NCBI GenBank assembly: GCA_002104945.1
Contig: MCFH01000127.1
Location: 1-33,249 of the forward strand
Origin: Piromyces finnis finn
Taxonomy: Eukaryota; Fungi; Neocallimastigomycota
DNA length: 33,249 nt
Direction: 5' to 3'
Positions 1-33,249 of the stretch are shown in pieces. A program made the position numbers and the translations under genes. A model generated the notes under the pieces. That model worked only from the letters and a program-made list of their open reading frames with translations, made no database searches and had not been told where the DNA came from. Every line of letters starts with the position of its first letter. The stretch's first letter is position 1.

Positions 1-658
1 TGATAAGAAAATGAAGAATAAATCTACTAGTAAGTCTTCTTTTGGCTCCTCTTCTCGAGTAAATAGTGGTAGTGGGGGAAACTCTAGTTTTCAGAAGAAA
101 GCCAATATTAATAAGCCTGAAGAATATAGTGAGAGGATTAGTAAAAAATAATACCAATCCTTTCAAAGTTCAATTTTGTTATTTCTGCTGTAACTCTGGT
201 CACATCTGGTCACAAGAAGAGTAGTTGTCCTGAGTATTCTAAATATGAATGTATGAAATATCAAAGATATGATGAGTCGCAGTAAACATAACAATAACTT
301 TGAAGAAGAACACTCTAGTGACTCCGAAAATGATTCTTTAAACTATTAGACGGGAGTGAGCGTTCTCCCGTAAATAATAACGCTCCAGAAGAAATGAAAT
401 ATTATTATGTGGATAGTATCAAAAAGAAGATGTCCTCAGAATCTGAAGTTGAAATTAAACATCCTAAAAAGTAAGCAAAAGAAAAGAAAAAGGTTCATTT
501 AGATGAAATATTGAAGGAGACAAAAAGAAAACTTCTCAAAGTAATACAAAAAACCAAAAAGGAAAATATTACTACCTCTCTGATGAAAGTCTACTTGATA
601 ATATTAATAATTTGGATGCATCAAATCCAAATAATATATTCATTAAGACGCATGATAG
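1..658 (+). pseudogene. gag: gag remnant with CX2CX4HX4C zinc knuckle
   Basis: From 177 reads CYFCCNSGH, then KKSSCP once the 10-bp duplication TCTGGTCACA (195-204/205-214) is removed. Confidence 0.8.
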
Positions 659-1361
659 TTAATAATTAATTAAATAATTATTAAATAATAATTTTGATAT
701 TTTAATGAAAAATTAATTATAAAATTTATTGTATAAATTTTATGGAATAATTAATAAAGATTAATTTTAAATATCAAAGTTAGAAATGAAATTTGGATAA
801 ATATTTAAATTAATGGATAATTAAATTTAAATATTTTAAATATTCAAATTAAATCTTAAAAGTTTTATTTAATTAAAATTAGTTTAATAACTTTAGCGTA
901 GTTTTAAATTAGCATTTTTTTAATAGCAAAGATATAATAAATAGTATTATTAATATTTAATTAATATAGGTAATACATGGACTGTATTCAATTTGTAGTT
1001 TACTCAAATTGAATCAAAAGTGTATTTAATTAGTTTTAGTTTAGTTTTATTATTTTATTATTTAATTAAATTAGTATTAATTTAGTTTTGTTTATTTTCT
1101 ATTGAATATATGTATAATTAAATAGAATAGTATATTAAAGTATATTTTACAAAAATATAAATACATGTAAAAATTTCAAAATAAAACAATGTAATTGTTA
1201 TTGACTATTATTTAGTTAATAACTAAATAAAATTAATAAAAAGAGATATTTAAACATATTTTTTTTTTTTTTTTTTTTTGTTTTTTTTTTATTTTATTTT
1301 TGTGTTTTTGTTTTATTGTAAAATTTTATAATCTGTTTTAAATTTTTATAAAACTTTTACA
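659..1361. mobile_element. Solo LTR, family A (copy A1), 5' end degenerate
   Basis: Homologous to 8178-8985. Ends TTTTACA. Flanks GATAG (654-658) and AATAG (1362-1366) match 4/5. Removing it restores the reading H-D-S-D-S-D-I. Confidence 0.75.
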
Positions 1362-1822
1362 AATAGTGATAGCGATATTAAAAATAATAGTAATGGTGTA
1401 GATCATAAAAATTTTAATAAAGAAGATATTAAAAACTATATTTATGAAGTATCAAATATAAAGAATAATAGTAAGAGTAAGTTTAAAACATCCAAAAAGG
1501 AAATAGATATTAGTACAGAACATAATAAATTAGGAAATAGTAAAATTAAGGAAAGTAGTACTACTCCTAATTTGGAAAGTAATCAAAATAATTATGTTCC
1601 ATACATGGAAAGTAATATATTTGAAATTTGAAAAGAAAATTTTGTCACAAGGCAATTCACGTGATAACATAAATTGTAAGAATATGGCAGACATACCAAA
1701 TGTTGTAAAACAGGAAGAAGTGTCAAATTATAACACCAGACATACGGTGTTAGCAAAAGTTAATAATATGGAACCACATGATATCAGTAAAGATTTGATA
1801 AATACTAAATGTAATATTACAT

Positions 1823-2464
1823 TTGGACAAGTTTTGGACAAGTTTTGGACAAGTTTTGGACATATGTCCAAAATTAAGAAATGAACTATTTAAAAATTTA
1901 AAATTAGACAAAGTTCAATTTATTGGTTCCATTGATAAAGATAAAGGATCATTTCTTTATAATATGAACAATACACACAAGATTCCTAATAATTTTAGAG
2001 AAGACGACCTTGGTGTTGTAGCCTGTTCTGTGGATGGTGTAAATGGGAAATTATTAATTGATTCAGGAAACAATTTGGATTTGGTAACATACAGTTACTT
2101 AAATAGTCTCCCAGGACAGTATAAACTAGTTGGCTTCTGTAGAGGTCGTATATCCGAGACTCTAGATGATAGTACTATTGCTGATGCTATTGTAGTCCGT
2201 TTATGCGTTAAAATAAATAATTATGAATTTGCAGCTGATTTTTGTGTTGTTAAACATAAAGCTACATATTTTGATGTTCTTCTAGGTTTGAAGTCTACTA
2301 CTGATAATGTTTTTTTAATTCATCCTTTTACCAAATCGTCATGTAGGTTTAAAGACATCAATAACTTCGAGAATATTTCTCCATTACTCGAGAATCAAGA
2401 ATTGCCTATTATCACTTGTTTTGTTAAATATATAGGTCCAACCAAGAATTGTTTTTTCTCTTAA
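1823..2464 (+). pseudogene. pol: Aspartic protease region of element 1
   Basis: LLIDSGNNLDLV active-site motif and downstream FDVLLGL flap-like motif. Confidence 0.85.
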
Positions 2465-2511
2465 TTGGGAAGAAGAGATTTCCGATAATGATATGGTTAC
2501 ACCAAATATGA

Positions 2512-3381
2512 ATGTTGGTGCGAAGTCCTTGTCTCCATATGATTATATTAGGTATATTAGGAATCCTGAATTTTTTGTCTGGTTTAGACCCAGCTTATAG
2601 AAAGAATGTTACTAACCTTCTTAGTGAATATATTGATGTGGTAGCTACATCTACAGAAGAATTAACTCCATCTAAATTAAACCTGCACCACATCGAATTA
2701 AAGCCTGGTTCCGTTCCGTTCAAGAGTCGTTTTTATGGTCTGAATAAGGCTAAGTCAGATATTCTCAAGGAAGAGTTATCAAAACTCTTAAATAAAGGAC
2801 TAATTAAACCTTCGAAGTCTTCTTGGTCATCTCTTATTGTTTTAGTCTCAAAGAATAATGGTAAATGGCGCTTGTGTTGTGATTATAGAAAATTAAATGG
2901 TATGACAGTTCCTGACTCATATTCAATTCCAAATATTGATGAGATTTTTCATAGTCTCCATGGCGCAAAGGTATTCTCTACGCTGGACTTGTTCTCTGGT
3001 TACCATTAAATTCTTATGGATGAAGGAAGTAGAGATTTAACTAGTTTTACTACAAAGTTTGGTAACTTTGTATATAAGGTAATACCCTTTGGTCTAACTG
3101 GTGCTCCTGCAGCTTTTCAAAGAAAAATGAATCGAATTCTCTTTGATCTTCTGGGAAATTGTACTTTTGTTTTCATGAATGATGTTCTAATTTTCTCTAA
3201 AAATGAAGAAAATCATATTAAATATATTACACAAGTCCTATCCACTTTTAGGAAACATAAAGTTAAAATCAACATTGAGAAATATTGCTTCTTTAAGGAG
3301 GAGGTGGAGGTGCTAGGACATGTGGTTTCTAAGGATGGGTTAAAAACAATGAAATCAAGAATTGAAGCAATAAAAAATTGA
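2512..3381 (+). pseudogene. pol: Reverse transcriptase of element 1 (disrupted)
   Basis: KWRLCCDYRKLN, FSTLDLFSGYH*, PFGLTGAPAAFQ. Catalytic YxDD decayed to FMND. Stops at 3007 and 3379. Confidence 0.92.
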
Positions 3382-3922
3382 ACAAAACCAGAAAATATTA
3401 GTGAACTCAGATCCTTTCTAGGTACTGTAGGATATTACAGAAAATTTATTAAAGATTATACTAAACTGGCTGCTCCATTAAACAAATTGTTAAGAAAGGA
3501 CGAGCCATATATTTGGGAGAAAGATCAACAAAATAGTTTTAATGTATTAAAGGATGCAATTATTAGTGCACCAATTTTGAGATATCCAGATTATAATAAA
3601 CAATTTATTATTAGGACAGACGCTTGCTTAGACGGTATTGGAGGTGTGCTACTACAAGTGGGTGAAAAAGACAATTTAGAACATCCGATACACTTTGTCA
3701 GTAGAACTCTAACGAAGGCAGAAAGAAATTATAGTATTACTGATCTAGAAGGAACTGCAGTATACTATTGTGCAAAGGAGTTTAAGTACTACATATCTGG
3801 GAATAAATATGAAACTCTTTTATATGCAGACCACAAACCATTAGTAGGTCTGTTTGACAACAAAGAACCAAACAGTATGAGGCACACAAGGTGATACATC
3901 CTCATCCTCATAAGTATGCTGA

Positions 3923-4628
3923 TGTAAAGATATCAAACGCCACAGATTGATATCTTTAATGTAATTTAAGCCATAAATATTACTGTTTAAGTTACACGAA
4001 TTATATTACAGAAAAAGAAAATGGAACATAACTTATTTATCAATAATTTAAGTCTAAAACAAAATAAATTATTAATTTAGTTTTAATGTTTATCAAATAA
4101 ATTAAAATTCTCAATTTAAACCCCTAGCTTTAGTATTGTTTTGTAATAGAAATAGATATATAGTATATAATTATTAAATGATTAACATATCAATAATACA
4201 TGGGCACATATTCAAATTGAATAGTACTTAATTTGAATTGCCAATTGTATTTTACTAAAAATAGTTATAGTTTAAATATTTATTAATAATTAAGATTTTA
4301 GGTGTAGATTTTAAATAATAATATAATATAATATAATATAATATAATATAATATAATATAATATAATATAATATAATATAATATAATATAATATAATATA
4401 ATATAATATAATATAATATAATATAATATAATATAATATAATATAAATGTATTTAGGAAAAATATAAATAGAAGATATTTTTTATCATTTTATCGATGTA
4501 ATTGTTATTAAAAAATTCTATTATAATAAAAGATATTTTTATAAAACAAATTTCTATTTTTATTTTCAATTTAGTGTTATTGTAATAGAACAGATATCTT
4601 AATTTATTCTTTCCATGTTTATATTACA
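3923..4628. mobile_element. Solo LTR, family B (copy B1)
   Basis: TGTAA...TTACA termini; perfect TSD GCTGA (3918-3922, 4629-4633); homologous to 19627-20246. Confidence 0.93.
4318..4445. repeat. (ATATA)n microsatellite inside LTR B1
   Basis: About 25 pure units; not expanded in copy B2. Confidence 0.97.
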
Positions 4629-5449
4629 GCTGAGAATAAAAATTAAATATCAGCAAGGGAAAGAAAACTCTCTAGCGGATGCCTTATCTAGGATTAAAAT
4701 AATCGAAGAAAAAAAAAAAAAACAGGGACAGGAAATAAAGGACAATTCAATAAAAGTCAATCAAATAAAGTTTAAGAAGAAGAAGAAGAATATAGACTTT
4801 AATGCTTGTTGAGACAAACATTTTAATAGCAAAATCAAAAATTTAATTAATTGATATTAATCATAAATTTAAAAATTTACTCAATTTGGAAAAATTGAGG
4901 GAAATTGGAGGGTATATAAAAAATTTGAAATTTGAAAATTTGGAAAATCAAAAATGTGAAATTGGAGAAAGATTTCAATTTAAAATTTATTATATGTATG
5001 ATCAATATATTAGTGAATTGATACATATATTAGATGATATATCTAAATACATTGATAATATATTAGACAATATAAAAATTGGTTCCAATATATATCGATT
5101 AAATCAAAATAAAATAAAAAAATTTTTAATTAAATTAAATGGAAAGTAGATATATTAAAATATATGATAAATCAATTAATACATATAGAAGACAATATAT
5201 TACAATGTAATACAAAATCTGAATCTAAACATGAAATACATAAATCTATGAATTTATGTAAAAATAAGAAACAATTGTACCAACATTATACCAATATATT
5301 AAATTATATGGATAATATATTCAACAATAAGATGAATAGTTACTTAGAGAAGAATTTTAAAATAAACTCAATAAATAAGGGAATTCAGGAAGGTGTTAAT
5401 AGTCCGGTAGCTAATGAAAATGAGAATATGGTTGACCTTACGAAGTCTT

Positions 5450-6185
5450 TTGTTGAGGAAAATATAGTTAAATTAAATGGAAAAAAATATTTTAAGGATA
5501 AAGACTATTACAGAAAAATAATTAGTTTACCAGAAGAAAAATTTAAAATAATATGGAAAGCTCACTCAATAGGACATGAGGGCTTTGAAAAGGATTATGA
5601 AAGTATTAAGAAGAATTATTACTGGAGGGGAATAATGACATAAAGAGAATTATTAAAGGATGTCAAACCATGTCAAACCATGTCAAACCTGCCAGTTAAA
5701 TAAGAAAAATGAAGTGCCAGACCCTACAGAGAAATATGCCACTCTAGTAGAGGCTCCTTTCACTCATTTAGGATTAGACATTATTGGTCCACTCCCTATT
5801 ACTATTACAAGTAGAAATAACCAGTATATTATTGTAAGTGTAGATTATTTTACAAAATGGGTAGAGGCTGAACCTTTAACGACAGTTACAGCAAGAGATG
5901 TAGTCTACTTCCTGACTAGGGTATTTTCCAGGCATGGGATTCCTTCAGTAGTTACAACTGATAATGGGGTTCGGCTTACAGCAGATTATACCAAAATCTT
6001 TCTGGATATGTATGACGTATACATTAAATTTATTGTAACGTATCATCCAGAATCGAACGGACTAACAGAAAATAGAAATAGGGAGATAGGTAAACTACTT
6101 AGACTACTGGGAAGTAAGGAGAAAGATTGGGATTTGGTCTTACCTTCGACTTTATGAGTATTGAGAACTTCGAAGAATACTAGAG
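5450..6185 (+). pseudogene. pol: Integrase of element 1, C-terminally truncated
   Basis: KAHSIGHEG...CQTC (HHCC), GLDIIGPLP, SVDYFTKW, TTDNG, YHPESNGLTENRN. Confidence 0.92.
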
Positions 6186-6392
6186 TTATTAAATGATAAT
6201 TGTAATTTTATAATTATATAAAGTAAATTTTATACTATAAAGCTAACACTTGCAAATGAACAAGTATAAATATCATTTATTCTTATTTTCTTTATTTTAT
6301 TTTATTTAATAAATATAATATATTTAGATACAAGTATTGTCACTTTCTATATTTAATTATAGAATTAAGACAATATCTTCTATGTATCAGCA

Positions 6393-7859
6393 TGTTACGA
6401 TTCGAGGAAATTAATTTGTTTATAAAATATTAATAAACTTATTAATACTCAAAAATAATATTAAAATAAAATGAGAAAAAATTGTTTTATTAATAAGTTT
6501 GTTTTATTAGGATATTAGAATATAAAATTATGAAGATAAAAAAAAGAAAACAATATATATTTCTAGCTCTTATAATACACACTCTTTTATTTTTTTTGTG
6601 GAAATTTAAGTAGTGTTAATTAAAAGAATTAGCATTTAATTATTTACATTAATTTTCTTATTTAAATTAATTTTAAATGAATAATACAATTGCATTACTA
6701 TTATAATAAATAATTATACATATTATTGAATTAATTAACATATATTAAAAGTTTACTTAAATATATTTAACTGAAGAATTATACTATTTTACAGAAATAT
6801 TATTTATAATTTAATTAATAAAAATTCATTAACTTGATAAATTAAACTAAAAGTTCAATAAACTACAATTTTTCAATATATTACGATTACTAAATTTATT
6901 TTTAGGTTTAATAAAATAAAGTTTAGATTTAATAAAATAAAATTTAGATTTAATAAAATAAAATTTAGATTTAATAAAATAAAATTTAGATTTAATAAAA
7001 TAAAATTTAGATTTAATAAAATAAAATTTAGATTTAATAAAATAAAATTTAGATTTAATAAAATAAAATTTAGATTTAATAAAATAAAATTTAGATTTAA
7101 TAAAATAAAATTTAGATTTAATAAAATAAAATTTAGATTTAATAAAATAAAATTTAGATTTAATAAAATAAAATTTAGATTTAATAAAATAAAATTTAGG
7201 TTTAATTATAATTCTAGACTATAATTAAATTAAATAAAGTTTAAATAATATAGAATTTCATTTAATTCATTCAACAATGCTCAATTAAAATTATAATAAA
7301 TAAAAAATTATCAAAAGAAATATTTAGATTAGTTTTAATATATATAAATTAATTAAATCACTAATATTAAAAAATAAGTTAATAATATTTTTCCAAAACC
7401 AAATTGGTTTTTTAATTATTTAATTCAACAAATAATTCTTCATGGTTTTCTTCTAGTCTTTTTTCCTAAAAAAAAAAAAAAAAAAACACCAACTACACTA
7501 GAATCCAATAAAAAGTTATAGAATAACAAGTTATTAATCAATTTAATAAATTAAAATTCTATAATTTAATATTAACAAACAAGCAAACAAACAAACAAAT
7601 AAATAAATAAAACAAAAGGATAAAAGGCTCTTATTTTTCACTCTAGAAAAATAAGAGTTACTATTATAAAAATTTTATAAAGAAATATAACGAATAAAAA
7701 ACTATAACAAAATAAAAATTTCTTAAAAATCATTTTTTAACCCTTTACATCTAAGTGTCTAAATTATATATAAGTATTTTCTTTATTATATTTTATAATA
7801 AACTCTATTTTAGTGTTATCTTAGTTTCCTTTAGTTTGATATTAAAGGAGTTCCTGACA
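6393..7859. mobile_element. Probable LTR, family D-like (copy D0)
   Basis: Shares GGTTTTCTTCTA...TTTTCCTAAA, the CTCTT...AAGAG hairpin and ATAATAAACTC with D1/D2. Candidate ends TGTTA...TGACA; flanks CAGCA and CAAGCA. Boundaries tentative. Confidence 0.55.
6901..7203. repeat. 21-bp minisatellite (TTTAGATTTAATAAAATAAAA), about 14 copies
   Basis: Near-perfect tandem array. Confidence 0.96.
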
Positions 7860-7866
7860 CAAGCAT

Positions 7867-9567
7867 TGTAAGAAATAATAATTATTCTTAATTGAATAAT
7901 TGCTATTTCTTAGTATTTAATAATAATTTATTTAAAACATTATTTTCATATACGCCAATTTTTAAATATGAAATTTATTTATTTATTTATTTATTATACT
8001 TTTAATTTATTTATTTATTTATTATACTTTTAATTTATTTATTTATTTATTTATTTATTATACTTTTAATTTATTTATTTATTTATTTATTATATTTTTA
8101 TATATTTAATTAGCATCGTAAATTTATTTAATTATTAGTCTTTATATACATTTAATTAATACGAATTATTTATTTACTGTAAAGATACAATATATATCTT
8201 TAGAATATTTAATAATTAATAATTAATTATGAAATGATAAATTAATAGTTAGTAAAACTAATTATAAAGTTTTTGGAATAAATTTTATGGAATAATTTAA
8301 TAATTCCGTTAAATTTAAATTAAGATAAATATTTAAATTTAAGGAATAAAAGAATTTTAATTAAATTTAGATTAAGATAAAATATTTAAATTTAAGGAAT
8401 AAAAGAATTTTAATTAAATTTAAATTAAGATAAATATTTTAAATAATCAAAATACTTTTTATTTAAATTTATAATAATTTAATAATTTTAACTTAGTTTT
8501 AAAATAGATTTATTTATATTTCAATATGAAATATATTATGAATAGTATTAATAGTATTAATAATATTAAATTAATTTATAAATAATACATGGGCTTTTTT
8601 CAATTTTGAGTTTACTCAAATTGAATTAAAAGTATAATGAGTTAGTTTTAGTTTAGCTTTATTATTCTATTATTTAATTAGGTTAGTTTTGTTTATTTTA
8701 TATTAAATATATTTTTTATTTAAATAGACTAATATACTAGAATATAATTATGAAAAAATATATATACATATAGTTTTTGTTTGTTAAATCAATGTAATTG
8801 TTATTTTAATTTTTTAATTATTAACTATTATATAGTTAATAATATTTATTAGAGTTTTAAATAAAATGCTTTTTTTTTTTTTTTTTTTAAATAAAAATTT
8901 AATGTTTTATTTTTTTTTATTTTTGTGTTTATAAAAATTGTTTTGTTTTAAGTATAAAATCTGTTTTAAATTTTATACTTTTACATTTACATATTATTAT
9001 TTTATAAATTTAATTTTTATAATTAATATTCCTTATATTTATCATTTTAACGAATTAGTAATTACATATTAATTATATTTTAATTCTTATATTATAGATA
9101 AAATAAAAATCGGTATTTTAAGGTTTTTTCTGATTGCATATTAAGGAAGCATTCGGTTTTACTTAATTTACACGATGATCAATATGATTAGAATATTGAT
9201 CGAAAATCATGTTTAGGTTTTTCTTCTAATTTTTTCCTAAGCATTTTATTTGTTGAGACTAAAGCACACTTTAATTAACCTTATTTTTTTAATAAAAATA
9301 TAAATAGAACACTCTTGAAATTCCAAGAGTTATTATTATAAAAGAATAAATTATAATAAATAACACAAATACATTTTTCATCTTCTTTAAAATAATAAAA
9401 CAAAAAACTTTTCTAATAATAATAATTAATAATCTCAAACTCAGTTTAACTCTTGGTATTTTGTTGTTTATTATAAATCTTTATAATAAACTCGATAAGT
9501 CTTTATTAATTTTTATTTCTTTATTCTAATTTATCAAACTATTATAATATATTGTTATATTACTACA
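7867..9567. mobile_element. LTR, family D (copy D1), interrupted by solo LTR A2
   Basis: Starts TGTAAGAAATAATAATT like 14257; 8991-9567 aligns with D2; ends TACTACA. Flanks (AGCAT/ATATT) do not form a TSD. Confidence 0.8.
8178..8985. mobile_element. Solo LTR, family A (copy A2), nested in D1
   Basis: TGTAAAG...TTTTACA; perfect TSD TTTAC (8173-8177, 8986-8990). Confidence 0.9.
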
Positions 9568-9783
9568 ATATTGATAATTAATATTATATTGTAGTTGTAA
9601 TTTCTTTAAATTATTATAAGAAATAACTAGAAATATTGATACAATATTTTCATAAAGCACCACAAAATAATTTATTTATTTTAGGACAAAGCAAATAGGG
9701 AATTATAAAATAATATATTCTAATAAAGAAAGTTAATAATAGCAATTTCAATATGATTACTAAATAAAATAAAAAGAAAGAAA

Positions 9784-10481
9784 CCTAGATTGTTAATTAA
9801 TTAAATAAATGAAATGAATGAATAAATAAAATTTTAAATAAATATTAATGTATTATTAATTTATTATTAATTTATTAATTAACTTTATTTATTAATAAAA
9901 ATTTTATTTAAAGAAAAAATTTTATTTAAAGAAAAAATTTTATTTAAAGAAAAAATTTTATTTAAAGAAAAAATTTTATTTAAAGAAAAAATTTTATTTA
10001 TTAATTATTATTATTATTAGGTTAAATATTTAGATTAATGAACTCTCGAAATTCCTAATGATAGGAATTTTCTTGAGTGTTTATACTATCTTTAATATTA
10101 AAAGAATATATTTAATATTTAATACATGATTAATTGTTTATATTAATTAACTATTCTATAAATTAAATATATATTAATTATATATAATTATATATGACTA
10201 TTAAATTCGAGTTATATTTAATAATTTTAAAGTCATATTATAAATCATTTTCAGAAGGAATGATTGTTTTATAATTTAATTTTAATTTCCTTCATAATCA
10301 AATGGACAAAGGGGTATTAATTCAAGCATTAATAAATATAAAATTTTAATAATTATAAAATAATAATATCTCTTAAATATTATTTAATACTGTTTTATAA
10401 TAAAATATTCCTAATTAATTAAACAAATAAAACGTTACATTATTTAAATAAATAATCATGAATCCACTATTATTCATGGCA
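9784..10481. mobile_element. LTR, family C (copy C1), inverted relative to C2/C3, about 40 bp missing at left end
   Basis: Reverse complement of 16565-17222; ends ATTCATGGCA; internal ~20-bp unit expanded. Confidence 0.88.
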
Positions 10482-10530
10482 TATTATATGCTAAGTTTTT
10501 GGGTTTGGTTATGCGGCGGTCAGGTCAGAA

Positions 10531-11048
10531 TGTTATTAATTATATAGCAAAATGTTTTTTAAGAAATTTAATTTAATAATAATATAGCACTTAAAACTCC
10601 CCAATAAGAAAAATTAATATTTGTTTTTAAAGTAACTTTTTATAAATTTTTATTTATTTTTTAATAATAATAATATATATTTAATAACTATATACTTAAG
10701 ATTATATCTATAATCTTTACAAAGAATAAGAATCGAATTCAATTCATTCTGTATTATATCCTTTGTTAAGATTATTAAATTGATAAGAATAGCAATAAAG
10801 TATTACATGTGATATATTAATAATATAATATAATAAAGTTGTTTGTTTGTTTGTTTGTTTTTGGTTAAGGGTTATAGTGTATTAACATTAAATTTTTGAA
10901 GTCATAACCCTTTACTGAATCAAATATCAAAAGGTGACTTTTAAAAGTATTTTAAAATAATTATTGAAATTATTTAATTATAACTTTTATGTTTAATTCA
11001 TTATAGACATTATCTGAATTTGTTATAAATCCGGTTAATATCTTCACA
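10531..11048 (-). mobile_element. LTR, family E-like (copy E3)
   Basis: Minus strand starts TGTGAAGAT and shares AAAGTTATA, ACTTTTAAAA and AAAGGGTTA...CAAAAATTTAAT with E1/E2; ends ATAACA followed by TTCTGACC (E2 has TTCTAACC). Strand inferred. Confidence 0.65.
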
Positions 11049-11107
11049 TTATATTGTAGATAATAATTATTAATAAATATATAGTAATAATTATTATATA
11101 ATATAAA

Positions 11108-11607
11108 TGTAAAAGATTTTATTATATATTAGTTAATAAGTTATTATTAAAAGTTAAATTAAGTTAGGTATTACCCCTCTATAAGAGTTGAGTTAATAAC
11201 TAAATAAAGTTTTATAAAAAATAATAAAAGAAAGAAAATAAATATTATACACTAAAATAAATATTAGTAAATAAATATTAATAGTAAATAATTTTTATTT
11301 AAATAATTTTTATAGTTATATCTTTTATTTATTAATTATAATTATTATACATTAATTATTATTATAGTTATTAATTTACTTTAATACTAACGCCAAAGTA
11401 TTTTAGCGTTTGTTTACATTGAACTATTTAACTATACTAGTTTATTTTCTTTACCGCTTGATTGGGTAAAGCTAATAAACTTCCTATTTAAATAATAAAC
11501 ATTAATATATGGTTATGCATAATTTTTAACCAATAAATGCTAACCAGAATATATGGTTTCAATTGAAATATTTGTGGGCAATTTTATGGCCACAAATATT
11601 TCTTATA
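11108..11607 (-). mobile_element. Solo LTR, family T (older copy T1), 13 nt upstream of tRNA-Val
   Basis: Homologous to 23896-24389; TSD ATAAA (11103-11107, 11608-11612); terminal CA mutated to TA. Confidence 0.93.
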
Positions 11608-11620
11608 ATAAACAGTCAAT

Positions 11621-11693
11621 ATCCAAATAGTGTAGTGGTTATCACGTTTCCTTTACACGGAAAAGGTCCCCGGTTCGAACCCGGGTTTGGGTA
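11621..11693 (+). tRNA. tRNA-Val-TAC: tRNA-Val(UAC)
   Basis: Full cloverleaf: acceptor ATCCAAA/TTTGGGT, anticodon stem TTTCC/GGAAA, loop TTTACAC, T-loop TTCGAAC. Confidence 0.97.
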
Positions 11694-11922
11694 ATGATAA
11701 ATATTATTTTAATGAAATATATTTTGATATGAATTTTAAAAATTGCATAAGGATAATATTTAAAGCTGACATACATCCCAAGCTGAATTTTTTTTTTTTT
11801 TCTTTATACTTTTATTTAATAATTTTAATTTAAAATATTTCTAAATTTATTTATTTATTTATATACTATTTAAATAAATAAGTATACTTATTAGAATTTA
11901 AATTTTATCATAACTACAACAA

Positions 11923-12047
11923 CAACTATTATTATTATGATTATGATTATTATTATTATTATTATGATTATTATTATTATTATTATTATTATGATTATGA
12001 TTATTATTATTATGATTATTATTATTATGATTATTATTATTATTATT
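11923..12047. repeat. (ATT/ATG)n microsatellite
   Basis: Interrupted trinucleotide array. Confidence 0.92.
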
Positions 12048-12790
12048 AATATATATTAATATATATAAAATATATAAAATTCTTGATAAATGTTTAAATA
12101 ATATTTTAATATTTTTTTTTCAATTAGTATAAATTGAATTTTGATTTTTAATGATTTTATATATAGATTATTAATATTTAATATTTCATAATTTATTACT
12201 AAACATAACAACTGGAATAATACTATAAAAATACTCTATATATTTTAAATTTTTCAAATATTTGCTTACAAATTAATAAATAATTATTATAATCTATAAA
12301 TTTTCACTAATTAAAAATTTTATATTTTATTTACATAATAGCTTTAGATTTGATTTTGATTAACTTTATGAACTTTTATTATCTTTATACTTATATCATC
12401 TTAATTGTATTTTATTATAAAAGCATAGCTAATATAATATATCTTTTTAATGATTACAAGATATGTTTCATAGCATATAATAAAGTTTTTAAAATGCTAA
12501 TTTTATTAAAGTTTGAATACATGTTTAAAACTTTTTTATTACCAAAAAGATTTGCTTGAAAATATTATATATTTAACATATAACTTTAAAAAGACTTTAT
12601 AAGATTGAATATTCTTAAAAATAATAAAAAAATATTTATTATTTGTAAATAATATAATGATACTTTTAAAAAATCCTTTTATTCTTTTAGTAGAATTAAT
12701 ATAATATAAATTTTTAGTATTTAATATTAGATTTTTAGTAATTACAAAAGTTATTTAAAGAAATATCTCAAATTTTAAATTTCATCTTAT

Positions 12791-13074
12791 AAAAATAAAA
12801 TAAAATAAAATAAAATAAAATAAAATAAAATAAAATAAAATAAAATAAAATAAAATAAAATAAAATAAAATAAAATAAAATAAAATAAAATAAAATAAAA
12901 TAAAATAAAATAAAATAAAATAAAATAAAATAAAATAAAATAAAATAAAATAAAATAAAATAAAATAAAATAAAATAAAATAAAATAAAATAAAATAAAA
13001 TAAAATAAAATAAAATAAAATAAAATAAAATAAAATAAAATAAAATAAAATAAAATAAAATAAAATAAAATAAA
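12791..13074. repeat. (TAAAA)n microsatellite, about 56 copies
   Basis: Pure pentamer array. Confidence 0.98.
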
Positions 13075-13667
13075 GTAATGTTTAATAAATTTATTTCATA
13101 CTAAGAAGTGAAAAATATTAAGCTTTCTGTTAACTATACTTATTTTGATTTTTTTTAAAAAAAAATAAGCATTAACTCATTTTTATTGATTGATTTATTA
13201 ATATATATAAAGTATTCAAATAAGAATATATAAATTTATTAAGAATAATATTTATTATAATAAACCAAGTATTTATAAAAGCTAATTGTAAAAATAAAAC
13301 TAAAAATGATCTAATAAATACATCACTATCTGGAAATAAAAATAGAAATAATTATTTTAAGTTTGCATAATATTAAAAAATAAAACAAGTTTTATATATT
13401 TATAGTTTTTTTTTTTTTTTTTTTTTATAATATACTAATATACTAACCACTTATTTTAGTAATTGATTTCCTTTTAAATTTAAATCATTTAAATCATATT
13501 CATTAATATTTATTAATAAAATATTTTATGTAAAATTTCACAAAAATATGTTTAAATTGCATAAGTTATAACATAATCAATCTTCTTGATTTTATATACT
13601 AAGTTAATATTATTTTTTTTTTTTTTTTCTCCACCTCCAAATAGTATTTCAAAATATTAAAAATATA

Positions 13668-13739
13668 TAGCAGCGGTATGTTTCGATCATACGACCTGTG
13701 GGTTATGAGCCCACCACGCTTCCACTGCGCTACGCTGCT
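13668..13739 (-). tRNA. tRNA-iMet-CAT: Initiator tRNA-Met(CAU)
   Basis: AGCAGCG/CGCTGCT acceptor with A1:U72, GGG/CCC in the anticodon stem, loop CTCATAA, eukaryotic initiator T-loop ATCGAAA; T-run downstream. Confidence 0.97.
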
Positions 13740-13751
13740 CTTAACTGCTTT

Positions 13752-14246
13752 TGTAAAAGGTTTTTTATATTATTAGTTAATAGGTTACTAATTAGTTAAT
13801 TAAGTTAGTTATTACCTCTCTATACGAGTTAATAACTAAATAAAGTTTTATAAAAAATAATAAAAGAAAGAAAATAAATATTATAACACTAAAATAAATA
13901 TAAACACTTATATAAATATTTTATGAAATAACTTTTACTTAAATAATTATATTTTAATTATATCTTTTATTTATTAATTATAATTATCTACATTAATTAT
14001 TATTATAGCTATTAATTTACTTTAATACTAACGCTAAAGTATTTAACGTTAGTTTTGACTATACTATTTAACTATATGAGTTTATTTTCTTTACCACTTG
14101 ATTGGGTAAAGCAAATAAACTTCCTATTTAATTAATAACCATTAATATATGGTTATGCATATATTTGGCCAATAAATGGTGACCAGAATATATGGTTTCA
14201 ATTGAAATATTTGTGGGCAAACTTATGGCCACAAATATTTCTTACA
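13752..14246 (-). mobile_element. Solo LTR, family T (copy T2), 12 nt upstream of tRNA-iMet
   Basis: TGTAAAAGG...TTCTTACA; perfect TSD GCTTT (13747-13751, 14247-14251). Confidence 0.96.
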
Positions 14247-14256
14247 GCTTTGTCAA

Positions 14257-15056
14257 TGTAAGAAATAATAATTATTTGATACATAATTAATATTTCTTAG
14301 TTAAAATCATTAATTATTAATCATTAATTAATGTTAATAATATTAGTTTATTTAAATAATTATTCTCATTTAAATTTATTTTAATTATTTATTTTCACTT
14401 AATTTTAATATCTTAAATTACATTTAGCCATTTAATTATACTATTCATTAATATTTTATTTAATATTTTTATTAATTATATTTATGCATTTAACTAATTA
14501 ATTTAATTAATTACTTTTATTTAACTTTATATTTTTATCAAATATATTTAATTATTTATTTAATTAATTACTTTAAAATAATTATTCATTGTTTAGGAAT
14601 CGATATTTTAAGGTTTTTTCCAATTTCTAAAATAATTGGTTTTACTTAAAATATACGATGATCAATATGTATAGAATGTTGATCGAACTTTGTTTAGGTT
14701 TTTCTTCTAATCTTTTCCTAAACAAAAAATTATTTTGTTAAGATTAGATAAAATTTTAATTTAAACTTTAAATTTATTAAATAATATAAATAAAGACTCT
14801 TGATTCCCTTCTAAGAAATCAAGAGTTATTATTATAAGAAACAAATTATAATAATAAAAGCGTTTTTAATTTTATTTTACTTAACTTAGTTATAATAAAA
14901 CATATTAACTTATTAAAGTGTAAAATTATTTCTACTCTTATAATAAACTCGAACCTAAAGATAAGTATTAATATTTATTTTCTTTTTATTCTCAATTTAT
15001 CAATAAATTGTAGTTAATAATTCTATTATATAATAATTTATAATGGAATTATTACA
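14257..15056. mobile_element. Solo LTR, family D (copy D2)
   Basis: TGTAAGAAATA...ATTACA; perfect TSD GTCAA (14252-14256, 15057-15061). Confidence 0.92.
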
Positions 15057-15110
15057 GTCAAAAGTTTATTATTGTAAAATATTGTATTAGTTAAATAATG
15101 TATTTAATCC

Positions 15111-15926
15111 TGTCAAGAATAGAAGACGATTAAAAAATAAATTAAATATTCAAATAAATAATTTAAAAATCAAAGTTATATTTCAAAAATTATAAAACAC
15201 TTTTAAAAATAATTAAAAGATCACTTTGAAAAAATTTAATATTGAAAAGGGTTAAGGATCACAAAAATTTAATTTTCAATAAATTAACCTTTGAGAAAAA
15301 AATGCATTATACGAAACTAGTGATAACTTCTGAATCTCGCGTCCTATTTTCATTTTCTAGAGACTTCAAATCAACTTTATTAGAAAGTACTAGTTGGGAT
15401 CTATATTCTCACAAATTTTCAGCTAATTTAGACCACTAGTTCTTGAGATATAGCTATTTAAAGATTTATGTAAAATTTAATTTATTGATAAGATAAAGTT
15501 TTTTGATGATAAAATAAAATTTTAAAATTAAATAATTTTTAACTAATAAATATTTGAGATAATAAAATTTTTTTTATAAACTAAGCCTCAAAATTAGAAA
15601 TAAATAAGTTAAATTTATGTTTGAAATATAATCAACCACAAAGCAAATAAATCAAAACTTTATTTTAAGTTTAGAAAATTCTTTATTAAATAAATTGAAT
15701 TTAAATAGTTTAATACAAATAATTTCTTTTAATAAATGTATAAATGTAAACAATGTAAAATTATAATATTAAAACATGTATATTAGAATTAATTCAATTT
15801 ATTTAAAAAAGTATAAATAAAGAAAATTTCTCAACTATTGAAACGATAGTTGGAAAATAGTAGTTGTTGATAATTAATTAATTAGTATTAATAATATTAG
15901 ATTATTAATAAAGTTATAATAAAACA
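15111..15926 (+). mobile_element. LTR-like element, family E (copy E1)
   Basis: Starts TGTCAAGAATAG; about 360 bp closely similar to 21327 onward; shared end AAGTTATAAT(AT)AAAACA. No TSD; right end tentative. Confidence 0.7.
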
Positions 15927-16086
15927 TTTTTTTTATTTTATTTAAAAAACCTGGTTACCTAGCGAAGGCTTTGGTCAAATAACCTTCGTGGTAAAGTAAT
16001 CAGCAGTTGTCATAAATTAGAGGAATAAAGTTATTTTATAAATAAAAAATTATTAAAAATTAAATTGGAAGTTTTTCTGTTGTTGT

Positions 16087-16106
16087 CTTGTTTGTTTTTT
16101 TGTTTT

Positions 16107-16146
<40 letters not shown>

Positions 16147-16244
16147 TTTTGTTTTGTTTTGTTTGTTTTGTTTTGTTTTGTTTTGTTTTGTTTGTTTTTT
16201 TTTTTGTTTTGTTTTGTTTTGTTTTGTTTTGTTTGTTTTGTTTT

Positions 16245-16283
<39 letters not shown>

Positions 16284-16451
16284 TTTTGTTTTGTTTTGTT
16301 TTGTTTTGTTTTGTTTGTTTTGTTTTGTTTTGTTTTGTTTTGTTTTGTTTTGTTTTTGTTTTGTTTTGTTTGTTTTGTTTTGTTTTGTTTTGTTTTGTTT
16401 TGTTTTGTTTTGTTTTGTTTTGTTTTGTTTTGTTTTGTTTTGTTTTGTTTT
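16087..16451. repeat. (TTTTG)n / poly-T microsatellite
   Basis: Low-complexity array; source of several spurious ORFs. Confidence 0.97.
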
Positions 16452-16564
16452 AAAAATAGAGTAGCACAGACCTAAATCCAATAATTTGATTTAAAGGTTA
16501 GATTTAAATTAAATATTTTACAATTATATTTTCTATAAGAGGAATAGATTTATATATTATTTTA

Positions 16565-17267
16565 CGCCATGAATAATAGTGGATTCATGATTATTTATTT
16601 AAATAATATAACGTTTTATTTGTTTAATTAATTAGGAATATTTTATTATAAAACAGTATTAAATAATATTTAAGAGATATTCTTATTTTATAATTATTAA
16701 AATTTTATATTTATTAATGCTTGAATTAATATCCCTTTGTCCATTTGATTATGAAGGAAATTAAAATTAAATTATAAAATAATCATTCCTTCTGCAAATG
16801 ACTTATAATATGATTTTAAAATTATTAAATATAACTCGAGTTTAATAGTCATATATAATTATATATAATTAATATATATTTAATTTATAGAATAGTTAAT
16901 TAATATAAACAATTAATCATGTATTAAATATTAAATGTATTCCTTTAATATTAAAGATAGTATAAATACTCAAGAAAATTCCTATCATTAGGAATTTCGA
17001 GAGTTCATTAATCTAAATATTTAACCTAATAATAATAATTAATAATAAATTTTTTTAAATAAAATTTTTCTTTAAATAAAATTTTTTCTTTAAATAAAAT
17101 TTTTATTAATAAATAAAGTTAATTAATAAATAAAGTTAATTAATAAATTAATAATAAATTAATATTTATTTAAAATTTTATTTATCCATTCATTTCATTT
17201 ATTTAATTAATTAACAATTTAGGGTAAAATAGTACGTTCCGACCCAACCGAAGTGAAAAACCTGTCA
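16565..17267. mobile_element. Solo LTR, family C (copy C2)
   Basis: CGCCATGAAT (TG decayed to CG)...CCTGTCA; TSD TTTTA (16560-16564, 17268-17272). Confidence 0.88.
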
Positions 17268-17565
17268 TTTTATGTCAAGATTATAAGGGAATTTGAATTT
17301 ATAATTAAATCTACTAGGTTAGGATAGGCTTAATTATATAGTAAAATAATAAATTTTAAAATAAAAGAATAATAAATATAGTTTTTAAAGAATTATTTTA
17401 TTTAATTTTTATTATATAACAATAAATGATAATTATCAATTTTAAAGTATTGAATTTACTATATAAAAATGTGTATTAATAATCTCATAAAGAACTTCTT
17501 AAAGTTGTTTTTTGTTCAATTTATTTATACATCATTTTTAATATAACCTTTGATATTAATAAAAT

Positions 17566-17930
<365 letters not shown>

Positions 17931-18585
17931 ATATAAATATTAATAAAATATAATATAATTTTCTTTAAATATCGATATTAATAAGTTGATAAGTTGTTAA
18001 AAATAATATTAATAATTATTTAAATAAATCTTATTTTACTAATTAGTTTGTTTAATATTAATTAATTGCTACACTATTTATCTCCGAATAATAAATAGTT
18101 TTACAATTAATATTTATATTAAATCAACTATTATTAGTAAAATATTATTAAATTAATATTTTAATTAATTTAATTAATAATTTCAAAATTATGAAATTTC
18201 ATGAAATGTCGAATTTCATGAATTGGGATTTTGACATTTAATATAAAAAAATACTACAATAATAAATAAATAGCAACGTCTCATACAAGCTAATATTATA
18301 AATAATGTTTTTATATTAAAATTTATAAAGAAATTAGTAATTATATAATGAATAAAACCATTTAGTTATATATAATAATAAATGTTTATTCGCTTTATTT
18401 CTCTTACTAATATAAAGTATCTTTACCTATTTTAAATTAATTATTCTTTATTATGAATTATTTATTATGCTATTTTACTTTAATAATAACACTAAAGTAT
18501 TAGCGTTTGTTCACATGTTTTCTTTTATAATATTATTAATATGCATTATTGATTAATATTAAATAATATTATATACTATATAAAT

Positions 18586-18802
18586 ATTAAATTAAATATT
18601 TTTTTAAATATAAAATTAAATATTTTTTTAAATATAAAATTAAATATTTTTTTAAATATAAAATTAAATATTTTTTAAATATAAAATTGAATATTTTTTA
18701 AATATAAAATTAAATATTTTTTAAATATAAAATTGAATATTTTTTAAATATAAAATTAAATATTTTTTAAATATAAAATTGAATATTGTTTTAATATAAA
18801 AT
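18586..18802. repeat. 23-24-bp minisatellite (TAAAATTAAATATTTTTT[T]AAATA), about 9 copies
   Basis: Tandem array. Confidence 0.92.
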
Positions 18803-19626
18803 AGTTATTAGCATTTTATAATATTGTATATAATATTAAATTTTTATAATAAATTATAAATTATATCACATGAAATATTATATGATATATATTTTGATAT
18901 ATGTTTCTTTTATGTTGTAGTAATTTAATGTATAGAGTTAGTATATATATGTTTTTTCTTAATCATTTATATATTTTTTATTTTTATTTTTTTTTAATTT
19001 ATTTTTACTCCTTGAATAGTAATATGCTCTTAAAATTAACATTTCTTTCCAGATATTGTCCTGTAAGTTCATCTTGTAGTTTAGCTGTATTCCAAGATAT
19101 TCCTCTTATAATAAAAGTCTGATAAAATAGGGTTCTAATCTATTTCTTCGTTAATTTCTAATCTTTATTTTATCCCTTATTTTATAGTTGTTTTTATTCA
19201 TCATACTTTGCTGAGCTAATCTTCTACTTTTCCAATAATTTATTGTCTTTAACGTTTTACTGGCAGCTTGTTTTACTCATTTTAAAAACATTTCCATTAA
19301 TAATCCTTCTACTGATCTTTCTTTTATTATTAATATTGAATTTCTTATATTGATGTCAATTGGAATATTATCTGATCTTCCATGCAATAGTTCAAAACTT
19401 GAATAACCAGTAGACACAGATTTACAAATTCGGATAGCCCATAATGCAATTGGTAGCAATACATCCCAGTTTTCATTATTATCAGTGAAATTTCTTAATT
19501 GCTTGCCAATTTTTCTGTTCCTATTTTCAATCAGTCCATTATATTCCGGATGGTATGTGCTAATAAAATGAATATATACGTCATATAGGTCTACAAATAT
19601 TTTTGTATATTCAGAAACAAATTGAA

Positions 19627-20246
19627 TGTAAAGATATCAAACGCCACAGATTGATATCTTTAATATAACTTAAGCCATAATCATTATTGTTTAAGTTACA
19701 CGAATTATATTACAGAAAAAGAAAATGAGACATAATTTATTTATTAATAATTAAAGTTTAAAACAAAATAAATTATTAATTTATTTTTAATGTTTAACAA
19801 ATAAATTAAAATTCTCAATTCAAACCCCTAGTTTTAGTATTGTTTTGTAATAGAAATAGATATATAGTATATAATTATTAAATGATTAATATATCAATAA
19901 TACATGGGCACATATTCAAATTGAATAGTACTTAATTTGAATTGCCAACTGTATTTTACTAAAAATAGTTATAGTTTAAATATTTATTAATAATTAAGAT
20001 TTTAGGTGTAGATTTTAAATAATAATATATAAGAAATAAATAATTATAATATAGCATAAATGTATTTAGGAAAAATATAAATAGAAGATATTTTTCATCA
20101 TTTTATCGATGTAATTGTTATTAATAAAATTTCTATTATAATAAAAGATATTTTTTAATAAAACAATTTTATTTCTTATTTTATTCATTTAGTGTTATTG
20201 TAATAGAATAGATATCCTAATCTATTCTTTTTGTGTTAGCATTACA
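19627..20246. mobile_element. Solo LTR, family B (copy B2)
   Basis: TGTAAAGATATC...ATTACA; flanks TTGAA/CTGTA match 3/5; removal restores the integrase D-V-Q-F frame. Confidence 0.9.
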
Positions 20247-20839
20247 CTGTACATCATTATCTGACATTATTAATTGTGGAATTTCATGCTTGCTGAACAC
20301 TTCAACTAAAAAATTGGTTACATCTTGAGAGGTAGTAGTTCTAACTGGTTTTTCTTCTACCCACTTTGTAAAATAATCTACGCGTATCATTATATATTTG
20401 TTTCCAAGTGTAGTTTCTTTTGATGGACCTATAATACCAAAACCAAGTCTAACAAAAGGAGCTTTGACAGGTGTTCTAAATTTTTCCGTTGGTTTTGGTA
20501 GTAGTTTCAATTTGTTTAATTGATAGATTTTGCATAAGGAGACATATTTTTTTACATCAATAATTAAACTTTTTCAATAATATTTATTCTTGTTCCTTTC
20601 ATATGTTTTTTGTACACCTTCGTGTTCTGTTCTATATTCCTTTGCAGTTATCTTGGTTTTTGTATAAGGATCGTCAATAATCTCTCAAAAATTATTATTA
20701 TCTTTGAAATATAGTTTATTGTCAATAATGGCAATTTTATAATTTAAAAATTTTTTCATAAAATTGGAAACAACTTTTTCGTTTTCCCCCTCGTTAAAAT
20801 TGGAACTATTGGTTTTATTAGAGATATCAATATTGTCAA

Positions 20840-21150
<311 letters not shown>

Positions 21151-21326
21151 CTATTATTGTATAAATAAATGGAACAAAGAGTAACTTTAAAAGGTTCTTT
21201 ATGAAAGGGTTCTAATAAATAATTTTTTTTCACACAGTAAAAATATAATAAAACAAATACATTAAATACTACAACTAAGAATTAATTTTGTATATAATTT
21301 TCTTATTATATTTACAATATATTAAT

Positions 21327-22479
21327 TGTCAAGAATAGAAAACGATTAATAAATAAATTGAAATATTCAAACAATAATCTAAAAATCATCTTTATATTTC
21401 AAAAATTATAAAATAATTAAAAGGACACTTTGGAGAAATTTAATATTGAAAAGGGTTAAGGATCACAAAAATTTAATCTTCAATACATTAATCCTTGAGT
21501 AAAAAATACATTATATAAAACTAATGGTAACTTCGGAATCTCGCGTCCTATTTCCATTTTTCTATAAACGTTAAACTAACTATGTTAGAAAGTACGAGTC
21601 AAGATCAATATCCTCATGAATTTCCAGTTATTTTAGATCACTAGTTCTAAAGATATGACTATTTAAAGACCTAATTAGTACCAATTAATATATATTGAAA
21701 TGATCAATATTAATTTATATAATTAAAATCATTATTCAAGTCATCCAACTTTCTATAAATAATTTAATTTAAAAATTCTCCATTATTATTAAATAAGGTT
21801 AGATAATAAGTATTCTTGATTACAAACCTAATCAATTATAAAAATTAATTAATAATTTCTCAAATAATTTTTGATTATTAACTTCAATCAAAACCAAACC
21901 AAAAAACCTTTTGATCAAAAATCATTAGTAATAATTATTAATTAATTAATCATGAGAATACATAATTAGCATCAGCAATTGTTACTCTCAATTTATGATA
22001 TTAAATATTTATAATTTAATATGTTTAAAATAATACTTTTTATTTAAAAGAAATCTAAAAGATTAATCTTAAGATCTATCATATGAATTCATATCAATAT
22101 CAACTATTAATATTTTAATTTAAAATTATTTTATTTTTATCTTTATTATTAATATCAATATTATATCAATGTAATTTTATTAATTGTAAGAAAAGTATTT
22201 AAACAAAAAATTGAAATCATTTTGAAATTTTTTGTAAGATTATTAATTATTAATTAGTATTTATTACAATATAACTTGATAAATATTATTTTAATTGACA
22301 AATGATTAATAAATAAATTTTATAAATAATTTATATCAAATAAAAGAGTTTATATTAATTATAAGAAACCATTTAATTTTAAATTAGTATTGATTAGATT
22401 CTTTAACCGTTTTAAAGAAATAGTTTAATAATAAACAAGTTTAATATTTTATTATTAAATTAAGTTATAATATAAAACA
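21327..22479 (+). mobile_element. LTR-like element, family E (copy E2)
   Basis: Starts TGTCAAGAATAG; ends ATATAAAACA followed by TTCTAACC. Middle diverges from E1. Confidence 0.65.
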
Positions 22480-22526
22480 TTCTAACCAAGTTGCGTACCA
22501 CCCCAAGCCCACTTCACATTAATTCA

Positions 22527-22750
22527 TGTTACGGATTTCACTTCAGTTAGGTCGGAATATACATATTTACCCTAAGTTTATTAATTTAATAAATAAATGA
22601 ATAAATAAATATTTTAAATAAATAACATTTTATTAATTAACTTTATTTATTAATAAATTTTTATTTAAAGAAAAATTTTTATTTATTAAATATTATTATA
22701 ATTAGAGTAAATATTTATATTCCGACCTAACTGAAGTGAAATCCGTAACA
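22527..22750. mobile_element. Fold-back fragment of family C LTR with perfect 35-bp inverted termini
   Basis: 22527-22561 is the exact reverse complement of 22716-22750; interior is the reverse complement of the C3 right end. Confidence 0.85.
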
Positions 22751-23186
22751 ATGAACTCTCCACTCTACTACAAGACTTTGGGACTTCAAACTACTAGTTA
22801 GATCTTAAGGTTTTGTGGACTTCAAGTTGCCTTGGAATGTACAAATACATTTATTAAAGAAATAAACGCCACCTACGCCACATATGTTAACATATATTTT
22901 GGAAAATTTTTTGAGAAATGAATTTGGTGGAATTTGAAATGGAATTATGAGATTTTTGAAATTTGAATGTTGGAGAAAGTTATTAATCTATCTTTGAATT
23001 AAGGACTACTAAAATAAGTAATACTATTCTATCCTCTACTAAATGTAGAACTCCACATCCACATTGTGGATATAATTTTAAATTATACAAATTAAACTTA
23101 ATGGTTGTCTCATGAAGATTTTATATATTTCATTATTAAATTAATTTATAAAAATTGCCTAGAATTCAATTTTTGTAGACGGGCAA

Positions 23187-23835
23187 TGTCATGAATATTA
23201 GTGGATTCATGATTATTTATTTAATTAGTGTTCTATTCGTTTAATTAATTAGAAATATTTTATTATAAAACATAATTAAATAATATTTTAAGAGATATTA
23301 ATTAATTATAATTGTTAAGATTTTATATTTATTAAAATTAAAATTTGAATTAATATCTCTTTATTCATTTGATTAAGAAGGAAATTAAAACTAAATTATA
23401 AAATAATCATTCCTTCTACAAATGATTGATAACATGACTTTTATAATTATTAAATTTAACACGAGTGAAAAGTCATATATAATTAATATATAATTAATTT
23501 ATAGAATAGTTAATTAATATAAATAATTAGTCATGTATTAAATTTAAAATGTATTCCTTAATATTAGAGATAGTATAAATACTCGAGAAAATTCCTATCA
23601 TTAGGGATTTCGAGAGTTCATTACATTTAATATTTACTCTAATTATAATAATATTTAATAAATAAAAATTTTTCTTTAAATAAAATTTTTTCTTTAAATA
23701 AAAATTTATTAATAAATAAAGTTAATTAATAAAATGTTATTTATTTAAAATATTTATTTATTCATTTATTTATTAAATTAATAAACTTAGGGTAAATATG
23801 TGTATTCCGACCTAACTGAAGTGAAATCGGTAACA
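23187..23835. mobile_element. LTR, family C (copy C3)
   Basis: TGTCATGAAT...CGGTAACA; homologous to C2; no TSD; preceded by purine-rich AGACGGGCAA (possible PPT). Confidence 0.85.
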
Positions 23836-23895
23836 ATACATTGTAGTTAAGAATTTGCATATATAATTAAAATTATATATTTAGATTACATATGA

Positions 23896-24389
23896 TGTAA
23901 AAGGTTTTTATATATGTTAGTTAATAAGTTAAATATAACAAGTTAATTAAGTTAGTTATTACCTCTCTATACGAGTTAATAACTAAATAAAGTTTTATAA
24001 AAAATAATAAAAGAACTAAAATAAATATTATAACACAAAAATAAATATAATACGATAAATATTAATATGAAATATTATTTACTTAAATAATTATTATAAT
24101 TATTATCTTTTATTTATTAGTTATAATTATATACATTAATTATTATTATAGCTATTAATTTACTTTAATACTAACGCTAAAGTATTTAACGTTAGTTTTG
24201 ACTATACTATTTAACTATATGAGTTTATTTTCTTTACCACTTGATTGGGTAAAGCAAATAGACTTCCTATTTAATTAATAACCATTAATATATGGTTATG
24301 CATATATTTGGCCAATAAATGGTGACCAGAATATATGGTTTCAATTGAAATATTTGTGGGCAAACTTATGGCCACAAATATTTCTTACA
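23896..24389 (-). repeat. 3' LTR of element T (494 bp)
   Basis: Differs from the 5' LTR by 2 transitions and 3 one-base homopolymer indels by my alignment. Confidence 0.97.
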
Positions 24390-24400
24390 ATGCCCCCCTG
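24390..24400 (-). promoter_or_regulatory. Polypurine tract
   Basis: Minus strand CAGGGGGGCAT immediately before TGTAAG of the 3' LTR. Confidence 0.8.
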
Positions 24401-24410
24401 AGGAGAAAAC

Positions 24411-27092
24411 CTAGGCAGGGTTTTGGACACTAACCATGAATTCCTGGTAGCATTTATCTTGAAATTCCTTGAGTAGCTTATCATAGTGGGAGTTCTTGTC
24501 AATGATATCAGCATCAACCCACTCTTGTCTAAAGTCACTAAAGGTAGCTAAGTATTGGTAGTTATCCTTCTTTCTTCTGGCATTCATGATTTTGATAATT
24601 TTCTGGTAGCCCACTGGTGCAGGTGTTAGTTCTTCAGGTTTGTTATGGTAGGGTTCAAGTTCACTGATATGAAACACTGGGTAGACATTGGGGAAAGGTG
24701 ACTTGCTGATATCCAACCGGTAGTTAAGCTTGGTTTCATCAATTCTAATAACCTTGAAGGGACCGTACTTTCTTGCTTGTAGCTTGTAGAAGGGAAGAGG
24801 GTTGTAATTTTCTGGTTTTCTTAACCACACCAAATCCAGGAGCCTAATTTTAGGGTAGTTAAGTTCTCTTCTATGGTCCAAGTGGTCTAAGAACCGTGTT
24901 CTTGATATGTCCAGCATGTGCTTTAAGTTACCTAAGTTGTGAGCGAAGCTATCTAATATAGGAGCTTCACCAAGTGAGTGGACAAGTTCTGAGTCTTGAG
25001 GGTTCATATGTACCTGGTAGTTATACAAGGCTAGGAATGGGGACTGCTTAGTAGAACTGTGTACTGCATTATTATAGCAGAACTCAGCTAAGTACAAGTA
25101 CTTCAACCATTCGTCGTCATCAAAGGTCTTCACAAAGCATCTAAGGTACATACTTACGTAGGAGTTATTGCGTTCTACCTGACCAACTGTTTCATGATGG
25201 CCAGTAGTAGCAAGGTTTACTTCTACGCCAAAGAACCCCATAATGTCCTTCCACAACTTACTAGTGAACTGGACACCACGATCCGTAGTAACCGATTTGG
25301 GACAACCATGTAACTTGAATACATGTTGTAAGTATGCTAAGGCTGTTTCTTTAGCAGTAGGCATACTCCTAAATCCCACTAAGTGTATCATTTTGGTTAA
25401 CTTATCGCTACAAACCATGATACAACCTCTTCTAGTGACTTCTGGGGGTTCTGAGGGACTACTACCTGGTTTTCTACGTTCCTTAATAGGTAGGTCCGTC
25501 AGGAAGTCGATTTCTACTTCTTGCCAAGGTAAGTCTGCAACTTTTACCCTAGCAGCGCTACCGTACGGCTTGTGTCTGTTGTCCTTTTGGGTACAACATA
25601 TGGTACAAGCTTTAATATATCCCGCAATGTCATCCTTCATTTTTGGCCAGTAGTAGTTTCTGGCTATCAGGTCATAAGTTTTATCTTTTCCCAAATGACC
25701 TGCTGTTTCACTATCGTGGTTAAGTTTTATGATTGTTTCCCTTAACACCTTTGGTACATATGTACGTTCTGGTGCATCCTTTCTAACAATCAACCCATTA
25801 ACCATCAACCACTTCTTTTTGATGAGCTTGTGGCCTCTTTTTGCGTCAAGACCATCTCTAATTTCCCTAGCAAGCTCATTCGTGTTGTAAGCTTGTTTCA
25901 GTTCTCCCACAAAGCTTACTTCTAACACCGCATAGCACTCTTCTTCCACGGGTGGAAATTCTTTTACCTGTTCAGGTCGAAGGAGGCTAGCTTTTTCCAT
26001 CTCCAGTTGTACCTGTTCTGGAGATACCATTCTTGATAGGATATCGGCTCTACCATTCATTTTTCCTGGCCGATATATTATTTCGAAGTTGTATGCAGCA
26101 AACAGCTCTTGCCATCTTGCCTGTCTTGCTGTCAACAACTGTGGTTTTGTGGCGAACAGGAGATTCCTATGGTCACTATATACTAGGACCTTATGTTTCG
26201 CACCCATTAACAGGTGTCGCCACTCGATGAAAGCATTCCTAATAGCCAACAACTCCTTTTCCGTAATGGAGTAGTTGATTTCTGCTTTCGTAAGTTTCTT
26301 GGAATAGTAATACACAGGGTGTAGTTCATTGTCATCGCCTAGTTGTGATAATACACCACCCACTGCGTAGTTACTAGCGTCGCACTCCACTATAAACTGA
26401 CGGTCATGGTCAGGATATGCTAATACTGGTGGAGACAACAGCATTTCTTTTAACTTCTCGAACGCCTGGATGCGTTCTTCATTCCACAGGAACTGTACCT
26501 TTTTGGACGTCATCGCATATAACGGCCTTGCTATCTTAGAGAAGTCCTTTATAAACTTCCTATAATAGTTGCAGAATCCGAGGAATGACTGTAGTTCTTT
26601 AATGTTGGTTGGTTGTGGCCAACTTGCTACAGCTTTTAACTTTTCTGGGTCGGTTTTAATACCATATTTTCCAACTACATGACCCAGGAATGCAAGTTCT
26701 TCCTTGTGGAACTCACACTTCGCTAACTTAGCTACTAGACGATTATCTATTAGCTTTTGTAGGACTCTTTTTACATGCCCTACATGCTCTTCAAGTGACT
26801 TGGAGTAGATGATGATATCATCCAAGTACACTTGACAGCAGTCGTTGATTTCTTCTGCCAGCACCGTATTAATGAACCCTTGGAACGTGGCAGGAGCATT
26901 AGTCAACCCAAATGGCATCACTAGATATTCATAATGCCCAAACTTGGTTGAGAATGCCGTCTTGTATTCGTCACCTTCACGAATACGCACGAGGTTGTAG
27001 GCAGACTTCAAATCCAACTTGGAGAAGATAGTCGCGCCTTTCATAGCCTCAAACACTTGACTGATGAGTGGTAAAGGGAAGGAGTTACGCAC
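24411..27092 (-). CDS. pol: Pol C-terminal part: RT, RNase H, integrase, GPF motif, chromodomain-like tail (uninterrupted 893 aa; true start upstream)
   Basis: SKLDLKSAYN, YLDD, CDAS/EKE/SDH/RAD RNase H residues, H-H-C-C, IDF/TDRG/QVE DDE triad, YGPFKV. Confidence 0.95.
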   Translation of the reverse strand: MRNSFPLPLISQVFEAMKGATIFSKLDLKSAYNLVRIREGDEYKTAFSTKFGHYEYLVMPFGLTNAPATFQGFINTVLAEEINDCCQVYLDDIIIYSKSLEEHVGHVKRVLQKLIDNRLVAKLAKCEFHKEELAFLGHVVGKYGIKTDPEKLKAVASWPQPTNIKELQSFLGFCNYYRKFIKDFSKIARPLYAMTSKKVQFLWNEERIQAFEKLKEMLLSPPVLAYPDHDRQFIVECDASNYAVGGVLSQLGDDNELHPVYYYSKKLTKAEINYSITEKELLAIRNAFIEWRHLLMGAKHKVLVYSDHRNLLFATKPQLLTARQARWQELFAAYNFEIIYRPGKMNGRADILSRMVSPEQVQLEMEKASLLRPEQVKEFPPVEEECYAVLEVSFVGELKQAYNTNELAREIRDGLDAKRGHKLIKKKWLMVNGLIVRKDAPERTYVPKVLRETIIKLNHDSETAGHLGKDKTYDLIARNYYWPKMKDDIAGYIKACTICCTQKDNRHKPYGSAARVKVADLPWQEVEIDFLTDLPIKERRKPGSSPSEPPEVTRRGCIMVCSDKLTKMIHLVGFRSMPTAKETALAYLQHVFKLHGCPKSVTTDRGVQFTSKLWKDIMGFFGVEVNLATTGHHETVGQVERNNSYVSMYLRCFVKTFDDDEWLKYLYLAEFCYNNAVHSSTKQSPFLALYNYQVHMNPQDSELVHSLGEAPILDSFAHNLGNLKHMLDISRTRFLDHLDHRRELNYPKIRLLDLVWLRKPENYNPLPFYKLQARKYGPFKVIRIDETKLNYRLDISKSPFPNVYPVFHISELEPYHNKPEELTPAPVGYQKIIKIMNARRKKDNYQYLATFSDFRQEWVDADIIDKNSHYDKLLKEFQDKCYQEFMVSVQNPA

Positions 27093-27094
27093 TG

Positions 27095-28197
27095 TTACCT
27101 TATTAAGACGCCTATAATCAGTACATATCGTCTTTCACCACTCTTTTTGGGCACGAATAACACAGGATAACCTGCAGGACTCTCTGATTTCCTGATGAAG
27201 CCCTTTGCCAGGTTTTCCTCAATATATTCCTTCAGTGCTTTTTCCTCTTCTGGATTGAAGGGATATATAGGCCCTTTATGAAGACTAGCATCCGGCTCCA
27301 GGTCGATCTTACAGTCGTAAGGACGGTGTTCTGGTAGCTGGTTAGCTATTTCTTCATTAAATGCTTCTTTGAAATTGTGGTAGTACTTCTCCACGATTTC
27401 TTCAGGTGTAGGTTGATTTTCGTTTAAGTTTTCTTCCTGTACCAACCCTACGTAAATGTGATTTTTCTCTAAGTTTGACTCTTGTACCAACCCTACTGAA
27501 ACACAAGTTTTCTCTAAGTTGGAACTCGATGCCAACCCTCCGGAACTTCCGTCCCTGGTTTCTTTTGTAGCCTTGTGGCTACCATTACACACGATTTCGG
27601 CTTCGATGTTTTCTGCGGTTACAGTTACCAGAGGCCTTCTTGCTTTTGCATTAGTAACTGTAGTTATGGGACTTAATTGAGTACAGTAGTAGATATCGCC
27701 GTCATTTACACCATAACTGTTGGTGTGTTCTTTATCCTTATCATTATCTACTACGAAGTACCTCACTTGTGCATCTTTATCATAACCTCTGTAGATAAAG
27801 TGCTCATCCATGAAGCCCAGTCCCACAATGATTATCTCCGGCATGTAGTCGGATAGGTGACAACTTGTGTTGAAGCAGTATGGCTTAGCTTTTGTTCGCC
27901 AGATGGAGTTAACCATAACTTCAACTGCAAGTCATCTGAGAACTGCTTTAACTCGATATCACCATTCACAGTTCTGAATATGGCTGGTTTGTCCACTACC
28001 TTTAACCCGAGCTTCTTTGCTAAATTTGGGTGAATGAGGTTTGTAGTGGAACCAGTATCATACAAGACTTCTACCCTTTTTATATCTCGAGGGTTGCTTC
28101 TTGCATTTATTTCAGCTACTAGTTGGTTCTGACTGTAGTAGCTGTTATTGACCGTCGTTTGACTTGCCATAGCCTTAGGTAATGGGTTATTTCCCAT
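27095..28197 (-). CDS. pol: Protease, spacer and RT N-terminus (frameshifted in this sequence)
   Basis: VLYDTGS active site, IIVGLGF, LPEHRPYDCKIDL, SPAGYPVLFVPKKSG. Confidence 0.88.
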
Positions 28198-29774
28198 ACT
28201 AGAAGGTCCTTGCTTTGGTTGGAAGCTAGAACTTCTTCTAAAGCTTGACTTATTTAAGGATTCACGACGTTCTTTGGCACCGTTATTGTTTTTTACGTAA
28301 GCCTGAGTGTTGGTCTGCTCAACTTTAGGCTTATTATTTGGCTTGTTGTTCTTCTGCTTTAACTCAGCCCATCTAGATGGTCTACATGGTCTGTGATATC
28401 CAACAAGGCCATAATAGTGGTCTGGCGGTCTCTTTTGTCGTACTTTTCTATGGTTTCATTACGGAAGACTGCTTGGTGGTCATCGCACTTTAGCAAGACT
28501 TCATTAATGTTTCCAGCGTACGTTCCGGTTCAGGGATATCATAGAACGCTTCCCTGACAGAAGGCCTGACCTGTTGTATTAACACCTGTCTCCTAACATT
28601 TTCAGGAAGCCCAAGTGTTTCCGTCAATTCATTGAACTCTTCCAAGTAGTCGTATGCTTTTCCCCACTCATGTGTGAGCTTAAGCAACTTTGACTTGCAG
28701 AGTTCATGGGGAGACTCTGGTGGAAACTTATCTTGAAGGTGGAGGAATAGTCTTTCAGCATCGGGATTCCTACGCTGCAACATCCTCTCTCTAAGTCTAT
28801 ACCATCTCAATACTTTCCCACCTAGATGATCTTCAATGAAGCTAACCTTTGCCTTTTCGTCGTTACCATAGTCATATGGGTAACGTTTGAAATGACGTAA
28901 GCACTTCTCTTGAAAACCCTCTAAGTCTATCCCATTATTATCAAACATAGGCACTTTTTCTTCATACCTATGTACTCGCCAATCGAACATCTTCACTCCC
29001 CATCCTCGGAATATTCCGTAGGGTTGGTGCTGCTACTAGTTCCAGCACCATGAGGATTACCCATACCACCGGTTTGATAGGATGTTCTTTCATGAGCTCT
29101 GGCTTCAGCTCTTCTGTTCATGGCTTCGACTTTAGCCTCGAACAATTTTTCTCTTTCTTCTAGAGCGTTTCGTTGCTCCTCAATTGGCCATCTCTTCTTC
29201 AAGCTCTTTTTTATAAGAGACAAAGGCACTAGATTGACGGTACAACGTTTCTTGGTTGTTTAGCACTTGCTGGTGGTCTTGTAACCTTTCCTCATGTTCT
29301 GCGGTAAAGGCATTTTCCACAGCATGCAGCTCTTCCAAGCTAACTTGGCTAGCTGGACTCATTTGCTTCCAACCTTTGATCCACTTCAACAAATTTTTGC
29401 TGAAGAGCATCGTTTATCTCGCTCTTGTAAACCTCAATACCCCGAAGTTGTTCTTCCATAGCACCCAGACGGTTTCCCATACTAGCAAACTGGCTAGATA
29501 TTTCCGAAACCCATCTATTAAGAAGAACTTCAATGTGTTGCATTGGGTTTACCTCACTATTATTAGTAAAAAAGAAAGAAGGATCAACAGGGGTGGGCAT
29601 AGAATCCCCCTGTTGAACCTGTAAATTCTGATTAGATTCGACCTCAGTGCTTTCGAGAAGCACCGGGGTTCGAACCCGTGACATTCCCTCTACACCATCC
29701 ATGCCATCCGCGCTCGCCGCGTCAGGACGGGTCCCGTCCTTACGAATGATGTTTTTGTGTCCAATTATGGACAC
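28198..29774 (-). CDS. gag: Gag (coiled-coil N-terminus plus capsid-like domain), broken by several apparent one-base frameshifts
   Basis: ATG at 29774; capsid-like KVPMFD...KVSFIEDHLGGKVLRWY and AYDYLEEFNEL; no canonical CCHC knuckle seen. Confidence 0.8.
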
Positions 29775-30092
29775 CCCGAGGGTTAGGCGACTTACCTGCG
29801 TTTTTCATTTCTAATTCGAAAATAAATTCTTTTAATAATTAAAGAATTTATTATATAAAATATGGTTATAATGATTTTAAAATTACAAATAATGAATTTT
29901 TATGCTAAACTATTAAAAAATAATTATTTTTAATAATAAATTTACTTCTTTTAAATATAATATTTGAATATTATATAAAATATTGTAAATAATTATTATT
30001 AAACAATAATTTAAATAAAATAAATATGTTTTTTAAGAATTTTTATAACACTAACCTAATTAAAACTAAGCTAACGTAAGAACTAACTATAA

Positions 30093-30103
30093 AGCGTTAG
30101 TAT
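30093..30103 (-). promoter_or_regulatory. Self-priming primer-binding site (11 nt, ATACTAACGCT)
   Basis: Directly after the 5' LTR; exact complement AGCGTTAGTAT lies in the LTR at 30383-30373 (minus strand); no TGG tRNA-type PBS. Confidence 0.85.
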
Positions 30104-30594
30104 TGTAAAAGGTTTTTATATATGTTAGTTAATAAGTTAAATATAACAAGTTAATTAAGTTAGTTATTACCTCTCTATACGAGTTAATACTAAATAAGTT
30201 TTATAAAAAATAATAAAAGAACTAAAATAAATATTATAACACAAAAATAAATATAATACAATAAATATTAATATGAATATTATTTACTTAAATAATTATT
30301 ATAATTATTATCTTTTATTTATTAGTTATAATTATATACATTAATTATTATTATAGCTATTAATTTACTTTAATACTAACGCTAAAGTATTTAACGTTAG
30401 TTTTGACTATACTATTTAACTATATGAGTTTATTTTCTTTACCACTTGATTGGGTAAAGCAAATAGACTTCCTATTTAATTAATAACCATTAATATATGG
30501 TTATGCATATATTTGGCCAATAAATGGTGACCAGAATATATGGTTTCAATTGAAATATTTGTGGGCAAACTTATGGCTACAAATATTTCTTACA
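30104..30594 (-). repeat. 5' LTR of element T (491 bp)
   Basis: Minus strand TGTAAGAAATA...CCTTTTACA. Confidence 0.97.
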
Positions 30595-30605
30595 TATGAA
30601 GATTA

Positions 30606-30667
30606 TCCGCATTGGTCCAGTACACGCTTTCACCGTGGCGGCCGGGGTTCGATTCCCCGATGCGGAA
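30606..30667 (+). tRNA. tRNA-Glu-TTC: tRNA-Glu(UUC) lacking about 10 nt of the D-arm (pseudogene or sequence error)
   Basis: TCCGCAT/ATGCGGA acceptor, CTTTCAC anticodon loop and CGGGG-TTCGATT-CCCCG T-arm intact; only 62 nt long. Confidence 0.85.
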
Positions 30668-30677
30668 ATCTTTAAAA

Positions 30678-30751
30678 GCTCGCGTAGCCTAATTGGATAG
30701 GGCGTCAGACTTCTAATCTGAAGATTGCGGGTTCGAGTCCCGCCGTGAGTG
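30678..30751 (+). tRNA. tRNA-Arg-TCT: tRNA-Arg(UCU)
   Basis: GCTCGCG/CGTGAGT acceptor, TCAGA-CTTCTAA-TCTGA anticodon arm, TTCGAGT T-loop; no intron. Confidence 0.97.
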
Positions 30752-31609
30752 AAAAAAAATTATTTTATAGAATATTCATTAAGATAAAAAGGTAGTTTTA
30801 TTTACTTATCTATCATATATGCATTGCATTTCTTATTTTATAAATATATATATTCATTTATTCATTTGCCAAAATGAATTTTCTATATTATATTAACTTT
30901 AGAAGAATAAGTTATTAGGAATAGCAATTAAATAGTTAAATAACAAAAGGTTTTATTTTTTGTTTAATAATTTTTTTTTATTTTAATATTTTAAATGAAA
31001 TTTACGGTAGATTTGATTAATACTATAAGAGCATTATTATTAAATTTTATATAAATAATTAATCTTTTTAAAAAGATAGGTTTCAATTCAACTTAACTCA
31101 GCTCAACTATTATATATCTATCTATTATTTTTGAATTACTAAAGTTAAGTAATTTAAAATTTTATTCTAATTATTGGAGAGAATAATTTATAAAACTTAT
31201 AAAAAGGGAAACTATTTTTGAATATTAAATCATTAAAGCATTAATAAAATTATAAAATACTGCATTTTATGAGTTTGTAGAGTGTATAGTTGATTTTAAT
31301 ATTTTAATATTAATATATATTATTCTACTATAGTTTAATTTATTATCAGCGTCAAATCCCAAAATATATTAACATGGTGTTTTTGTATTCTTAATGAGGT
31401 ATAATTACTTCTTATTATGTGGAAATAATTCTATATAATTTTATACTCAAGGATTTATAATTTATGCCAAATTATAAAATTAAACTTAATGTTTTCTTGG
31501 AATATCAAAGACTAGAATTATTTTCAAATATTCTTATTTCTTAAGACAAATAGATAATAGATGGAAGCATTTCTATTAAATGCTTTATAAATTCTAATAG
31601 ATATATCAT

Positions 31610-31990
31610 ATATATTATACAAATTTAATATATAATACAATAATTACCATATTAAAATATAGCTCTGCTATTAATTTAATATATAATACAATAATTACCA
31701 TATTAAAAACACTCTGCTATTAATTTAATATATAATACAATAATTATCATATTAAAATATAAGCTCTGCTATTAATTTAATATATATAATAATTACCATA
31801 TTAAAATATAAGCTCTGCTATTAATTTAATATATAATACAATAATTACCATATTAAAATATAAGCTCTGCTATTAATTTAATATATAATACAATAATTAC
31901 CATATTAAAATATAAGCTCTGCTATTAATTTAATATATAATACAATAATTACTATTAAAATATAAGCTCTGCTATTAATTTAATATATTG
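31610..31990. repeat. 49-52-bp minisatellite, about 7 copies
   Basis: CTCTGCTATT core recurs at 31663, 31712, 31764, 31813, 31865, 31917 and 31967. Confidence 0.95.
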
Positions 31991-32569
31991 AATATATTGA
32001 TTTTTATAACACTTTATATTTGTGAATTTCTTTTAACATTTCTTGGAATTTTATTTAAATTATTTAAGGAAAAGATAATTTACAATATTATCCTTTAATA
32101 TTTCTTGGGATTATACTTAAATTATTTAGGAGAAAAATAGTTTACAATATTATTCTTTAATTTCTTCTAAGACAAATCAAATAAATGAGCGAATGTGCGG
32201 TTCTTTCTAATCGTAATTATTATTAAATATTTATGACTAATATAAAATATCACTTAAATTGCTTTATTAAATATTTATATATATAAAAGCATTTCTAGTG
32301 AATTAAAGGAATAAACCTTTATTTAAATACATAGTCATAAAAAATACTAATATTTCATAATTAAAATTGTTAAACTGGTGAGATTAATGATATATATTGT
32401 TTTTAATCTAATAATGATAAATGGACATTAATTAATCAATTCGATAATATTTAATTAAAATTTGTTTTTTAAAAATACTTTCAGAATTCATGATTAGCAG
32501 GATCATATAACATTTCTTATATTTATATTTTGATTTTAGTAAAAATTTATAAATATATATAATATAAAT

Positions 32570-32730
32570 ATATAATATAAATATAAATTAATAAATATAA
32601 ATATAAATATAAATATAAATATAAATATAATATAAATATAAATATAAAATAATATAATATAATAAATATAAATATAATATAAATATAAATATAAATATAA
32701 ATATAAAATAATTAAATATAAATATAAATA
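32570..32730. repeat. (ATATAA)n microsatellite
   Basis: Simple repeat. Confidence 0.92.
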
Positions 32731-32774
32731 TAATTAATAAATAAAAAGTGGTATATTTATATTTTTTATTAAAA

Positions 32775-32846
32775 TGGAGAGTGAGTGATTCGAACACCCA
32801 ACCTTCCGCTCTGGAGGCGGACGCGCTACCGTTGCGCCAACCCTCC
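32775..32846 (-). tRNA. tRNA-Trp-CCA: tRNA-Trp(CCA)
   Basis: GGAGGGT/ACTCTCC acceptor, TCCGC-CTCCAGA-GCGGA anticodon arm, TTCGAAT T-loop, TTTT terminator directly after. Confidence 0.97.
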
Positions 32847-33249
32847 CTTCATTGACTTCTATTAATTTTGTTATGGTATGATATTACCTTAATTCTATAA
32901 ATGAATATAGAAAGTGACAATCTGTATCTAAAATTTAATAAATAGAAATAAAAAAAAAATATAAATGATTTTTATACTTGTTCATTTGAAAATCTTTGTT
33001 AATTTAAATAATAAATTTATTTTATTTGTTCATTTGCAAGTCCTTGTTAGTTAAAAATATAAATTTATTTTATTTAATTATAAAGTTTTAATATTTAATA
33101 ACTCTTGTATTATTATATAATATATATATTATTATTTTCAATACATCTGTATGTGTATTATTATAATTACAAATATTATTTTATATAAATTATATATCTA
33201 ATTTTACTGGATTATTAGGAACCATTTAATAAATTTAATATAAATATAT

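Follow-up and report, generated by a model that had tools for sequence, protein, structure and literature searches.

A young Ty3/gypsy retrotransposon family found 11-13 nt upstream of tRNA genes in the anaerobic gut fungus Piromyces finnis

The genome of Piromyces finnis finn (Neocallimastigomycota) hosts a young, multi-copy LTR retrotransposon of the Ty3/gypsy group, which we call family T. Its copies recur 11-13 nt upstream of tRNA genes, and this pattern in the genomic copies makes it very probable that the integration machinery of T is directed to the region where RNA polymerase III (Pol III) genes start. The element is ~6.7 kb long, has 494-nt LTRs and makes 5-bp target duplications. We analysed a window of 33,249 nt (assembly GCA_002104945.1, contig MCFH01000127.1, positions 1-33,249, forward strand) of this 56-Mb genome, which is very AT-rich and rich in repeats. 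The window contains one T element of 6.7 kb (T3) and two solo LTRs (T1 and T2), each with its own duplication and each 11-13 nt from the 5′ end of a tRNA gene (Val, initiator Met and Glu). These insertions had been reported in a preliminary description of the window, and we re-found them at the same positions and with the same duplications. The features are as follows.

11103-11107 (left) and 11608-11612 (right): ATAAA duplication of T1
11108..11607, minus strand: T1, solo LTR of family T, the oldest copy, tail end towards tRNA-Val
11621..11693, plus strand: tRNA-Val(TAC), as placed by Rfam, 13 nt from the T1 end
13668..13739, minus strand: initiator tRNA-Met(CAT), 5′ end 12 nt from the T2 head
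13747-13751 and 14247-14251: GCTTT duplication of T2
13752..14246, minus strand: T2, solo LTR with the less frequent orientation, head towards the tRNA
23891-23895 and 30595-30599: TATGA duplication of T3
23896-30594, minus strand: T3, complete element
23896..24389, minus strand: T3 3′ LTR, 494 nt
24168-24178: the putative self-primer 11-mer as it occurs in the T3 3′ LTR
24393..24399, minus strand: polypurine tract with the minus-strand sequence AGGGGGG, separated from the downstream 3′ LTR by 3 nt (CAT)
24411..27092, minus strand: Pol ORF, 893 aa
24426..24602, minus strand: chromodomain-like end of the integrase, ORF residues ~831-889
24645..24836, minus strand: C-terminal SH3 domain of the integrase (Pfam SH3_Tf2-1)
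25197-25427 and 25581-25757, minus strand: integrase catalytic core and zinc domain, respectively, within the Pol ORF
26091-26486 and 26676-27053, minus strand: RNase H and RT, respectively, within the Pol ORF
27832..28197, minus strand: ORF piece with the aspartic protease (DTGS)
28490..29774, minus strand: Gag region in four ORF pieces, with breaks specific to this contig
30093..30103, minus strand: primer-binding position of 11 nt, immediately following the 5′ LTR; its complement lies at LTR 212-222
30104..30594, minus strand: T3 5′ LTR, 491 nt, adjoining tRNA-Glu
30373..30383, minus strand: putative self-primer within the 5′ LTR, where R would start
30606..30667, plus strand: tRNA-Glu(TTC) gene with 10 nt deleted from the D arm, at a gap of 11 nt to the T3 end
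30678..30751, plus strand: tRNA-Arg(TCT), second gene of the Glu-Arg tandem, 10 nt after Glu

The LTRs of family T are direct repeats with TGTAA...TTACA ends, and 5-bp duplications flank all three window copies. The two LTRs of T3 are 98.8% identical, while T2 and T1 are ~94% and ~88% identical to T3. T1 is therefore the oldest of the three, as had been proposed. Many copies in the genome have LTRs that are 99-100% identical and retain an open gag-side frame; where T3 has its gag pieces, other copies show a single open frame of at least 434 aa. Contigs from four sequencing runs, whose RNA nature is a guess, carry parts of T and differ by 1 nt at every frame break of the window copy. Since the long ORFs of T3 all lie on the minus strand, the LTR at 30104-30594 must be the 5′ LTR and that at 23896-24389 the 3′ LTR, which corrects the strand first given for this element. 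An older LTR ends at 23890, directly beside the T3 duplication; T2 likewise has an older neighbour, an LTR from a different family that begins at 14257.

The three tRNA targets differ in how easily they are recognized. ARAGORN starts tRNA-Val at 11620, making the T1 gap 12 nt as against 13 nt by Rfam. The initiator identity of the tRNA-Met was read from its sequence (A1:U72, A54 and an anticodon stem with three G:C pairs). For the Glu target the reported gap of 11 nt stands, but the gene is not an ordinary one: 10 nt of its D arm are missing by comparison with an undamaged Glu-Arg tandem at another genomic locus, and it is itself part of such a tandem. Neither ARAGORN nor Rfam called a tRNA gene at 30606.

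The domains confirm the assignment to Ty3/gypsy. Pfam matches on the minus strand run in the order PR-RT-RNase H-IN-SH3, with a weak Retrotrans_gag match in the Gag region (E 0.078). The best relative among solved structures is Ty3 Gag-Pol (E 1e-100 over 813 residues). The nearest named proteins, among the best 120 homologues, are from Orpinomyces, another anaerobic gut fungus, which agrees with the host first suggested from the sequence. Two metagenomic relatives have a Pol 64-65% identical to that of T; we found no tRNA on their contigs. The end of the T integrase has no match to Pfam Chromo at E<=10. Its AF2 model consists of three strands and a helix, with Ty3 integrase (7q5b) as the top structural match, followed by the chromodomains of Rhino, CBX and MPP8 at a TM of ~0.8. 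The same segment aligns with canonical, Pfam-positive chromodomains of more distant homologues. At the level of the predicted fold, T thus appears to carry a chromodomain at its integrase C terminus. On the host side, a TBP core (P0239, residues 20-205) is 90% identical to a TBP exon in this genome, and the Brf1 gene is split by introns.

We then turn from the window to the genome. A genome-wide search for T-LTR tails returned 228, against none for a reversed-pattern control, and 130 of these at least 228 LTR copies were looked at; the tRNAs in most flanks were called by ARAGORN alone. The 93 external tail-side flanks reduce to 60 after duplicates are merged. Canonical tRNAs occur in 15 of the 60, every one at 11-13 nt (11 nt six times, 12 nt seven times and 13 nt twice), and comprise Arg, Gly, iMet, eMet, Trp, Cys, two Ser species and Glu. 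Another 10 flanks carry tRNA-like sequences with an A box and a B box in the same geometry, 27 have the terminus of another LTR within 10 nt and 8 belong to no class. Head-side flanks add three tRNAs at 11-12 nt, so the orientation bias is ~5:1 with the tail towards the tRNA. Had Pol III targeting been mistaken, the preliminary description argued, most T copies should lie far from tRNA or other Pol III genes, or show no peak at 10-15 nt; in our sample all 18 non-redundant tRNA-adjacent cases, covering ten tRNA species, fall at 11-13 nt. By our own arithmetic, the chance that three of six outer LTR ends hit a 3-nt upstream window, given 5 tRNA genes per 33 kb, is ~1e-9. Every solo LTR adjoining a tRNA or a tRNA-like sequence has kept a perfect 5-bp duplication. 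Copy L096 retains its duplication intact, yet we could see no Pol III-like gene nearby; the flanks scanned showed neither a 5S nor a U6 gene.

Measured from the T LTR end, the A box lies within +19 to +21 in tRNA targets and within +18 to +22 in the tRNA-like sequences; for the B box the two ranges are +62 to +65 and +62 to +66, respectively. Rfam at E<=5 found no tRNA match in the tRNA-like sequences, only chance hairpin matches at the LTR end, and for this reason we name them mimics rather than tRNAs. Their geometry suggests that they may be used by Pol III factors.

In these targets the T LTR end lies 11-13 nt upstream of the tRNA's mature 5′ end; from there the A box follows after ~20 nt and the B box after ~64 nt, and sequences that are no tRNAs but have both boxes so spaced are hit at an equal distance. 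Because the T 5′ LTR usually faces the tRNA, element and tRNA would be transcribed divergently. What would place the element so precisely? By analogy with the solved Ty3 complex, we lean somewhat towards TFIIIB, bound at the promoter, as the factor that positions the integrase through its C-terminal tandem of SH3 and chromodomain-like domains. A different tether, such as a Pol III subunit, TFIIIC or the shape of the start-site DNA, seems improbable. The integrase of Ty1, for instance, is tethered to AC40, a Pol III subunit. Geometry alone is silent on which factor is read, and the orientation bias points to a cue that is asymmetric, of the kind that TFIIIC provides for Ty3 (PMC5911963). Against this, T keeps to a 3-nt window at the predicted start site, like Ty3 and Tj1 and unlike Ty1, with its ~1-kb nucleosome-phased spread at Pol III genes (PMC5911963), and the modelled end of the T integrase folds like that of Ty3.

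Explanations without targeting fare worse. Integration could be random or loosely biased, with copies surviving solely at harmless sites in front of tRNAs. Such regions do tolerate insertions and old copies gather there, but selection is unable to yield a 3-nt window with intact duplications, and the same spacing is seen in copies with identical LTRs and open frames, which are too young for sieving. We regard this reading as very unlikely. Just as unlikely is a history in which a few ancestral LTR-tRNA units were copied, by segmental duplication or redundant assembly, in place of repeated integration. The window loci do recur with identical flanks on contigs C62, C15, C4 and C140, and redundancy explains the shrinkage of the tail-side flanks noted above. 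However, the 18 tRNA-adjacent cases survive this merging with differing duplications and leaders, and even two Glu-Arg paralogues carry different T duplications, TATGA and GATAA. Because the duplications differ and ten tRNA species were struck, we take the insertions to be independent events, in agreement with the separate integrations first proposed from the window.

The flanks that hold other LTRs call for a further explanation. In nearly all cases 5-10 nt separate the T head from another LTR's end, and together with the 27 adjoining tails this might suggest that T homes to older LTR termini with the tRNA as a bystander. We dismiss that idea, since the spacing to the tRNA stays at 11-13 nt, that to the older LTR ranges between 0 and 10 nt, and the one case traced (of the 27, over 10 kb) is explained if each element is measured from the tRNA. 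In that stack, on contig C181, removal of two later elements by their own duplications leaves a T end, 13 nt and a tRNA-Gly. Pol III targeting would account for such stacks, with later insertions of T and other LTR families at one spot displacing older copies outward from the tRNA. The impression that T is special in this respect has to be revised, as insertions of several other LTR families also accumulate at these tRNA sites. LTRs that share just the final 54 nt with T are doubtful as variants of the family; they look like T LTRs split at one fixed nucleotide by other families.

One other LTR family, with 235 copies and same-strand pairs 5.7 or 6.1 kb apart, apparently has a tRNA-gene mimic at its LTR edge. 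It is a tentative idea, which we would not yet favour, that the T integrase reads any promoter with an A box and a B box, including the mimic at this LTR edge. If true, the retrotransposons of this genome create landing pads for one another, and tRNA-anchored stacks could seed and spread without a real tRNA gene, a self-made safe haven. Pol III start-site targeting is usually explained as a means of survival in compact genomes; that reason is inapplicable here because the genome is large and gene-poor.

The priming of T also has parallels among known elements. Its 11-nt primer site begins at the first base after the LTR and is an exact complement of its own LTR. A self-complement of this length arose twice in 20000 shuffles, and the one in T is preserved in all 32 junctions that were retrieved. 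Reverse transcription of T is therefore likely to be self-primed as in Tf1 and Tj1, with a putative RNA start at LTR 212. Ty3 uses a tRNA primer, whereas T looks self-primed; moreover, Ty3 copies are few and T LTRs number in the hundreds, and TFIIIB binding by T is putative. In Saccharomyces cerevisiae, Ty3 otherwise resembles T in lying a few nt from the Pol III start, in its 5-bp duplication and in its use of both orientations (PMC8632968, PMC5911963). Ty3 is also the best match of T in sequence and fold among solved structures, and in its integrase an SH3 precedes a vestigial chromodomain; it is this pair of domains that touches TBP and Brf1 (PMC8632968).

In Tj1 of Schizosaccharomyces japonicus, self-priming occurs together with insertions that lie upstream of tRNAs by 5-11 bp (PMC4600332). 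Like T it is a Ty3/gypsy element with an integrase chromodomain and copies clustered at tRNA gene clusters; its primer site is complementary to its own RNA, as that of T putatively is, and it has a stop codon after Gag (PMC4600332). Tj1 differs in that its host is an ascomycete, its preferred orientation is opposite and its targeting is known from new integration events, whereas T is known here from genomic copies. Tf1 and Tf2 of S. pombe (the Tf1/sushi group) share with T an 11-nt complementarity, putatively self-priming in T, and a non-canonical chromodomain, and Pfam assigns the T SH3 to the Tf2-1 SH3 family; Tf1, however, targets Pol II promoters rather than tRNA genes. Fixed short tRNA distances are also reported for Ty3/gypsy elements of Dictyostelium (DGLT-A, Skipper-2), Yarrowia (Ylt1/Tyl3/Tyl6) and Candida (beta/Tca8) (PMC5911963, Table 1). 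Compared by description, these elements differ from T in host and in distance window, with DGLT-A 13-33 bp upstream and Skipper-2 downstream of the tRNA (PMC5911963).

The tRNA-targeting LTR elements tabulated in a 2018 review come from ascomycete yeasts and Dictyostelium only (PMC5911963), and the literature searched contained no description of such targeting in anaerobic fungi. Family T joins a known behaviour, that of Ty3 and Tj1, in a host group that is new within this literature. Precise Pol III targeting now appears in an early-diverging fungal lineage with a large, AT-rich and repeat-rich genome, in an element that combines putative Tj1-like self-priming with a chromodomain at an integrase end of Ty3-like fold. 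Is this targeting an old trait of fungal chromovirus-like elements, or has it arisen several times? Is the tandem of SH3 and chromodomain a general reader of TFIIIB? The family touches on both questions. The stacks are a dated record of insertions, and they account for the breakage of the assembly at tRNA regions into redundant small contigs. Finally, T indicates a predictable insertion site for fungi that have so far been without genetic tools.

The window, one entire 33-kb contig of a 56.5-Mb assembly in 232 contigs, has a non-coding GC content of about 17%, and its nearest named proteins are Orpinomyces proteins, which makes an anaerobic gut fungus its likely origin. Four tRNAs are called in it by ARAGORN and Rfam. 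The 494-nt LTR (TGTAA...TTACA) of the Ty3/gypsy retrotransposon family T occurs in four copies, two as solo LTRs (T1 and T2) and two in a full element (T3).

Called tRNAs and T insertions in the window
11108-11607, T1, solo LTR; duplication ATAAA; 13 (or 12) nt to the tRNA-Val 5′ end
11621-11693, + strand, tRNA-Val
13668-13739, - strand, initiator tRNA-Met
13752-14246, T2, solo LTR; duplication GCTTT; 12 nt to the initiator tRNA-Met 5′ end
23896-24389 and 30104-30594, T3 LTRs, bounding one 6699-nt element; duplication TATGA; 11 nt to the Glu 5′ end
30678-30751, + strand, tRNA-Arg(TCT)
32775-32846, - strand, tRNA-Trp

The preliminary description had reported three T insertions 11-13 nt from tRNA 5′ ends, and these hold up, each with its own 5-bp duplication (ATAAA, GCTTT and TATGA). 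Both orientations are indeed present, with T1 placed relative to Val as T3 is to Glu, and T2 reversed relative to initiator Met. The view of T1 as the oldest of separate events also agrees with the LTR identities (98.8% within T3, about 94% for T2 and about 88% for T1), which fit three events spread over time. The third target needs a correction: a Glu(TTC) gene does lie at 11 nt, but, set against the intact Glu-Arg tandem of another contig, it is missing 10 nt of its D arm and with them part of the A box, and neither ARAGORN nor Rfam calls it. The intact tandem has a T insertion of its own, also at a gap of 11 nt, with the duplication GATAA; since this differs from TATGA, the hits on the two Glu-Arg paralogues were independent events. 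The long ORFs of T3 are all on the minus strand, therefore the LTR adjoining Glu is the 5′ LTR and T3 and the tRNA are transcribed divergently. Tight same-strand tRNA pairs are seen in Glu-Arg (10-nt spacer, window 30606-30751) and Gly-Thr (6-nt spacer, positions 37-187 of the fetched locus L139).

Across the genome, the last 23 nt of the T LTR occur 228 times with at most two mismatches, and the reversed control pattern 0 times. We sampled the first 100 places by contig order, a choice blind to the hypothesis, together with the 30 best LTR matches, which covers about half of the T LTR copies. Duplicate loci were collapsed before flanks were counted, since identical loci turn up on many of the small contigs. 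On the tail side, the LTR end that faces tRNA-Val in T1, 60 unique outer flanks remained. Canonical tRNAs are found in 15 of the 60, with a gap of 11-13 nt to the LTR end in every case (11 nt in six, 12 nt in seven and 13 nt in two); they are Arg(TCT), Gly(TCC), initiator Met, elongator Met, Ser(GCT) and Ser(TGA), with Trp and Cys at three loci each and Glu at two. A tRNA-like sequence that includes a B box is present in ten flanks, another LTR's terminus lies within 10 nt in 27, and eight are unclassified; among these eight, L096 has kept its duplication intact and shows no target. Of the 48 unique head-side flanks, three adjoin tRNA 5′ ends, at 11-12 nt, so the orientation of T is biased 15 to 3. 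A perfect 5-bp duplication is kept by all solo LTRs adjoining a tRNA or a tRNA-like sequence. Searching with the T LTR and measuring its distance to tRNAs thus extends the spacing beyond the window: every canonical tRNA in the sampled flanks, 15 tail-side and 3 head-side, lies at 11-13 nt.

Measured from the T end, the A box of true tRNAs lies at +19 to +21 and the B box at +62 to +65, or at +73 to +74 in Ser tRNAs, whose variable arm is long. In the non-tRNA targets the corresponding positions are +18 to +22 for an A-box-like motif and +62 to +66 for a B box. Judged by this A-box/B-box geometry, the promoter is the reference point for T insertion. The tRNA-like sequences receive no tRNA call from ARAGORN or Rfam, even at E≤5. 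The commonest begins TGTCTTAGTGG, with a AGTTCGAGACC B box about 44 nt further on. At least eight independent T insertions, with differing duplications, lie in front of this motif, at the distance seen for tRNAs; examples are the flanks that begin at the T LTR end at L009, L036, L043, L053, L079, L111 and L113. It occurs at 235 places in the genome, typically as same-strand pairs 5.7 or 6.1 kb apart, a pattern that is the signature of another element family's two LTRs. A GC-rich stretch of about 120 nt with a GGTTCGAACC box lies between two T LTRs at L019 (contig C198); it is named by no tool and may be another Pol III gene.

The 27 LTR-next-to-LTR cases are of the kind expected from repeated hits at one spot, and one was traced, on contig C181. 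From the left it holds a T solo LTR (left duplication AAATT), one base, a 3.3-kb stretch with an element of a TGAT...TATCA family whose 3′ LTR hosts a nested solo LTR from a different family, a 6.7-kb element (AAAAT on either side, its two LTRs identical), 14 nt, and tRNA-Gly(TCC). The 3.3-kb stretch is flanked by ACAA, that is, the last three bases of T and the one base after it. Without the two later elements, the T end is followed by AAATT, 8 nt and tRNA-Gly(TCC), a gap of 13 nt. Other LTR families insert a few bases further out than T, at 15-17 nt, which explains why they frequently start 1-2 nt past the T end. In the window, T2 sits between initiator Met and an older LTR starting at 14257, T3 between Glu and an older LTR ending at 23890, and the tRNA-Trp 5′ end has a further LTR terminus no more than about 35 nt away (32847-32900). 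Other-family termini lay 17 nt from initiator Met before T2 and 11 nt from Glu before T3, and all tRNA loci in the window have been hit by LTR elements. Position 440/442 of the T LTR, 53-54 nt in from its tail end (about 24335 in the window; L047, L079, L102, L109, L120 and others), is a shared nucleotide at which at least five LTR families terminate, in …GACA or …CACA. A second fixed site of insertion could lie here, about 65 nt upstream of the tRNA. At L084 and L101 the same junction lies on an LTR that T internal sequence follows.

The window copy of T has a gag-pol frame broken at several points. A gag-side open frame of at least 434 aa is found on two other contigs that carry this locus and in most other T copies, and short-read contigs show single-base differences at each break, so the breaks belong to this contig and are probably assembly errors. 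Window loci recur with identical flanks on the small contigs C62, C15, C4 and C140, where the frame breaks are absent; this suggests that contigs around the stacks are redundant and poorly polished. Many T copies have LTR pairs that are 99-100% identical, so T was probably active recently.

T carries, in gypsy order, Pfam protease, RT, RNase H, integrase zinc and core, and Tf2-1-type SH3 domains, and Ty3 Gag-Pol is its best solved relative (E 1e-100). A Pfam search gives no Chromo match for the last ~60 residues of the integrase; these do align with the chromodomains that Pfam recognises in more distant homologues. An AlphaFold model of the integrase end (mean pLDDT 79.5) places three strands and a helix after the SH3. 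Its first Foldseek match is the Ty3 integrase of the TFIIIB-bound intasome (7q5b), followed by the Rhino, CBX, MPP8 and HP1 chromodomains (TM about 0.8). In Ty3, the SH3 contacts TBP and a vestigial chromodomain contacts Brf1, thereby fixing the insertion site (PMC8632968). By analogy, we infer that the SH3 and chromodomain-like end of T would work on TBP/Brf1 as those of Ty3 do. The T coding region (window 24400-30100) has about 42% GC versus about 17% in the DNA around it. An inverted repeat of 13 bp around a 12-nt loop is present in every T LTR, set back 5 nt from the end that faces the tRNA (window 24347-24384), and gives chance mir-15-like Rfam matches.

T is probably self-primed. LTR positions 212-222 (30383-30373) are exactly complementary to the 11 nt straight after the 5′ LTR (30103-30093, minus strand). 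Shuffling produced such a match 2 times in 20000, and it is retained by 32 of 32 fetched copies. An A/T-rich, TATA-like stretch is present 30-50 nt upstream of LTR position 212, and a G-rich polypurine tract 3 nt upstream of the 3′ LTR. Reverse transcription of Tf1 and Tj1 is primed by the same self-complement route (PMC4600332).

A literature search on anaerobic fungi, retrotransposons and tRNA, with subscription journals outside its coverage, found nothing relevant, and the table of a 2018 review lists tRNA-targeting LTR elements from Saccharomyces, Schizosaccharomyces, Candida, Yarrowia and Dictyostelium only (PMC5911963). In structure T is closest to Ty3, and in behaviour and priming it is closest to Tj1. 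The orientation that T prefers is the reverse of the one preferred by Tj1. The targeting by T is an already-known kind of behaviour, to which T is an added member.
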